DNA of 64,000 bases, from NCBI GenBank assembly GCA_001782825.1, contig MFPS01000009.1, positions 31,770-95,769 of the forward strand, in the 5' to 3' direction. This document shows, piece by piece, positions 1-64,000 of this stretch. A program made the position numbers and the translations under genes. The stretch is from Candidatus Magasanikbacteria bacterium RIFCSPHIGHO2_01_FULL_33_34 (GTDB lineage Bacteria; Patescibacteriota; Patescibacteriia; Magasanikbacterales; UBA922). The notes below the pieces were generated by a model that made no database searches, was not told where the DNA came from, and was given only the letters and a program-made list of their open reading frames with translations. Positions within the stretch are counted from its first letter, which is position 1. Every line of letters starts with the position of its first letter.

Positions 1-685
1 CTACTTCATATTTATCCAAAAATAATTTCCAAGCTTTCAATAAACTATCCAGATTTTTGTGCGGATAAGCTGAGCCCACATATAATGCGTATGGTTTAAC
101 TATATTATGCTTACTTAAAACCACATCATTGTTAATTGTAAATTGTAAATTGTTAATTGTTGTAAATGGCGCTTGATAAATTGTTGCCATCTTGTTCATT
201 GATACACCCAAAGTTTTATTTATATCATCTTTGGTAAATTCACTGGTAGTAATTATATGTTTTGCTTTTTTTACTGCATTTCTGATGACTATACGATGTA
301 CAAAATCTTTTAACCAAAATTTTATAGGCCCCAATGTAGTTGCTTCTGGTCTAGGAAAATGAAACATTATCAAATCATGAATAGTGACTATATACAAACC
401 ATTATAAAACAAAGGTATATTCCAATGAGGAAAATGCATCAAATCTACTTTTTCTCTTTTAATTATTTTATTTAATTTTATTTGCTCTGCCCAGCTATAC
501 CATGATATATCTGCCTCAACTTGTTTAAAATTTTTACTTTTAAACTTATTATTATCAATCTTTTTTACAAATAAAATATATTGATTATTATTATCAATTT
601 TTTGCAAACTTAGAATCAATTGTTCCACATAACGCCCGATACCAAAGCCACCGCCCATCATTCTAGCGTCAATTCCTATACGCAT
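1..685 (-). CDS. Glycosyltransferase family GT4 (group 1), partial: N-terminal part only, C-terminus lies beyond the window edge
   Basis: Manual translation of the minus strand from ATG at 683-685 gives MRIGIDARMMGGGFGIGRYVEQLILSL..., typical of the GT4 N-terminal domain. It is not in the ORF track because it runs off the window. Confidence 0.6.
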   Translation of the reverse strand, partial: MRIGIDARMMGGGFGIGRYVEQLILSLQKIDNNNQYILFVKKIDNNKFKSKNFKQVEADISWYSWAEQIKLNKIIKREKVDLMHFPHWNIPLFYNGLYIVTIHDLIMFHFPRPEATTLGPIKFWLKDFVHRIVIRNAVKKAKHIITTSEFTKDDINKTLGVSMNKMATIYQAPFTTINNLQFTINNDVVLSKHNIVKPYALYVGSAYPHKNLDSLLKAWKLFLDKYEV

Positions 686-688
686 AAA

Positions 689-1555
689 TTATTTTGTATC
701 ATTATTAATTATTCCTCCGTCACCACAAATATCTTTAGCCTCTTTTAACAAATTTTCCAACTTTTTATCCTTTATACCCAAATTTTTCAATAAATAAATT
801 TTTTCTGGTAAATCCTGAACCAAAACTACATTATTGTCCAAAAGCATACGTTTTTCATTATCATTAATTGTAGTCAAACATGTCAATGGGTGTAAACCAG
901 TCTCTTCAATCAACACTTCCACCCCTCTACCTTTTGGATAATTCCAACCTATCATCTTCATTCCATTGCACTCACCATAAGCAATAGCATCTTGTGATAA
1001 TCGAGTATTTGTAATCACCCATGCTTTATGTATTTTATGGCACAATTTTTTATCATCCATTTTTTCCAAAATATCACGAAATCTAGAATGAACATACAAT
1101 GCTACTTTGACATCTGTTGACCGCGCTTGATCAGCATGAAATTTACACTCCATAAAATAATGCTTCTCATCATTTTTTGCCACGACATCAACTTCATGAT
1201 TTACACACTTACCTTTTACAACTACACCAACCTGAACATTGAAACCTTTTCTATTAAATATCTCACCAATAAATCTCTCAAAAGGAAATCCTGTAGGCCC
1301 TAAAGCAGTAATAGCCTTTTTTAAACTATAACGCGCAGCAATCGGTCTAGCATTTTCTCTTTTTAAAATTTTATAAGCCAAATTATATATATCTTGAGTT
1401 TTAGTTCCAGACACCAAATTTTTTTCTACTTCCAAAGCAATCTGTCTAGCAAGCGCTGGATAAGCACCAGAACGCATCAAAGATTTTTCAACTTTTGCTC
1501 TTATAAATGGCGCAGTATCACCAGATTCCTTTATTATATTGATTTTTTTATTCAT
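689..1555 (-). CDS. ATP-cone domain protein fused to an Mrr-like (PD-(D/E)xK) restriction-endonuclease catalytic domain
   Basis: The N-terminus (IIKESGDTAPFIRAKVEKSLMRSG...IAARYSL) matches the ATP-cone pattern seen in NrdR and RNR N-termini. The C-terminus (FERFIGEIF..GFNV..EVDVVAK..YFMECKFH) matches the Mrr_cat D...ExK layout. The start overlaps the upstream GT4 gene by 8 nt. Confidence 0.55.
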   Translation of the reverse strand: MNKKINIIKESGDTAPFIRAKVEKSLMRSGAYPALARQIALEVEKNLVSGTKTQDIYNLAYKILKRENARPIAARYSLKKAITALGPTGFPFERFIGEIFNRKGFNVQVGVVVKGKCVNHEVDVVAKNDEKHYFMECKFHADQARSTDVKVALYVHSRFRDILEKMDDKKLCHKIHKAWVITNTRLSQDAIAYGECNGMKMIGWNYPKGRGVEVLIEETGLHPLTCLTTINDNEKRMLLDNNVVLVQDLPEKIYLLKNLGIKDKKLENLLKEAKDICGDGGIINNDTK

Positions 1556-2678
1556 AATTTATATTTAATAATTGCAAAAAATTTTCAGCTGTATTTCTCC
1601 ATCTAAATCTTTTTGATCTTTCTATAGCCTTGTTAGAAAAATAATCCCCCAATTCTTTATCCTCAACAAGTTTCAATATACCTTCTGTAATTTCATAAAT
1701 ATTAGTCGGATTTACCAAATATCCAGAATTTCCAACCACTTCTGTCAATGAAGATCTATTACTCGTGAGTACTGGAGTTCCGACTGCCATTGCTTCTAAA
1801 ACAGGAAATCCAAAGCCTTCATACAAACTCGGATAGGCAAATACTTTGGCAAGCTTGTATAGCATTGGTTTGTCAGCCGAATCAATATATCCAATATACC
1901 TTACATTTGCTGTATTTTCCATCATTTTTTTTACTTCTGTATTTTTAGAACCCATAGACCCAGCGACAATCAACTCATAATCTTTGTTTTTTAAACCAGT
2001 TTTTTCAAAAGCTTTTATCAGACCAATAATATTTTTTCTTGGCTCAACTGTTCCCAAAAATAAGATAAAATTTTCTGGTAAATTATATTTTAATTTAATT
2101 GATTCTTCACTAATTTTAGTTTCCTGCAAAAAAATAGAGGAAAGTCCAGGATAAATTACATTAATTTTATTTTTTTTAACTTTATATGTTTCAATAATAT
2201 CATTCTTTGTATTTTCTGAAGGAGTCAGAATTATACTGGCATTTTGGCAAAGTTTTTTGGGATTGATAATCTTATGCCACAACTTTTGTTTTGTATAAAA
2301 ACAATCTTCAAAATATTCAAATGACAAATCATGTATAGTTAATATCTGTTTTACTTTTGATGAAAATGCAGAAAAATTTATATTCGGAGAAAAAAAATAA
2401 TCTATTTTTTCTGGCATCATTTTATCTAACTTTGGATATTTAAAAAACTGTAATGAAAAATTAAATAACTTATTTGGGTATTTAAAATTAATAATTTCTA
2501 CATTATCTTGTTGCCATTTTGGAATATTAGCACTAACATCAGATAAAGAATTATAAAAAAGATAATACTTATTTTGTTTATCTATTTTAAACAATTCATT
2601 CAAAAATTCATAAGTATATTCACCAACTCCAGTTCGCACCGGATCCATTAATGATCGGATATCTATTGCAATATTCAT
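1548..2678 (-). CDS. Glycosyltransferase family GT4
   Basis: C-terminal GT4 signature YPSLYEGFGFPVLEAMAVGTPVLTS and EPRKN motif. Abuts the next GT gene with a 1-nt gap. Confidence 0.85.
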   Translation of the reverse strand: MNIAIDIRSLMDPVRTGVGEYTYEFLNELFKIDKQNKYYLFYNSLSDVSANIPKWQQDNVEIINFKYPNKLFNFSLQFFKYPKLDKMMPEKIDYFFSPNINFSAFSSKVKQILTIHDLSFEYFEDCFYTKQKLWHKIINPKKLCQNASIILTPSENTKNDIIETYKVKKNKINVIYPGLSSIFLQETKISEESIKLKYNLPENFILFLGTVEPRKNIIGLIKAFEKTGLKNKDYELIVAGSMGSKNTEVKKMMENTANVRYIGYIDSADKPMLYKLAKVFAYPSLYEGFGFPVLEAMAVGTPVLTSNRSSLTEVVGNSGYLVNPTNIYEITEGILKLVEDKELGDYFSNKAIERSKRFRWRNTAENFLQLLNINYE

Positions 2679-2679
2679 A

Positions 2680-3801
2680 TTATAATGGAATTCTGCACTG
2701 GCTTAAATCCTGTTTAAAATTCTCATATTTATCATTTATATACTTTTCTATTCTTTCCTTAAAATAAATAGAAGAAAATTTTTCTGCATGATTTTTAATG
2801 ATTTTACTATTCCAAACATTAGCATCAAAATTCAAAACCGCATCCAACAATGACTCCCATGTCTGTTCTTTAAAAAATACCCCAGTCACACCTGGTATCA
2901 CTGTCTCACTTGCCCCACCTACTGGATAAGCAATTACTGGCCGTCCACTGGCCATTGCTTCAATTTGTGTAATCCCCAAATCCTCAACCTGCGGATGAAT
3001 AAAGGCCTTGGATTGACTCAATAAATCAGCTTTTTCTTTGTCAGTTATCTTACCCAAAAATTCAATATTTGGTAAAGCAATATTTTTCAAATTTTCTAAC
3101 TCCGGTCCATCACCAAAAATTTTTATTGGATATCGCAAACGATTAAAAACCTCTACAATCAAATCAAATCTTTTATACTTCACTATCCTGCCACCAGAAA
3201 CAAAATAATTACCAATAATGTCACTAATATAAAATTTATCAGTATCGACAGGAGGATATATAATATCACTATCTCGTCTATAATATTTATGAATTCTTTG
3301 GCGAACTGTATCAGAATTAGCAATAAATTGATCTACTCTGTCTACACTCATTTTATCCCAAATTCTCATCCTATGAATCAATCTTGGAAGCAATGACTTT
3401 ACCACTGCATTATATTTCAAATCAGCAATATACTCATGAGTATCCGTCCAAAGATATCTAGTCGGTGTATGACAATATGATATATGCATAGTTTCTGGAC
3501 GAGTCAATACACCTTTTGCAAAAGCACTGGTTGAAGACAAAACAATATCAAAATCATGCAAATTGTGGCGTTCTGTTGCTACCGGCATAAACGGCAAAAA
3601 CCATTGATAATGATCTCTACCACCTGGTATTTTAGCAATAAAAGATTCTCTAATATCCAAATTACTAAATCTTGGCATTTTTGATTTATCATAAAACAAA
3701 ACAAAAATAGGCGCTTCTGGCCATATTTCATGAAACGCTTGTAAAACTCTTTCTGCTCCCCCATCCTGAGCTAAATAATCATGTACTAGAGCAATTTTCA
3801 T
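2680..3801 (-). CDS. Glycosyltransferase family GT4
   Basis: MKIALVHDYLAQDGGAERV N-terminus and HPQVEDLGITQIEAMASGRPVIAYPVGG GT4 C-terminal motif. Confidence 0.85.
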   Translation of the reverse strand: MKIALVHDYLAQDGGAERVLQAFHEIWPEAPIFVLFYDKSKMPRFSNLDIRESFIAKIPGGRDHYQWFLPFMPVATERHNLHDFDIVLSSTSAFAKGVLTRPETMHISYCHTPTRYLWTDTHEYIADLKYNAVVKSLLPRLIHRMRIWDKMSVDRVDQFIANSDTVRQRIHKYYRRDSDIIYPPVDTDKFYISDIIGNYFVSGGRIVKYKRFDLIVEVFNRLRYPIKIFGDGPELENLKNIALPNIEFLGKITDKEKADLLSQSKAFIHPQVEDLGITQIEAMASGRPVIAYPVGGASETVIPGVTGVFFKEQTWESLLDAVLNFDANVWNSKIIKNHAEKFSSIYFKERIEKYINDKYENFKQDLSQCRIPL

Positions 3802-3872
3802 ATATTTATTAAACTATATTATCAAAATTATGACCTTATATCAAGACAGACTTTTTATCACTTTTTTAAAGA

Positions 3873-5297
3873 TTATAATGCTTTTCTCTTCTTAAATAAT
3901 ATAAATGGAGTTTTAATAAAAATTACCAAATCAATCCACAAACTCCATTTTTCAATATAAAAAACATCCAATCTCATTTCCTCTGCAAAAGTTAAGTCAC
4001 TCCTGCCTGAGATTTGTGCCAGTCCAGTAATTCCTGGCTTTAAAGACAATACATAACGATATTCACTTTCATATTTATCAACTTCTCTAGGCTGATGCGG
4101 TCTAGGACCCACAATACTCATACTTCCACCCAATACATTAAAAAACTGAGGTAATTCATCTATGCTCCAACGCCTTATAAATCTTCCAAATTTTGTTACT
4201 CTAGGATCATCTGTAATTTTATAAATTGGGCCATCTTTGATACTTTTTTCTTTTATTAAATCTTTTTCTCTCTCTTCAGCATGGACACCTTCTTCACCAA
4301 ATTGTTTTCCCGTACAATCTTTTTTATACATTGATCGAAATTTTAAAGTAAAAAACTTTTTACTCTTCAAACCAACTCTTTCATTTTTATAAATTATTGG
4401 TAATCCTGTTTCAAAAAAAATAAATACAGAAGTAAAAATCATTATTGGGCTCACAATTACAAGCACAAAAATACTCATAACAATATCAAAAATTCGTTTC
4501 AATATCCTTGCCCAACCTTCAAGAGGTGTCGAGCGCAACTCAACAATCGGTATTCCGGCTAATGGGCTTACACGCATATTTGATGAAAAAGTATCAAATA
4601 AATCTGCTGAATATTTAAAGACAATCTGATGTTCATTACAATATTTAATTGCTTGTAATGTTTCTGTCTCATGAGCACGAGGATTTGTAAAAATTATTTC
4701 ATCAACTTTTAGATTATGAAGTGTACTAATTGTAGAATTATCAAAATGCACAAACTGCCCCACTATCAAATAACCCATTTCTTTGTGATCTTTCAAAAAA
4801 TTAATTATTTCATCCGCCGATGTCCCATGATGTCCGATAACAACAATTTTTCTAGACCCTATACCCGCCTTATACAATCTCCTCTTAAAAAGACGCATAG
4901 CAATCCTACCCAACACCATATAAACTACCGCAAATACCCAACTAACTACCACCAAAAATCTAGAATCAAAAACTTGTTGTCTAAACATTACATACACAGC
5001 AACCAAAGCAAGACCCGATGAACAAGCAAAAATCACTTTTTGTAATTCTGGTAAAAGTTTTCTATTGGGATCAGTGGAATAAAGTCCGGCAAAAGCAAAT
5101 ATTATTATCCAGACAAGTGCAATCGGCAACACTAACGAGATATATTCATTTGCCGATATATCAAATATTACCGGTTTCCAATCTACTGCCCAATCACTAA
5201 AACGCAAATAATAGGCAGAAATAGCTGCAAACAACAACAATAATAAATCCACTGGAACTTGTATGGCAGTAATAAATAATTCAGATCTTTTCATCAT
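3873..5297 (-). CDS. Polyprenyl-phosphate sugar phosphotransferase (bacterial sugar transferase, WbaP/EpsL-like priming enzyme)
   Basis: Several N-terminal TM helices. C-terminal catalytic domain with KFRSM...GPRP...SLKPGITGLAQISGRSD, the hallmark of PF02397. Confidence 0.85.
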   Translation of the reverse strand: MMKRSELFITAIQVPVDLLLLLFAAISAYYLRFSDWAVDWKPVIFDISANEYISLVLPIALVWIIIFAFAGLYSTDPNRKLLPELQKVIFACSSGLALVAVYVMFRQQVFDSRFLVVVSWVFAVVYMVLGRIAMRLFKRRLYKAGIGSRKIVVIGHHGTSADEIINFLKDHKEMGYLIVGQFVHFDNSTISTLHNLKVDEIIFTNPRAHETETLQAIKYCNEHQIVFKYSADLFDTFSSNMRVSPLAGIPIVELRSTPLEGWARILKRIFDIVMSIFVLVIVSPIMIFTSVFIFFETGLPIIYKNERVGLKSKKFFTLKFRSMYKKDCTGKQFGEEGVHAEEREKDLIKEKSIKDGPIYKITDDPRVTKFGRFIRRWSIDELPQFFNVLGGSMSIVGPRPHQPREVDKYESEYRYVLSLKPGITGLAQISGRSDLTFAEEMRLDVFYIEKWSLWIDLVIFIKTPFILFKKRKAL

Positions 5298-5373
5298 AAT
5301 ATTTTGCTTATTATAGTTATATATTAGCCCAAAAAATACAATCAGTCAATTTTATTTTTTTATGAAAAACACT

Positions 5374-5401
5374 TGACAAAAACACAAAAATATGCTATAT
5401 T
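5374..5401 (+). promoter_or_regulatory. Sigma70-type promoter of rnpB (TTGACA, 16-nt spacer, TATATT)
   Basis: TTGACA at 5374-5379 and TATATT at 5396-5401, read directly. The same CACTTGACAAA -35 context recurs at 63301. Confidence 0.6.
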
Positions 5402-5404
5402 GAA

Positions 5405-5806
5405 GCCATCTTGTTCATTATAAATGATCGCGTCACACTACTTGTGTGATGAGGAAAGTCCGAACTTCCTCTATTAAACCAGAAAAAATGTAGCGGGTAA
5501 TACCCGTCGGTGTACTGGTGACAGTACATTAGGGACAGTGCCACAGAGACTATACTAGTCCTAATTTATTAGGATAAAACGTGAAAAGAGTATGGAAGTT
5601 TTTATTCTTAAGACAAAAGCTACTATACTTCCTCCGCTATCCAGCGGGGGACGGTAAACCCTACATGGGAGAAAGAGCAGCGTTCTAATTTATTAGTTCG
5701 AAAAGTTAGCTCGTTTGAACTAAATAGCAATATTTAGTCTAGAGAAATGATCATTGCTTGATTTATCAAGTTACAAAATTCGGCTTACTGTAATGAACAA
5801 GATATA
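5405..5806 (+). ncRNA. rnpB: RNase P RNA (bacterial type A)
   Basis: Conserved P4 strands GAGGAAAGTCCGAAC (5') and ACAAAATTCGGCTTA (3'). Internal GGGTAATACCCG, CCACAGAGAC and GGTAAACCC motifs. P1 helix: 5408-5420 ATCTTGTTCATTA pairs with 5791-5803 TAATGAACAAGAT. Confidence 0.9.
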
Positions 5807-5834
5807 AAAAATCCGACATTAGTCGGTTTTTTTA
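5806..5834 (+). terminator. Rho-independent terminator after rnpB
   Basis: Hairpin CCGAC-atta-GTCGG followed by a T7 run. Confidence 0.6.
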
Positions 5835-6087
5835 TATTTAATAAGTGCTGACATATTAACCTTTGCACGAACCCACTTCACACACGTGGAGCGCGTGGTG
5901 GCTCCTGACTAAATCGTAAACTCGGATTTCACACCTCGTCCGCCCAGTGAGTACACAAATCCCCGCCGTTTTAAGAAGGTATTATAAAACGGCTGGAATT
6001 ACTCCCTTGAGTTATAAAAAAGAAAAGGCACCCAGAGGGACAAAGTCCATGGGTACCCAGATGTGACCGAAGTCACGTAGTGGTTGT

Positions 6088-6942
6088 TTAGGCGGTGATG
6101 CCAAAACCTTCGAGTGTCACCTTCGCGACCCGCTTGCCAAGCTCCTCGTCCTTGAAGCGCTGGGCGTTGATGTACGGGCCAGAGCCGAAGAAGCCACTGT
6201 CGACCGAGAAGCCATGCACGGTACCGTTCATGATGGCCTCGAGCACTTCTTCCTCAGTCCAACTGTAGAGGTTGTTCTTCGGGTTGCGCACCTCTTCGGT
6301 CTGACCGACGAGATGGAAGAAGCTGGCTTCCTCCTTGAGATCGGTGAACACGAGCGGTTGGTTGTTGTAATACTTCCAGACGTTGCCGCGTTCGATGAGC
6401 TCGATCCACGACTCCTCGGCGCTGGTCGAACCGCCTTCCATGAACCGGACATCGTAAAACGGCCACGAAGAGCCGTCGTTACGACGCTGGTGCATGTGAT
6501 GGTAGTCGATACGGCCAATTGTCATCTCGTGCTCGCTACCGTCGTGCGGGAAGCGCACGCGGACCTTGTCCTGTTCCCAGACCTTGGTTTCCGGCAGATC
6601 GCCGAGGCGAACTTGCGGAGTGCGCAGTATGCCATCGGCTCCGCGGAGAGCGGCGTCGCGACGCTTCTCCTGGTCCTTGTCGACCATCTCGATTGACCAG
6701 TCGCCGGGAACGATGCGTCCGTCCGAGAGCCAGACTGACACCGCGCCCTTGCGATGATAGACGCCGGGCTGGTGCACGAGAACCCGAACGCGAGACTCGT
6801 AGATCACGGCATCATAGAAGCCACAAACAATACCCTTGGTGCCATCGGGGACATCATTGTAGATGTCCGTCCACGCACGGCGTTCGGGGTCAACCTTGAA
6901 GACAACTTCATCGCCAATCTGTAAAAGTTCAGTGAGTGTCAT
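6088..6942 (-). CDS. Hypothetical protein encoded by a strongly GC-rich (foreign-composition) gene; function unknown
   Basis: Uninterrupted ORF. Codon third positions are GC-rich, in sharp contrast to all neighbours. The likely start is MTLTELLQIGDEVVFKV at 6940-6942, because the upstream part of the tracked ORF is AT-rich. No recognizable family. Confidence 0.6.
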   Translation of the reverse strand: MTLTELLQIGDEVVFKVDPERRAWTDIYNDVPDGTKGIVCGFYDAVIYESRVRVLVHQPGVYHRKGAVSVWLSDGRIVPGDWSIEMVDKDQEKRRDAALRGADGILRTPQVRLGDLPETKVWEQDKVRVRFPHDGSEHEMTIGRIDYHHMHQRRNDGSSWPFYDVRFMEGGSTSAEESWIELIERGNVWKYYNNQPLVFTDLKEEASFFHLVGQTEEVRNPKNNLYSWTEEEVLEAIMNGTVHGFSVDSGFFGSGPYINAQRFKDEELGKRVAKVTLEGFGITA

Positions 6943-7199
6943 TTGTAATACCTTCTGTTTGGGTTGAGAATGTTCAAATTTTAAGACACAATAGTTCACC
7001 TGAACTAATTATACTAGCAGATAAATAACTCTATGTCAAGAAGTTGTATAGTTAACATCTAATAATAACAAAAAGTCTATATTTTAAGGCTTTTTCTTAG
7101 TTTAAGTTTTTGATTAAAAAATTTTCTTTTCCAAAAACTGAATACAAATTAGTCACAAAGCAAAGTGAAGCTAATATTTCAATTTTTAAATTTCCTTTC

Positions 7200-7287
7200 T
7201 GGTGCTCAGGAGAAGACTCGAACTTCCACAGGCATTACGCCCACAGGCCCCTCAAGCCTGCGTGTCTACCAATTTCACCACCTGAGC
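7200..7287 (-). tRNA. tRNA-Leu (anticodon GAG), class II with long variable arm, CCA encoded
   Basis: The reverse complement reads GCTCAGGTGGTGAAATTGGTAGACACGCAGGCTTGAGGGGCCTGTGGGCGTAATGCCTGTGGAAGTTCGAGTCTTCTCCTGAGCACCA. The 7-bp acceptor stem pairs. Anticodon stem CAGGC/GCCTG with loop TTGAGGG. T-arm GTTCGAGTC. Confidence 0.85.
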
Positions 7288-7333
7288 ATATTTCTCTTCT
7301 ATTCTATAATGAATATAATTTTACCTAACAGCC

Positions 7334-7431
7334 AACATACATAATTATTCTTTTTACGGATTTGTCGCCACAACAGGCGACACCTCGGAGCCCGCAGGCG
7401 AGAATGAGTAAAAAGAATAATTATGTATGTT
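7334..7431. repeat. Structured repeat element copy 1: about 50-nt core (ACGGATTTG-hairpin-ACCTCGGAGCC...GCGAGAAT) nested in a perfect 24-bp inverted repeat
   Basis: 7334-7357 AACATACATAATTATTCTTTTTAC is the exact reverse complement of 7408-7431. The core contains hairpin GTCGCC-acaacag-GGCGAC. A second core copy lies at 45648. Confidence 0.7.
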
Positions 7432-7480
7432 TGGAACGAATTTGAACGAGAATGAATAAAATAAATTATATTTTTATGTA

Positions 7481-8248
7481 TCAAAACCGCCTATCTTTCC
7501 CAACAATCATCTCAATTCTATTTTTTGCCAACTTTATTACAATCTTTGTTTCCTTGGTTATAGTGCCATCAGCTTCCACTTGGAAAGGTTTACTTCCTGT
7601 AATAACCATTTCTTCAAATGGAAACAAACTCGGATCTTCATACTTATCACTAAACATTCCCTTGCCAGACATTGGACGTAAAAAAGCTTCCAATTTACCA
7701 TCTTGCGGATGGACAATAAAATCCTCTTTACCTTTTCTATTCCAGACAAATGGCTGTAAATTACAAACTACCAACTCCATTTTTTTGTGCTTTCCAAATA
7801 CTTTAAATTTTTCATCATACTCTACAGTTATATCACTCGCTGGAATATAAAGCTGAGAAATAAAATATCTATTGCGATTACTAATCCACCCAATATCTAA
7901 ATTAATTTTTCTTCTTTGAGAAAGCACATCACAAGCGTCCTCACCCTCTGGAATTCCCAAAACTTCTGCAATAGTATTTTTAGGTCCTACTGGCAAAAAA
8001 CCAAAAAGCACCCTACAGGCTGCTCCTCGAGACAAAACCCTGCCAAAAGTTTCATCATTTCCAACTATTACAATTACAGTAGCCCCTTTCTTAATTTCCT
8101 CTTCAATTATGGCTTCCGTATTTGTAAAATTTTGAAGTCTAATTATTTTACCTGCAATTTCAAAATCTGTCAACCTAGTCTCAATAGCTTTTACGGTTGA
8201 ATCAAATTTTTTACTTCTAAGGTAATTGTCATATAAATAAACATACAT
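7481..8248 (-). CDS. Diacylglycerol-kinase catalytic-domain (YegS/BmrU-like lipid kinase) family protein, degenerate GGDGT motif
   Basis: ATVIVIVGNDETFGRVL aligns to the DAGK_cat (I/V)VxGGDGT region, but the motif reads GNDET. Overall length and layout fit the YegS-like family. Confidence 0.5.
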   Translation of the reverse strand: MYVYLYDNYLRSKKFDSTVKAIETRLTDFEIAGKIIRLQNFTNTEAIIEEEIKKGATVIVIVGNDETFGRVLSRGAACRVLFGFLPVGPKNTIAEVLGIPEGEDACDVLSQRRKINLDIGWISNRNRYFISQLYIPASDITVEYDEKFKVFGKHKKMELVVCNLQPFVWNRKGKEDFIVHPQDGKLEAFLRPMSGKGMFSDKYEDPSLFPFEEMVITGSKPFQVEADGTITKETKIVIKLAKNRIEMIVGKDRRF

Positions 8249-8278
8249 AAATCAGTCATATACCAGTTACAATCCAAA

Positions 8279-8743
8279 TTATTTATCTTTTTTATCATCA
8301 TCTTTAACAATTCCTCTGATTAATCCAGATTTTTTATCACTTTTTGGGTCATCTATTTCCAATCCTTTCATTGTAACTTTTCCCCTGATTAATGCACCAG
8401 CTTCAATTACCAAGACACCACACTCAATATCCCCTAAAACTTGCGCAGTTGAAGTAAGCTCAAGTCTATCATCAACTTTTACATTACCTTTAACAACTCC
8501 AGAAACTACAGCATTACCAGCTTTTACACTTGCTAAAACTTTAGAACCTTTCTCAGATGTAAATAATTTACTAGTTTTTACATTTCCAGACACAATACCT
8601 TTTACCAAAATATTACCTTCTGAAGAAAAATCACCTTCTACGTGTACTGATGGGCCAACCACAGTCTCTACATCATCATGTTGTTTTGTATGCTGTGCAT
8701 TAATTTGAGACTCTGATTCGCTATAATTTGGTTTTTGAAACAT
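8279..8743 (-). CDS. Bactofilin (DUF583, CcmA-like cytoskeletal polymer)
   Basis: Repeated beta-helical GN(I/V)xVxGxVxGNV segments (GNILVKGIVSGNVKTS, GNAVVSGVVKGNVKVD, LVIEAGALIRGKV). Start chosen at MFQKPNY; the tracked ORF extends to 8797. Confidence 0.75.
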   Translation of the reverse strand: MFQKPNYSESESQINAQHTKQHDDVETVVGPSVHVEGDFSSEGNILVKGIVSGNVKTSKLFTSEKGSKVLASVKAGNAVVSGVVKGNVKVDDRLELTSTAQVLGDIECGVLVIEAGALIRGKVTMKGLEIDDPKSDKKSGLIRGIVKDDDKKDK

Positions 8744-8846
8744 ATATAATAGATTAAATAATATAAATATATTACAACAATTACAACTATTTTGCAACTA
8801 TACAAAATAATTAATTATTTATTATTTTGTTATATTGAGAATCAAA

Positions 8847-10478
8847 TTACAAACATTGATCCTTCTGTTTTAATGGGATTTTAAAGCCAAATTCTCCACC
8901 CTTACCAAGACCATCACTTTTTGCCCACACTTGTCCATTATGTTTTTCAACAAACTTCTTAGTCACATAAATTCCAAGTCCAGTACCGCCAACATTGGTA
9001 TTTTTAACATTTTTACCACGATAAAACTTTTGAAAAAAGTTTACTTCATCTGATTTATCAAAACCAATACCATTATCTTTAACTTTCACTTTTATATTAC
9101 TTCCAACAACTTCAGCTGATACATTGATTAAACCTCTTTCACTATACTTTATTGCATTATCAATAAAATTAAAAACTACATGACGAATTTTTTCATCATC
9201 CATACATACATCTAACTTTGTTTTGTCTGGCTTCCACACAATCTTTAGACCTTTGTCTTTTGCGCGTTGAGTCATTTCTTGGACTACACTTGTAATCAAT
9301 TCATTCATATCATGAATTTCAAAACTAAATTTAGTCCTATCTTGTTCAATTCTAGAAATATCCAAAAACTCATCAATCAATTTAACCAATCTTTCATTTG
9401 TTTCATCCATATCACCCAATATACTCTTTGTCTTCACAGTAATCTTCCCATATGCCCCATCTTGTATAAGCTCAATATATCCCTTGATAATAGATATAGG
9501 TGTACGAAGTTGATGAGAAGCAATAGAGAGAAATTCTGTCTTTTGACGATCTAATTCCTGTAGACGCAAATTGGCAGTCTCAAGTGATTTTGCAAGATGT
9601 AACAATTTTTCATTTTGTTGCACTTCTTTTCTAACACTTTGTATTAACAAAATACCAACACTTAAAATCAAAAGAAACAAAGAGCCTTTATAAAAAATAG
9701 TGACCAAATCATTAGAAGTTATCACTTCAAAAAGTACAGCTACAGATAAACCAATCACCAAAAATTCAGTAGAAACCACTTTTATATTCATCAACTTATG
9801 TCTTACAATCGCATAATATGTAAAAAATAAAAATGGTAAACTAAATGCCGCGCCAAATGTAACAAAATTAGAATTACCAAAAAAAGTAGGCAAAATTAAA
9901 CTAAAAATTAATATTAAAAAAATTGTTAAAAAAAATCCTATTAAAACAAAACTCAATGATCTGCGTTGTAATTTTGGTGATCTTAATATTTTCAGTATAA
10001 AAACAATTACACCTGACAAATTTAAACCAACCGCAGTCATTACAAACAAAAATATAAATGGTCCATTTATAACCCTAGATACCCTAACACCATTAAATTC
10101 CATTACTTCTTTAAAAATTAATGGTGTTAAAGTTAATATCGCAATAGTTATTACAAATGGTAACAAAAAAAATTTATAAAATTTAGGAATCATTTTTTTC
10201 TTTTCAGGGAAAACATAAAGTAAGTGAAAAGTAAAAAATGAATGCCAAACTGCCAAAAAAATTGTAGTTCTCAATAACCAAATCACTACATTCGGATCCA
10301 AAAATTTATAAGTTAAATAATTGAATCCATTATAAAGAATAGTAAAAATTGATAATAATAAAAATGCTTTGTTTGTAGTACTAGATTTATTATTAAAATA
10401 AATCAAAAAACCCAAAATAGCTATACCCGTTATAGCTAACCCTACGATAAATAAATCCGTATTTACAACCAAATTCAT
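8847..10478 (-). CDS. Sensor histidine kinase with an N-terminal domain of about 8-9 TM helices (HisKA + HATPase_c); no response regulator adjacent
   Basis: H-box SIASHQLRTPISIIKGYIELI. N-box and G-boxes NFIDNAIKYS, DNGIGF, GGTGLGIYVTKKFVEKHNGQVWAKS. Long hydrophobic N-terminal half. Confidence 0.85.
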   Translation of the reverse strand: MNLVVNTDLFIVGLAITGIAILGFLIYFNNKSSTTNKAFLLLSIFTILYNGFNYLTYKFLDPNVVIWLLRTTIFLAVWHSFFTFHLLYVFPEKKKMIPKFYKFFLLPFVITIAILTLTPLIFKEVMEFNGVRVSRVINGPFIFLFVMTAVGLNLSGVIVFILKILRSPKLQRRSLSFVLIGFFLTIFLILIFSLILPTFFGNSNFVTFGAAFSLPFLFFTYYAIVRHKLMNIKVVSTEFLVIGLSVAVLFEVITSNDLVTIFYKGSLFLLILSVGILLIQSVRKEVQQNEKLLHLAKSLETANLRLQELDRQKTEFLSIASHQLRTPISIIKGYIELIQDGAYGKITVKTKSILGDMDETNERLVKLIDEFLDISRIEQDRTKFSFEIHDMNELITSVVQEMTQRAKDKGLKIVWKPDKTKLDVCMDDEKIRHVVFNFIDNAIKYSERGLINVSAEVVGSNIKVKVKDNGIGFDKSDEVNFFQKFYRGKNVKNTNVGGTGLGIYVTKKFVEKHNGQVWAKSDGLGKGGEFGFKIPLKQKDQCL

Positions 10479-10529
10479 AGAAATATAATTCTATTTTATT
10501 ATACCATTTTTAATTATTTATAAAAAGAA

Positions 10530-11588
10530 TTAATTAAAAATAATTTCTGGTTTCATACGTGAAGATAAAGCTGTCGGTTCTCCGCCATCACCAACCCTCA
10601 AAGTCATTGCTACATTCTTATTATCTGAAATTTTATAAATATTTTCTAAAATATGATATGAATCATTAATTAAATTGATATGCTCAAAAGAAAAAGATTT
10701 TAAATCATTATTTTTAACACGATCATGCAGATAAGGCAAAGCTGCCAAAGGATGAGCGCTTAAGCCCCATTTAGTAATAGTTAACCACAATTTTTGGACC
10801 AACATACCTGCTTTAACATAATTAGAATCTTTATCATCAACCAAAATAGATAAATAAAATGTACCCGTAGCATAAATTTTTGCATTTTCTTTTGCAATAA
10901 ATTTTGTCATACCCAAAATTTTAAATAATTGAGCTATGCGCCAAGTCTTTAAAAGTTTAAAAATAGCTAATTGGGGTGTTTCCAATTCCATAGTCTTGAC
11001 ATAAAGACCAGTTTTATTCTCTTTTTCTTGTGTTTCTGTCCAACAAATATTATCAAAAATTAAATCATGTAAAATCTTATTTTCTAACATTATCCTATCA
11101 TTATTACTAAAAACTTTTGATAATTTTTCTTTGTTTTCTTTGGATTCCACAAATAAAAGTGAAATACCTTCAAACTCATTCGCTATATTTTTTAATTCTT
11201 CCTTTTGTGCGATAGTAATAGTAATATCTTTATATTTTTTTCTATTAGTCGCTCTTTTTTTAATAAAATCACACAAATGACTTACTTTCTTTTCAGATTC
11301 TTTTAATGAAATTTTTGCTACTAAATTAGTATCACTACTAGATGGGAATAAATCAATACTAGCTTCATAACCACTAGATTCAGATAACAAAATAATATTT
11401 TGCAACACTGCGCCATGAGCAAAATAAGAACCTCTTTGTCTATAATTATAAATATAATTATCCCTATCTGGAATATTATATTGATATATAATATTTTCTT
11501 TTACCTCAAAACGCCACGGTTGCGAATTTTCACCAGATGGAGCATACACAGCCATTTCTAAAATATCTTTAATCAATTTATTATCCAT
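10530..11588 (-). CDS. Nitroreductase-fold (FMN-dependent) protein, long two-lobed form (SagB/McbC-type dehydrogenase-like or other extended nitroreductase)
   Basis: N-terminal AVYAPSGENSQPWRF matches the nitroreductase-family FMN-binding signature. At 352 aa it is larger than the classical 200-aa nitroreductases. Confidence 0.55.
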   Translation of the reverse strand: MDNKLIKDILEMAVYAPSGENSQPWRFEVKENIIYQYNIPDRDNYIYNYRQRGSYFAHGAVLQNIILLSESSGYEASIDLFPSSSDTNLVAKISLKESEKKVSHLCDFIKKRATNRKKYKDITITIAQKEELKNIANEFEGISLLFVESKENKEKLSKVFSNNDRIMLENKILHDLIFDNICWTETQEKENKTGLYVKTMELETPQLAIFKLLKTWRIAQLFKILGMTKFIAKENAKIYATGTFYLSILVDDKDSNYVKAGMLVQKLWLTITKWGLSAHPLAALPYLHDRVKNNDLKSFSFEHINLINDSYHILENIYKISDNKNVAMTLRVGDGGEPTALSSRMKPEIIFN

Positions 11589-11594
11589 AATATT

Positions 11595-13058
11595 TTAATT
11601 TTTTTCTTTTATTATATATTTATGTTTTGCCTTCAAATTTTTAAACTCTTCTGAGCCTTTTTCATAAATAATCAATTCTGGAAACACTCTTTTTCCCACA
11701 ATATGACGCAATTTTTTATATTCCATATTTATATCTTTCAAATATTTACTAAAAAGCTGTTGTATTTCTGATAAGTCAACATCAATTTTTTTACCTGAAG
11801 ACTCCAAATGAATTTCTAAAGCTTGGTGATTTTCTCCAAACACAGTTTTCATAAAAAATTTTCCACTAAAATATTGTATAATTTCATTATGTGTGAGTAC
11901 CTCTCTAATATGTTCTGGATATATATTCACTCCATACAATGTTGCGCTATAATTACTCCTACCAAACACAAGCAATACTGGCAAATGCCAATCATCAGTT
12001 TTTAATAAATCAAAATCACTATATTCTTGATCAATCTTCTCCGGAGACATGACCATACCAACATCATGTGTATTATATCTTACCAAAGGTACACCAGAGT
12101 CTGATGTGCAAACTAATTCATTCTTATAACTCTCAAAATATTTATTCCATGTGTGATATTGATAAATTCCTGGTACATGACTATTTTCAATTCCAAGCTT
12201 GCGTCTATCCAAATCCTTCAATTCAATTAATTGACGCAATCTAATTGTAAATGGAGTCTCATGCCCCATAAAACCCAAGTCTGTTGAACCATAAACATTA
12301 AAACCATTATTCTCAACATCATCAATACCTACTTTTTTATATAGCTTATTTCTCCATTTTTCAGGGAATGATTCTGCCGAAAACATAAATTTGATATTAT
12401 GCTCTTTCCAATTTATACTTTCAGATTCTTCATCACAAATAATATCCATCAAAGAAGGTGGATAACCAATCAAAATAGTCTGTTTATGATACTTTGATAA
12501 TTTTTTTATACTATTTAAAATATCTTTTTTATTCAAACCAGCAGTCACCAGACTACCTGACATACCAGTATCCATCAAATCCCTAATTGCATTTGAAGTA
12601 ATAATACCAGCCACATGCGCCCCCAAATAAAAACACACAATAAATAAAGTATCTTTTTCGTATGAAGAATAAAATTTCTTAAAAAAAAGTTTATGTAAAA
12701 GTGCTGTCCTTTTGTCATTAATAGTAAACCGAGGCCAAAAAACTGGTTCACCTGTAGTGCCAGAACTCTGAGATATAATCCCGCCTTTAGTCAATTTACC
12801 ATCCCAACACACTTCATTTAAACTATACTGTAAAATATAGTTTTTCTTATTTAGTAAAGGTAAATTTTTAAAATCACTAATTTTCTTTATTTTATCAGAA
12901 TTAATCTTATTTTTTTTTAGAAAATCTTTATACGCAGGCACTCTTCTAGATGCTTGTCTGAATAAATCTAATGCTCTAGTCTCTGCTAAAGATTGCCAAA
13001 AATAAAAATCTTTAGTTTTTAATTTCTTTTCTAAATAATTATAAGAAAACTCTTGCAT
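11595..13058 (-). CDS. Adenylate-forming enzyme of the PaaK/coenzyme-F390-synthetase/CapK clade (ANL superfamily)
   Basis: SQSSGTTGEPVFWP P-loop-like AMP motif about 95 aa from the N-terminus. PAYKDFLKKN...NLPLLNKKNY N-terminal layout typical of phenylacetate-CoA-ligase-like proteins. Confidence 0.6.
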   Translation of the reverse strand: MQEFSYNYLEKKLKTKDFYFWQSLAETRALDLFRQASRRVPAYKDFLKKNKINSDKIKKISDFKNLPLLNKKNYILQYSLNEVCWDGKLTKGGIISQSSGTTGEPVFWPRFTINDKRTALLHKLFFKKFYSSYEKDTLFIVCFYLGAHVAGIITSNAIRDLMDTGMSGSLVTAGLNKKDILNSIKKLSKYHKQTILIGYPPSLMDIICDEESESINWKEHNIKFMFSAESFPEKWRNKLYKKVGIDDVENNGFNVYGSTDLGFMGHETPFTIRLRQLIELKDLDRRKLGIENSHVPGIYQYHTWNKYFESYKNELVCTSDSGVPLVRYNTHDVGMVMSPEKIDQEYSDFDLLKTDDWHLPVLLVFGRSNYSATLYGVNIYPEHIREVLTHNEIIQYFSGKFFMKTVFGENHQALEIHLESSGKKIDVDLSEIQQLFSKYLKDINMEYKKLRHIVGKRVFPELIIYEKGSEEFKNLKAKHKYIIKEKN

Positions 13059-13066
13059 AATGAATA

Positions 13067-14671
13067 TTATTCTAAATCAGATATCTTTTTTTTGATTACA
13101 CTAACCAATTTTCCTTGATGAATAAAGTCTTTGATTTTTTCAAAATCATTACTCATCACTCTATCCTTATTATGACTTGAAACTAATTTTCTGACTTCTT
13201 TGTGCGCTAATGTCAAAATATTTCCTAACTTTTCAACCCCTCTTTCCTCTACTCCTTGACAGGCTGCTAACAACTCTACCGCCAAAACATATTCAATCTT
13301 TTCTTTTATATCCCTTGCTTTACGAGCAGCAATCAACCCCATGCTAACAACATCTTGATTTTCCCCATTGGATGGAATAGATTGAATTGAAACTGGATTA
13401 CACAAAGTTCTACATTCTGCCACTAATGATGTCGGAATATATTGAGAACCTTCAAACCCGCATGATAAACCTGCTTTTTTACCAGCCAAAAATGGAGTTA
13501 AACCTCTACTTCTAACACTATCCAAAAGTTTATTTAATCTACGTTCTGATAATACGGCTATCTCTGTTAAAGATATTGATAAGACATCCAAAGGTAAGGC
13601 TACTGTCTGTCCATGAAAATTTGCCCCTTGATAAGATATACCCAAGTCTGTAAAAAATAATGGATTATCGTTGGCAGAATTCATTTCTATCAATAAACTA
13701 TTTGTTATATAATCCAAAGCCCCACGCACAGCCCCAAGCACTTGTGGAGTTGCCCGCAAAGAATAAACATCTTGCACATGAATTCCTGAATCAACAACTT
13801 CTTTACCATTTTTTATTTTATCTTGTAAATCATTTTGAATTTTTTTCAACTTATCATTATTTATAACCAATTCACAATCTGCCAATAATTTTCTTAGATT
13901 ACTGGCTACAGAAATTTGTCCTGGATGAGCTTTCATCTCATGTCCTCTTGCTATAAATGGCTCCATAGAGGCATTTAGCGCGCCCATAGATATTGCTGAT
14001 ATTATTTCAGCAGATCGTACCAAATTCCAGGCATCATATAATTGAATTGCACCGACACCTGTCATCATCGTTGTCCCATTTATTAAAGCCAAGCCTTCTT
14101 TAGCTTTAAACTTTACTGGTATTACCCCTTCCTTTTTAAAAGCAAAAGCCGTCTTAACTTTTTTACCTTTATAAATAACTTCACCTTCACCCATCAATGC
14201 TAAAGCTATATGAGATGATGGTGTCAAATCACCACTTGCTCCGACAGATCCCCATTGAGGTACACATGGATGAATTCTTTTATTCAACATTTCTTTTAAA
14301 GTATTCACGGTTCCTATTCTTATAGCAGAACAACCCTTGGCAAATACATTCAACCTAAGCAACATCGCTGCTCTTACCTCTTCCTCAGAAAACAATGGGC
14401 CAACATTTGCAGAATGACTTCTTATCAAATTTTCTTGTAAATCAGTCTGATGTTTGCTTGGTATCAAAACTGAAACAAAAGGTCCAAAACCAGTCGTAAC
14501 TCCATAAACTACTTTTTCATCATTTACCCAATCTTCTAACATCTGTCTAGATTCTTTCATTTTTTTCTGACTTTCTTTTGAAAAATAAACTACTACCCCT
14601 TCTCTAACAACTTTTATAAAATTATCTAAACTCAAACTATCTCCATCTAATTTTATTTTATTATCACTCAT
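13067..14671 (-). CDS. Aromatic amino-acid ammonia-lyase/aminomutase family protein (HAL/PAL/TAL, MIO cofactor-forming)
   Basis: MIO-forming tripeptide context GSVGASGDLTPSSHIA plus YGVTTGFG and NGTTMMTG blocks characteristic of PF00221. At 534 aa. Confidence 0.8.
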   Translation of the reverse strand: MSDNKIKLDGDSLSLDNFIKVVREGVVVYFSKESQKKMKESRQMLEDWVNDEKVVYGVTTGFGPFVSVLIPSKHQTDLQENLIRSHSANVGPLFSEEEVRAAMLLRLNVFAKGCSAIRIGTVNTLKEMLNKRIHPCVPQWGSVGASGDLTPSSHIALALMGEGEVIYKGKKVKTAFAFKKEGVIPVKFKAKEGLALINGTTMMTGVGAIQLYDAWNLVRSAEIISAISMGALNASMEPFIARGHEMKAHPGQISVASNLRKLLADCELVINNDKLKKIQNDLQDKIKNGKEVVDSGIHVQDVYSLRATPQVLGAVRGALDYITNSLLIEMNSANDNPLFFTDLGISYQGANFHGQTVALPLDVLSISLTEIAVLSERRLNKLLDSVRSRGLTPFLAGKKAGLSCGFEGSQYIPTSLVAECRTLCNPVSIQSIPSNGENQDVVSMGLIAARKARDIKEKIEYVLAVELLAACQGVEERGVEKLGNILTLAHKEVRKLVSSHNKDRVMSNDFEKIKDFIHQGKLVSVIKKKISDLE

Positions 14672-14673
14672 AT

Positions 14674-15786
14674 TTAATTTTTAAAATAATTTAAAAGTTC
14701 TTGCCTTAATTCTTTATCATCATCTCCATAAATAGAAAAAATATCTGTCAAAGAAATTAAATAACGGCCACTGGATAATTTCTTTTCATTTAATATCTGT
14801 CTTACAATATACGCGCCAACTACTCCTGCTAATACTGCTGTACCCCCAACCTGAGGCCATGAATAAATATCCTTACCAACTCTTGAAACAGAATCCAACA
14901 TATTTGTATCCACATCATCTACTCCTATGAAATTAGTTACTACTTTAGCTATATCTTGTATTTTCAAATTATTTTTTTCTTTTGGTATCTTTTCCATCCT
15001 TTTATAAAAATCATTAATTTCATAATCTTCATCATATCTTTCAATATCAACAATTATTCCATCCCCATTATCCGTTATGCTAAATAATGGTATTTTATGT
15101 TTGGAAGCATACTCTCTCAAGACTATTTTTGCCGGCAAATCATCAACCTCCTCTACAATCAATTTAACCACTTCACCATCATTATGGATGAAATCATCAA
15201 CATTTTTATTATTCACTCCATTATCAAATTCTACAATATTTAAATATGGATCCATTTCATACAATTTCTCAGCCAAAGCTTGAGTCTTTTTCTTGCCAAT
15301 AGAATCAATGCCATTTATTATTCTATTTAAATTAGACAACCCTATTACATCCGCATCCGCTATATTTATTTTTTTAGGACCACCCTGTAAAACACAGATT
15401 CTTGCAATATTACTCCCAACACTTAACCCCGCAATAGCAATTGATGCATCTCTAAAATTACCTTGTTCTTTTTTGGTGATTAAATCCCTATTTCTTGCTG
15501 TACGAACTTCAAAAAATAAATCTTCTGATAAACACACTACACATAAATTCTTCCACGGTAAATAACAATAAATTTTTTCTTTACTGTATTTTGCTTTATA
15601 TTCTTTTTTTTTGCTCATCATTTCATCTATATTATCTCTTATACTTGGATTCCTTGCCTCACACAACTCATCTACTTGCAAATCAAAAAAATCTATAAAA
15701 TTAACATTATTATTTTTCAATTCTTCTAACTTTTTTTCATCCTTATAACTAATACACTCCAATCTATCTATCATACAAAGTATCAA
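14674..15786 (-). CDS. ThiF/MoeB/HesA-family (E1-like) nucleotide-binding protein with a Cys-containing N-terminal extension of about 120 aa
   Basis: Rossmann segment IAIAGLSVGSNIARICVLQGGPKKINIADADVIGLSNLNRI resembles the ThiF ATP-binding fold. The N-terminal region has CxxxxxxxCxxC. Start overlaps VKOR by 4 nt; stop abuts the lyase gene. Confidence 0.5.
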   Translation of the reverse strand: MILCMIDRLECISYKDEKKLEELKNNNVNFIDFFDLQVDELCEARNPSIRDNIDEMMSKKKEYKAKYSKEKIYCYLPWKNLCVVCLSEDLFFEVRTARNRDLITKKEQGNFRDASIAIAGLSVGSNIARICVLQGGPKKINIADADVIGLSNLNRIINGIDSIGKKKTQALAEKLYEMDPYLNIVEFDNGVNNKNVDDFIHNDGEVVKLIVEEVDDLPAKIVLREYASKHKIPLFSITDNGDGIIVDIERYDEDYEINDFYKRMEKIPKEKNNLKIQDIAKVVTNFIGVDDVDTNMLDSVSRVGKDIYSWPQVGGTAVLAGVVGAYIVRQILNEKKLSSGRYLISLTDIFSIYGDDDKELRQELLNYFKN

Positions 15787-16265
15787 AAACTAATTTTAAA
15801 TTTTTTTCTATTATAAATAAAATAAACACTATTGGTTATAAATATCATTGTAGAAAATAAAGCTGACAACATACAATAAAAACACAAATTCTCTATTACA
15901 AAGAATTGAAGATAAACCAAGCGTACAGAAAATAAAAATCCAAATATACTCATCGCATAGAGAATATTAAAATATTTTTTATTAACACCTGTTGAATATA
16001 TTAAAATAAATACAAACAATGAAAAATAATAACCAAAACCCAAAATAGAAAGTGGCAAACCAAATAACTTGGAATACTCACTGGTCAAAACATTACTACA
16101 ACTATTTACTTCATAAATATTACAAACAACTGAGCTACCAGACAATTGCTTTAGAGATAAATATGTAGTATCAATAAGACCAGCAAAAACAAATAACAAA
16201 ATAGCTATAATCCACCATAGTGGTATTACTTCTTTTTTTTGAAATATTTTTTTTAAAAATTCCAT
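15783..16265 (-). CDS. Vitamin K epoxide reductase (VKOR) family membrane protein
   Basis: Loop Cys pair (CNIYEVNSC) and TM CxxC (CFYC), with multiple TM helices, 160 aa. Confidence 0.7.
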   Translation of the reverse strand: MEFLKKIFQKKEVIPLWWIIAILLFVFAGLIDTTYLSLKQLSGSSVVCNIYEVNSCSNVLTSEYSKLFGLPLSILGFGYYFSLFVFILIYSTGVNKKYFNILYAMSIFGFLFSVRLVYLQFFVIENLCFYCMLSALFSTMIFITNSVYFIYNRKKFKISF

Positions 16266-16268
16266 AAA

Positions 16269-17984
16269 TTACATTTCTTTAACTGTACTTATACCCAAAA
16301 GATATAGGCCTTTGGTCATAACAATATGCACTGATTTTATTATCTCAATTCTAAACTTTTTATCCTCATTCTCTGCCTTTAGTATAGGCAATTCATGATA
16401 AAAATTATTAAATAATTGCGCAACTGAAAATAAATACTGAGCAATTTTTGATGGATCGTGATTATCACAAGCTATTTTTATTATATCATTAAACTCAGCT
16501 AATTTCATTAATAATTGCTTTTCAATACTATCAATATTTTTTGGCAACACATTTTTTTTCTTGAATAATTTTTTAAAAAAGTTTCTACTTCCTGCTTTAT
16601 CCAAAATACGATTGATCCTAGCCACAATATACATAAGATATGGCCCACTATCTCCTGACAAACTGACAGACTCTTCCAAATCAAAAACTATATCGTTGTG
16701 TACTCCAGTCTTGAGAAATGAATATTTGAGCGCGCCCAATGATACTTTTTCTGAAATGAATTCTTTATTTTTAATATCACTTTCCTCCATTATTCCCAAT
16801 ATTTTTTTATTGATATCATTTATCAGATCTTCTGCCAAAACTACTTGCCCACTCCTAGAGCTCATCTTTCCACTCTTTAAACTCACCCAACCAAAAGCCA
16901 AATGACTTTCTTTGCCACGAGAATTGGGTAAAGTTCGCTCTAATACTTGAAAAATAACTCTTAAATATTCTGTTTGTTCACGAGCAATAACATGAATAAT
17001 TTTATCTGGATTAAATTCCTTAAATTGTAGCTCTGCCAAAGCCAAATCTTTAGCTTCATAAGTTGGCAAACCCATACTACTTAGAAAAACCCTATCATGA
17101 AGACCTTGGGTACTACCTCTGTAAATTATCGCCCCTTCACTCTCTGCAAACAAATGTTCAATCAAGAAATTTTTTACTATGCCAATAGCTCTCTCAAAAA
17201 CTTCTGACTCAAAAAATAACCGATCAAAATGTGTATCCAATTTAATATAAATTTTATCAAAATATTCCAAACTCCAAGCTCTAGTCTCCCCATATATTTC
17301 TTTTATACTTTTATCTTGCTTATAGATTTTAGCATTGATATCTACTATTTCTGCTTTGGATTTTTCATCACTTTCAAATGCCTTGGCGCCATCAGCATAA
17401 GCCATTCCTAAAAACTGGACTTTTTCCTCAACAGACGAATGTTTGAGACTATCATATTTTTCCTTATTTCTAATAATTGCCCAAATAGCTTTGGCAATAT
17501 GCATCCCTACATCTCCTTGATAATTTACTCTCACAACATTATAACCACACATTTCCATTATACGCGACAAACTCTCACCCGTTATAGTTCCACGCAAATG
17601 CCCAATATGAAATGCTTTGTGTGTATTTGGTTGAGCATATTCTATCAAAACTTTTTTATTTTTTTTCTCTTGTTTTCCATAATCTGGTGTAATTGAGCCT
17701 AATATTTTTTCTGCAAGCAAACTACTATTTAAATAAAAATTAACATAAGGTCCAACAGCTTCTACTTTATCCAAAATATCAATCTCAGCTATTTCCTTCT
17801 GTAAATCTTCTACCAAAATTTTAGCAGATTCGGCTGGATTCAAATTCAATTTCTTGGCATAATTGAAACAAGCAAACGCAAACTCACCCATCTCTGGTTT
17901 GGGCGGTGTAACCAATTCAATACTACCAGTTACCCCAGCAGAATAAAGCGCTTTGATTAATTGTTGTTTCAGAGAACTCAACAT
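16269..17984 (-). CDS. argS: Arginyl-tRNA synthetase
   Basis: Class I HIGH motif PNTHKAFHIGHLRG, ArgRS N-terminal add-on domain and anticodon-binding C-terminus, 571 aa. Confidence 0.9.
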   Translation of the reverse strand: MLSSLKQQLIKALYSAGVTGSIELVTPPKPEMGEFAFACFNYAKKLNLNPAESAKILVEDLQKEIAEIDILDKVEAVGPYVNFYLNSSLLAEKILGSITPDYGKQEKKNKKVLIEYAQPNTHKAFHIGHLRGTITGESLSRIMEMCGYNVVRVNYQGDVGMHIAKAIWAIIRNKEKYDSLKHSSVEEKVQFLGMAYADGAKAFESDEKSKAEIVDINAKIYKQDKSIKEIYGETRAWSLEYFDKIYIKLDTHFDRLFFESEVFERAIGIVKNFLIEHLFAESEGAIIYRGSTQGLHDRVFLSSMGLPTYEAKDLALAELQFKEFNPDKIIHVIAREQTEYLRVIFQVLERTLPNSRGKESHLAFGWVSLKSGKMSSRSGQVVLAEDLINDINKKILGIMEESDIKNKEFISEKVSLGALKYSFLKTGVHNDIVFDLEESVSLSGDSGPYLMYIVARINRILDKAGSRNFFKKLFKKKNVLPKNIDSIEKQLLMKLAEFNDIIKIACDNHDPSKIAQYLFSVAQLFNNFYHELPILKAENEDKKFRIEIIKSVHIVMTKGLYLLGISTVKEM

Positions 17985-17985
17985 A

Positions 17986-19356
17986 TTACTTTATTTTCAC
18001 AAAAAATCTTTTACCTTTTTGGACAATATCGCCTGATTTTACTTGAACATCAATTTTTAAAACTTTTTCATCATTGATTTTTACTCCACCATCATCAATA
18101 GCACGACGAGCTTCTGAGGTACTTTTGACAAATCCAGCTTCTACCAATACTGATACAATGTCTTTTTCTTTTGGTGATAATTCCATCATGCTATCTGGCT
18201 TGTCTTTATTCTGGATTACTTTGACAAAATATTCCTCACCTTTTTTTCCCGATTCTTCACCCAAAAATGCTTTGGTTATTTCATAAGCCAATTTCATTTT
18301 TAAGTCACGCGGATCTGCATCCTTAAATTCTTTTTCTATTTTCTTTACTTCATCCATCCCCACATTAGTACAAAGTTCAAAACCACGCACAATCATATCA
18401 TCAGCCCAAGACATAACTTTCCCATACATTTCTTCAGGTTCATCGTTAAGTGCTATCATATTACCCTCACTCTTGCCCATTTTCTTGCCAGACGCATCAA
18501 CCAAAAGTTTTGTAGTCAAAACAAATTTTTCTTTTCCTTTCATTTTCTTCATTAATTCTCTTCCGGCTAACATATTAAAAGTCTGATCATTGCCCCCAAC
18601 TTCTCCATCTACATCCAGTCTAACGCTGTCATAAGCCTGCATTACTGGATACAAAAACTCATGTAAATATATTGGTTTAGGAGATGTAAAAATTGAAAGT
18701 TTTTTTTCATTATTATTGCTATTAAGCATTTCCTCAACTGTTCTACCACATTTAGAGCACTTTGTAATTTTTGGAAAATCAACACCTTCTGATGTCGTAG
18801 AATTATCAGATAAAGTTGAATATGGTTGGGTAAATACATTATCACAAAAAATACATTTTATCTCTCCCCTATATCTTCTTTCAAACATATCTCTTTCTAA
18901 CATTCTTTGTACAGTAAACTGAGAAGTAAGGTCTATAACATTAGCAAAACTCATCTTTTTAAACCACTCACTATTATATTTGATTTGTGCTGAATTTTTT
19001 CCTTTGAAATTCAAAATGAGCGAAGCTTGTTCCTTATAATTTTTACAATTTTCCAAAACCTGATCTCTTGTTAATACTTGTCTGGCTGATGTTTTGTCAG
19101 TCGGATCACCAATCATACCTGTAAAATCCCCTATCAACATGATAATTTTATGCCCTAAATCCTGAAATTGTCTTAATTTCATCATGGTAATACCATGACC
19201 AATATGTAGAGTCGGCGCAGTCGGATCATAACCGGTATACAGGGTAAGCTGTTCAGTACTTTTTAATTTTGATTCCAAAAACTCTTTATTGGGGTAGATG
19301 TTTTCTACACCTCGCTCCAAAAGTTCATTAATTTTTTGTTGGTCAGTATTTATCAT
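17986..19356 (-). CDS. tyrS: Tyrosyl-tRNA synthetase with an internal Cys4 zinc-ribbon insertion of about 60 aa
   Basis: YTGYDPTAPTLHIGH (HIGH), KMGKSEGN (KMSKS), C-terminal S4 domain. Insert is CIFCDN...CSKCGR. Confidence 0.88.
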   Translation of the reverse strand: MINTDQQKINELLERGVENIYPNKEFLESKLKSTEQLTLYTGYDPTAPTLHIGHGITMMKLRQFQDLGHKIIMLIGDFTGMIGDPTDKTSARQVLTRDQVLENCKNYKEQASLILNFKGKNSAQIKYNSEWFKKMSFANVIDLTSQFTVQRMLERDMFERRYRGEIKCIFCDNVFTQPYSTLSDNSTTSEGVDFPKITKCSKCGRTVEEMLNSNNNEKKLSIFTSPKPIYLHEFLYPVMQAYDSVRLDVDGEVGGNDQTFNMLAGRELMKKMKGKEKFVLTTKLLVDASGKKMGKSEGNMIALNDEPEEMYGKVMSWADDMIVRGFELCTNVGMDEVKKIEKEFKDADPRDLKMKLAYEITKAFLGEESGKKGEEYFVKVIQNKDKPDSMMELSPKEKDIVSVLVEAGFVKSTSEARRAIDDGGVKINDEKVLKIDVQVKSGDIVQKGKRFFVKIK

Positions 19357-19371
19357 ATTATTATTTATTTA

Positions 19372-19736
19372 TGTCATTCCCGCGCAGGCGGGAATCTAGT
19401 TTATTTGCACAAATCATTCCAATTTGGATTATTTTTTTCAATTAATTTAACCTTCCATTCTCTATTCCATTTTTTCATTGCTTTCTCTCTTTTTATAGCC
19501 TCCTCTATATTAACATAATCTTCATAATAAACTAATTTATCTACTCCATATTTTTCTGTAAAACCTTTTATAACTTTATTTTTGTGTTCTAATACTCTTC
19601 TAGTTAATTCATTCGTCACCCCTATATACAAAGTACCATTTCTTTTACTTGCTAATATATATACATAATAAGTTTTTATCATATTACTGGATTCCCGCCG
19701 GAGTTTATCCCCGTGTAGACGGGGGCGGGAATGACA
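19372..19736 (-). mobile_element. Mini selfish element: GIY-YIG nuclease ORF flanked by GC-rich hairpin-forming terminal inverted repeats, inserted in the tyrS-valS intergenic spacer
   Basis: Left end TGTCATTCCCGCGCAGGCGGGAAT (19372-19395), itself a perfect 8-bp hairpin. Right end ATTCCCGCCGG...GGCGGGAATGACA (19691-19736) forms a 9-bp hairpin. The termini are inverted copies (TGTCATTCCC / GGGAATGACA). The element fills the gap between tyrS start (19356) and valS stop (19738) exactly. Confidence 0.65.
19401..19682 (-). CDS. GIY-YIG nuclease family protein (UPF0213/YhbQ-like, 93 aa)
   Basis: YYVYILASKRNGTLYIGVTNELTRRVLEH matches GIY-(10)-YIG-...-R...E. Confidence 0.85.
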   Translation of the reverse strand: MIKTYYVYILASKRNGTLYIGVTNELTRRVLEHKNKVIKGFTEKYGVDKLVYYEDYVNIEEAIKREKAMKKWNREWKVKLIEKNNPNWNDLCK

Positions 19737-19737
19737 T

Positions 19738-22398
19738 CTACATCAAACTTTCTAATTGTTTTTTTAATTTTTCTAATTTTGTTTCTGCTTCTGCCAATTT
19801 TTTCTTTTCTTCTTCTACCACTGCTTTGGGCGCATTGTCTACAAAACCCTTGTTTGCCAATTTGCTGGTTTGTGCTTTGACATACGGTTCAATATTTTGT
19901 ATTTCTTTTTGCAAACGAGCTTTTTCTTTTTCTAAATCTACTGCACCAGATAAGTCTAAATATACTTCATATCCACCAGCTACAAATCCAACCATATTTT
20001 CAACTCCAGATTTTTCATTATTGACATACAAATTATCCAAACGAGCCAATGCGCTAATAATTTTATTATTATCTTTTACCAATTCTACATTTTTGCCAAA
20101 AATATGCGCATTAATTTTTTTAACTGGTTCAATTTTATTTTCTGATCTAATCATGCGTATTTGTTCTACAATATCTTTAATTGCCAAAAAATCAACATTT
20201 ATATCAGTCCTTTCAAAATCGCTAGGCTTGTGAACAAAACTAGGCCATTTCTCAATCATCAATATCTCATTCTCCCCATAAACCTCTGTCCAGATTGCTT
20301 CGGTTACAAATGGCATAAATGGATGCCAAAGTTTCAAAATTGTATTTAAAATATAATTTAATATTTCACTCTTGTCGCTTTCAACTTTTGAAATTTCCAA
20401 ATACCAATCAGCCAAATCTCCCCAGGTAAAGTCTCTTAAATTTTCCCCAGCAAATGAAAAATTAAAATTTGCAAAAGAATCCTCTACTAAAGATTGTATA
20501 TTTTCCAAAGATTCTAAAATCCATTTATCAGCTAAAGTTTTTGCTTTTGGTTTTTTACAATCTACTTTTTGTTCATCAATATTCAACAACATAAATCGTG
20601 AAATATTCCAAAGCTTATTGGTAAAATTGCGAAAACCAGCAATTTTTTCCTCAGACAATTTCATATCATTGCCGGATGTACTACCCAAGAGCAATGACAA
20701 ACGAGTCGCATCAGTACCATACTTCTCTATCATATCTAGTGGATCAATAATATTCCCCAAGCTCTTGCTCATTTTCTTACCAGTTTCATCACGCACCAAA
20801 CCATGCAAATACACTTTTTTAAATGGAATTTCTCCCAAAGTATAGGTAGTCATCAAAATCATACGAGCCACCCAAAAAAACAAAATATCATAACCAGTTT
20901 CCATAACTGAAGTTGGGTGATATTGCATATCAGGAGTATTTTCTTCTGGCCAACCAAGTGTAGAAAAAGTCCACAGACCTGAGCTAAACCAAGTGTCTAA
21001 TGTATCTGAATCTTGTACCCAACCATCACCAGCTGGTGCTTCTAATCCAACAAAAATTTCTTCATTTTTATACCAAACAGGAATCTGATGACCATACCAA
21101 AGCTGACGAGAGATACACCAATCACGCAAATTATCTATCCAATGAAAATAAGTTTTTTCAAATCTCTCTGGAATAATCTCTATTTGTTTATTCTTTACTA
21201 CTGTTTGCATCAACTCTTTTAAACTTACTTCTTGCCCATCTTTTACGCCATCAATTTTGGACTTTTCTAATTTGAATTTTTTATTTACATCTACAAACCA
21301 TTGTAATTTTGGCAAAACTTCTACTACATCTCCAAACCTATCAGAAGTACCAACATTTTGTATTATGTCTTCTTCTTTTTCTAATAATCCTTTTTCTTTA
21401 AGCTCTGCAACTATTTTTGCTCTTGCCTCTACTACACTCAAGCCTGCAAATTTACCACCTTCATTTGAAATCTTGCCATCCTCGCCAATTACTTTTATCA
21501 GTTCAAGATTATGTTTCTGAGCCATTTCATAATCAGTCATTGAATGTGCTGGCGTTACACCAAGCGCGCCCGTTCCAAAGTCAATTTCTACTGCCTCGTC
21601 ACCAATAATTTTTAGTTTCAAACTTTGACCCAAAAAATCAATATCAAAAACTTTGTCTATATATTTTTTGTATCGTTTATCCTTTGGATTCACTGCCACA
21701 GCCGTATCACCCAGTTTTGTCTCTGGTCTGGTAGTGGCAATAGTAAATGGGAAGTTCTCTGAATATTTAAAGGTATATAATTTTGCCTGTCTTTCTAAAT
21801 GTACAATTTCATCATCAGACAATGTACTTTGGCCTTTGGTAGACCAATTGACTGCTCTAAATTTCCTATAAATCAACTCATCGTCCGACATTTTTTTAAA
21901 AACTGTCCGCACTGCCAAATTTCTTTTTGCGTCCAGTGTAAAAGCTTCTCGACTCCAATCCAAAGATGCACCCATTTTTTTGCATTGATTGACAATCGTA
22001 TCATGAGACTCCTTCGCAAATTTATTTACTTCTGCCAGAAATTTTTCTCTGCCTAAATCATGTTTACTCTGACCAGTTTCTTCCAACAGTTTTTTTTCTA
22101 CTTTGGCCTGAGTAGCAATAGCAGCATGATCAGTACCCGGCAACCACAAAGTTTTGTCACCTTTCATTCTATGATATCTGACCATTACATCTTGGATAGC
22201 CAACATTGCCGCATGGCCCATATGCAAATTACCTGTTACATTTGGTGGAGGCAAAACAATTGAAAAAGGTTTAGCTTTTGCGTCTGTTACACCTTTTTCA
22301 ATACAAATATCAGGATTAAAAAATTCGCTGTTTTCCCAGCGTTTGTAGGTATCATTTTCATATTTTTTAGGATCGTAAGCCTTTTCTAATTCTCGCAT
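19738..22398 (-). CDS. valS: Valyl-tRNA synthetase
   Basis: PPPNVTGNLHMGHA (HIGH), KMSKSLGN, C-terminal coiled-coil. Start placed at MRELEKAYDPKKYE; the ORF track extends to 22431. Confidence 0.92.
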   Translation of the reverse strand: MRELEKAYDPKKYENDTYKRWENSEFFNPDICIEKGVTDAKAKPFSIVLPPPNVTGNLHMGHAAMLAIQDVMVRYHRMKGDKTLWLPGTDHAAIATQAKVEKKLLEETGQSKHDLGREKFLAEVNKFAKESHDTIVNQCKKMGASLDWSREAFTLDAKRNLAVRTVFKKMSDDELIYRKFRAVNWSTKGQSTLSDDEIVHLERQAKLYTFKYSENFPFTIATTRPETKLGDTAVAVNPKDKRYKKYIDKVFDIDFLGQSLKLKIIGDEAVEIDFGTGALGVTPAHSMTDYEMAQKHNLELIKVIGEDGKISNEGGKFAGLSVVEARAKIVAELKEKGLLEKEEDIIQNVGTSDRFGDVVEVLPKLQWFVDVNKKFKLEKSKIDGVKDGQEVSLKELMQTVVKNKQIEIIPERFEKTYFHWIDNLRDWCISRQLWYGHQIPVWYKNEEIFVGLEAPAGDGWVQDSDTLDTWFSSGLWTFSTLGWPEENTPDMQYHPTSVMETGYDILFFWVARMILMTTYTLGEIPFKKVYLHGLVRDETGKKMSKSLGNIIDPLDMIEKYGTDATRLSLLLGSTSGNDMKLSEEKIAGFRNFTNKLWNISRFMLLNIDEQKVDCKKPKAKTLADKWILESLENIQSLVEDSFANFNFSFAGENLRDFTWGDLADWYLEISKVESDKSEILNYILNTILKLWHPFMPFVTEAIWTEVYGENEILMIEKWPSFVHKPSDFERTDINVDFLAIKDIVEQIRMIRSENKIEPVKKINAHIFGKNVELVKDNNKIISALARLDNLYVNNEKSGVENMVGFVAGGYEVYLDLSGAVDLEKEKARLQKEIQNIEPYVKAQTSKLANKGFVDNAPKAVVEEEKKKLAEAETKLEKLKKQLESLM

Positions 22399-22473
22399 AT
22401 TTTTAACTTCAGTAATACTAATTTTATACAATTTTGGCTAATAAATCAAGTTTTTATTAATTTTTATGAAAAA

Positions 22474-22489
22474 TTGCTAAAATTAGCAA
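22474..22489. promoter_or_regulatory. Perfect palindrome TTGCTAA-AA-TTAGCAA in the divergent valS/DHH intergenic region (candidate operator)
   Basis: Read directly: 7-bp arms, 2-nt spacer. Confidence 0.3.
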
Positions 22490-22534
22490 AATTTAAAGAA
22501 AAAAAGTTACTTTAAAATAAGTTCCTCTAGGTAA

Positions 22535-22563
22535 TTGACAGTCTGATAAATCTATGTTAATAT
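22535..22563 (+). promoter_or_regulatory. Sigma70-like promoter for the DHH-like gene (TTGACA, 17 nt, TAATAT), very short leader
   Basis: TTGACA at 22535-22540, TAATAT at 22558-22563, ATG at 22576. No Shine-Dalgarno sequence visible. Confidence 0.4.
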
Positions 22564-22575
22564 GCTTAATCAACT

Positions 22576-23721
22576 ATGTCATTCACAAACACTCAACAAA
22601 TCAAACAACTAATAAGTGATAAAAAACAAATACTTATCACTTTTAGTCGCGATGCGTCAATTGACTCAATCTCAAGTGCATTGGCGCTTCTTTTATTTTT
22701 GGAAAAACAAAGTAAACCAGTTGATATTGTATGTGATAATTTTTCTTTGCCAAACCAATGTAAATTCTTAAAACAATCAGACCAAATAAAAAATAATTTT
22801 GATTATTTACAAAAATTTATCATATCCATAGACGTAGAAAAAACTGGTGTGCAAGAATTGAGCTATGACATGAAAAATGAAAAACTCCGAATCTTTATAA
22901 CTCCAAAACAAGGCTATCTTAATCAAGATAATATTAAAACTGCTCAAAGTGACTTTAGATATGATTTGATTTTTGTGGTTGGCACACCGGATTTGGAATC
23001 CTTAGGGTCAATCTATGACAATAATACAGATCTATTTTACAAAACACCGATTATCAATATAGATAATCAATCTGGCAATGAACATTTTGGCCAAATTAAT
23101 TGTATTGATCTTACATGTTCTTCTACGACAGAAATCCTATTTGATTTACTCAAAAATATTGGAGAAGAATATATTGATGAAAATATCGCAACCGCGCTTT
23201 TAACCGGTATAATATCTGAAACAAAAAGTTTCAAAGCAGAAAATATAAAACCATTCACTCTCAATACTGCCAGTAAATTAATCGACATGGGCGCAAATAG
23301 AGAAAAAATTATTAATAATCTATATAGAAACAGAACAATCCCTATGTTAAAACTCTGGGGGAATACTCTTACCCACATGCAAAGTAACAAAAATATAGGG
23401 TTAGTTTGGAGTACTATTACAAAAGATGATTTTACTAGATCAAATGCCAAAGAAGATGATCTACGCGATATAATTGATGAATTAATCAGTACCTCACCAG
23501 AAGCAAAAATAACATTATTGATTCATGAACACACAAATTCAAACGAAAACAAAATTCACGTTATAATAAATTCAAAGAAAAATATTGACCTCAAACAATT
23601 ATTGACCAAATACAAACCAACTGGTTCAAAAGATAAAATATCATTTTTTGTAGAAAATAAAACTCTCAAAGAAGTAGAAGAGGAAATTGTTGAAGAACTA
23701 ATTAAAATAATTAAGGAATAA
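22576..23721 (+). CDS. DHH-superfamily phosphoesterase-like protein (NrnA-like fold) with degenerate catalytic motifs
   Basis: Layout resembles NrnA/DHH-DHHA1 (ILITFSRDASIDSISSALALLLFL ... VVGTPD ... INIDNQSGNEH). The positions of the DxD and DHH motifs read DAS..D and DNQ. Confidence 0.45.
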   Translation: MSFTNTQQIKQLISDKKQILITFSRDASIDSISSALALLLFLEKQSKPVDIVCDNFSLPNQCKFLKQSDQIKNNFDYLQKFIISIDVEKTGVQELSYDMKNEKLRIFITPKQGYLNQDNIKTAQSDFRYDLIFVVGTPDLESLGSIYDNNTDLFYKTPIINIDNQSGNEHFGQINCIDLTCSSTTEILFDLLKNIGEEYIDENIATALLTGIISETKSFKAENIKPFTLNTASKLIDMGANREKIINNLYRNRTIPMLKLWGNTLTHMQSNKNIGLVWSTITKDDFTRSNAKEDDLRDIIDELISTSPEAKITLLIHEHTNSNENKIHVIINSKKNIDLKQLLTKYKPTGSKDKISFFVENKTLKEVEEEIVEELIKIIKE

Positions 23722-23746
23722 TATAAAATACTATCTTTATATTAAT

Positions 23747-25321
23747 TTATACCAACAATGACCTACCCGTCATCTCTGGTGGTATATCTATTTCTAATAA
23801 CTCTAATATTGTAGGCGCTACATCTGCTAAAACTCCAACTGGTTTAATAAGACTCAAATCAGTATCTGGTGGGTCCCCTCCTGGACCAGCTTGGCCACGA
23901 TATTTATTTGCTATAATCAAAAATGGTACTGGATTAGTACTATGTTCTTTATTCATTTCTCCAGTCTGTATATTTAATATCTCTTCAGCATTACCATGAT
24001 CAGCTGTAATCAAAAATACACCATCTTTTGCCAAAACATGCTCAGCAATTGACCCCAAACCTTTATCTACAGACTCTACAGCAAGCAAAACTGCATCATA
24101 ATTTGATGTGTGTCCAACCATATCAGGCGATGCATAATTTAAAAAAATTACATCAAATCTATCTGCCTCAATTGCTTTTACAACTTCTTTTGTAATTTCT
24201 GGTGTAGACATTTCTGGAGCCAAATCATACTTTGCTACTTGTGGCGAAGCAATGATTTGTCTTTCTTCACCTTCAAAAGGTTCCTCAATTGTACCATTCA
24301 AAAAAAATGTAATATGAGCATACTTTTCTGTCTCGGCCACATGAAATTGTTTAAGCCCAGCATCACTTATAACTTGTGTCATACTATTGTGAACCACCAT
24401 TGGCGAAAAAGCGACAACTACAGGAATCTCTTTTTCATATTCTGTCATTGTTACAAAAAATAAATTTTTAATATATTCTCTTTCAAATTTTGCAAAAGAA
24501 GGCAATACAAATGCTTTTGTCAACTGACGAGCCCTATCTGGTCTAAAATTAAAAAAAACAACGCCATCATCATTTTTTATAACTGCTTTAGGTTTATTAT
24601 TAGAGCCTATTACTACTGGCACAAACTCTTCATCAAAAACTTCTTCTCTATATGATGTTTGTATAGCCTCCGAAACATCCTCATAAATTTTTCCTTGACC
24701 TTCTGCCATAGCTCTATAAGCTTTTTCAGTTCTATCCCACCGATTATCTCGGTCCATTGCATAATATCTACCAGATATTGTGGCTATTTCACCAATTTTC
24801 AACTCTTTCATTTTTTTCTGCATTTGCTCAACATAGTCTATACCTCCATTATACAAAGTATCCCTACCGTCCAATATTACATGCAAATATACTTTTTTTA
24901 ATTTATTTTTCTTTGCCAGCTCAAGCAATGCATAACAATGGGTCTGACTAGCATGAATATTCCCTGGACTAACCAAACCAATCAAATGAAGCGCGGATTT
25001 ATTTTGTTTTACATGTTCTGTAACTTTTTTGAAGGCATCATTTTCAAAAAAAGATTGATCACTAATAGATTTATTTATCCGAGGAAATGTTTGATAGTAT
25101 ACCCGACCAGCCCCAATATTGAGATGTCCAACTTCTGAATTACCCATCTCGCCGAATTGCAAACCAACCTCATTTCCAGAAGCATATAATGTCATGGCAG
25201 GATATTCTTTTATAAATTTATCGTAATTTGGAGTTTTGGCATGAAAAATAGCATTCCCCTTAGAATCAGGTGCGACCCCCCAGCCATCTATTATTGCCAG
25301 AACTACTGGTTTTGGTCTCAT
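23747..25321 (-). CDS. gpmI: 2,3-bisphosphoglycerate-independent phosphoglycerate mutase, paralog 2
   Basis: AIIDGWGV, SEVGHLNIGAGR and ITADHGNAEE iPGM blocks, 524 aa. Confidence 0.88.
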   Translation of the reverse strand: MRPKPVVLAIIDGWGVAPDSKGNAIFHAKTPNYDKFIKEYPAMTLYASGNEVGLQFGEMGNSEVGHLNIGAGRVYYQTFPRINKSISDQSFFENDAFKKVTEHVKQNKSALHLIGLVSPGNIHASQTHCYALLELAKKNKLKKVYLHVILDGRDTLYNGGIDYVEQMQKKMKELKIGEIATISGRYYAMDRDNRWDRTEKAYRAMAEGQGKIYEDVSEAIQTSYREEVFDEEFVPVVIGSNNKPKAVIKNDDGVVFFNFRPDRARQLTKAFVLPSFAKFEREYIKNLFFVTMTEYEKEIPVVVAFSPMVVHNSMTQVISDAGLKQFHVAETEKYAHITFFLNGTIEEPFEGEERQIIASPQVAKYDLAPEMSTPEITKEVVKAIEADRFDVIFLNYASPDMVGHTSNYDAVLLAVESVDKGLGSIAEHVLAKDGVFLITADHGNAEEILNIQTGEMNKEHSTNPVPFLIIANKYRGQAGPGGDPPDTDLSLIKPVGVLADVAPTILELLEIDIPPEMTGRSLLV

Positions 25322-25330
25322 ATATATACA

Positions 25331-26905
25331 TTAATCAAATAAGCATTCACCTGTCATTTCCTCAGGCTTATTAATATTCATTAGTTTTAACATAGTCGGC
25401 GCAATATCAGCCAATCGTCCTTTACGCATTTTTACACCTTCCATTCCCTTTTTAACTATAATAAATGGAACTAAATTAGTAGTATGTTCAGTGGAAACTT
25501 CACCAGTATCAGGATTTATCATTTCTTCAGCATTTCCATGATCAGCAGTAATTAAGACTTGTCCATTTTTATTTTCTACAACCTCATCAACTATTTTTTT
25601 AATTTGTTCATCTATAAATTGCACTGCTGTTTGAACAGCATTTAATTCTCCAGTATGTCCAACCATATCTGCATTTGGAATATTCATACAAACAAAATCA
25701 TATTTATCTTTTTGAATATATGAAACTACTCTATCAGTCAACTCTTCAGCATTCATAGTTGGTTTTTCTGCATAAGATCTAATCGAAATTGAATTTATTA
25801 CTTCTCGTTCTTCACCATTTAAAGCTTTAGAGTAACCACCATTTATAAAATAAGTAATATGAGCATATTTCTCTGTTTCAGATATATATAACTGCTTATA
25901 GTTCTCACCAATTGCTTTTGCAAGGGCATTGTCTACATCCGGACTTGGAAATGCCGTAAAAATTCCTGGCAAATCTGGTCCAAAATCAGTCATTGCCACA
26001 AAACGAGTATTTTGAGGAAATTTTGATCTTTTAAAAGCTCCAAGATTTTTCTTTTGAAAATCTGGTTGGACAAAAGCCTTCGTAAGTTGACGAGCTCTGT
26101 CACTTCTTGCATTTATAAAATAAATTGAATCATTATCATTAAATAACCCTACTGGTTTACCATTTTCAACAATAACAGTCGGCTCAATAAACTCATCAGT
26201 ATCCCCTCTTTTGTATGATTCTTTAATAGCATCTTCTGCGCTTGTTGCTATTCTACCTTGCCCTGAAACAATTGCTTCATATGCTTGCCTTGTTCTATCC
26301 CATATTTTATTTCTATCCATAGCATAAAATCTACCCATCAATGTCGCAATTTTCTCATGACTAAGTAAATGTTTTCTCAACTCTTCTAAATGCATCAATG
26401 CACTACTTGAAGCAGAATCACGACCATCAGTAAATAAATGCAAATATACTTTACCTTGACGCTCGCGACGAAAATATTCCAACATTGCAAAAAGATGATC
26501 AGGACATGCATGAGCACTAGAACCATCTGTCAACAATCCAAAAATATGAACAGCTCTATTATACTTTTTTACATGAAAAAGAGCTTGTTTAAATGCCTCA
26601 TTTTTAAAAAATGTTCCATCCTTAATTGATTCTGAAATCAAAACTAAATCTTGTTTTACAATTCTACCTCCACCAATATTCAAATGCCCAGCTTCAGAAT
26701 TGCCCGGTTGACCATCTCTGAGACCGACATCTTTACCAGATGCCAACAATTCTGTACTAGGATATTGTTTCATATATCCAAATATATTTGGGGCTGTCCT
26801 TTGGGTAATACCATTACCTTTTTTGGTCTCATCAGCCAATCCAAAACCATCTAATATAATCAATACGGTCGGTATATTTTTAATTGATGCATCTTTTTTA
26901 AACAT
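25331..26905 (-). CDS. gpmI: 2,3-bisphosphoglycerate-independent phosphoglycerate mutase, paralog 1
   Basis: LIILDGFGL, SEAGHLNIGGGR and ITADHGNAEEM, 524 aa. Directly upstream of paralog 2. Confidence 0.88.
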   Translation of the reverse strand: MFKKDASIKNIPTVLIILDGFGLADETKKGNGITQRTAPNIFGYMKQYPSTELLASGKDVGLRDGQPGNSEAGHLNIGGGRIVKQDLVLISESIKDGTFFKNEAFKQALFHVKKYNRAVHIFGLLTDGSSAHACPDHLFAMLEYFRRERQGKVYLHLFTDGRDSASSSALMHLEELRKHLLSHEKIATLMGRFYAMDRNKIWDRTRQAYEAIVSGQGRIATSAEDAIKESYKRGDTDEFIEPTVIVENGKPVGLFNDNDSIYFINARSDRARQLTKAFVQPDFQKKNLGAFKRSKFPQNTRFVAMTDFGPDLPGIFTAFPSPDVDNALAKAIGENYKQLYISETEKYAHITYFINGGYSKALNGEEREVINSISIRSYAEKPTMNAEELTDRVVSYIQKDKYDFVCMNIPNADMVGHTGELNAVQTAVQFIDEQIKKIVDEVVENKNGQVLITADHGNAEEMINPDTGEVSTEHTTNLVPFIIVKKGMEGVKMRKGRLADIAPTMLKLMNINKPEEMTGECLFD

Positions 26906-26919
26906 AAAAATAAATTATA

Positions 26920-28170
26920 TTACTTTTTAATTTCACTTTCAATTTGCATTAGACGATTATATTTTTCTACTCTTTCACTACGAGACATTGATCCAGTCTT
27001 GATAAATTCTGCATTTACAGCTACGGCAAGATCAGCAATAAATGTATCAGCTGTCTCACCAGATCGATGTGAAATAGAAACTTGATACTTATTTTTTCTT
27101 GCTAAATATATTGCATCAATTGCTTCAGACAATGTACCAATTTGATTCACTTTAATCAATACAGCATTACAAACCCCTTCATCAATGCCCTTTTTTATCC
27201 TAGCAGTATTAGTCACAAACACATCATCTCCTACAAGTATAATTTTTTTGCCAAGATTGCGTGTAAGTTCTGACCAATTCTCCCAATCATCTTCTGACAA
27301 AGCATCCTCAATGGATATAATTGGATATTTTTTTATCCATTCAGACAATAATCGGCCAATTTTATTTGCAGAAGAAGTCTGCTTTTGATTTATAAAATAA
27401 TAATTTCCATTACGATAAAATTCAGAGGCAGCAATATCCATTGCCAAAAATACATTTTTACCAGCTACAAAACCAGCTACTTTTATGGCTAACATCAACA
27501 ATTTGAGTGCCTGCTCATTGTTTAATAAATCTGGAGCAAAACCACCTTCGTCGCCCACTGCTGTATTATACCCTTTTTCTCGCAAAATTGATGCCAATGA
27601 ATGAAAAATCTGTGAGCCCATTCTCACTCTCTCTTTCATTTCTTTATGTATTGGCACTATCATAAACTCCTGAATTGTCAAATTGTTATCTGCGTGTCGC
27701 CCTCCATTGATAATATTCATCGTTGCAACAGGCATTCTCCAACCATTTTCCTTGAGATCATAAACCTTTCTAATATACTTATACAAAGGCATATTAACAT
27801 CATTGGCAGATGCGCGAGCACAAGCAAGAGATACTGCCAAAATTGCATTCGCACCTAATTTCTTTTTGTTAGGAGTACCATCCAATTCAATCATTTTTTT
27901 ATCAATTTCTCTTTGAGAATAAATATTCATACCATTCAATCCATCATTGATCACCGTATTAACATTTTTTACAGCTTTCAAAACTCCTTTTCCGCCATAA
28001 CGCTTGGTCTTATCACGCAATTCAACTGCCTCATGAGAACCAGTAGAAGCACCACTAGGCACAGAAGCCACACCAAATATATTGTTATCCAATATTACAG
28101 TAGCCTCAACAGTAGGATTCCCTCTTGAATCCAATATTTCTCTAGCTGTAATTTTTTTTATTTTGGCCAT
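26920..28170 (-). CDS. eno: Enolase
   Basis: ITAREILDSRGNPTVEA N-terminus and SHRSGETEDT-type C-terminal block (SHRSGETADTFIADLAV). Start chosen at MAKIKKITAREI; the tracked ORF starts at 28191. Confidence 0.92.
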   Translation of the reverse strand: MAKIKKITAREILDSRGNPTVEATVILDNNIFGVASVPSGASTGSHEAVELRDKTKRYGGKGVLKAVKNVNTVINDGLNGMNIYSQREIDKKMIELDGTPNKKKLGANAILAVSLACARASANDVNMPLYKYIRKVYDLKENGWRMPVATMNIINGGRHADNNLTIQEFMIVPIHKEMKERVRMGSQIFHSLASILREKGYNTAVGDEGGFAPDLLNNEQALKLLMLAIKVAGFVAGKNVFLAMDIAASEFYRNGNYYFINQKQTSSANKIGRLLSEWIKKYPIISIEDALSEDDWENWSELTRNLGKKIILVGDDVFVTNTARIKKGIDEGVCNAVLIKVNQIGTLSEAIDAIYLARKNKYQVSISHRSGETADTFIADLAVAVNAEFIKTGSMSRSERVEKYNRLMQIESEIKK

Positions 28171-28177
28171 AACTACT

Positions 28178-29011
28178 TTAAAGAATCTCAAATAAAATAT
28201 TTATATTTAATGTAACATCAGTCGAACCTGATTCAATTGAAGGTGATTCAGCACCACCAACCCCATAATCCATAGCTTTCATTGCATACATTGGACTAGG
28301 CAATCCACTTCCTGAATATTCATCATATGAAATGATACCAACAAATTTAACACCCAAAGATTGACGTAATGCTTTTGCTTTCTCTCCGATTTTTTTCATA
28401 GCATCTTCTCTAGCTTCATTCAAATATACATCCATATCATCAATTGTAAACTGTAGTCCACCGACATTATTCGCACCTACAACACCCGCAAGTGAAATCA
28501 CATCATCAACTTTATCAAGATCACGTATTTTTACTGATACATTTTGTGAAACTGTATAACCCTTCAATACACTACCTCTATCTTCTAGATAATCATATTG
28601 CGGATAAATACTATAGTTACTAGTTTGGATATCTTTTTCTTCAATTTCCAATTGTTTTAATCTAGAAATCAAATCATTCATTACTTTTGTATTCTTAGCC
28701 TGAGCTTCTTCTACTGTCTCTGCGTCCGAAGTCATACCCATAGAAGTAACCGCAATATCTGGTTTGGCGACTACTTTGCCAACTGCTTGAAGAGAAATTG
28801 TTCTTTCTTGCTTGTCTGCGCGACCAATATAATAGAACTCCTTTAGATTATTTCTAATCATCGTTGCAAGCAAAACCAAAAAATAAACTAAAAGTAAAAT
28901 TAAAAAAGTATAAAGAAACTTCTTATAAACACCATTACCAGACCAAGCATTCTTTTCACAGCATTCATTAGTGTTTTCACTTATTTTATCCATTGTTTTT
29001 TTGACAGACAT
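28178..29011 (-). CDS. SIMPL/DUF541 (YggE-like 26-kDa periplasmic) domain protein, membrane-anchored
   Basis: N-terminal TM, then ISLQAVGKVVAKPDIA...YTVSQNVSVKIRDLDKV...GVVGAN pattern typical of SIMPL/DUF541. Confidence 0.6.
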   Translation of the reverse strand: MSVKKTMDKISENTNECCEKNAWSGNGVYKKFLYTFLILLLVYFLVLLATMIRNNLKEFYYIGRADKQERTISLQAVGKVVAKPDIAVTSMGMTSDAETVEEAQAKNTKVMNDLISRLKQLEIEEKDIQTSNYSIYPQYDYLEDRGSVLKGYTVSQNVSVKIRDLDKVDDVISLAGVVGANNVGGLQFTIDDMDVYLNEAREDAMKKIGEKAKALRQSLGVKFVGIISYDEYSGSGLPSPMYAMKAMDYGVGGAESPSIESGSTDVTLNINILFEIL

Positions 29012-29047
29012 ATATTTTATATTTAAAAATATTTTTTATTAACAAAA

Positions 29048-30244
29048 TTATTTAAGTGCCTCAATACCAGGCAACTTCCGACCAGACAAAAATTCCAGCA
29101 TTGCGCCACCTCCAGTCGATATCAAATCTACAAACTCACCCATTTCTATTTCTTTCATTGCTTGTAATGTTTCACCACCACCAATTACACCATAAGCCCG
29201 TCCTTTTGAACGAGACGCAACCAATCTGGCAATAGACAAAGTACCTATATTATACGGTTTTTGTTCAAAATATCCAACTGCCCCATTCCACACAATCGTT
29301 TGAGATTTTTTTATGTATGATGAAAACAGACAAATACTCTCTGGTCCAATATCATAAATAGCTTCATGCCCTGTACAAATATTATGTGGTTTCTTGCCCA
29401 ATCGTACAATTCTAAAATTTCTTCCTTTGTTATCACCTACAACTAAATCCACTGGTAAAATCATTTTTCTTTTTTTCCCCATTTTTTTCATTATTTTGTC
29501 ACAAGACCCATCCACTTTAGACATTCCTACTCCATATTTTCTACATTTCAAATATGAATTCAAAATACCTCCACCAATCAATATATTACTAACCTTTGGT
29601 AATAAATTTAACATTACTGGCACCTTTGTACTTACTTTTATTCCACCCATAATTGCAATAAATGGTTTTTTTGGTTTTTTTAATATTTTTTTTAGACCAT
29701 TTATTTCTTCTTCTAAAAGTAAACCAGCATAACTAGGCAAATATTTGGCCACACCAGTCACAGATGCTGAAGCCCTATGAGCTACTGCAAAACCATCCAA
29801 AACAAAAGCATCAGCAAGACTAGCCAAATCTTTTGCCAGAGTACCAGTATTTTTACTCTCATACGGAGAAAATCTAATATTATCAAACATTACCACCTGC
29901 CCCAATTCCATCTGATCAATACTATCTCTCAATTTATGCAAAGCTTCATTATTAAATTTAAAATTCTTTGTTTCAATTTTTTTAACTTGTTTTTTCAAAA
30001 GATTACTCAAACACTCCGCCACACTATCTAACTTTAATTCCGGAACAACCTCTCCATCTGGTCTGCCCAAATGAGCAATCAAAATAACTTTGGCACCAGC
30101 ATCAGACAAATATTTGATTGTCGGTAGTGAAGCTACTATCCGAGAATCATCAATTACTGATTTATTTTTAATAGGAACATTAAAATCCACTCTGACAAGT
30201 ATTTTCATCCCTTTTAAATTTTTTATGGATTTTATTGTTTGCAT
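29048..30244 (-). CDS. pgk: Phosphoglycerate kinase
   Basis: KILVRVDFNVP N-terminal motif and GGGA/GGGE hinge. Start chosen at MQTIKSIKNLKGMKILVRVDFNVP. Confidence 0.9.
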   Translation of the reverse strand: MQTIKSIKNLKGMKILVRVDFNVPIKNKSVIDDSRIVASLPTIKYLSDAGAKVILIAHLGRPDGEVVPELKLDSVAECLSNLLKKQVKKIETKNFKFNNEALHKLRDSIDQMELGQVVMFDNIRFSPYESKNTGTLAKDLASLADAFVLDGFAVAHRASASVTGVAKYLPSYAGLLLEEEINGLKKILKKPKKPFIAIMGGIKVSTKVPVMLNLLPKVSNILIGGGILNSYLKCRKYGVGMSKVDGSCDKIMKKMGKKRKMILPVDLVVGDNKGRNFRIVRLGKKPHNICTGHEAIYDIGPESICLFSSYIKKSQTIVWNGAVGYFEQKPYNIGTLSIARLVASRSKGRAYGVIGGGETLQAMKEIEMGEFVDLISTGGGAMLEFLSGRKLPGIEALK

Positions 30245-30267
30245 AAAAATAAAAGACGGTTCCAATT

Positions 30268-31263
30268 TTATTTCACTATCTTCACTGCCATCTCAACCAA
30301 ACGATTGGCATAACCCCATTCATTGTCATACCATGCGATTACCTTTACCAAATTTCCATCAAGCACTTTGGTCAAAGTCAAATCTACAATGGCTGAATGT
30401 TGATCACCTACAAAATCACTAGAAACCAATGGTTCATCTGTTGTAGACAATATTCCTTTCAAATAAGTTTTCTCGGCTCGTTTGAAAGCATTGTTTATAC
30501 TTTCAACAGTAGCCTTATCTTTCAAAAGAAATACAAAATCAGTCAATGAAACAGTAATTGTCGGCACACGAATTGCCATACCATCAAACTTGTCAACTAA
30601 CTCTGGTATAACCCTAGTCACAGCTAAGGCTGCGCCCGTTGAAGTCGGAACAATATTTTGTGCAGCTGCTCGTGCTCTGCGCAAATCTTTGTGTGGGCCA
30701 TCTTGTAAATTCTGATCAGCCGTATATGAATGCACAGTTGTCAAAAAACCTTTTTCAATACCAAATTTTCTATTGATTATGTCCACTACAGGCCCAGCAC
30801 AATTGGTAGTACAAGATGCAATGTCAATTATATTTTGGTTATTATAACTATCACTATTTACTCCACAAACAAAACCTTGCACACCATCGCCTTTGGATGG
30901 AGCCGAAATAATAACTTTTTTTGCTCCGGCTTTTAAATGCATTCCCGCTTTTTCTTTGGTTCTAAAAGCTCCAGTGCATTCCAATACCACATCAACACCC
31001 AGCTCTTTCCAAGGAAGTTTAGCTGGTTCTTTTGTTGCATATACTTTTATTTTCTTTCCATTTACTATCAGATGATTACTGTCCGAAGTCACTTTTTTGG
31101 TATATCTTGAATATGCCGTATCATATTTGAGTAAATGCGCAATAGTTTTGGTATCCGTCAAATCATTAATTGCAACAATTTCAATATTTTTATTATTAAC
31201 AGCAACTTTAAAAGCATGTCTACCAATCCTCCCAAACCCATTTATTGCTAACTTAATTTTTGA
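30268..31263 (-). CDS. gap: Glyceraldehyde-3-phosphate dehydrogenase (type I)
   Basis: KLAINGFGRIGR Rossmann N-terminus and active-site SCTTNC. Start chosen at MSKIKLAING. Confidence 0.92.
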   Translation of the reverse strand, partial: SKIKLAINGFGRIGRHAFKVAVNNKNIEIVAINDLTDTKTIAHLLKYDTAYSRYTKKVTSDSNHLIVNGKKIKVYATKEPAKLPWKELGVDVVLECTGAFRTKEKAGMHLKAGAKKVIISAPSKGDGVQGFVCGVNSDSYNNQNIIDIASCTTNCAGPVVDIINRKFGIEKGFLTTVHSYTADQNLQDGPHKDLRRARAAAQNIVPTSTGAALAVTRVIPELVDKFDGMAIRVPTITVSLTDFVFLLKDKATVESINNAFKRAEKTYLKGILSTTDEPLVSSDFVGDQHSAIVDLTLTKVLDGNLVKVIAWYDNEWGYANRLVEMAVKIVK

Positions 31264-31374
31264 CATAATAATTTTTAATATATATGTAAATTTACTATCT
31301 TTGCAGACAGTATTTATCATAATTATTTTACCACAACTAATCTAAATACAAAAGCCCTGCATATTAACAAAATT

Positions 31375-32082
31375 TCAACCTTCCAAATGTTTCATCCTAT
31401 CTCTCACTTGTTTTATTGCTATAGCAATTGCCGTAAACAAAAATAAAAATATTATGCCTAGCGGTACCAAAAGATAAACTAATGTTTGCCCAAAAAACTT
31501 CTTTAAAATAAATAAACCAAAAAAATCTTCTTTAGGTCTTTGTAAAATTTTACTATTTCTAAGTATTGCTTTAGTATCAAATATTTTTTCATCACCCACT
31601 ATCAAAACGAATTTTTCTGTATTTTCTTTGCCATATACTTCTATTGTATAATCACCCGCAATCATATTTACACCTTCCGTATCCAAATCATTTGAATTTT
31701 GGGAAGCTAATTCTGGACCCCAAAGATAATTTTTGCCACCCAATTTTTTATAAAACTTTCGCCACTTCGACTCTATTCCATCCAAAAAAACAATCTCTTC
31801 TCTTTCACCTTCTTTATTTTGAAAATATATTTTGGCAAATATATTTTTATCTGGCTCTTTTATATCTGGGACCAACAAACCAATATACAAATTAAAATCT
31901 TCTTCCATTGCAATCTGGAAAGTACTAGTAACTCCATTAAGATTTCCATAAAAAGCCTGCGCAATCATTGGATCTTCAATAATAGTAAAATCACTACTTA
32001 TTACTTCAAACTGATGCGCTGATACGCCTAAAGGGAAAAACAAAAAAGAAAAAAATATAATTGTTTTCAATTTTAATAACAT
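31375..32082 (-). CDS. Hypothetical exported protein with signal peptide and C-terminal TM anchor
   Basis: N-terminal hydrophobic leader ending ...GVSA and C-terminal hydrophobic stretch LVYLLVPLGIIFLFLFTAIAIAI. No recognized family. Confidence 0.5.
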   Translation of the reverse strand: MLLKLKTIIFFSFLFFPLGVSAHQFEVISSDFTIIEDPMIAQAFYGNLNGVTSTFQIAMEEDFNLYIGLLVPDIKEPDKNIFAKIYFQNKEGEREEIVFLDGIESKWRKFYKKLGGKNYLWGPELASQNSNDLDTEGVNMIAGDYTIEVYGKENTEKFVLIVGDEKIFDTKAILRNSKILQRPKEDFFGLFILKKFFGQTLVYLLVPLGIIFLFLFTAIAIAIKQVRDRMKHLEG

Positions 32083-32141
32083 ATCATAATTATATCACAA
32101 AAATAAAAAAACTGCTCTCTCGAGCAATTTTTTTAATTTTA

Positions 32142-33365
32142 CTATATTGTGAAATTACCCTCTTTCTTTGTTTTATTATCTGCTGGATCTTTTGATTCAA
32201 CTTGGAAATAATATGTTCCTGACACTAAACCACTTAATTCAACTGTGTGGGTAAATGTTCCATTATTATTCTCTACAGTAACTGCGTCTACAGAAAATTC
32301 ATAAGTTGATGTAACAACAGTAGATGTAGGTGTATTATAATTTAATTCACTAGTTGCAGATTCATCTGTTGACCAAGTTATAGTTGCGCTTGTAGAAGTC
32401 ACAGTTACATTAAGACCGGATATAACTGGAGCAGTTGTGTCTGTAGTGGTACCATTGTCATCTGATTTACATTCACCCTCATTATCTCCATGAGACAAAT
32501 GAGCATTTAAAGCTGACCTAGAAACACTGATTGTGTGCTTATTACTGATATTTCCTGGTGGAATATGACATACCCTAACCTTACTGTTATCTACCTCATT
32601 CTCATCAAGAACCTCTAATTCATCTTCGTCTTCTTCATTGACTACTTCGTCATCACTACCACCATCTCTATGTTTTTGATGTGGCTTCAAAAATGCTCTT
32701 GTTGCTTTTACAGCCCCACTTCTTAAATGAAGCTTTGCAAAAACACCCCAATTAACAACCCGAACATCATCCTCATCAACCTCAGATGTATCTTCTAATT
32801 TCTTTAATACTCCATTTTCTACATAAAAAATGCCTTCCATACGTGGGGTTTGTAAAAACATTCCATCATGAGGTCTTGAATCCTTTATTTCTTGACCTCT
32901 GTTTTTGAAATTTGGCCAAAATGCATCAGAAACATCACGCACAAGTTTTGCCCAATTTGGTCCATAAAGTTCACGAGCAACTTGTTCACTACCAATTTTT
33001 CTTAATCTATTTCCTGGTTCAATTACATATACTGATGGCGATATTTTGACTTTTACCAATCTTGAACCTGGACGATAGTTAACTCCAAATGGAGGATCCA
33101 ATGGGGCTGGATAGGCGTCTACACAAGTTTCTGGTATTTCTACAACAGATGAATAATCATCATACCAACTTTTAAATACATCCGCATGTGGAAAATACAA
33201 TCGCTTGAGATTGTCATCCAATAAATACACCGCACTATGTCCTGTCACCTTAAAAATATCACCAGCTACAAGAGTAGGACAATCTGACTCTTGAGCATGG
33301 ACTGGAACAGCAAATACCATTCCGATTGCTAAAGCAAATAAAGCAAATAGATTTATTTTCTTCAT
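32142..33365 (-). CDS. Secreted protein with C-terminal fibronectin-type-III-like domain
   Basis: Signal peptide MKKINLFALFALAIGMVFAVPVHA. C-terminal TITWSTDESATSELNY...TYYFQVESKD Fn3/PAP-N-like pattern. Acidic linker. Confidence 0.55.
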   Translation of the reverse strand: MKKINLFALFALAIGMVFAVPVHAQESDCPTLVAGDIFKVTGHSAVYLLDDNLKRLYFPHADVFKSWYDDYSSVVEIPETCVDAYPAPLDPPFGVNYRPGSRLVKVKISPSVYVIEPGNRLRKIGSEQVARELYGPNWAKLVRDVSDAFWPNFKNRGQEIKDSRPHDGMFLQTPRMEGIFYVENGVLKKLEDTSEVDEDDVRVVNWGVFAKLHLRSGAVKATRAFLKPHQKHRDGGSDDEVVNEEDEDELEVLDENEVDNSKVRVCHIPPGNISNKHTISVSRSALNAHLSHGDNEGECKSDDNGTTTDTTAPVISGLNVTVTSTSATITWSTDESATSELNYNTPTSTVVTSTYEFSVDAVTVENNNGTFTHTVELSGLVSGTYYFQVESKDPADNKTKKEGNFTI

Positions 33366-33444
33366 ATTATATTAAATTATATTAAATTAATTATTTTTTT
33401 ATTATACATTATCTAAAAAATTCTTTCAAATAAACAAAGTAGAT

Positions 33445-33819
33445 TTAGAATTTAGTATATTTGATTGCCCTGCCTTTTGCTTTTTCTATAGGATATTTTA
33501 ATTTTGCTTTTGCAATTTTATTTTTTGTCAAAGTTGCCACATCTAATCCTGCAATATTTGCAAAAGCAAGACAAAGATTAATCACATCAGCCAATTCATC
33601 AGACACTTCTTCTCTAAATTCTAAATCATTCTCCATCTGCTTAGTAAAATCTTCTGACTTATGCCACAAAAAAAGTTCCAAAAGTTCACCTGCCTCAACT
33701 GAAATCGCTACTGCTAAATCTTTTACATTGTGAAATTTTTCCCAATCACGCTCATCACGAAACTCCCTCATCAATTCCTTCAATTCAAAAACATTTGTAT
33801 TTTTATCATTAATCATAAT
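33445..33819 (-). CDS. MazG-like nucleotide pyrophosphohydrolase (all-alpha NTP-PPase)
   Basis: FRDERDWEKFH...LAVAISVEAGELLELF...EVSDELADVINLCLAFANIAG matches the MazG EExxE/D core. Start chosen at MINDKNT. Confidence 0.7.
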   Translation of the reverse strand: MMINDKNTNVFELKELMREFRDERDWEKFHNVKDLAVAISVEAGELLELFLWHKSEDFTKQMENDLEFREEVSDELADVINLCLAFANIAGLDVATLTKNKIAKAKLKYPIEKAKGRAIKYTKF

Positions 33820-33835
33820 TAAAAATATATTAATC

Positions 33836-34027
33836 TTATAAAATTTCCTGTACACGCCCCACTTGTCCATCTTCCAAACGGACTTTGATACCCCTTGGAT
33901 GAAATTGACTATTGGTTAAAATATCTTGGACCACTCCACGCGTAAGTTCACCTGTTCTTTGATCTTCTTTCAAGACTACCATTACTTCCATACCAATATC
34001 TATATCATTTCTATTTTGTCCATTCAT
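33836..34027 (-). CDS. YwbE/DUF2196 family small protein
   Basis: MNGQNRNDIDIGMEVMVVLKEDQRTGELTRGVVQDILTNSQFHPRGIKVRLEDGQVGRVQEIL is near-collinear with Bacillus YwbE. Confidence 0.75.
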   Translation of the reverse strand: MNGQNRNDIDIGMEVMVVLKEDQRTGELTRGVVQDILTNSQFHPRGIKVRLEDGQVGRVQEIL

Positions 34028-34345
34028 ATTATTTCTTTTAATCTAAATAGTTATTTAAAAGTAAATTTAATATATCACAAATATAACAAAAAATCGCCTA
34101 TCTGGCGAACTGATCTATCCCTAAAATAACATCAGGGTTCTCGTGAGAGAACCCTTTAGTATTAGGAAGTGGTGGTGTTGAGTGGATTTCTATTACTTAT
34201 CTTGTAAGTCTCAGAAATCCACTCGCTACCAACTTAACTTTCTAATAAATATATTATACACCAAATACCATATTCTGTCAATACCTAGATGGGGATAACT
34301 TTAAAATATAGCTAAAATAAGCCAAATATAATACAATATATTAAA

Positions 34346-34371
34346 AAATTCCCTTTCGGGAATTTTTTATT
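34346..34371. terminator. Bidirectional rho-independent terminator (AATTCCC-tttc-GGGAATT flanked by A and T runs), directly after the tsf stop
   Basis: Palindromic hairpin with A-run 5' and T-run 3' on the plus strand. Confidence 0.6.
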
Positions 34372-35018
34372 TATCCTAATTGTTCTTCTACTTCTTCAGC
34401 AAAACTTTGTTTTTTCTTTTCAATACCTTCGCCTAGTTCAAATCTTGCAAATCTCCTGATTGAAATTTTTTCTCCAATTTCACTGGTTTTTTCTACAAGA
34501 ATTTGTTCAATTGTTTTGTCTTCATCCTTGATAAAAGGTTGTTCAAGCAAACAAACTTCACTATAATATTTTTTCATTTTTCCTTCCAAAATCTTTTCAA
34601 TCATATCTGCTGGTTTACCCTCAGCTTCAAGTTGTGTTCTGTGAATACTTTTTTCATTTTCCAACTCTGTCGCTGGCACTTCTTCACGAGAAAGATATTT
34701 AGGTGAAGCTGCGGCAATATGCATAGCAATATCCACAGTCAAAGCTTTAAAAATATCATTTTTGGCCACAAAATCAGTTTCTGAATTTATCTCAACAAGT
34801 ACTCCAATTTTGCCAGCACCATGAATATAACTTACCACCGCACCTTCCGCGGCAATTTTACCAGCTCGCTTTGCAGCTTTAGTTATTCCTTTTTCACGAA
34901 GATAATTTATTGCTTTTTCAAAGTCGCCATTGGTCTCATCAAGCGCATGTTTACAATCAAGCATACCTGCTCCTGTTTGAGCTCGGAGCTTAGCGATGTC
35001 TGAAGCGTTAATAGACAT
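34371..35018 (-). CDS. tsf: Elongation factor Ts (short form)
   Basis: ASDIAKLRAQTGAGMLDCKHAL UBA-like N-terminus, 215 aa. Follows rpsB. Confidence 0.9.
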   Translation of the reverse strand: MSINASDIAKLRAQTGAGMLDCKHALDETNGDFEKAINYLREKGITKAAKRAGKIAAEGAVVSYIHGAGKIGVLVEINSETDFVAKNDIFKALTVDIAMHIAAASPKYLSREEVPATELENEKSIHRTQLEAEGKPADMIEKILEGKMKKYYSEVCLLEQPFIKDEDKTIEQILVEKTSEIGEKISIRRFARFELGEGIEKKKQSFAEEVEEQLG

Positions 35019-35054
35019 AGTAATTATTGTTATAGCCCGAAGGCTTTTATTATA

Positions 35055-35831
35055 TTAAGTCCAATCCAAACCTCTTTTTTGTTTTTCTGGAGGTCTTTCA
35101 GCTTTCTTTAAAGAAACTGGTACTTTAATGGTTGGATTCTTTTTATTATATTCTTCTTTACCTTCTTTGACAGCTTCCGCAATTAGGTTAACCATCATTC
35201 TGATTGAATTTACAGCATCATCATTAGCTGGGATTATATATTCAGCTTTATCTGGATTAGAATTTGTATCACAAATTCCAATGATAGGTACACCTGTTTT
35301 GTTTGCTTCCATTACCGCAGTTTTCTCTCTTTGAAGCGCTGGTACAAATAATACATCTGGCATTTCTTCAAGATGAGCCAATCCTACCAAAGTCTTTTCC
35401 ATCTTTTCAAGATCTTTGAGAATTTTTGAACGCTCTTGTTTTGTATATCGTTCCAATTCTCCATTTTCTTTTTGTTCTTTGATATCATTGTATTTCTTAA
35501 ACAATTTTTTCATCTCATCAAAATTTGTCAACAAACCTCCAACCCATCTTTCTACAAGATATGGTGAATCACAACTAATTGCTGCTTCTTTTACTATTTC
35601 ACGAGCTTGTACTTTTGTAGTGATAAAAAGTACTTCTTTACCTTCGGCTGCAAGAGCGCGAACTGCCTCCAAAGTTTCTTCCAACTTTAACTTTGTTTTT
35701 TCTAAATCAATTACATGAACACCATTGCGTTCTGTAAAAATATACTCTTCCATTTTTGGATGCCAACGTGAAGACTGATGTCCAAAATGAACACCGGCCT
35801 GAAGCATCTCCAAGATACTTGGTATCTTCAT
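35055..35831 (-). CDS. rpsB: 30S ribosomal protein S2
   Basis: LQAGVHFGHQSSRWHPKM N-terminus, 258 aa. Confidence 0.92.
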   Translation of the reverse strand: MKIPSILEMLQAGVHFGHQSSRWHPKMEEYIFTERNGVHVIDLEKTKLKLEETLEAVRALAAEGKEVLFITTKVQAREIVKEAAISCDSPYLVERWVGGLLTNFDEMKKLFKKYNDIKEQKENGELERYTKQERSKILKDLEKMEKTLVGLAHLEEMPDVLFVPALQREKTAVMEANKTGVPIIGICDTNSNPDKAEYIIPANDDAVNSIRMMVNLIAEAVKEGKEEYNKKNPTIKVPVSLKKAERPPEKQKRGLDWT

Positions 35832-36006
35832 AAATATTTTCCTTTAACCTCTAATCTGTCTACCCCAGTTGGGCTGGAGAGGAAAAAATGCAGAATATGA
35901 GGGATTAATAATGTTTGATTGGGATTAATGTAGCCCATTCAAGTTGAGAACACTATACTATATATAGATATTTTTGTCAATAACCTTACCACAAATAAAA
36001 ACCTAT

Positions 36007-37053
36007 TTAAAAACCAACCCTACTTGAATCACTAACAATATCATTATTTAATATAGTTTCCATCAAAACTGCACAAACTTGATAAGGATCCATATTTGCA
36101 GCTGGACGACGATCTTCTAGATAACCACAACCTTCTTTAGAAGTTGCCAAAGGAATACGTATAGAAGCCCCACGATCACTCACTCCATAACGAAACTCAT
36201 CAATACTACAAGTTTCATGTAAACCTGTGAGTCTATTATGATTACCATAACCATAAACCTCAATATGTTTTTTATGATTTTGACGCAAGTTCATACAAGC
36301 TTGTTCAATTGCTTTTATACCACCAGGATCGCGCATTGTTTTAGTAGAAAAATTCGTATGAGCGCCAGCCCCATTCCAATCACCTTTCACTGGTTTAGGA
36401 TCCAGAGTAGCTGAAACACCATAATTTTCTGCAACCCTATACAAAAGCCAACGTGAAAGCCATAGTTGATCTGCAACAGCCAAAGGACCCAATGGTCCCA
36501 CTTGAAATTCCCATTGACCTGGCATTACCTCAGCATTAATCCCAGAAATACTTATACCAGCTTCCAGACATACACTCATATGTTCCTCAACAATTTGCCT
36601 ACCAAATACCTCGTCTGATCCAACCCCACAATAATATCCGCCTTGAGGAGCAGGAAATCCATTGTCTGGCCAACCCAGTGGTCTTGAACCTTTGAAAAAG
36701 GTATACTCTTGTTCTATACCAAACCAAGCTTCATGATTTTCATATTTCCTTGCAATTTCACGCAATCTGGCTCTATGATTACTTTTATGAACATTACCAT
36801 TAGCTTCAAACACTTCACACATTACCAAAATATGTGGATTGCCTCGCACAACATCAGCAACAAAATATACTGGCTTTAAAACACAATCACTACTATGGCC
36901 TTCTGCCTGTTGTGTACTGGAACCATCAAACCCCCACTCTGGTATATCACTCACTTGAGATACAACATGATCCAAAATTTTCGTTTTGGATCTCAATTTT
37001 GCGACAGGCTTACTACCATCTATCCAAATATATTCCGCTTTTATTTTTTGCAT
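36007..37053 (-). CDS. Glutamine synthetase, type II-like (short, about 350-aa form)
   Basis: AEYIWIDG N-terminal motif. Catalytic-domain blocks GIEQEYTF, GYYCGVG, NAEVMPGQWEFQVGP, GAHTNFS and RIP. Confidence 0.8.
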   Translation of the reverse strand: MQKIKAEYIWIDGSKPVAKLRSKTKILDHVVSQVSDIPEWGFDGSSTQQAEGHSSDCVLKPVYFVADVVRGNPHILVMCEVFEANGNVHKSNHRARLREIARKYENHEAWFGIEQEYTFFKGSRPLGWPDNGFPAPQGGYYCGVGSDEVFGRQIVEEHMSVCLEAGISISGINAEVMPGQWEFQVGPLGPLAVADQLWLSRWLLYRVAENYGVSATLDPKPVKGDWNGAGAHTNFSTKTMRDPGGIKAIEQACMNLRQNHKKHIEVYGYGNHNRLTGLHETCSIDEFRYGVSDRGASIRIPLATSKEGCGYLEDRRPAANMDPYQVCAVLMETILNNDIVSDSSRVGF

Positions 37054-37253
37054 AATTTAAAAAATTAAAATAATTATAATGTATTATTTTAACTAATATA
37101 TTATATAAAAGCAAATAAAAATAAATAATTAAAATTAATGCGATCGTATATAAAAATATAAACAATACTATTGTATCTTACAACTAATATTAATCTATAA
37201 TATGTTGACATTATGAAAAATATGTTATAATAAACCAAAACTAATTTATTCTT

Positions 37254-37970
37254 ATGAATATATTAAAACCACAACAAAAATGGTATCAATCAACTGGCGG
37301 AGCAATATTTTTGGGTATTATAATTTTTTTTCTTGTAGCTGGAATATTATTTATGGGTCTAGTTGGCTACTTTTTATACAATATAAAATACGGTGATACA
37401 AATACTTTATTCAATAAATATGGAAATAATAATCAAATAGAAAAAAAATCTATAAATACTGAAAATTTTATACACGACCATAATCCTATATTTGGTCCGT
37501 CAACTGCACTGGTCACTATATTTGCTTTTGAAGATTTTGAATGTCCATTTTGTAGACAAAGCTTTCCAATCATGAAAAAAATAAAAGAAAAATATGGACC
37601 AGCCATCAGAATTATTTTTAAACACACACCAATAGTCGGGATACATCCAGATTCACTATTAGCCCATATTGCCTCAACTTGCGCGCAAGATCAAAACAAA
37701 TTTTGGGAATATTATGATTTATTATATACCTATCAAAAACTTGACAAAGACTCACTTTTGAGTTATGCTGAATCACTAGCAATTAACAACTCAAAATTCC
37801 AGCAATGTCTAGAAACTAATACCAATTTAAATAATATTGAAACAGATCTCAAAGATGCTGCCCAAATCGGCTTACAAGGGACACCAACATATTTGGTAAA
37901 TGGCAAGCAAATTCAAGGAGTACTTTCTGAAGATGATTGGTCAAATCTAATATTGCAAGAACTTAAATAA
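37254..37970 (+). CDS. DsbA-like thioredoxin-fold thiol:disulfide oxidoreductase, N-terminal membrane anchor
   Basis: CPFC active site within the FAFEDFECPFCRQSFPIMKKI thioredoxin motif. TM helix at the N-terminus. Confidence 0.75.
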   Translation: MNILKPQQKWYQSTGGAIFLGIIIFFLVAGILFMGLVGYFLYNIKYGDTNTLFNKYGNNNQIEKKSINTENFIHDHNPIFGPSTALVTIFAFEDFECPFCRQSFPIMKKIKEKYGPAIRIIFKHTPIVGIHPDSLLAHIASTCAQDQNKFWEYYDLLYTYQKLDKDSLLSYAESLAINNSKFQQCLETNTNLNNIETDLKDAAQIGLQGTPTYLVNGKQIQGVLSEDDWSNLILQELK

Positions 37971-37978
37971 CTTAAGTT

Positions 37979-40837
37979 ATGCCACAATACATAAAAATTA
38001 CAAATGCTCGAGTAAACAACTTAAAAAATGCTTCTCTCAAAATTGAAAAAAACAAACTTACAGTAATTACTGGACTATCTGGATCAGGTAAATCATCTTT
38101 GGCTTTTGATACCATCTATGCCGAAGGACAACGCAGATACGCAGAAAGTCTAAATGCTTATGCGCGTCAATTTATGGATGTACAAGACAAACCTGATGTT
38201 GATGAAATTACTGGATTGTCTCCGACTATCGCCATTGATCAGAGAAATACTTCTCAAAACCCTCGTTCAACAGTCGGAACTGTAACCGAAATTTATGATC
38301 ACCTCCGTCTATTATTTTCTCGCATTGGAAAACAATTTTGTCCTGATACAAACAAACCCGTAACCAAATATACCACTGGTGAAATTACTGAAATCATCCG
38401 CAAAACTTGTCGCACAGAAAAAGAAGTTTTATTATTTGCTCCAATAATTACAAAAAAAGAAATTGATGCCAAAAAAATTCTCCCTCGCCTTGAACAATCT
38501 GGTTATCAAACTATCCGTGTCAATGGTATTATAATGAAATTAATAGATTTAAAAAAATACAAATTTAATACAAATTCAACTTATGATATTGAAATATTGA
38601 TTGGCAAAATAACTGACATTAAAAAACAAGATATATCATCATTAGTTGAAAAAGCAATTGATCTTTCAAATGGATCAATACTAATATTAAATGAAGAAAC
38701 CGGGGACGAACAAATTTATACTACTTTTCCATTTTGTCCAGATTCTAATAGAAATTTTGAAGCAATTGAACCAAGGACTTTCAGTTTCAATAGTCCATAT
38801 GGAGCATGTCCACGCTGTACTGGTCTTGGTTTTACATTAGATGTAGATACTGATTTAGTTATTCCCAACCCAAGACTTACGCTAGCAGAAGGAGCCATTC
38901 AACCATGGACTAGAATTGTCGGCAATCAAAATCATTATCAAAAAATATTATCTTCTGTAGCTCAAGCTCACAATTTTTCCATGAATACACCCATAAAAGA
39001 TTTGCCTCAAGATGTAATGAATATTTTATTTTTTGGTACAGATGGAGAAAACTATGAGATTGATGGTAAAAAAATGAATTATGATGGAATAGTCCCAAAT
39101 CTTACTCAACGCCATGCTGAAACTGATTCTGAATATATTAGAAAAGAAATTGAAAATTACATGCGTGAAAAAAAATGTCCGGCATGCAAAGGTAAAAGAC
39201 TAAAAGCCGAATCTCTCCATGTCAAAATCAATGACTATTCAATCTCAGATATTGCTGAGATGACTATTGAAGAAGCTAATGACTTTTTTAATCAACTTAT
39301 TTCCAAACCAAACTCCACAACGACCAAAGGCAAAAAAACTGACAATCATCTAATAATTACCAAACAAGAAGAACAAATTGCTTTGCCTATTTTAAAAGAA
39401 ATAAAAAATAAAATTGACGATTTGTTACAAGTTGGTCTTTATTATCTAACACTTGATCGTGGATTTAATACGCTCTCTGGTGGTGAAGCCCAAAGAATCC
39501 GTTTATCATCACAACTCTCCACTGGACTTACTGATGTTATATATATATTAGATGAACCTTCTATTGGACTCCACCCAAAAGACAATGACAAACTAATAAA
39601 TACCCTAAAAACATTACGGGATTTAGGTAATACTGTTATAGTAGTTGAACATGATCAAGCGATGATAGAAGAAGCAGATTATGTTGTAGATGTTGGACCT
39701 GGAGCTGGATTTTATGGCGGAGAAATAATTGCCTGTGGAACACCTGCTCAAATAAAGAAAAATCCAAAATCAATTACTGGAAAATACCTATCAATGAAGG
39801 AAAAAATTTCTGCGCCAAAAAAACTTCATGCTGGCAATAATAAAAACATATCAATCATTGGAGCAAAAGCCTTCAACCTTAAAAATATTGATGTCAATAT
39901 TCCTCTCAGCAAATTAGTTTGTGTGACCGGCGTCTCTGGTTCTGGAAAATCTAGCCTTATTACCAATATACTAGGCAAAGCTCTTAGTAAACATTTTTAC
40001 CGAGCAAAAAGTGAACCTGGTATACATAAATCTATAAAAGGAATAACAAATATTGATAAAGTAATTTCAATCAATCAATCTCCAATTGGACGAACACCTC
40101 GCAGTAATCCAGCCACCTATACTGGTGTATTTACTGGCATTCGCGATGTATTTACCAATGTTCCAGAAGCAAAACTCCGCGGATATGGTGCCGGTATGTT
40201 TAGTTTCAATGTCAAAGGTGGTGGTAGATGTGAAGCTTGTTCAGGAGATGGATATATCAGAATTCCAATGCAATTTTTGACTGATGTATTTGTTGAATGT
40301 AGTGAATGTGAAGGGAAAAGATACAACAAAGAAGCTCTAGAAATTCATTATCATAGCAAAAATATTGCTGATGTCTTAGATATGACAGTTGAAGAAGCCA
40401 GAGTATTTTTTTCTGATATTTCTGGAATTGCTGACAAACTACAAATATTACGAGAAGTTGGATTAGGTTATCTACATCTTGGACAACCAGCTACCAACTT
40501 ATCTGGTGGTGAAGCCCAAAGAATAAAACTGGCTACAGAATTATCTCGCCGTGCTACTGGTAAAACTTTATACATACTTGACGAACCAACTACTGGTTTA
40601 CATTTTGAAGATATCAAACGCTTACTCCAAGTATTAAACCAACTAGTAGACAAAGGAAATACCGTCCTAATCATTGAACATAATCTTGATGTTATAAAAT
40701 CTGCTGACTGGGTGATTGATCTCGGTCCTGGTGGTGGCAAACAAGGTGGTGAATTAGTCGCCGAAGGCACTCCAAAAGATGTAGCCAAAGTAAAAAATAG
40801 TTATACCGGACAATATTTGAAAGAACTACTTAAATAA
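37979..40837 (+). CDS. uvrA: Excinuclease ABC subunit A
   Basis: Two ABC ATPase modules ([24 protein letters not shown]; LSGGEAQRI twice) and Cys4 zinc modules, 952 aa. Confidence 0.95.
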
Positions 40838-40845
40838 TAAATTAA

Positions 40846-40872
40846 AAAATCCCTTTATAGGGATTTTTTAAT
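40846..40872. terminator. Bidirectional terminator AAAAATCCC-tttata-GGGATTTTT shared by uvrA (+) and pnp (-)
   Basis: 9-bp hairpin flanked by A and T runs, between convergent genes. Confidence 0.65.
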
Positions 40873-43107
40873 TTATCTTCTGTTTTTATTAAATGGTTTT
40901 TTGAAGCCACCGGATCTGCCACCTGAACCACTACCACCTGTTCTTGGTGGTCTTGGTGCTGGAGGCATATATCCTTCTGGTTGAGGTAAAAGTGCTTTCA
41001 TAGAAAGATTTATTCTTCCCATATCATCAATCTCTTTTACTTTCACTCTCACCTTCTGTCCAATTTTCAATACATCGCCTGGTTTTTCTACTCTCTCCCA
41101 AGCAATTTCACTCACATGAACCATACCATCTTTGCCAGGCAAAACCTGTACAAAAGCTCCAAAATCCATAATACGAACCACTTCACCATCATATTCTTCA
41201 CCAGCCATAACTTCTTTGGTAAGTTCTTCAATAATTTTACGAGCTTTAGCCATACCTTCGCCATCATTTGATGTAATCATTACCCGACCGTCCTGTTCAA
41301 TATCAATCTGCACACCAGTATCATCAATAATTTTATTTATTACTTTTCCACCAGGTCCAATAACGTCCCTAATCTTTTCTGGATCAATTATAATGGTTTC
41401 AATTCTTGGAGCATACTTTGACATTGCTTGTGGTTCTGCAATAGTATTTTCCATAACTGATAATATTTCTAATCTAGCATCATACGCTTGTGAAATAGTT
41501 TTTTTCACCAGATCCCAATTAAGACCTTGCGTCTTTGTATCCATTTGTAAAGCTGTAATACCATCTCGTGTCCCAGCAATCTTAAAATCCATTCCGCCTT
41601 TACCATCTTCAATGTCTTGCAAATCAGTCAAAATTTTCCAATTTCCTGATTCGTCTGATGCAAGACCCATGGCAATACCCGCTACAGATTTTTTTATTGG
41701 TACTCCAGCTGCCATCAAGGTCATACTTGAACCACAAGTTGAAGCCATAGAGCTAGATCCATTTGATCCTAACACTTCTGAAACAACCCGAATTGTATAT
41801 GGAAAATCTTCTACTGATGGAAGTACTGGTTCTAAAGCGCGTTCTGCAAGCGCCCCATGACCAATCGCCCGACGGCCAGGTCCACGCATAAATCCTGCTT
41901 CACCATATGTATACGGAGCATCATTATAGTGATGCATATATCGTTTTGTTCCATCTTCTTCCATAGTGTCTAATGTCTGTACATCTCCAGGTGCGCCAAG
42001 AGTAGCAATTGATAATACTTGTGTGTCCCCACGCATAAACATAGCCGAACCATGAGTACGAGGAAGTAAATCAATACTAGATTGCAATTCACGAATTTCA
42101 GTCAACTTTCTACCATCCAATCTTTGATCACGTTCCAAAATTCTTTTTGTAATTTCAAATGCAATATATTCTTTCAAATTCTTTAATCCAGCATTATGAG
42201 TGTCTTCTTCAAAACCTTTTTCAACCAAATGAACTTTCAACGCTTCTTTGATTTTGTCAATCATTTCTTTTCTTTCTTTTTTACTTACTTTTATAGAATC
42301 AAAAATCATTGTATCCGATACGCTTGCCACAAATTCTTGTGAAATTTTTCTAACCTTTTCTTCAACATTATCTTCTATCAATCCCAAATCATTAGCAAAA
42401 TCAGGTAAAGCTAATTTTTCAACCCCAGCTTCAGCACGAACACGCTCAATTAAATCTATTAATGGTTTTAGTTGTTCACAACCCCATTTGATTGCCTCAA
42501 ACATATCATCTTCTTTGACTTCTTTTGCTCCAGCTTCTACCATTACCAATTTTTCCGGTGTACCTGCTACCACCAAATCCAAATCACTTTCTCCAAGTTT
42601 ATCTGAGGTAATATTCAATATGAATTCTCCATTAACTCGTCCAATTCTAGCAGCACCAATTGGACCACCCCAAGGTACGGCTGACATATGAACCACACAA
42701 CTAGCAGCCACAAGACCAACAATAGCTGCATCATTTTCACCATCAACAGAAAGAGCAGTGATTACGACTTGTACATCATTGCGTACTCTTTCATCAAAAA
42801 GAGGGCGAATAGCTCTATCAATTACTCGGCCTGACAATATTGCTTCGTCTGTTGGTCGTCCTTCACGTTTTATAAATCTTGAACCTTTAATTTTACCAGC
42901 GGCATACAATTTTTCTTCAAAATCAACCATTAGTGGAAAGTAATCTATACCTTCACGAACGCTATCACTCTGTACTATAGTCGCCATAATAACAGTGTCA
43001 CCATAACGCACTGTACAAGTCGCATTAGCTTGTAATGCAAATCTACCTGTCTCAATAGACAGTGTTCGTCCACCCCATTCTATGGACCAATTTTTTATAT
43101 CCAACAT
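40873..43107 (-). CDS. pnp: Polynucleotide phosphorylase, with Gly/Arg/Pro-rich C-terminal tail
   Basis: Two RNase PH domains, KH (IGPGGKVINKI) and S1 domains. Tail PPAPRPPRTGGSGSGGRSGGFKKPFNKNRR. Confidence 0.93.
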   Translation of the reverse strand: MLDIKNWSIEWGGRTLSIETGRFALQANATCTVRYGDTVIMATIVQSDSVREGIDYFPLMVDFEEKLYAAGKIKGSRFIKREGRPTDEAILSGRVIDRAIRPLFDERVRNDVQVVITALSVDGENDAAIVGLVAASCVVHMSAVPWGGPIGAARIGRVNGEFILNITSDKLGESDLDLVVAGTPEKLVMVEAGAKEVKEDDMFEAIKWGCEQLKPLIDLIERVRAEAGVEKLALPDFANDLGLIEDNVEEKVRKISQEFVASVSDTMIFDSIKVSKKERKEMIDKIKEALKVHLVEKGFEEDTHNAGLKNLKEYIAFEITKRILERDQRLDGRKLTEIRELQSSIDLLPRTHGSAMFMRGDTQVLSIATLGAPGDVQTLDTMEEDGTKRYMHHYNDAPYTYGEAGFMRGPGRRAIGHGALAERALEPVLPSVEDFPYTIRVVSEVLGSNGSSSMASTCGSSMTLMAAGVPIKKSVAGIAMGLASDESGNWKILTDLQDIEDGKGGMDFKIAGTRDGITALQMDTKTQGLNWDLVKKTISQAYDARLEILSVMENTIAEPQAMSKYAPRIETIIIDPEKIRDVIGPGGKVINKIIDDTGVQIDIEQDGRVMITSNDGEGMAKARKIIEELTKEVMAGEEYDGEVVRIMDFGAFVQVLPGKDGMVHVSEIAWERVEKPGDVLKIGQKVRVKVKEIDDMGRINLSMKALLPQPEGYMPPAPRPPRTGGSGSGGRSGGFKKPFNKNRR

Positions 43108-43206
43108 ATATTTATTGCTGGATTGATCTAGATACTATAGATCTGAACACATAATAATTATATGCAAACCTAGCTGTCTCCAGACCAATCCTTAATTAAT
43201 TAATAA

Positions 43207-43857
43207 TTATTTTTTTATATTTTTTTTATGCATTTGTTTTCTATCATTATTTTTCTTGTAATCAACTGCTTTTTGTCCATTATTGCTATTGTTTCCAGTC
43301 TGCGATTTATTTTCAGACAATTTTCTATCAACAATTAAAAACCTATCCTGATCATCACTCAAATCAAGAAAACTATCAGCAACTTCTATTAATTTTGATG
43401 ATGCTGTCTCACCAAATGCAGCTACTTCTACATATTTGCCAGTACTTTTTTGTAAATATTCTATCAATGGAACATAATCTCCGTCTCCTGACACAAGAAT
43501 AACCGCATCCAAACTAGGTGCAAGTCTAATAGCATCCACTGTAAGACCAACATCCCAATCAGCCTTCTTCATACCAGAATAAAAAATTTGTAAATCTTTT
43601 TCTCTTTTTTCAATACCTAAATTATATAAAGCATCAAAAAATGGCATTTCTTCTTTTGATTCAGTTCTTACGACATAAGCAAAAGCACGAATCAATTTTC
43701 TTCCAGCCACAGTTTCATTGAGAATATTTCCAAAATTTACTTTTTTTCTATACAAATTTTTAGCACTATAATACAAATTTTGAACATCTATAAACACCCC
43801 TACTCTTTGGTGGGGGTGTATTACTGGATTATGTCTATTACTCTTTATCTTTGTCAT
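43207..43857 (-). CDS. NYN/LabA-like (PIN-fold, predicted RNase) domain protein with basic C-terminal tail
   Basis: VGVFIDVQNLYYSA...ILVSGDGDYVPLIEYLQ...VEVAAFG matches PF01936 NYN. Sits between rpsO and pnp. Alternative start at 43881. Confidence 0.7.
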   Translation of the reverse strand: MTKIKSNRHNPVIHPHQRVGVFIDVQNLYYSAKNLYRKKVNFGNILNETVAGRKLIRAFAYVVRTESKEEMPFFDALYNLGIEKREKDLQIFYSGMKKADWDVGLTVDAIRLAPSLDAVILVSGDGDYVPLIEYLQKSTGKYVEVAAFGETASSKLIEVADSFLDLSDDQDRFLIVDRKLSENKSQTGNNSNNGQKAVDYKKNNDRKQMHKKNIKK

Positions 43858-44182
43858 CTTCTTCAATATTATCCTCATCATCTAACACTAGCTCTTGAGG
43901 CTTATCTAGAGATTTCACTTGTTTTAATTTAAGTTTTTTTATTAAATTTTCATGTGATTTAAGATCTTCTTTTTTCAAAAATCTTAACAATCTTCTTCTC
44001 TCACCAACTTTTTTCAAAAGACCTCTTCTTGAAGAATGATCCTTTGGATTAACTTTCAAATGTTCTGCTAACTCATCTATCTCAGCTGAGAGAATTGCTA
44101 TTTGCACTTCACTTGACCCAGTATCTCCCTCATGAGTCTGAAACTTTTTTATTAACTTGGTTTTTTTCTGTTTATCTAACAT
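43838..44182 (-). CDS. rpsO: 30S ribosomal protein S15 with acidic C-terminal extension of about 25 aa
   Basis: GDTGSSEVQIAILSAEIDELAEHLK..DHSSRRGLLKKVGERRRLLRFL matches the S15 core. Tail DDEDNIEEDDKDKE overlaps the NYN gene start. Confidence 0.85.
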   Translation of the reverse strand: MLDKQKKTKLIKKFQTHEGDTGSSEVQIAILSAEIDELAEHLKVNPKDHSSRRGLLKKVGERRRLLRFLKKEDLKSHENLIKKLKLKQVKSLDKPQELVLDDEDNIEEDDKDKE

Positions 44183-44327
44183 ACATGCCAATATTATTTA
44201 TCGGGCCGATTGCTAGCATGTTAATCCCTTTTGGGCTGCATATGGTCCGAACCGCTTATATAGAGTATATAAGCTGATTTTTTAATGAGTATATTATAGC
44301 ATTGCTACCTCAAAATGTCAAGCCAAA

Positions 44328-44852
44328 TTATTCCATACTTTTTTCCTTATATGCAAGAGAATATGCACAAGTTAGGGCAATAGCGAGAGCATCAGCCGCA
44401 TCATCTTGAGTAATCTTTTCCTTCATTTTCAAGTGTATTTGAACCAATTTTTGAATTTGATCTTTTTGGGCCCGACCATACCCCGTGAGGGATTGTTTTA
44501 CTTGAAGCGGTGTAAATTCATCTATTGGTAATCCAGCTTGTTTCAAAGTAAGTAAAATAACCCCTCTCGCTTGCCCCACCTTAATAGCCGTCTTTACATT
44601 ATTACAAAAAAATAAATCTTCAACCCCTGAATAATTTGGCCGATACTTCTCAATAATCGAAGTTAATTGTTCATGAATCTGAACTAATCTATCAATAAAT
44701 TCAAATTTCGTATCAGTTTCAATACAACCATGATCAACATATACCCAGTCTCCATTTTGTTTTTCAATCACACCCCAACCAACTCGCCCAAAACCTGGAT
44801 CAATACCTATGACTCTTTTTTTTTGTTCCAAATTCATAAAATCAAGCTTCAT
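44328..44852 (-). CDS. ruvC: Holliday junction resolvase RuvC
   Basis: VIGIDPGFGRVGWGVIE N-terminus, catalytic D/E/D/D spacing, DAADALAIALTC C-terminal block. Start chosen at MKLDF, overlapping yebC stop; the tracked ORF extends to 44990. Confidence 0.85.
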   Translation of the reverse strand: MKLDFMNLEQKKRVIGIDPGFGRVGWGVIEKQNGDWVYVDHGCIETDTKFEFIDRLVQIHEQLTSIIEKYRPNYSGVEDLFFCNNVKTAIKVGQARGVILLTLKQAGLPIDEFTPLQVKQSLTGYGRAQKDQIQKLVQIHLKMKEKITQDDAADALAIALTCAYSLAYKEKSME

Positions 44853-45576
44853 TGGTATAAACCGCTTCAACATCATCAAGCTCATCCAGCAAATCATACA
44901 ATTTAGCAACACTAGCTGATTCATTTTCTTCCAAAGTAATTGTTTCTTTTGCAACCCATTCCAAACCAGAATCTTCTGTATCAATAGCAAATTTTTTAAT
45001 AACTTCCAAAACTGTTTGTAATTTGTCTATAGCACAATGTAGCTCTATACCAAATTCACTCTCGATAATATCATCCACTCCCGCATCCATTAAACCTAAC
45101 TCAAGATCAGACCACTTTTCCCCAAGCATATCCTTTTTATCTTTACCCAAACGAACAACTCCCATATGATCAAACTGCCACTGAACACAGCCTGGTCCAC
45201 CAAGAGAACCTTCGTACTTAGAAAAAACATGTTTTATTTCTGATACAGCTCTGTTTTTGTTATCAGTAACAGCTTCTATTAAAAAAGCTATACCACCCTG
45301 GCCAAAGCCTTCATATATAATCTCTTCAAAAACTGCGCCTTCAGCTAATTCACCTATTCCTCGTTTTATGGCCTTTTCAATATTATCTTTAGGAACATTA
45401 CTTATTTTAGCTTTGTCTATTGCTAAACGTAATGAAAAGTTCATATCTGGATCCCCTCCACCATGAGACGCCGCAATTGTAATTGCTTTACAAAGTTTAG
45501 TAAACAAATTACTACGAGCCCCATCAATTTTCCCCTTTTTATGTTGAATTTTACTCCATTTTGAATGTCCTGACAT
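44842..45576 (-). CDS. yebC: YebC/PmpR family DNA-binding transcriptional regulator
   Basis: MSGHSKWSKIQHKKG..DGARSNLFTKL canonical N-terminus, 244 aa. Confidence 0.9.
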   Translation of the reverse strand: MSGHSKWSKIQHKKGKIDGARSNLFTKLCKAITIAASHGGGDPDMNFSLRLAIDKAKISNVPKDNIEKAIKRGIGELAEGAVFEEIIYEGFGQGGIAFLIEAVTDNKNRAVSEIKHVFSKYEGSLGGPGCVQWQFDHMGVVRLGKDKKDMLGEKWSDLELGLMDAGVDDIIESEFGIELHCAIDKLQTVLEVIKKFAIDTEDSGLEWVAKETITLEENESASVAKLYDLLDELDDVEAVYTNEA

Positions 45577-45647
45577 ATATTTATGAATAATATAAATTGT
45601 AAGAATTGAAAGTGTTGTTTATAATTAAGCACTAATTCCAATTGTTT

Positions 45648-45722
45648 GTTTTTACGGATTTGATGCCCCAACAAGCATCACCCTCGGAGCCGAAGCGAGA
45701 ATCCTGCCTGCCGACAGGCAGG
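45648..45722. repeat. Structured repeat element copy 2 (core ACGGATTTG-GATGC..GCATC hairpin-ACCCTCGGAGCC..GCGAGAAT) followed by hairpin CCTGCCTG-ccga-CAGGCAGG
   Basis: Aligns with 7358-7407. The first hairpin has compensatory substitutions (GTCGCC/GGCGAC versus GATGC/GCATC). It lacks the 24-bp inverted-repeat arms of copy 1. Confidence 0.6.
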
Positions 45723-45811
45723 GAGTGAATAATAATTCCCATTATATTAATTCACACTACTCATATTAACAATATATTCACACTTTATCACTATATTCAA
45801 TTCTTTTCAAC

Positions 45812-45838
45812 ACAAAACCCCTCTAAAAGGGGTTTTGG
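45812..45838. terminator. Terminator AAAACCCCT-ctaaa-AGGGGTTTT downstream of the giant surface-protein gene
   Basis: 9-bp hairpin with flanking A and T runs, 24 nt after the stop of the 1983-aa CDS. Confidence 0.6.
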
Positions 45839-45861
45839 CTAAAAAGTTATAAAAAGTTATT

Positions 45862-48800
45862 TTATAATCCCAATTGTCCAACCCATCCAAATGTATCTTC
45901 AAGATTGCTCATAATTACTTGGAATACAGACTCTTTTTGTCTTGGTGTAAGCAAAGTATAAGTTCTCGATCTGGTAACATTTCCTGAAGAATCAATAGAT
46001 TCTACTTGAAATTGGTACACTGTACCAGGTTCAAAATCAGTTATGACTAGAATATGTCTCTTGGTATAATTTGGTTGTAATGGTGTTTTTTTACTAAACT
46101 CTACTTTATCATCTGTTCTACCAAATCCTTTTTGATAAAATACTTGACTAGTAGACGGTTCATTGGTTGTCCAAGAAACTATAGCTTGAACGGCTGATTC
46201 ATCACCCGGTAATAAAGCAGCGTCAGTTTGTACCTGAACAATTATTGGGGACGAATCAGTTTCTGAAGTTGAAAATGTTGAAATTATTTTTGATAATATA
46301 TTACCATTCAAATCTTTTCCAGAAAGCTCAACTTGATAAGTAATACCAGCCTCCATATCACTGACTGTAACACCATGCAATATTGAAACAGCTTTATCAG
46401 ATACAGATTTAACCGAATCAATTTGTAATATACCATCCTGACCATAAGGAATATATGTAACCACTGAATCTGTTGGAATATTTGTTGTCCAATTAAAAAC
46501 TGCCTCACTATCAGATACTAAGTCTACTTTGTATGTGATTATTTCAGCTTGCTCATCTTTGGTTGTAAATGTAAGATCACCAGATCTTGCAGTATCTGAA
46601 ACCGGTGTCTTAGATCTCACTTGATAATGATAAGTAGTATTTGGTCTTAATTCTGAAATCAGAATATCATGATTTTCTACTTGTTCTGTAGCATCACCTA
46701 CTACTTGAGAATATTCCCCATTATTTACATAAGTTGATTCAGGCGCAAAAGCTACAAGTGAATTTGCTGGCTTATCTGTTGTCCAATAAACTCTAGCATA
46801 ACTTGATCCTACTTCAACAACTGGCCTACCACCTATTAAAGGTAATGGAACAAGCGCACCAAGTTCTTTTATGGTAGTATACTGAGTTGCCAAACCAGAT
46901 TCTAATGTCTCAATTGATACTTCTCCTGACATTCTTCTAATTATTTCTGCTGTTTTGTCTATAAGTGATTTGAAAATTGACTCTGGAGTTCCTTCTTCTT
47001 CCAAAATTTCCTCTTCAAGTTTTTCTAATTCATCAATTTCTTCTAAACCTGAGAGAGTTGTAAAAGATTGATTAGTAGATATAGTTCTATTTCCAGAAAT
47101 ATCAGCAGTTGAGACTTTAAATGTATATTGAGTTGAAGGTGATAAATCTCCAATAACTAAAGAATGATTAGTTTTTGTACTACTAATATCAACTAAAGCT
47201 ACATTCAAATCTTCTGCTAATTTTCCATATTGTAATATACTATCTCCTGCTTCATTTGTATCCCATTCAATCTTCACGGACTTTGTAGCAATATCTGAAA
47301 CTCTTATATTTGTAATTGTAGGGGCAATCTTATCAGATGGAGGAGTATAAGGAAAACCACCACCACCACTTGGAACACTTGCTACCCCAGCTGCTTCTGC
47401 CACTGCTTCTGCAGCTGCAACCTCGGCTGCAACTTCTGTCGCAGTTGAAAGTTCTTCACTTGTTACAAAACTTGATTGACTTGATGTGGTAGCATTGCCA
47501 GAACCATCAACTGAAGAAACTGTATAATAATAAGTTGTATCTTCAGTCAAACCTGTCAATGAAACTGTATGACTCAAATTTAATCCTGTTGTAAGAGTTG
47601 AATAAGTATCAAGTGAACCTGAGGTTGTTCCATACAAAAGTTGTGTAGTAGCTCCTTCATTGGTAGTCCAAGTTATAACCGCAGTTGTATCAGCCACCGG
47701 AGAAGCTGATACTGATGAAATAGTTGGTACAGTAGTATCATTAGTTGTTATAAAAGAATAATAATTTCCAGAATTTTTATCATTGGCTACACCAGATTCC
47801 ACATAAAAATAATAAGTCGTTCCTTGTATAAGTCCTGTAAGAGTAATTGAATGATTAGTTGTAGCTGTGGTATCTTCTACATTTGATGGACTTGATAAAC
47901 TAGAGTTTGTTGAATAATAAACTTGTGAATCAGCCGAAACATTTGTTGTCCACACAATAGTGGCTTGATTATTATCAACCGAATCAACTGCTACACTAGA
48001 AATGGAAGGTCCATCTAAAGTTGTAATAGAATAACCTGCACCAGAATTTGACTCATATGAAATATTACCATTTGGGTCGCTTGAAGCAAGCTGATAATAA
48101 TATGTCGTATTTGGAGACAATCCTATAACTGAAACAGAATGTCCTCCCAAACTTCCACCATCAGCTTTTACCATAGTATCCACTGTTGTAGTACTAAACG
48201 ATCCACCAAAAGCATTAGCAGAATAAGCAACCGATGAGCTAGCCACTTCATCTGTATCCCATGTAATTGTAAAACCTTGAGTCGTTATATTTGACTCAGC
48301 TCTATTTGTAATGGTTGGTGCGGTAGTATCTGTTCCACCTTGACCATCTGCATTGTCCGATACTACACTTGAAAAAGCTGAAGTGTTACCATCTGAATCA
48401 ACTGTTGCTACTTTATAATAGTAAGTTGTGTTTTGTGAAACTGTTTGGTCAAGATAATAATTGGTAGTACGTGATGCTTCAGATGACAAGAATGTATAAG
48501 TTGACCCATCTGTAGATCTATAAATATCATATCTAGAAAATCCTGGACTCGGAGCTGCTACTGTTTCCCAAATTATAAATTCTTTATAATTTCCTGAACT
48601 TGCATTTGAAATATCTTTGATTACCATATTTGTCGGTGTTTCTGGTGTTGTAGCTGATTGAATTGTAGTTGTATTAGAAAATGCATCCCTAAATTGTACA
48701 TAGACTGTATCTGGATCAGTTGCCAATGTAATTGTATCTGTAACCGCATAGCTCTCCCAAGTTCCATCTGAAACATCAGAAGATAATCCACTTATCATCT

Positions 48801-51800
48801 GGATTGAATTGGTGTCTGTAGCATAATTGGTAATTGTTGCTGGTGTTGTAGTAGCCACTACTTTAAATGATGGAGTGCCCAAAGCTGGATCTGTAACATC
48901 GAGCGCAAAAGCTGCTGAAGTTGATGTAACCAAATTATTGGCAGCCTCACCATCATTTATAGTTACCCTTATCATAGCTTGTGATACATCTTGTCCATCA
49001 ATGACTTGTCTGGCATCCCAAAGCACAGTAGATGTAGACCAAGTAGTTTCTTGCAAAGCTCTAGTTGAAGTAGCTGATGACCCACTCTCTGTAATATGTC
49101 CAGTTATATTTGACCAACTTGAACCATTGTTCAGTGAATATTCAAAGGATGGTGTTACTAGCCCATCTGTATCTGTAGTAGCGTCTGAATCCAATACTGA
49201 ATATATTATCCGTACAGATCCATTTGAAATCTGACTTGCTGACACCCCAGAACCAGAAAATTGTGGTGCTTCATTTACTACATATGTAACAGTCACATCC
49301 GAAAGAGTTGGTGTCTGTCCACCATCTGAACTAGAAATATATACTTTGTATTGTATCCATTGATCATCAGTTCCATCAGTATGACTACTATTTATGGTTT
49401 CACCACCAGCAGAATTTGTATAATAGTCACTACCATTAGTTGGCCCCAACCAAGATGTCCATGTCCCTGGTGAACCAGATGAATCTGGAGCCGTCCTTAT
49501 TTGAAACTTAATATCCGTACCAGTTGGCAAATTTTCTGTCCAAGCAATACTTGAAAGAATATTAGCAACATCACTTGTGTCAAAAGGGCTTGATGTCAAT
49601 GTCTGTTCTGTATTGGTATATCTAGTGTAATTTATTGTTACATCTTGAAGTTCTGGGGTAACACTGGTATCTGATGTTGCAAGAGCTGTTTGATATTGAA
49701 TATATCTTTCACCATCTGTCACACAATTGTTGGATGATATATCATCTCCGGTATTGTTTACAACATTACAAGATGCCCAAGCAGTAGCATCTGACATATC
49801 GGCTTTTTGACCTGTCCTTACTTTCATAGTCAAAGTTGTATTTGCAAGAGTGCTAGTTGTCCATGTCATTGTTCCAAATACAGTTGAACTCACTGTATCT
49901 ATTATATTTGAAGTAAAAGTACCAGATGAAACATAAGCTACACCTAAATTTAGGGTACCAGAACCACCTACGCCACTTACGGCAACTGGAGTACTCTGTG
50001 GATCAATAGAACCATTTCCTCCTTGGTACAAACTATTCCATCCCCAACAATAAACATCATCACCTGAATCAAGTGCACAAACAAACTCTTGACCGGCACT
50101 AATATTTACTATATTTGATAAATTACCAGAACCACCAACACCAACAACTTGAACCGGAGTGGTTGTAACCGTACCATCTGTTCCATCCCCTCTCTCTCCT
50201 CTAAAATTATTTCCACCCCAACAATATACACTACCGCTGGTATTTACTGCGCACATAACACCACCAGCACCACCAGTAACATCTATAACATTGGTTAAAT
50301 TACCGACACCATTTACACCTAATACTTGAACCGGCACAGACCTGTTAGTTGTAGTTTGATCACCAACTGAACCTGAAGAATTTTCACCCCAACAATATAA
50401 GTCATTACTTGTATCAATCGCACAAGTAGTTGAATCTCCAGTTGAACCACTGGAAACATTGGCAAAAAAACCAACCGCGCCAACACCAACCACTTGAACT
50501 GGAGTGGTATATTGATCTGTTGCATTATTTCCAAGTCTTCCAGCAGCACCGACTCCCCAACAATACATACTATTACCAGTATCAGCTGCACACACATGAT
50601 TTGCACCATCCATAACTGTGTCTATATTTGTCAAATTTCCAGAACCACCAACACCAACAACTTGAGTTGGCACAGGTACAGCACTGAATGTATCTGCTCC
50701 AGATTGAACACCTTGACCCCAACAATATAAATTGTTACTTGAATCCATTGCACAAAATCCATCAATATGACCAGATATGCCTGTTATATTGGACAAAAAA
50801 CCGCTGCCACCAACACCCAAAACTTGAACTGGAGTACTACTATCGGTGGGATTATTATCATTACCTAACTCTCCAGAACCATTATCTCCCCAACAATAAA
50901 CATTATTACTGGTATTTAATGCACAATAACCTTCGCCACCATGCCCTGCTATTTTTGTAATATTACTCAAAACACCACTACCACCGACACCCAAAACTTG
51001 AACTGGAGCTGAACTTGTACCTCCGGCAGTACCTTGTCCTAATTGTCCATCAGCATTTGATCCCCAACAAAAGACTGTACCATCTTCTTTCAAAGCACAA
51101 ACACTGCCAGAACCATTCTTAATATCAGCGGTAGCGATTGTACTACCAGTACTCAAAATCACACCATTACCAGTTACCGAAGCAGTGCTAGTAGTGCCCC
51201 GATTAAAATGAGCCGTTGTTGTATGTAAAGTAGAAGAAGCTTCAGTGGCTAAAGTTAATTCAGACCCAGTAGTTGTAGTTATATTAGTTGGATATATATC
51301 CCAATAATTTGTCCAACCGGTTCTGTCAGTCGTATGGGATGCATTGCTAGTTGAACTAGCTGTCCAACCAGTTTGTACCCAAGTAAATGTAGCGGCCTCT
51401 ACCACACCAATGTCCTTTTGAAAATAAAATATACCACCTTGTACTAATACATATGTAAAAACAAGCCAAGACATCATCGCCATACGAAGCGGACGAAATT
51501 CTTGTTTTGTGGCTATTAATTTTATATTCGTCCAAATATTTGGGCTACCTTTTAGAAATGATGGGGTTAATATTTTGATTAACCAAATTGGAAATAAAAA
51601 TATATTTTTTATATAATTCCATACTATTTGGCGAGTCAGATAATTCAATTGTCTTCTATATTCTTTTTTATTTAACTCATTATGAGCATATTCATCTATC
51701 AACAATTTTCTAGAATTCAAAAAACCATTTATCAAAAAATAATGATAAAGATTATTTTTTACACTATCATTTATTTCCTGCTCATTTAAATCTTTTTTAT

Positions 51801-51813
51801 GATATCCTGCCAT
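45862..51813 (-). CDS. Giant (1983 aa) cell-surface protein: N-terminal cytoplasmic segment + single TM, RCC1/BLIP-II-like beta-propeller repeats, then many fibronectin-type-III-like domains with an acidic coiled linker
   Basis: TM LRMAMMSWLVFTYVLVQGGIFYF. About 8 repeats of the CAxxxxGxVYCWGxNxxGxLG type. More than 8 Fn3-like modules (TTAPTITN..ITWTTDE..TTYYYQ). EEIDELEKLEEEILEEE linker. Confidence 0.8.
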   Translation of the reverse strand: MAGYHKKDLNEQEINDSVKNNLYHYFLINGFLNSRKLLIDEYAHNELNKKEYRRQLNYLTRQIVWNYIKNIFLFPIWLIKILTPSFLKGSPNIWTNIKLIATKQEFRPLRMAMMSWLVFTYVLVQGGIFYFQKDIGVVEAATFTWVQTGWTASSTSNASHTTDRTGWTNYWDIYPTNITTTTGSELTLATEASSTLHTTTAHFNRGTTSTASVTGNGVILSTGSTIATADIKNGSGSVCALKEDGTVFCWGSNADGQLGQGTAGGTSSAPVQVLGVGGSGVLSNITKIAGHGGEGYCALNTSNNVYCWGDNGSGELGNDNNPTDSSTPVQVLGVGGSGFLSNITGISGHIDGFCAMDSSNNLYCWGQGVQSGADTFSAVPVPTQVVGVGGSGNLTNIDTVMDGANHVCAADTGNSMYCWGVGAAGRLGNNATDQYTTPVQVVGVGAVGFFANVSSGSTGDSTTCAIDTSNDLYCWGENSSGSVGDQTTTNRSVPVQVLGVNGVGNLTNVIDVTGGAGGVMCAVNTSGSVYCWGGNNFRGERGDGTDGTVTTTPVQVVGVGGSGNLSNIVNISAGQEFVCALDSGDDVYCWGWNSLYQGGNGSIDPQSTPVAVSGVGGSGTLNLGVAYVSSGTFTSNIIDTVSSTVFGTMTWTTSTLANTTLTMKVRTGQKADMSDATAWASCNVVNNTGDDISSNNCVTDGERYIQYQTALATSDTSVTPELQDVTINYTRYTNTEQTLTSSPFDTSDVANILSSIAWTENLPTGTDIKFQIRTAPDSSGSPGTWTSWLGPTNGSDYYTNSAGGETINSSHTDGTDDQWIQYKVYISSSDGGQTPTLSDVTVTYVVNEAPQFSGSGVSASQISNGSVRIIYSVLDSDATTDTDGLVTPSFEYSLNNGSSWSNITGHITESGSSATSTRALQETTWSTSTVLWDARQVIDGQDVSQAMIRVTINDGEAANNLVTSTSAAFALDVTDPALGTPSFKVVATTTPATITNYATDTNSIQMISGLSSDVSDGTWESYAVTDTITLATDPDTVYVQFRDAFSNTTTIQSATTPETPTNMVIKDISNASSGNYKEFIIWETVAAPSPGFSRYDIYRSTDGSTYTFLSSEASRTTNYYLDQTVSQNTTYYYKVATVDSDGNTSAFSSVVSDNADGQGGTDTTAPTITNRAESNITTQGFTITWDTDEVASSSVAYSANAFGGSFSTTTVDTMVKADGGSLGGHSVSVIGLSPNTTYYYQLASSDPNGNISYESNSGAGYSITTLDGPSISSVAVDSVDNNQATIVWTTNVSADSQVYYSTNSSLSSPSNVEDTTATTNHSITLTGLIQGTTYYFYVESGVANDKNSGNYYSFITTNDTTVPTISSVSASPVADTTAVITWTTNEGATTQLLYGTTSGSLDTYSTLTTGLNLSHTVSLTGLTEDTTYYYTVSSVDGSGNATTSSQSSFVTSEELSTATEVAAEVAAAEAVAEAAGVASVPSGGGGFPYTPPSDKIAPTITNIRVSDIATKSVKIEWDTNEAGDSILQYGKLAEDLNVALVDISSTKTNHSLVIGDLSPSTQYTFKVSTADISGNRTISTNQSFTTLSGLEEIDELEKLEEEILEEEGTPESIFKSLIDKTAEIIRRMSGEVSIETLESGLATQYTTIKELGALVPLPLIGGRPVVEVGSSYARVYWTTDKPANSLVAFAPESTYVNNGEYSQVVGDATEQVENHDILISELRPNTTYHYQVRSKTPVSDTARSGDLTFTTKDEQAEIITYKVDLVSDSEAVFNWTTNIPTDSVVTYIPYGQDGILQIDSVKSVSDKAVSILHGVTVSDMEAGITYQVELSGKDLNGNILSKIISTFSTSETDSSPIIVQVQTDAALLPGDESAVQAIVSWTTNEPSTSQVFYQKGFGRTDDKVEFSKKTPLQPNYTKRHILVITDFEPGTVYQFQVESIDSSGNVTRSRTYTLLTPRQKESVFQVIMSNLEDTFGWVGQLGL

Positions 51814-52012
51814 ATATTCTTTGTGACTATTATTCCATCCTATTTTTTATCTATATTTTTTAGTCACAAGTTATAATTAAAAAATACCAAAAATATTTTA
51901 CAAAATAATATTTTAAGATAAATTAATTATACCATATTTTTTATTTTTTGGGTATTTTTCTGTGTAAAATAAAACTCCCCACTTAGATAATGGGAAGTTT
52001 TATTTTCTTTTA

Positions 52013-55000
52013 TTATTCTTCTTTATTTTTTTTCAGATTACTTAATGCAATTTTTTCTTCACCAACTCCAGTTCCGACTGGAATTAATCTTCCTATAATC
52101 ACATTTTCTTTGAGACCTTCAAGATAATCAACTTTTCCATTAATTGCAGCATTGATTAATACTCTGGCTGTCTCTTGGAATGATGCAGCTGACAAGAAAC
52201 TTTGAGTTGAAAGTGATACCTTACTAATACCCAAGAATAATTCACGAGCTTCTGATCTACTAGCCGAATCTTTTCTAAATTGTTGATTGGCTACCAACCA
52301 TTGCGCTTTTTCAACTGTTTCGCCTGGTAATAAATCTGTCTCACCTGGATCTTCTATATATACTCTACTAAACATTTGCTTAATAATAATTTCCACATGT
52401 TTGTCATTCAATCTCTGTCCTTGTGAAGCATATATTTCTTGAATTTCAGTCAATACATATCTTTGTACTGCATCACGTCCTTTTAATTCATGTAATTCAT
52501 GCAAATCAATACTACCTTCAGTCAATTGATCACCCTTTTTAACCATATCACCATCTTTTACCCACAATTTGTACCCCATTGGGATAACATATTCTCTGAC
52601 ATGCTTTCCATCAAAACTCAAAATAATTTTATTCTTGTCAACCATTACAGTTCCGCCATGACTTGCTTTTATTTCTTCACCAGAGCTACCCTTTACAAAA
52701 AGTATCGTATCTTTTTTTACTTGTTGACCATCAGCCACTTTCAAATCATCTGATTTCAAAAATCTAATTACAACCTCATCACTACCTTCATATGTAAGTT
52801 TAATAATTTTTTGGCCACGTCTACCTTCAAATATTTTTCTACCAGTAGGACTAGTAATAACTTTGCCATCAGCATCTTCCACTTCAATCTTACCGTCATG
52901 TTCAGCCAGCACGGCTTTTCTTTTTGGATTGCGAGCTTCAAACAATTCTTCAACCCGTGGCAAACCTTGGGTAATATCTCCACCACCAGCTACACCACCC
53001 AAATGGAAAGTTCTCATAGTAAGCTGTGTACCTGGTTCACCAATAGATTGCGCAGCAATAATACCAACAGCAGTACCTTTCTTAACAACTTTATTATTAC
53101 TCAAATCAAACCCATAACATTTAACACAGACACCTTTTGGTAATTCACATTGCAATACTGAACGAACATGAATAGTCTCAATTCCAGCGGCATCAATCTG
53201 ACGTGCACCTTCTTCTGTCACCACTTCATCAGTCTTAATAATTGTCTTGTTTCCATCTTTAACATCAGCCAATACAAATCTACCAATAACTCGCTGAGAT
53301 AATTTTTGTCCCATTTGTTCAGATTGTTCACGAGTAAATACTTCACCATCGGTATCCCCACAATCATCTTCCAATACTACTACATCTTGGGCAACATCTA
53401 CCAAACGTCTAGTCAAATAACCAGCATTAGCCGTACGAAGCGCTGTATCAGACAATCCTTTACGAGTACCATGACTAGAAATAAAGAACTCCAATACATC
53501 AAATCCTTCTTTAAAGTTTCCTTTTACTGGCAACTCAATAATATCTCCTGATGGTGATGCAACCAAACCTTTCATTCCAATAACTTGTCCTAGCTGTCCC
53601 CAAGAACCACGAGCACCAGAATCAATCATAGCAAATACCGAACCATCCTTATCAACTCTTTCTTTATTGTGTGAAACAACTTTGTCTTTTATTCCTGTCC
53701 AAATTTCCATTACTTTTGAATGTCTTTCAGAATCAGTTAATAGTCCTTCTTGAAATTGTTGGTCAACCAATAAAATCTGCTCATCACCTATGGCAAGTAA
53801 ATCTTCTTTTTCTGGAATATTTGCAAAATCATCCATGCCCAATGAATAACCTGAGCTAGTAACATATTTGAAACCAAGTCTCTTCATATCGTCAAGCACA
53901 TAAGCAGTCTTTTCTTGACCATAAAGCTCAAGTAAAAATTGAATAATATTTCCTAAGTGTTTTTTTGTAATAGTTTCATTGTAATATGGGAGTTTGTCCG
54001 GCAAAATTTCATTAAAGAAAATTCTACCAATTGAAGTCTCAATAATTGGCCCTTCTCCTTCAGGAAATTTACTCAAATCATCAAAACGGACTTTGATTCT
54101 ATCTTTCAATGTAATCTTGCGAGTCTTGTATGCAAAAGTCGCTTCCCGAATATCTGAAAAAAATCTAGTAACTTCTTTTGTATCACTCTCTAAATATTTT
54201 GTTAAGTAATAACAACCAAGAGCAATATCTTGTTGTGGAGTAGTTACTGGAGAACCAGTCGCTGGTTTTAAAATATTTTTTTCAGAAGCCATCAAATTTT
54301 CTGCTTCCCAACGAGCTTCCTCTGTAAGCGGTACATGCACTGCCATTTGATCTCCATCAAAGTCCGCGTTAAAAGCTGCACAAACAAGCGGATGCAAACG
54401 AATCGCTTTACCTTCAACTAATAATGGATGAAAAGCTTGAATACCCAAACGATGCAAAGTTGGAGCACGATTTAAAAGTACACGAGTACCTTTAGTAATT
54501 TCTTCTAATATATCCCAAACTTCTGGCGCATTTGTCTCAATAAATCGTGATGCACTGCGTACATTGTAGGCATATTCACGCTTGATAATCTGACTCATTA
54601 CAAATGGCTTGAATAATTCCAAGGCCATTCTTTTTGGCAAACCACACTCATCAATATTCAAGTGAGGTCCAACCACAATTACTGAACGACCTGAATAGTC
54701 TACTCGTTTACCAAGAAGATTTTGACGGAAACGACCTTGCTTGCCTTTCAAGATATCAGCCAATGAACGAAGTTGTCTTTTTTGACCAGTAGAAGCAGTT
54801 ACAGTTTTTGAAGCACGAGCATTATTATCAATCAATGCGTCCACTGCTTCTTGCAACATTCTTTTTTCATTTCTACAAATTACCTCTGGTGCATTCAAGT
54901 CCAACAATCTCTTCAAACGATTATTTCTGTTGATTACTCTTCTGTACAAATCATTCAAATCAGACGTAGCAAATCTACCACCATCTAGCGCTACCATCGG

Positions 55001-55921
55001 ACGCAAATCTGGCGGAATTACTGGGATCGCATCCAATATCATCCACTCTGGTTTTATATTATTTTTGTGAAAACTCTTCAAAAGTTTTGCTCGTCTGATA
55101 AGTCTTTCACACTTTGCGCCTTTACTTTGTTTTATTTCATCAGTAATTGCTTCAATAGTTTTTTCTAGATTTATTTTTTCTAGCAAAGATCTTACTGCTT
55201 CAGCCCCAATACCAGCTTCAAACAAATGACCAAAACGAAGCGCCAACTCTTGATACTGATTCTCTGACAAAATTGTAAGCGGTTTTATATCTTTCAAATC
55301 ACTTTCAACTATTTTGAATTCTTCTTCCAAATTTTTATTCTTCTCATCTCTTTCTTTGCCGATTTTTTCCATTTCTTTAGTATTGCCATTAGCATTTTCA
55401 ATTTTATTTTTATATTCCTTTTCTATTTGCTTTTTCTTTGATTTAAACTCTTGCTTCAATGATTCATGAGTTTCAGTTTTTAATTCTTCATCAACTTTAT
55501 TTATAATAAATGAAGCAAAATAAATAACTTTTTCAAGTGCATGCATTGGCACATCTAATACCAAACCAATTTTTGAAGGTATAGAACGCAAAAACCAAAT
55601 ATGTGAAACTGAAGTTGATAATTCAATATGACCCATACGTTCACGACGCACCAGCGAATGAGTTACTTCTACTCCACACTTATCACACACAATTCCTTTG
55701 TATCTAATCTTTTTATATTTTCCACAATAACATTCCCAATCTTTGGTAGGCCCAAAAATTTCCTCAGCAAATAAACCACCTTTTTCCGGTTTTTGTGTTC
55801 TATAATTTATTGTTTCTGGTTTTGTTACTTGACCACTTGACCAACCACGAATAACTTCTGGTGAAGCTACTTGTAATGCGAGCGCATCGAAGTCTACTAA
55901 ATTTTGTGAATCACGAGACAT
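52013..55921 (-). CDS. rpoC: DNA-directed RNA polymerase subunit beta'
   Basis: Zn-finger CYCGKYKKIRYKGIVCDKCG, NADFDGDQM catalytic loop, 1302 aa. Confidence 0.97.
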   Translation of the reverse strand: MSRDSQNLVDFDALALQVASPEVIRGWSSGQVTKPETINYRTQKPEKGGLFAEEIFGPTKDWECYCGKYKKIRYKGIVCDKCGVEVTHSLVRRERMGHIELSTSVSHIWFLRSIPSKIGLVLDVPMHALEKVIYFASFIINKVDEELKTETHESLKQEFKSKKKQIEKEYKNKIENANGNTKEMEKIGKERDEKNKNLEEEFKIVESDLKDIKPLTILSENQYQELALRFGHLFEAGIGAEAVRSLLEKINLEKTIEAITDEIKQSKGAKCERLIRRAKLLKSFHKNNIKPEWMILDAIPVIPPDLRPMVALDGGRFATSDLNDLYRRVINRNNRLKRLLDLNAPEVICRNEKRMLQEAVDALIDNNARASKTVTASTGQKRQLRSLADILKGKQGRFRQNLLGKRVDYSGRSVIVVGPHLNIDECGLPKRMALELFKPFVMSQIIKREYAYNVRSASRFIETNAPEVWDILEEITKGTRVLLNRAPTLHRLGIQAFHPLLVEGKAIRLHPLVCAAFNADFDGDQMAVHVPLTEEARWEAENLMASEKNILKPATGSPVTTPQQDIALGCYYLTKYLESDTKEVTRFFSDIREATFAYKTRKITLKDRIKVRFDDLSKFPEGEGPIIETSIGRIFFNEILPDKLPYYNETITKKHLGNIIQFLLELYGQEKTAYVLDDMKRLGFKYVTSSGYSLGMDDFANIPEKEDLLAIGDEQILLVDQQFQEGLLTDSERHSKVMEIWTGIKDKVVSHNKERVDKDGSVFAMIDSGARGSWGQLGQVIGMKGLVASPSGDIIELPVKGNFKEGFDVLEFFISSHGTRKGLSDTALRTANAGYLTRRLVDVAQDVVVLEDDCGDTDGEVFTREQSEQMGQKLSQRVIGRFVLADVKDGNKTIIKTDEVVTEEGARQIDAAGIETIHVRSVLQCELPKGVCVKCYGFDLSNNKVVKKGTAVGIIAAQSIGEPGTQLTMRTFHLGGVAGGGDITQGLPRVEELFEARNPKRKAVLAEHDGKIEVEDADGKVITSPTGRKIFEGRRGQKIIKLTYEGSDEVVIRFLKSDDLKVADGQQVKKDTILFVKGSSGEEIKASHGGTVMVDKNKIILSFDGKHVREYVIPMGYKLWVKDGDMVKKGDQLTEGSIDLHELHELKGRDAVQRYVLTEIQEIYASQGQRLNDKHVEIIIKQMFSRVYIEDPGETDLLPGETVEKAQWLVANQQFRKDSASRSEARELFLGISKVSLSTQSFLSAASFQETARVLINAAINGKVDYLEGLKENVIIGRLIPVGTGVGEEKIALSNLKKNKEE

Positions 55922-55956
55922 ATATAATATAGTTATAGTTTATAGTTATGGATTAT

Positions 55957-58900
55957 TTATTCTTCTATTCTACCTTCTACTGCATCTCTTTCATCTTTTT
56001 CTTTTTGTTTTTCAGCTCTCAATTCTTCTGTTGAAACATAATTTCCATTATCTACTTTTGATAACAATTTAACATCCAAACACAATCCTTTAAGCTCACG
56101 AACTAATACATTAAATGATTCTGGCAAATTAACTTTGGTAATTCTTTCACCTTTAATAATTGCTTCATAAGCTTTACTACGTCCTGGAACATCATCTGAT
56201 TTGATAGTCAAAATTTCTTGCAAAGTATGAGCTGCGCCATAAGCTTCCAATGCCCAAACTTCCATCTCTCCAAATCTCTGTCCACCAAATTGAGCTTTAC
56301 CACCAAGAGGTTGTTGGGTAATCAAACTATATGAACCAATTGATCTTTGGTGAATTTTATCTTCAACCATGTGATTTAACTTCAACATGTAGTTATAACC
56401 AACCGTTGTTTTGTGAGCAAAAGATTCACCAGTTCTACCATCATATAATTGGACTTTACCATCAGTTGGCATACCCGCTTTTTTTAACTCTTCTTTGATT
56501 TGACTTTCTGTAATTCCATTCAAAGCTGGTGTAGCTACTTTGTATCCAAGAGCATTAGCTGCCAATCCCAAATGAGTTTCAAGTAACTGCCCCAAATTCA
56601 TACGAGAAACAACTCCTAATGGAGAAAGAATAATATCTACCGGTGTTCCATCTTCCAAAAATGGCATATCTTCTACCGGCACTACTCTAGAAATTACACC
56701 TTTGTTTCCATGACGACCAGCCATCTTGTCACCAACTTGAATTTTACGAAGATCAGCTACTGTAACTTGGACTTGTTTCATCACACCCGGTTGCAATTTG
56801 TCACCACTCTCAGTTGTAAATACTTCAATATTTATTACTTTACCTTGTTCACCATGTTCCAAATAAAGTGATGAATCACGAACATCTCTTGCTTTCTCAC
56901 CAAAGATTGCTCGAAGTAATCTTTCTTCAGAAGTAAGTTCTGTTTCACCTTTTGGAGTAATCTTACCGACAAGAATATCACCTGAGTGAACTTCAGCTCC
57001 AACTCGGACTACTCCTTCTGAATCAAGGTTCTTTAATTTTTCTTCGGATACATTTGGAATATCTGAAGTAACTACTTCAGAACCAAGTTTTGTTTCACGA
57101 ACATCGGTTGCATAATCTTCAATATGGACTGAAGTATAATTATCATTTTGTACCAATCTTTCAGAAACAATAATAGCATCTTCGTAGTTATATCCATCCC
57201 ATACCATATAAGCAACCAATACATTCTGACCCAATGCTAATTCACCATTTTGAATAGATGGTCCATCACACAATACATCGCCTTTTTTAACACTGTCATC
57301 CAACTTTACAAGCGGTCTTTGATTGATTGAACTTGATGCATTTGAACGAATAAACTTATTCATTCTATATACATCAGTTTTTCCATGAGAAGTTATTTCA
57401 ATTTTATTGCCATCAACTGCGGTTACTTTACCATCTCTCTTTGCCAAAATTGCATGCCCACTATTTTGTGCAGCCTTGCCTTCAATACCAGTACCCACAA
57501 TCGGTGAATCTGGATTAATACAAGGTACAGCCTGTCTTTGCATGTTTGTTCCCATCAATGCGCGAGTAGCATCATCATGTTCCAAAAAAGGAATCAAGCT
57601 TGTAGCTACACTCAAAATCTGATTGGAAGCAATATCCAAATAATCAATCTTATCAACTTCAACAATAGTCGGCTGACCACCAACACGAGCTGGAACTCTC
57701 ACTCCAGAAAGAATTGCATTTTCATTCATTGGGGTAGTTGCACTAGCTGTAACAACTCTTTCTTCCTCAAATGAATTAAGATAAACAATCTCATTAGTTG
57801 CGCGTGCTTTAACAGCAATAGTTTTTAAATCTTTTTTAGCTTCAAGTTTTTTAGCAATTTCTGCGGTGATTTTTTCACCCACTTTTACAATTCCACTTAC
57901 ATCTACTCTTGCGATTTCATCTTTTGAAAATCTAGCTTCATTTGGCACATCATGAATAACTTTTCTATAAGGTGTTTCTACAAAACCAAAACTATTAACT
58001 TTTGCAAAAGTCGACAAATGACCCACAAGACCAATATTTGGTCCTTCAGGTGTAGCAATTGGACAAATTCTTCCATAGTGAGTAGTGTGTACATCACGTA
58101 CTTCAAACCCTGCTCTGTCTCGTGATAAACCACCAGGTCCAAGGGCACTAATACGTCTTTTGTGTTCAAGTTCAGCCAATGGATTGATCTGATCCATGAA
58201 TTGTGACAATTGTGAGCTCATAAAGAATTCACGAACCGCCCCAATCACCGGTCTTGCATTGATAAGTTTATTTGGATTTAAACTCTCAATATCATAAGTA
58301 CTCATTCTATCTTTTACAATACGCTCCATACGAGCCATACCTACACGAAATCTATTTTGAACCAATTCACCAACAGAACGAACACGACGATTTCCTAAAT
58401 GATCAATATCATCTGGTTCATCTTGACTCACATTCAAACGAACCACTTCTTTCAAAACATTTACTAATTTTTCTGGTGACAATACTCTTTGTTCTTTTGA
58501 GTCAAAACCTTTTTCATCCAAACCAAGTTTAAATTTTGTATTAAATTTATATACACCAACTTTTCCCAAATCATAACGTTCAAAATTGAAGAACATCGCA
58601 TGAATCAATCCGCGTGCATTATCTGCTGTAGCCAAATCACCTGGTCGAATTCTTTTGTATACTTCAATCAAACCATCATCTTCATTGGTAGCGATATCTT
58701 TTTCTAATGTATTTTCAATATATTTTATATTTGGATGAATATCAACATCTACAAATGCTTTTAGTATTTCTTCATCCGTACTCATACCAAATGCCCGCAA
58801 AAGAGAAGTGGCGGCTACTTTTCTTTTTCTATCAACTTTAATCCAAATTACATTATTTTGATCAGTTTCAACTTCAATCCATGCCCCACGATTTGGGATA

Positions 58901-59385
58901 ATTTTACTACCATAATATCTTCTACCACGAACTGACTCTGCAGTAAAAAACGCACCTGGACTACGAATAAGCTGAGAAACAACTACACGCTCAATTCCAT
59001 TTACCACAAAAGTACCACGATCAGTCATTACCGGAATATCTCCCAAATAAATTTCTTGCTTGTCTTCTTTTTTGGTACGCTTGTTAACCAATCTAGCCAC
59101 TACACGCAATGGCGCTTCAAAAGTAATATTTTTTTCTCTACAAGTTACTTCATCAAACTTTGGGTCATCTATAAAATAATCTTCAAAATATAATTCCAAA
59201 TCTCTACCTGTAAAATCTGTTATAGGAGAAACTTCTTCAAATAACTCTTTCATACCTCCATCAAAAAACCATTTGTATGATTCTTTTTGTGCCTCAATTA
59301 AATCAGGCAAAGGGATTCTATCACGTATATCTGTAAAAAACTTTCGTTCAAGACTCTTGGTTGGTTGACGTTTGAATGCCGGCAT
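55957..59385 (-). CDS. rpoB: DNA-directed RNA polymerase subunit beta
   Basis: Characteristic rifampicin-cluster and C-terminal catalytic blocks, 1142 aa. Immediately upstream of rpoC. Confidence 0.97.
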   Translation of the reverse strand: MPAFKRQPTKSLERKFFTDIRDRIPLPDLIEAQKESYKWFFDGGMKELFEEVSPITDFTGRDLELYFEDYFIDDPKFDEVTCREKNITFEAPLRVVARLVNKRTKKEDKQEIYLGDIPVMTDRGTFVVNGIERVVVSQLIRSPGAFFTAESVRGRRYYGSKIIPNRGAWIEVETDQNNVIWIKVDRKRKVAATSLLRAFGMSTDEEILKAFVDVDIHPNIKYIENTLEKDIATNEDDGLIEVYKRIRPGDLATADNARGLIHAMFFNFERYDLGKVGVYKFNTKFKLGLDEKGFDSKEQRVLSPEKLVNVLKEVVRLNVSQDEPDDIDHLGNRRVRSVGELVQNRFRVGMARMERIVKDRMSTYDIESLNPNKLINARPVIGAVREFFMSSQLSQFMDQINPLAELEHKRRISALGPGGLSRDRAGFEVRDVHTTHYGRICPIATPEGPNIGLVGHLSTFAKVNSFGFVETPYRKVIHDVPNEARFSKDEIARVDVSGIVKVGEKITAEIAKKLEAKKDLKTIAVKARATNEIVYLNSFEEERVVTASATTPMNENAILSGVRVPARVGGQPTIVEVDKIDYLDIASNQILSVATSLIPFLEHDDATRALMGTNMQRQAVPCINPDSPIVGTGIEGKAAQNSGHAILAKRDGKVTAVDGNKIEITSHGKTDVYRMNKFIRSNASSSINQRPLVKLDDSVKKGDVLCDGPSIQNGELALGQNVLVAYMVWDGYNYEDAIIVSERLVQNDNYTSVHIEDYATDVRETKLGSEVVTSDIPNVSEEKLKNLDSEGVVRVGAEVHSGDILVGKITPKGETELTSEERLLRAIFGEKARDVRDSSLYLEHGEQGKVINIEVFTTESGDKLQPGVMKQVQVTVADLRKIQVGDKMAGRHGNKGVISRVVPVEDMPFLEDGTPVDIILSPLGVVSRMNLGQLLETHLGLAANALGYKVATPALNGITESQIKEELKKAGMPTDGKVQLYDGRTGESFAHKTTVGYNYMLKLNHMVEDKIHQRSIGSYSLITQQPLGGKAQFGGQRFGEMEVWALEAYGAAHTLQEILTIKSDDVPGRSKAYEAIIKGERITKVNLPESFNVLVRELKGLCLDVKLLSKVDNGNYVSTEELRAEKQKEKDERDAVEGRIEE

Positions 59386-59955
59386 AAATTAATTAATTAT
59401 ATTATTTATTTTAAAATTATTTAAATTTAACTGAGATAACAAAAAAATCGACTTTTACAAAAAGCCGTGCAACGTTAATTCATTTTTAGGTAATTCGCGT
59501 ATGGCATGGGTTTTGACAATCCCGCACTTGCAGGTCCACCTAGTCCCAAGTATGGAAACTGGCAGTTTTGACTTATGACCATGTCTTTCTTCTCTCCGTG
59601 TATAGACACGACTGCCGAAGTGAGGAGCAGATTATTAGACAAGGACGCGTTTTATATATGAACTGACAAGTAAGTATAATAACTAAACTTAACTAAATTT
59701 TATACTCAATTGACTATTCATATTCCAATGTTCATAAGCATACAAGATTTTAATTGTATTGTCAAATAGAACATAACAGATTTATTATGTCAAGAAACAA
59801 TCTTTTTTGGCTAATTTTAGGTAATTTTAAACAAATATTAGAATTATAAGTATAAAAACTTATCCACACATACATATTAAATGAAAAAACTCTAATAATT
59901 GACTAATCAATACCAATAATATATGCTTGGACTCAACACTAACAAGGTGGTCAAT

Positions 59956-60144
59956 ATGCGTTGGCTGATGAATTATCTGCGTGAAGTATTTTGTAAACAC
60001 GATTGGGAGCGTGAAGAAGTAAAGGCTACATTAAAAGATACATATACAGGAGATTACAAAACAGATATACGTGTATCCTCTACCTGTAAAAAATGTGGTT
60101 ACCACAAATCATACTGGAAGTATCTTAAATACCTAGGAGATTAA
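59956..60144 (+). CDS. Small Cys/His-containing protein (possible zinc-ribbon), 62 aa, function unknown
   Basis: Start placed at MRWLMNYL, preceded by AAGGTGG 5 nt upstream. Contains FCKHDW...CKKCGYH. Stop overlaps the next start (TAAAATG). Confidence 0.45.
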   Translation: MRWLMNYLREVFCKHDWEREEVKATLKDTYTGDYKTDIRVSSTCKKCGYHKSYWKYLKYLGD

Positions 60145-60145
60145 A

Positions 60146-60415
60146 ATGCTCAGACGAATAGCTAAAAAAACTGCTAATTGGCTTGATCACAATCCAAACT
60201 ATTCACCCTACATACCTCTTTCAATTGCTATTATTGCTTTGTTAACATTGCTTCTAGCAATATGTGGTATAGTAGATTTAACCAAGATATTTGTAGGTAC
60301 AACCGCTGTTATATCGTGGTTTCTATTTAATAGAGTAGCTACTCCTTACCACAAGCCAAATACAACAACCACAGAAGAAGAAAAAACTGACACAAATGAT
60401 CAAAAACCCATATAG
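60146..60415 (+). CDS. Small two-TM membrane protein, 89 aa, translationally coupled to the preceding ORF
   Basis: Two hydrophobic helices (LSIAIIALLTLLLAICGIV, VGTTAVISWFLF). Followed by hairpin GAGCA..TGCTC + T8 at about 60426-60464. Confidence 0.45.
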   Translation: MLRRIAKKTANWLDHNPNYSPYIPLSIAIIALLTLLLAICGIVDLTKIFVGTTAVISWFLFNRVATPYHKPNTTTTEEEKTDTNDQKPI

Positions 60416-60661
60416 ACCAAAAGTGCTGAGCACACTCTAAAATGCTCTTTTTTTTATAAATAACTTTTTTGGTTAAAAATTAATTCTTTCGTATATAATA
60501 CTCAATACCTTGACAAAAAAATATAAATAATATAAAATGTGATCTTCTTTGCTTAATATACTAAATAAAGAAAAGAGGAAACACCAAAATAGCGCACGCG
60601 GACCAGATTGTGTAGTGGTAGTACCAACGTAGTACAACGTTGTAAATACCCGGAGACACAA

Positions 60662-61054
60662 ATGCTGAATCCATTCAAAGCTACCATTTCTATCCTGTGT
60701 GTAATTGCATTTACCACTAACGCAATCGCACAAGACAATGGTCCAATCCTTATCAGTAAAGAGGACTGTGCAAAACTACAATTCATAAAGTATGATGCCC
60801 AACAAGACCTAAATGAAACCAAAAACCGATGTGATGCCGGTGTATACTCATCAACAACCTGCCATTTTTTGGCAAAACTGTATAGTGAAATTATCGAAGA
60901 AGCAACAAGATTGTACGAGGTATTCTGCCATTCGTACTCAGCTAAAGATACCATGCAATGGCAAACCATTAGGGATCTCGACACAATCAAGGAATACGAT
61001 GCATTGATGTTCGCCCTCAACGACATGTTGAGCCCGAACACCTTCCAGCCGTAA
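60662..61054 (+). CDS. Secreted small Cys-containing protein, paralog A (signal peptide; conserved C-terminus ...DLDTIKEYDALMFALNDMLSPNTFQP)
   Basis: Start MLNPFKATISILCVIAFTTNAIA (signal-peptide-like). The C-terminal 45 aa are about 85-100% identical to the 61978-62460 product. The antisense ORF 60553..61080 is rejected. Confidence 0.6.
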   Translation: MLNPFKATISILCVIAFTTNAIAQDNGPILISKEDCAKLQFIKYDAQQDLNETKNRCDAGVYSSTTCHFLAKLYSEIIEEATRLYEVFCHSYSAKDTMQWQTIRDLDTIKEYDALMFALNDMLSPNTFQP

Positions 61055-61158
61055 CAAAGATCTGGCCCTAATCGCGACAAGCTCGCAATACGGGTCGATC
61101 TTACGGCGCGACAGCCCTAGCCAACACCAAGTACTGGTGTTGGCAGGGCTGTTTTTTT
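60968..61158 (+). repeat. 190-bp direct repeat (3' coding end + UTR + terminator), copy 1. The last 140 nt or so are near-identical to copy 2.
   Basis: Direct comparison with 62376-62568. Only 2 substitutions in the last ~140 nt (caac/cgac and ggtc/ggcc). Confidence 0.85.
61112..61158 (+). terminator. Strong rho-independent terminator (17-bp stem with one bulge, T7), copy 1 of duplicated 3' module
   Basis: CAGCCCTAGCCAACACCA-agtac-TGGTGTTGGCAGGGCTG + TTTTTTT. Confidence 0.8.
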
Positions 61159-61260
61159 ATTCATGAATTCAGCAATTACCCCAACCTATTGACAAAAAAG
61201 GATTTTTCATGTAGACTCTCCAACAGCTTTTAGCAAACCGATTTCAAATGGAGATTCACC

Positions 61261-61887
61261 ATGAATCGCTATACCTTAGGGATACTGATACCTGTCGTCG
61301 TGGTAATCATTACGATTTGTACTTTTTCTAGTGATGATTACTCATCTGTTGTTGATATCAACTCACAACAGATCACAAAACCATCTGGACTACCAAACAA
61401 GTCCGCAACAAAAAAAATAAGATCAAAACGGTTTTTCCGATTTTTCTTTCGATACACAGCATCTCCCCCAAAAAATGATGTGTTAAAAGTATATATGGAA
61501 GAAGTTGCAGAAAACGAGATCAACTCGATTCTGGATACTGACTCCATAAGTGAAGAAAAAAGAGATTTTCTAGAAAAATCACAAGGATTAATTGCCCAAA
61601 AAAACTCCTTGCAAAAAGCTGAATTGGGCGCGTACGATGCCATTTCTGACCCAGACCAAAGAGAAGCTTTCAAGAAAGCTTTTCAACAAAAAATCATCGA
61701 TCTAGATGAAATCACCTACCAAATAGCTACTGGTAAGCTCACACAAGAAGAAGGTCGTGCAAAGAAAAAAGAAATCAACGACCGCTTCACCGATAAAGAG
61801 CAACTAGAAATACCAGAAGATGAACTTGTAAAAATAAAGCGAGTTCAAGTAAATAGTTTCATCAAAACCTATGAAAGGAGGGAGTGA
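61261..61887 (+). CDS. Hypothetical membrane-anchored protein (N-terminal TM, charged coiled C-terminal region)
   Basis: GGAG RBS-like sequence before the ATG. TM LGILIPVVVVIITICTF. Lies between the two secreted paralogs. Confidence 0.5.
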   Translation: MNRYTLGILIPVVVVIITICTFSSDDYSSVVDINSQQITKPSGLPNKSATKKIRSKRFFRFFFRYTASPPKNDVLKVYMEEVAENEINSILDTDSISEEKRDFLEKSQGLIAQKNSLQKAELGAYDAISDPDQREAFKKAFQQKIIDLDEITYQIATGKLTQEEGRAKKKEINDRFTDKEQLEIPEDELVKIKRVQVNSFIKTYERRE

Positions 61888-61977
61888 CAAGAGAGCGCAC
61901 GAGTGTTAAATTGTGTAGTGGCAGTACCCCACGCAGTATTGAGTAGTAAAACCAGTAATGACGAGAGGCACGCCACA

Positions 61978-62460
61978 ATGGGAAAGAGCATGAAAACATC
62001 TGGACTGATCTGCATGATCATCATGTTCATGTCAGTCAGTTCAGCCATGGCTGCGGACGACACCTCGTTGTCCGAAACCAACAAACTGGCGCTCCAACAG
62101 TTGTTGGGTGACAACACAAGCGCCCAAGACAACGGTGGATACTCTGAGCTGGAGAAGACCTGCAAGATGCTCTGGGATGCCAAAGGGCATGCCCAAATCC
62201 AGCTTGACGACTGGACATACAACTGTAGCTTCGGGGATATCTCTCAATTCACCTGCAACTACTGGATCTCGTATTACACCGACATGCGCGACAAGGCGCA
62301 AGCGTTGTACAAGTTCTGGAAGTGTGCAGACCACTTCGGACCGTCTAGGACCTCCACGTGGTCTGAAGGGTCAATCGGAGATCTCGACACTATCAAGGAA
62401 TACGACGAGCTGGTGTTCGCCCTCGACGACATGTTGAGCCCGAACACCTTCCAGCCGTAA
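61978..62460 (+). CDS. Secreted small Cys-containing protein, paralog B (GC-rich codon usage)
   Basis: Start MGKSMKTSGLICMIIMFMSVSSAMA (signal peptide). C-terminus DLDTIKEYDELVFALDDMLSPNTFQP. 4+ Cys. Confidence 0.6.
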   Translation: MGKSMKTSGLICMIIMFMSVSSAMAADDTSLSETNKLALQQLLGDNTSAQDNGGYSELEKTCKMLWDAKGHAQIQLDDWTYNCSFGDISQFTCNYWISYYTDMRDKAQALYKFWKCADHFGPSRTSTWSEGSIGDLDTIKEYDELVFALDDMLSPNTFQP

Positions 62461-62568
62461 CAAAGATCTGGCCCTAATCGCGACAAGCTCGCAATACGGG
62501 CCGATCTTACGGCGCGACAGCCCTAGCCAACACCAAGTACTGGTGTTGGCAGGGCTGTTTTTTTTATT
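62376..62568 (+). repeat. 190-bp direct repeat, copy 2
   Basis: See copy 1. Confidence 0.85.
62518..62565 (+). terminator. Strong rho-independent terminator, copy 2 (identical hairpin, T8)
   Basis: Same 17-bp bulged stem as 61112-61158. Confidence 0.8.
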
Positions 62569-62643
62569 TTTAAACTTTATATTTTTAAAAAATTAAATGA
62601 TTTCACTATTGACTTTTACTCAAAAATTGTATAGTGTATACTC

Positions 62644-63153
62644 GTGAAAAATGGACAAAAGAAGATGGTCGTCTTCACGGCTCCACTAAACCCAAGCTTT
62701 CCACCAGGAACCGAAATACCCCAAAGCGTAATTAAAGTTATTGAAGATCTCCCAAGGACAAACTCATTAACTGTGGCAGAGGCAATAGATAAAATCCATA
62801 AACAAATGAAAGAAGAAAGGATTGCGATCACCAAAGCAATTCAGGATTCATACATCAAATCAATAATCATTTCAGAAGTGTCAAGTAAAAAATGGTATAC
62901 TTTAGCCTACGGTGATAATCTAGATAATAAATCTTTAATGGAAATCACAGAACAATTATCACATGATCCAACTATACTACGTGAACCAACCCAAAGAGAA
63001 ATAGACACAGTTCGCCAACTAGAAGTTGATTTTCATATATGGAATCAACCAAATAGAACTTATCCTTCAACTGGTCTAATAATGGTTGAATTTAAATGTG
63101 GTGATGATTTTATAATAGTAGGCATTCTTATAGACTATAAACCAGCCATATAG
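62644..63153 (+). CDS. Hypothetical protein (169 aa), no recognized family
   Basis: Clean ORF. Preceded by TTGACT...TATAGT promoter-like sequence (62610-62636). Followed by hairpin CCCAGCT-caacca-AGCTGGG at about 63194-63213. Confidence 0.45.
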   Translation: MKNGQKKMVVFTAPLNPSFPPGTEIPQSVIKVIEDLPRTNSLTVAEAIDKIHKQMKEERIAITKAIQDSYIKSIIISEVSSKKWYTLAYGDNLDNKSLMEITEQLSHDPTILREPTQREIDTVRQLEVDFHIWNQPNRTYPSTGLIMVEFKCGDDFIIVGILIDYKPAI

Positions 63154-63304
63154 CAAAAAAAGCTACCATACAAGTTCGTTTTCACAGACAAAGCCCAGCT
63201 CAACCAAGCTGGGTGTTAAATTTTATAACTAATATATACAAAATAAATAAGCAAAATTAACATTAATATATCCCCTAATTTAGCCTATTTTACCCCAACA
63301 CCAC

Positions 63305-63333
63305 TTGACAAATTAACCTAAATATGGTACTAT
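63305..63333 (+). promoter_or_regulatory. Near-consensus sigma70 promoter (TTGACA, 17 nt, TACTAT)
   Basis: TTGACA at 63305-63310, TACTAT at 63328-63333. Same CACTTGACAAA context as the rnpB promoter. Confidence 0.6.
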
Positions 63334-63339
63334 GATCCG

Positions 63340-63672
63340 TTATCCAGATGGCGTCTCTGAACTGAATGAAATGGCCTAGAAATGATCGCCTTAGAAAATA
63401 CAGCCTAGACGCCCAAAGGATAATGCCCGTGATCGGGGGAATATATATGATATATCGTATATAATCTTCCTCTCACGGCCCTAAGACCTAGTCCGCTAGG
63501 TCACACAGGTGGAGAGGCAGTTTTAAAAATAACTGTCCCGCTTACGCGGGAAGAAGTATTGACGACACAATACAATAGTCTCTGTAAAAAGAGTTTAACT
63601 ACGATTGTGTTGTATAGATATTTCTCACGAACCACCCCACCCGCCGTCAGGCGGGTGGGGTGGTTTTATTTT
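63340..63672 (+). ncRNA. Candidate structured non-coding RNA (about 330 nt, identity unresolved) between a consensus promoter and a strong terminator
   Basis: No ORF above a few codons. Nested helices: CCGTTATCC/GGATAATG, GGCGTCT/AGACGCC, CCTCTCAC/GTGGAGAGG and GACCTAG-tccg-CTAGGTC. Further hairpins CCCG-tgat-CGGG, CAGTT..AACTG and TCCCGC-ttac-GCGGGA. Confidence 0.45.
63632..63670 (+). terminator. Strong rho-independent terminator (14-bp GC stem CCACCCCACCCGCC/GGCGGGTGGGGTGG, T-run)
   Basis: Read directly. Ends the ORF-less transcript about 100 nt before the ftsK ATG. Confidence 0.8.
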
Positions 63673-63768
63673 ATAGTTTGAGCAATTCCAATATTAATGA
63701 TAAAATAGAGATTAGACAATACAAAAATCGTTTTTTTGTATTTTCAAATTTATTTATTACTTTCAATT

Positions 63769-64000
63769 ATGAGTAGAAAAAGAAAACAAACACAGTTTGA
63801 TCCAGCACTCTCCAAAGGAATATTATCTGTTATCCTACTTGTACTCTCAATCATAATTATTTTAAGCTTTTTTGATCAAGCTGGTCCACTTGGATATATT
63901 TTAAATAAAGGAATATTAAGCTTTCTATTTGGATCAATTAGATATGCAAGTCCATTTGTTATCTTAACCATCGCTTGGTTTCTCATAAAAGACAAAGACT
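63769..64000 (+). CDS. ftsK: DNA translocase FtsK/SpoIIIE, N-terminal (membrane) part; runs off the window
   Basis: MSRKRKQTQFDPALSKGILSVILLVLSIIIILSFF...GPLGYIL..FLFGSIRYASPFVILTIAWFL is typical of the FtsK N-terminus. Confidence 0.65.
   Translation, partial: MSRKRKQTQFDPALSKGILSVILLVLSIIIILSFFDQAGPLGYILNKGILSFLFGSIRYASPFVILTIAWFLIKDKD

Follow-up and report, generated by a model that had tools for sequence, protein, structure and literature searches.

tmRNA combines a tRNA-like domain, which has a T-arm and an acceptor stem formed by the 5' and 3' ends, with a tag reading frame. Domain IV of the bacterial SRP RNA is the helix 8 hairpin, which is capped by a GNAR tetraloop and contains conserved internal loops (GGAA ... 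AGCAGC), and 6S RNA is a rod with a 5'/3' closing stem and a large central bubble that binds the RNA polymerase holoenzyme and templates a product RNA. Riboswitches and attenuators are located within the 5' UTR of the gene that they regulate, and in them a terminator competes with an anti-terminator. Orphan ncRNAs of the Breaker/Weinberg type, such as raiA, OLE, and ROOL, are intergenic and ORF-less, have a promoter and a terminator of their own, and are richer in G+C than the surrounding AT-rich genome; they consist of many covarying helices with few invariant loops, and their function is not deducible from the context. The genomes of CPR/Patescibacteria are about 1 Mb in size, and these bacteria cannot be grown alone. 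To our knowledge, their ncRNA content is almost unexplored, and a survey of the literature on CPR ncRNAs yielded nothing relevant.

The window, i.e., the whole 64-kb stretch of DNA analyzed in this study, contains a locus that resembles the orphan ncRNAs in each of these respects. As judged from the sequence, positions 63339/40-63672 (+) are a stand-alone gene for an ncRNA of approximately 333 nt, which is very probably a genuine structured ncRNA gene of a new family. The original prediction described a promoter of the form TTGACA / 17 nt / TACTAT, and such a promoter was present at 63305-63333 (+), with the -35 box TTGACA at 63305-63310 and the -10 box TACTAT at 63328-63333. TG precedes the -10 box, and the whole site (TTGACA-17 nt-TGgTACTAT) is of the extended -10 sigma-70 type, agreeing with the consensus at 10 of 12 positions; transcription is predicted to start at about 63339-63340. 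In the alignment, the promoter layout CTTGACAAA ... ATATGCTAYTAT was kept in all six full-length members. The context claimed to be common with the rnpB promoter was also found: rnpB, which lies in the window at 5412-5803 (RF00010, 156 bits by cmscan), has its promoter at 5371-5402 (CACTTGACAAAAACACAAAAATATGCTATATT), and both promoters carry the CACTTGACAAA ... ATATGnTAnnAT layout (CACTTGACAAA ... ATATGCTATATT). The high expression and the stability that had been predicted for the RNA would follow from this resemblance to the rnpB promoter.

The transcription unit is closed by an intrinsic terminator at 63629-63672 (+), consisting of a stem-loop (63629-63666) with a 4-nt loop followed by a U-tract (T-run to 63672). 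The terminator was thus located as expected, whereas its stem had been undercounted as 14 bp; 17 pairs were found, 12 of which are G-C. A GC-rich terminator hairpin with a U-run, differing in sequence, was observed at the equivalent place in every homologue, and in all members the promoter and the terminator bracket exactly the conserved block. The ftsK gene, which had been placed about 100 nt downstream of the terminator, starts with an ATG at 63770, 98 nt after the end of the T-run at 63672. The absence of a meaningful ORF was likewise upheld, since the longest sense ORFs were 38-40 aa (TTG start) and 32 aa (ATG start), and none was conserved among the homologues, neither position nor frame being shared.

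The RNA had been reported to match none of tmRNA, SRP RNA, 6S RNA, and the common riboswitches, and both Rfam and ARAGORN were negative in this respect. When the whole 64-kb window was searched by cmscan at the gathering thresholds, only rnpB and one tRNA-Leu were detected; when 63150-63800 was searched against Rfam 15 with E-values up to 10, no family was assigned and the only matches were to the terminator hairpin. Rfam searches of 24 related loci gave only tRNAs. ARAGORN found no tmRNA in the window or in the six homologous loci, and the 333-nt RNA has no tRNA-like domain, no 5'-3' pairing, and no conserved ORF. For SRP RNA (RF00169 / RF01854), no Rfam match was obtained, and the alignment of seven sequences contained no GNAR-loop, AGCA, or GGAA-loop element. 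The models of 6S RNA (RF00013 and related families) gave no match either, and the RNA consists only of local hairpins, with no closing stem or central bubble. Neither a match to a riboswitch model nor an alternative pairing that involves the terminator was found. The 333-nt RNA is therefore assigned, from these searches, to a known kind, the stand-alone structured bacterial ncRNA, outside every family of Rfam 15.

A very divergent tmRNA, SRP RNA, or 6S RNA missed by the standard models would be in line with the rnpB-like promoter, with the absence of all three RNAs from the 64-kb window, and with the fact that most ncRNAs in reduced genomes are housekeeping RNAs. However, no tRNA-like domain was detected by ARAGORN, no domain IV with a GNAR-loop and AGCA and no 5'-3' pairing were found, and no sub-threshold Rfam match was obtained outside the terminator. 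Furthermore, the RNA occurs in one small clade and is absent at the locus in sister genomes, unlike an essential universal RNA. We consider a divergent housekeeping RNA extremely improbable.

The distribution of the RNA was examined through the neighboring genes. FtsK and RpoB place the source of the window among Candidatus Magasanikbacteria (CPR/Patescibacteria). A protein search with FtsK gave closer relatives with 63-81% identity, and the search of their contigs revealed full-length homologues at L091/L092/L093 and L097 and a partial one at L090, which is 5'-truncated at the end of a short contig. Relatives of RpoB (87-91% identical) led to further full-length homologues at L106, L107, and L109/110/111. 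The homologues besides that in the window, five full-length and one partial, thus represent six further populations, with nhmmer E-values of 1e-16 to 1e-59. In every carrier, the RNA gene occupies the gap between rpoB and ftsK and is oriented towards ftsK. Nine contigs from Rifle groundwater metagenomes encoding an identical upstream 169-aa protein carried an RNA that was 100% identical and hence uninformative on covariation; apparent deletions of the RNA among these contigs were scaffold N-gaps.

In the FtsK tree, one small Candidatus Magasanikbacteria clade has three sub-branches, two of which contain the carriers. The RNA was not found near ftsK in the relatives L094, L095, L096, L098, and L105, and no nhmmer or blastn match was obtained upstream of ftsK in 80 species-level GTDB relatives (FtsK 40-61% identical). 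A promoter-to-terminator unit of L105 with a D1-like string (GAACUGAAG..CGGCCUUACUG) was rejected as a homologue because of its weak fold (z = -1.75) and the lack of a match to the model of domain D1 (R3). This model scored 80-90 bits with the six full-length members, including 89.1 bits with the window, which belongs to its seed; elsewhere in 0.92 Mb of related loci it gave nothing at E <= 1 and no hit above 17 bits. The model of domains D3-D4 (R2) scored 88.8 bits with the window and 71-96 bits with the seven members, all matches being on the sense strand, and recovered only known members from the 0.92 Mb of Magasanikbacteria and related loci. The window accordingly shows D1 with its invariant loop (R3) and D3-D4 (R2), bracketed by a promoter and a terminator and co-oriented with ftsK. 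A metagenome-wide pattern scan (AACTGNNTGANAYGGCCTAGA) gave six chance matches, none of which was confirmed by nhmmer, pattern scans of viral contigs gave nothing or chance matches, and BLAST against phages and plasmids gave nothing relevant. Among the loci searched, the family appears to be confined to this small Candidatus Magasanikbacteria clade, in agreement with the suggestion that the ncRNA might be lineage-specific.

The fold of the RNA was far more stable than expected from its composition. The minimum free energy of the 335-nt sequence was -138.9 kcal/mol, compared with -83.9 +/- 5.5 kcal/mol for dinucleotide shuffles (z = -9.9), and none of 100 shuffles was as low. The consensus fold is a row of local hairpins, namely D1, D2, a variable hairpin, an AU hairpin, D3, D4, and the terminator (all on the + strand), with no pairing between the 5' and 3' ends. 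This linear row differs from the multi-junction fold of the orphan RNAs; OLE and ROOL are also longer than 333 nt, and neither the sequence nor the structure of raiA, OLE, or ROOL in Rfam matches the RNA, which comes so far from seven populations of one CPR clade.

D1 is a long hairpin (63339-63424), and the same fold was obtained when each homologue was folded alone. It is built of P1 (GUUAUCC/GGAUAAU, 63339-63345 with 63418-63424), which varies on one side only, P2 (GGCGUCU at 63350-63356 with AGACGCC at 63407-63413), in which three of four pairs changed on both sides, P3 (63362-63364 with 63401-63403), and P4 (63373-63375 with 63388-63390). The originally described helix CCGTTATCC/GGATAATG enclosing GGCGTCT/AGACGCC corresponds to P1 and P2 and was found in every homologue. 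The apical loop with its closing pairs (63374-63389; GCCUAGA-AAUGAUCGC in the window, consensus GCCUAGAUAYUGAWCGC) is near-invariant. Its unpaired part (63376-63387; 12-13 nt, consensus CUAGAUAYUGAWC) is the most conserved unpaired stretch of the RNA, with invariant positions at 63376-63381, 63383-63385, and 63387. In the alignment, 89 of 336 positions were invariant; those that are unpaired cluster in this loop, and a few isolated ones flank the D4 stems. The loop is a candidate recognition site.

D2 is also a long hairpin (63427-63478), with a closing stem CCGUGA/UCACGG, a middle stem GGGGAA/UUCCUC, and an AU-rich top. It was the local minimum free energy structure in all six full-length members (-10.7 to -15.5 kcal/mol), and its middle stem covaries (GGAAG/CUUCC to AAGAAG/CUUCUU). 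The hairpin that follows (GACCUAG-UCCG-CUAGGUC, 63485-63502) differs in sequence and length in every homologue and is missing from L097. The original prediction enclosed this hairpin (GACCTAG-tccg-CTAGGTC) in a helix CCTCTCAC/GTGGAGAGG; the hairpin proved to be real but variable, whereas the enclosing helix is not a conserved pairing. This alternative helix (CCUCUCAC at 63469-63476 with GUGGAGAGG at 63509-63517, i.e., a CUCUCAC/GUGGAGAG pairing) overlaps the 3' strand of D2. With -5.8 to -11.2 kcal/mol, it was weaker than the competing D2 in all six members and about 1 SD beyond shuffles, suggesting a minor alternative at most.

A small AU-rich hairpin (CAGUU-UUAAAAAU-AACUG, 63518-63535) is weakly supported, with GGUAA/UUACC at the same place in L106. 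In D3 (UCCCG(C)-loop-(G)CGGGA, 63536-63551), three of five pairs changed on both sides, as in L091, where CCCG/CGGG is replaced by CUUG/CAAG. D4 is a long hairpin (63554-63623) closed by AGUAUU/AGAUAUU, with the inner stems CACAA/UUGUG and UAGUCUCU/AGAG..ACUA and a conserved internal loop around ACGAC ... GYYGWAYAG. The motif AGAUAY occurs twice in the 333-nt RNA, in the D1 loop and in the 3' strand of D4.

A comparison of the orthologous promoter-to-terminator interval had been proposed, and in the six further populations the helices were kept by compensatory changes. RNAalifold of the six full-length sequences gave 67 pairs, 23 of which showed compensatory changes on both sides; these double changes are distributed over nine helices other than P1. 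On this consensus, 94.8% of the cells could pair, and none of 500 shuffles matched any of the five measures, although the six sequences come from one narrow clade and their kinship makes the shuffle control overstate the significance. When the 3' partners were slid by 1-3 columns, the pairing fell to 41-49% and the number of covarying pairs to 2-9. For D3-D4, in which the partial homologue could be included (7 sequences), 90.6% of the cells paired and 11 pairs changed on both sides; the observed values were reached in 0-1 of 500 shuffles, and the pairing after sliding was 34-47%. Since G-U pairs, which would be A-C mismatches on the other strand, are frequent and the models match the sense strand only, the strand of the RNA is fixed. 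These results indicate that the helices are kept by selection at the RNA level.

P1 stands apart in that its changes are one-sided, and it is therefore without covariation support; its conservation could lie at the sequence or DNA level (GTTATCC / GGATAA). This raises the explanation that there is no RNA at all and that the locus holds DNA-level elements, such as inverted repeats of the GTTATCC/GGATAA type near the TTATCCACA box, or chance palindromes. Two things speak for it: the lack of double substitutions in P1, and a set of motifs, among them the TTATCCACA box, that are conserved phylum-wide in this intergenic region. Against it, the 23 pairs in the nine other helices change on both sides with the pairing kept, G-U pairs are frequent and the models match one strand only, and the conserved block is delimited exactly by the promoter and the terminator. 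An oriC in the gap was also considered, on account of the TTATCCACA box and the divergent genes. This candidate was rejected, since the GC skew of plus- and minus-strand genes was the same on both sides of the gap and does not switch, leaving a role as replication origin unsupported. An explanation at the DNA level is hence hardly credible.

The proximity of ftsK brings in another possibility, namely that the 330 nt are a cis-acting leader or attenuator of ftsK that senses a signal and controls read-through of the terminator. In five of the seven loci, the distance from the RNA terminator to the start of the co-oriented ftsK gene is 83-100 nt, and two competing pairings exist around CUCUCAC. 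However, the RNA and ftsK are separated by a convergent 119-aa ORF in L091 and by a HAD-hydrolase gene in L106, and, as read from the sequence, the region after the terminator has a promoter-like site of its own in the window (63678-63706), in L097, and in L107. The intervening genes and the additional promoter-like site suggest that the RNA is its own transcription unit and not the leader of ftsK. Furthermore, no anti-terminator pairing with the 17-bp terminator was found, the helix that competes lies well upstream of the terminator and is hardly more stable than shuffles, and no riboswitch family matched. A function as ftsK leader therefore appears very improbable.

In other Magasanikbacteria, the rpoB-ftsK gap contained a different promoter-to-terminator unit of approximately 170 nt, which folds into one long irregular hairpin with 52 pairs, 26 of them with compensatory changes. 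A covariance model of this RNA (R1) matched at least 24 of 80 species-level loci, with true members scoring 104-186 bits. The 170-nt RNA gave no match in Rfam, and the 6S models gave nothing at E-values up to 10. It resembles the 333-nt RNA in its slot and orientation, in a promoter that follows a TTATCCACA box, in its strong terminator, and in its strong covariation, and differs from it in being a single rod closed by the 5' and 3' ends, in having half the length, and in its far wider distribution. No homology between the two RNAs was detectable with R1 or with nhmmer/blastn: R1 matched only the terminator hairpin of the window (14-16 bits), and with the filters off it gave 11 bits (E = 0.11) for D1 of L097. 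The two RNAs never occurred together in the fetched loci.

These observations bear on the possibility that the 333-nt RNA is an RNA polymerase-binding regulator, analogous to 6S RNA or mycobacterial Ms1, which displaced the 170-nt rod. 6S (RF00013) and Ms1 are stand-alone RNAs of 180-330 nt; the 333-nt RNA is likewise stand-alone and probably abundant, and its gene is located beside rpoBC and divergent from it. It has the slot, orientation, and promoter context (the TTATCCACA box and then TTGACA) in common with the 170-nt RNA, which is itself a long irregular hairpin closed by its ends, and the mutual exclusion of the two RNAs would fit a displacement. On the other hand, the 333-nt RNA has neither a 5'-3' closing stem nor a central bubble, the Rfam 6S models match neither RNA at E-values up to 10, and R1 shows no homology between the two. 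In addition, the 170-nt RNA is itself only a putative 6S RNA, and the large internal loop that it has is one-sided. An analogue of 6S or Ms1 is accordingly quite improbable.

The hairpin row with a conserved loop is also reminiscent of base-pairing regulatory RNAs. A multi-hairpin sRNA similar to RNAIII could pair with mRNAs, for example at ribosome-binding sites, through the D1 loop or the pyrimidine-rich stretch CUUCCUCUCAC. Like RNAIII of S. aureus and CsrB/RsmZ, the 333-nt RNA has beads-on-a-string hairpins, one strong promoter, and a conserved loop sequence, and it is a stand-alone gene with a strong terminator. The CU-rich stretch is complementary to purine-rich Shine-Dalgarno-like sequences, and the unrelated 170-nt RNA of the same slot also has a conserved unpaired CUCUCUC stretch. 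However, in all six full-length members the CU-rich stretch of the 333-nt RNA forms the 3' side of the D2 stem (-10.7 to -15.5 kcal/mol). No complement of at least 8 nt to the D1 loop recurred across the loci in the flanking genes (7-18 kb searched per genome), and 333 nt with six covarying domains is more structure than seed pairing needs. Furthermore, the RNA has no repeated loop motif like the GGA or UCCC of such RNAs, no encoded peptide, and no named targets or partner. An sRNA of this type thus seems unlikely.

The favored reading is that the 333-nt RNA would be made as an abundant RNA from the strong extended -10 promoter and would act in trans, with the invariant unpaired elements, i.e., the D1 apical loop and the D4 internal loop, docking a protein partner, so that it might work as a small ribonucleoprotein or as a protein-sequestering RNA. 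In our view, the RNA is neither an mRNA leader nor a classical seed-pairing sRNA. Docking of a protein is preferred because constancy among the unpaired parts falls on a structured apical loop and on an internal loop, the sole pyrimidine-rich 'seed-like' stretch is buried in D2, no recurrent loop-complementary site was found nearby, and the six covarying domains exceed what a seed-pairing sRNA requires. Against this reading, no gene was seen to co-occur with the RNA. Taken as a whole, from a stand-alone ncRNA gene of a new family to a trans-acting, abundant, and protein-docking RNA, this statement is given a little less than an even chance of being right; the protein-binding mode of action, drawn from the pattern of conservation, is proposed more tentatively. 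That the RNA might be the subunit of a hitherto unknown clade-specific RNP in CPR, for example a regulator of RNA polymerase or the ribosome, having replaced the 170-nt RNA by non-orthologous displacement, is a further and rather unlikely reading.

In a genome of about 1 Mb, an RNA of several domains that covaries strongly and has an rnpB-type promoter is likely to serve a need of the cell. The presence of different structured RNAs in the rpoBC/ftsK slot of different Magasanikbacteria lineages hints at a fast-evolving class of regulatory RNA. If the displacement were true, these minimal genomes would use the rpoB-ftsK slot as a conserved 'expression site' for core regulatory RNAs that evolve fast. 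Given its narrow distribution, the RNA is for now a well-supported orphan RNA and nothing more. The family alignments and the models R2 and R3 allow metagenomes and metatranscriptomes to be searched directly.

The rpoB-ftsK gap contains several other conserved elements. On the rpoB strand, a conserved structured element of approximately 200 nt was observed, which is probably the rpoB leader. In the order away from the rpoB start, it is followed by TGTCAA motifs (TTGACA -35 boxes when read on the rpoB strand), by a TTTTGGCTAATTTTAG-type palindrome, and by the TTATCCACA box, located at 59860 in the window. The small ORFs neighboring the RNA gave no Pfam domains. In L091, L097, and L107, the RNA promoter comes directly after the TTATCCACA box, and in the window 3.4 kb of small ORFs lie between the box and the RNA promoter.

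Every homologue of the 333-nt RNA was found to carry two copies of the hexamer AGAUAY, which in the window are located at 63376-63387 and 63616-63622. The first copy occupies the apical loop of the hairpin domain D1, where the window version reads AGAAAU with one base deleted, and the second is on the 3' strand of the stem that closes the hairpin domain D4. Reading of the alignment also placed the second copy of two carriers, L091 and L109, within a palindrome, AGAUAUCU. The doubled hexamer could provide two sites for one partner, or could reflect a contact between a loop and a helix.

In many other Magasanikbacteria, the slot upstream of ftsK was occupied by a different RNA of approximately 170 nt, which is absent from the window. 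This RNA was observed at no fewer than 24 rpoB/ftsK loci, among them L037:3675-3840, L040:3745-3917, and L057:3735-3903, and weak matches were also obtained in L062 and in the Falkowbacteria locus L076. It has a promoter and a terminator of its own, and its 5' end pairs with its 3' end to close a single long hairpin, in which a CUCUCUC internal loop is conserved and one-sided. Compensatory changes were detected in 26 of its 52 pairs, and the RNA matched no Rfam family.

Two relatives, L098 and L105, possess neither the 333-nt nor the 170-nt RNA and still have short non-coding units bounded by a promoter and a terminator past the TTATCCACA box. The unit of L098 (L098:5740-5850) is about 100 nt long and ends with AAAUCUCUCUAUC and a terminator; that of L105 (L105:395-705) is about 290 nt long and folds weakly (z = -1.75). 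R2 and R3, the covariance models built on D3-D4 and D1, respectively, showed no homology between these units and the 333-nt RNA.

The gap between rpoB and ftsK also contains a motif cluster (window 59760-59870) that is conserved across the phylum. The cluster consists of two copies of TGTCAA(A/G)(T/A), which are -35 boxes (TTGACA) when read on the rpoB strand, together with a palindrome of the TTTTGGCTAATTTTAG type and a perfect DnaA-box-like TTATCCACA at 59860, and in relatives the RNA promoter lies just downstream of this box. No GC skew switch was observed at 59760-59870, and a replication origin at the cluster is therefore unsupported.

Another conserved element was found upstream of rpoB (window 59455-59660, minus strand, i.e., the rpoB strand), with the order AACGCGUCCUUGUCUC..AUCUGCUCC..GGCAG..UGUCC..GGAGAGA..AAGACAUGGGC-[variable hairpin]-ACCCAUGC..ACGCGAUUA, and is common to the window, L091, L094, and L096-L098. 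Comparison of these sequences has so far given no covariation because the predicted pairs are invariant, and one G-U pair is consistent with the minus strand. The element, which is not in Rfam, is probably a structured 5' leader of rpoB.

Between the motif cluster and the 333-nt RNA, six small ORFs are encoded on the plus strand (window 59923-63153), none of which contains a Pfam domain. Part of this region is richer in G+C (0.41-0.44) than the genome (~0.32), and the cargo of the slot differs from relative to relative. The ORFs at 60662-61054 and 61978-62460 are paralogues (41% identity, E = 2e-24) sharing the C-terminus DLDTIKEYD.L.FAL.DMLSPNTFQP.

Elsewhere in the window, a 1-kb block (6001-7000) located between rnpB (5412-5803) and tRNA-Leu(GAG) (7200-7287) showed a G+C content of 0.557, compared with ~0.32 for the genome. 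The block contains a 303-aa ORF on the minus strand (6088-6999), for which no Pfam match was obtained, and overlapping ORFs are present on the opposite strand; it could represent a non-coding element or DNA of foreign origin.
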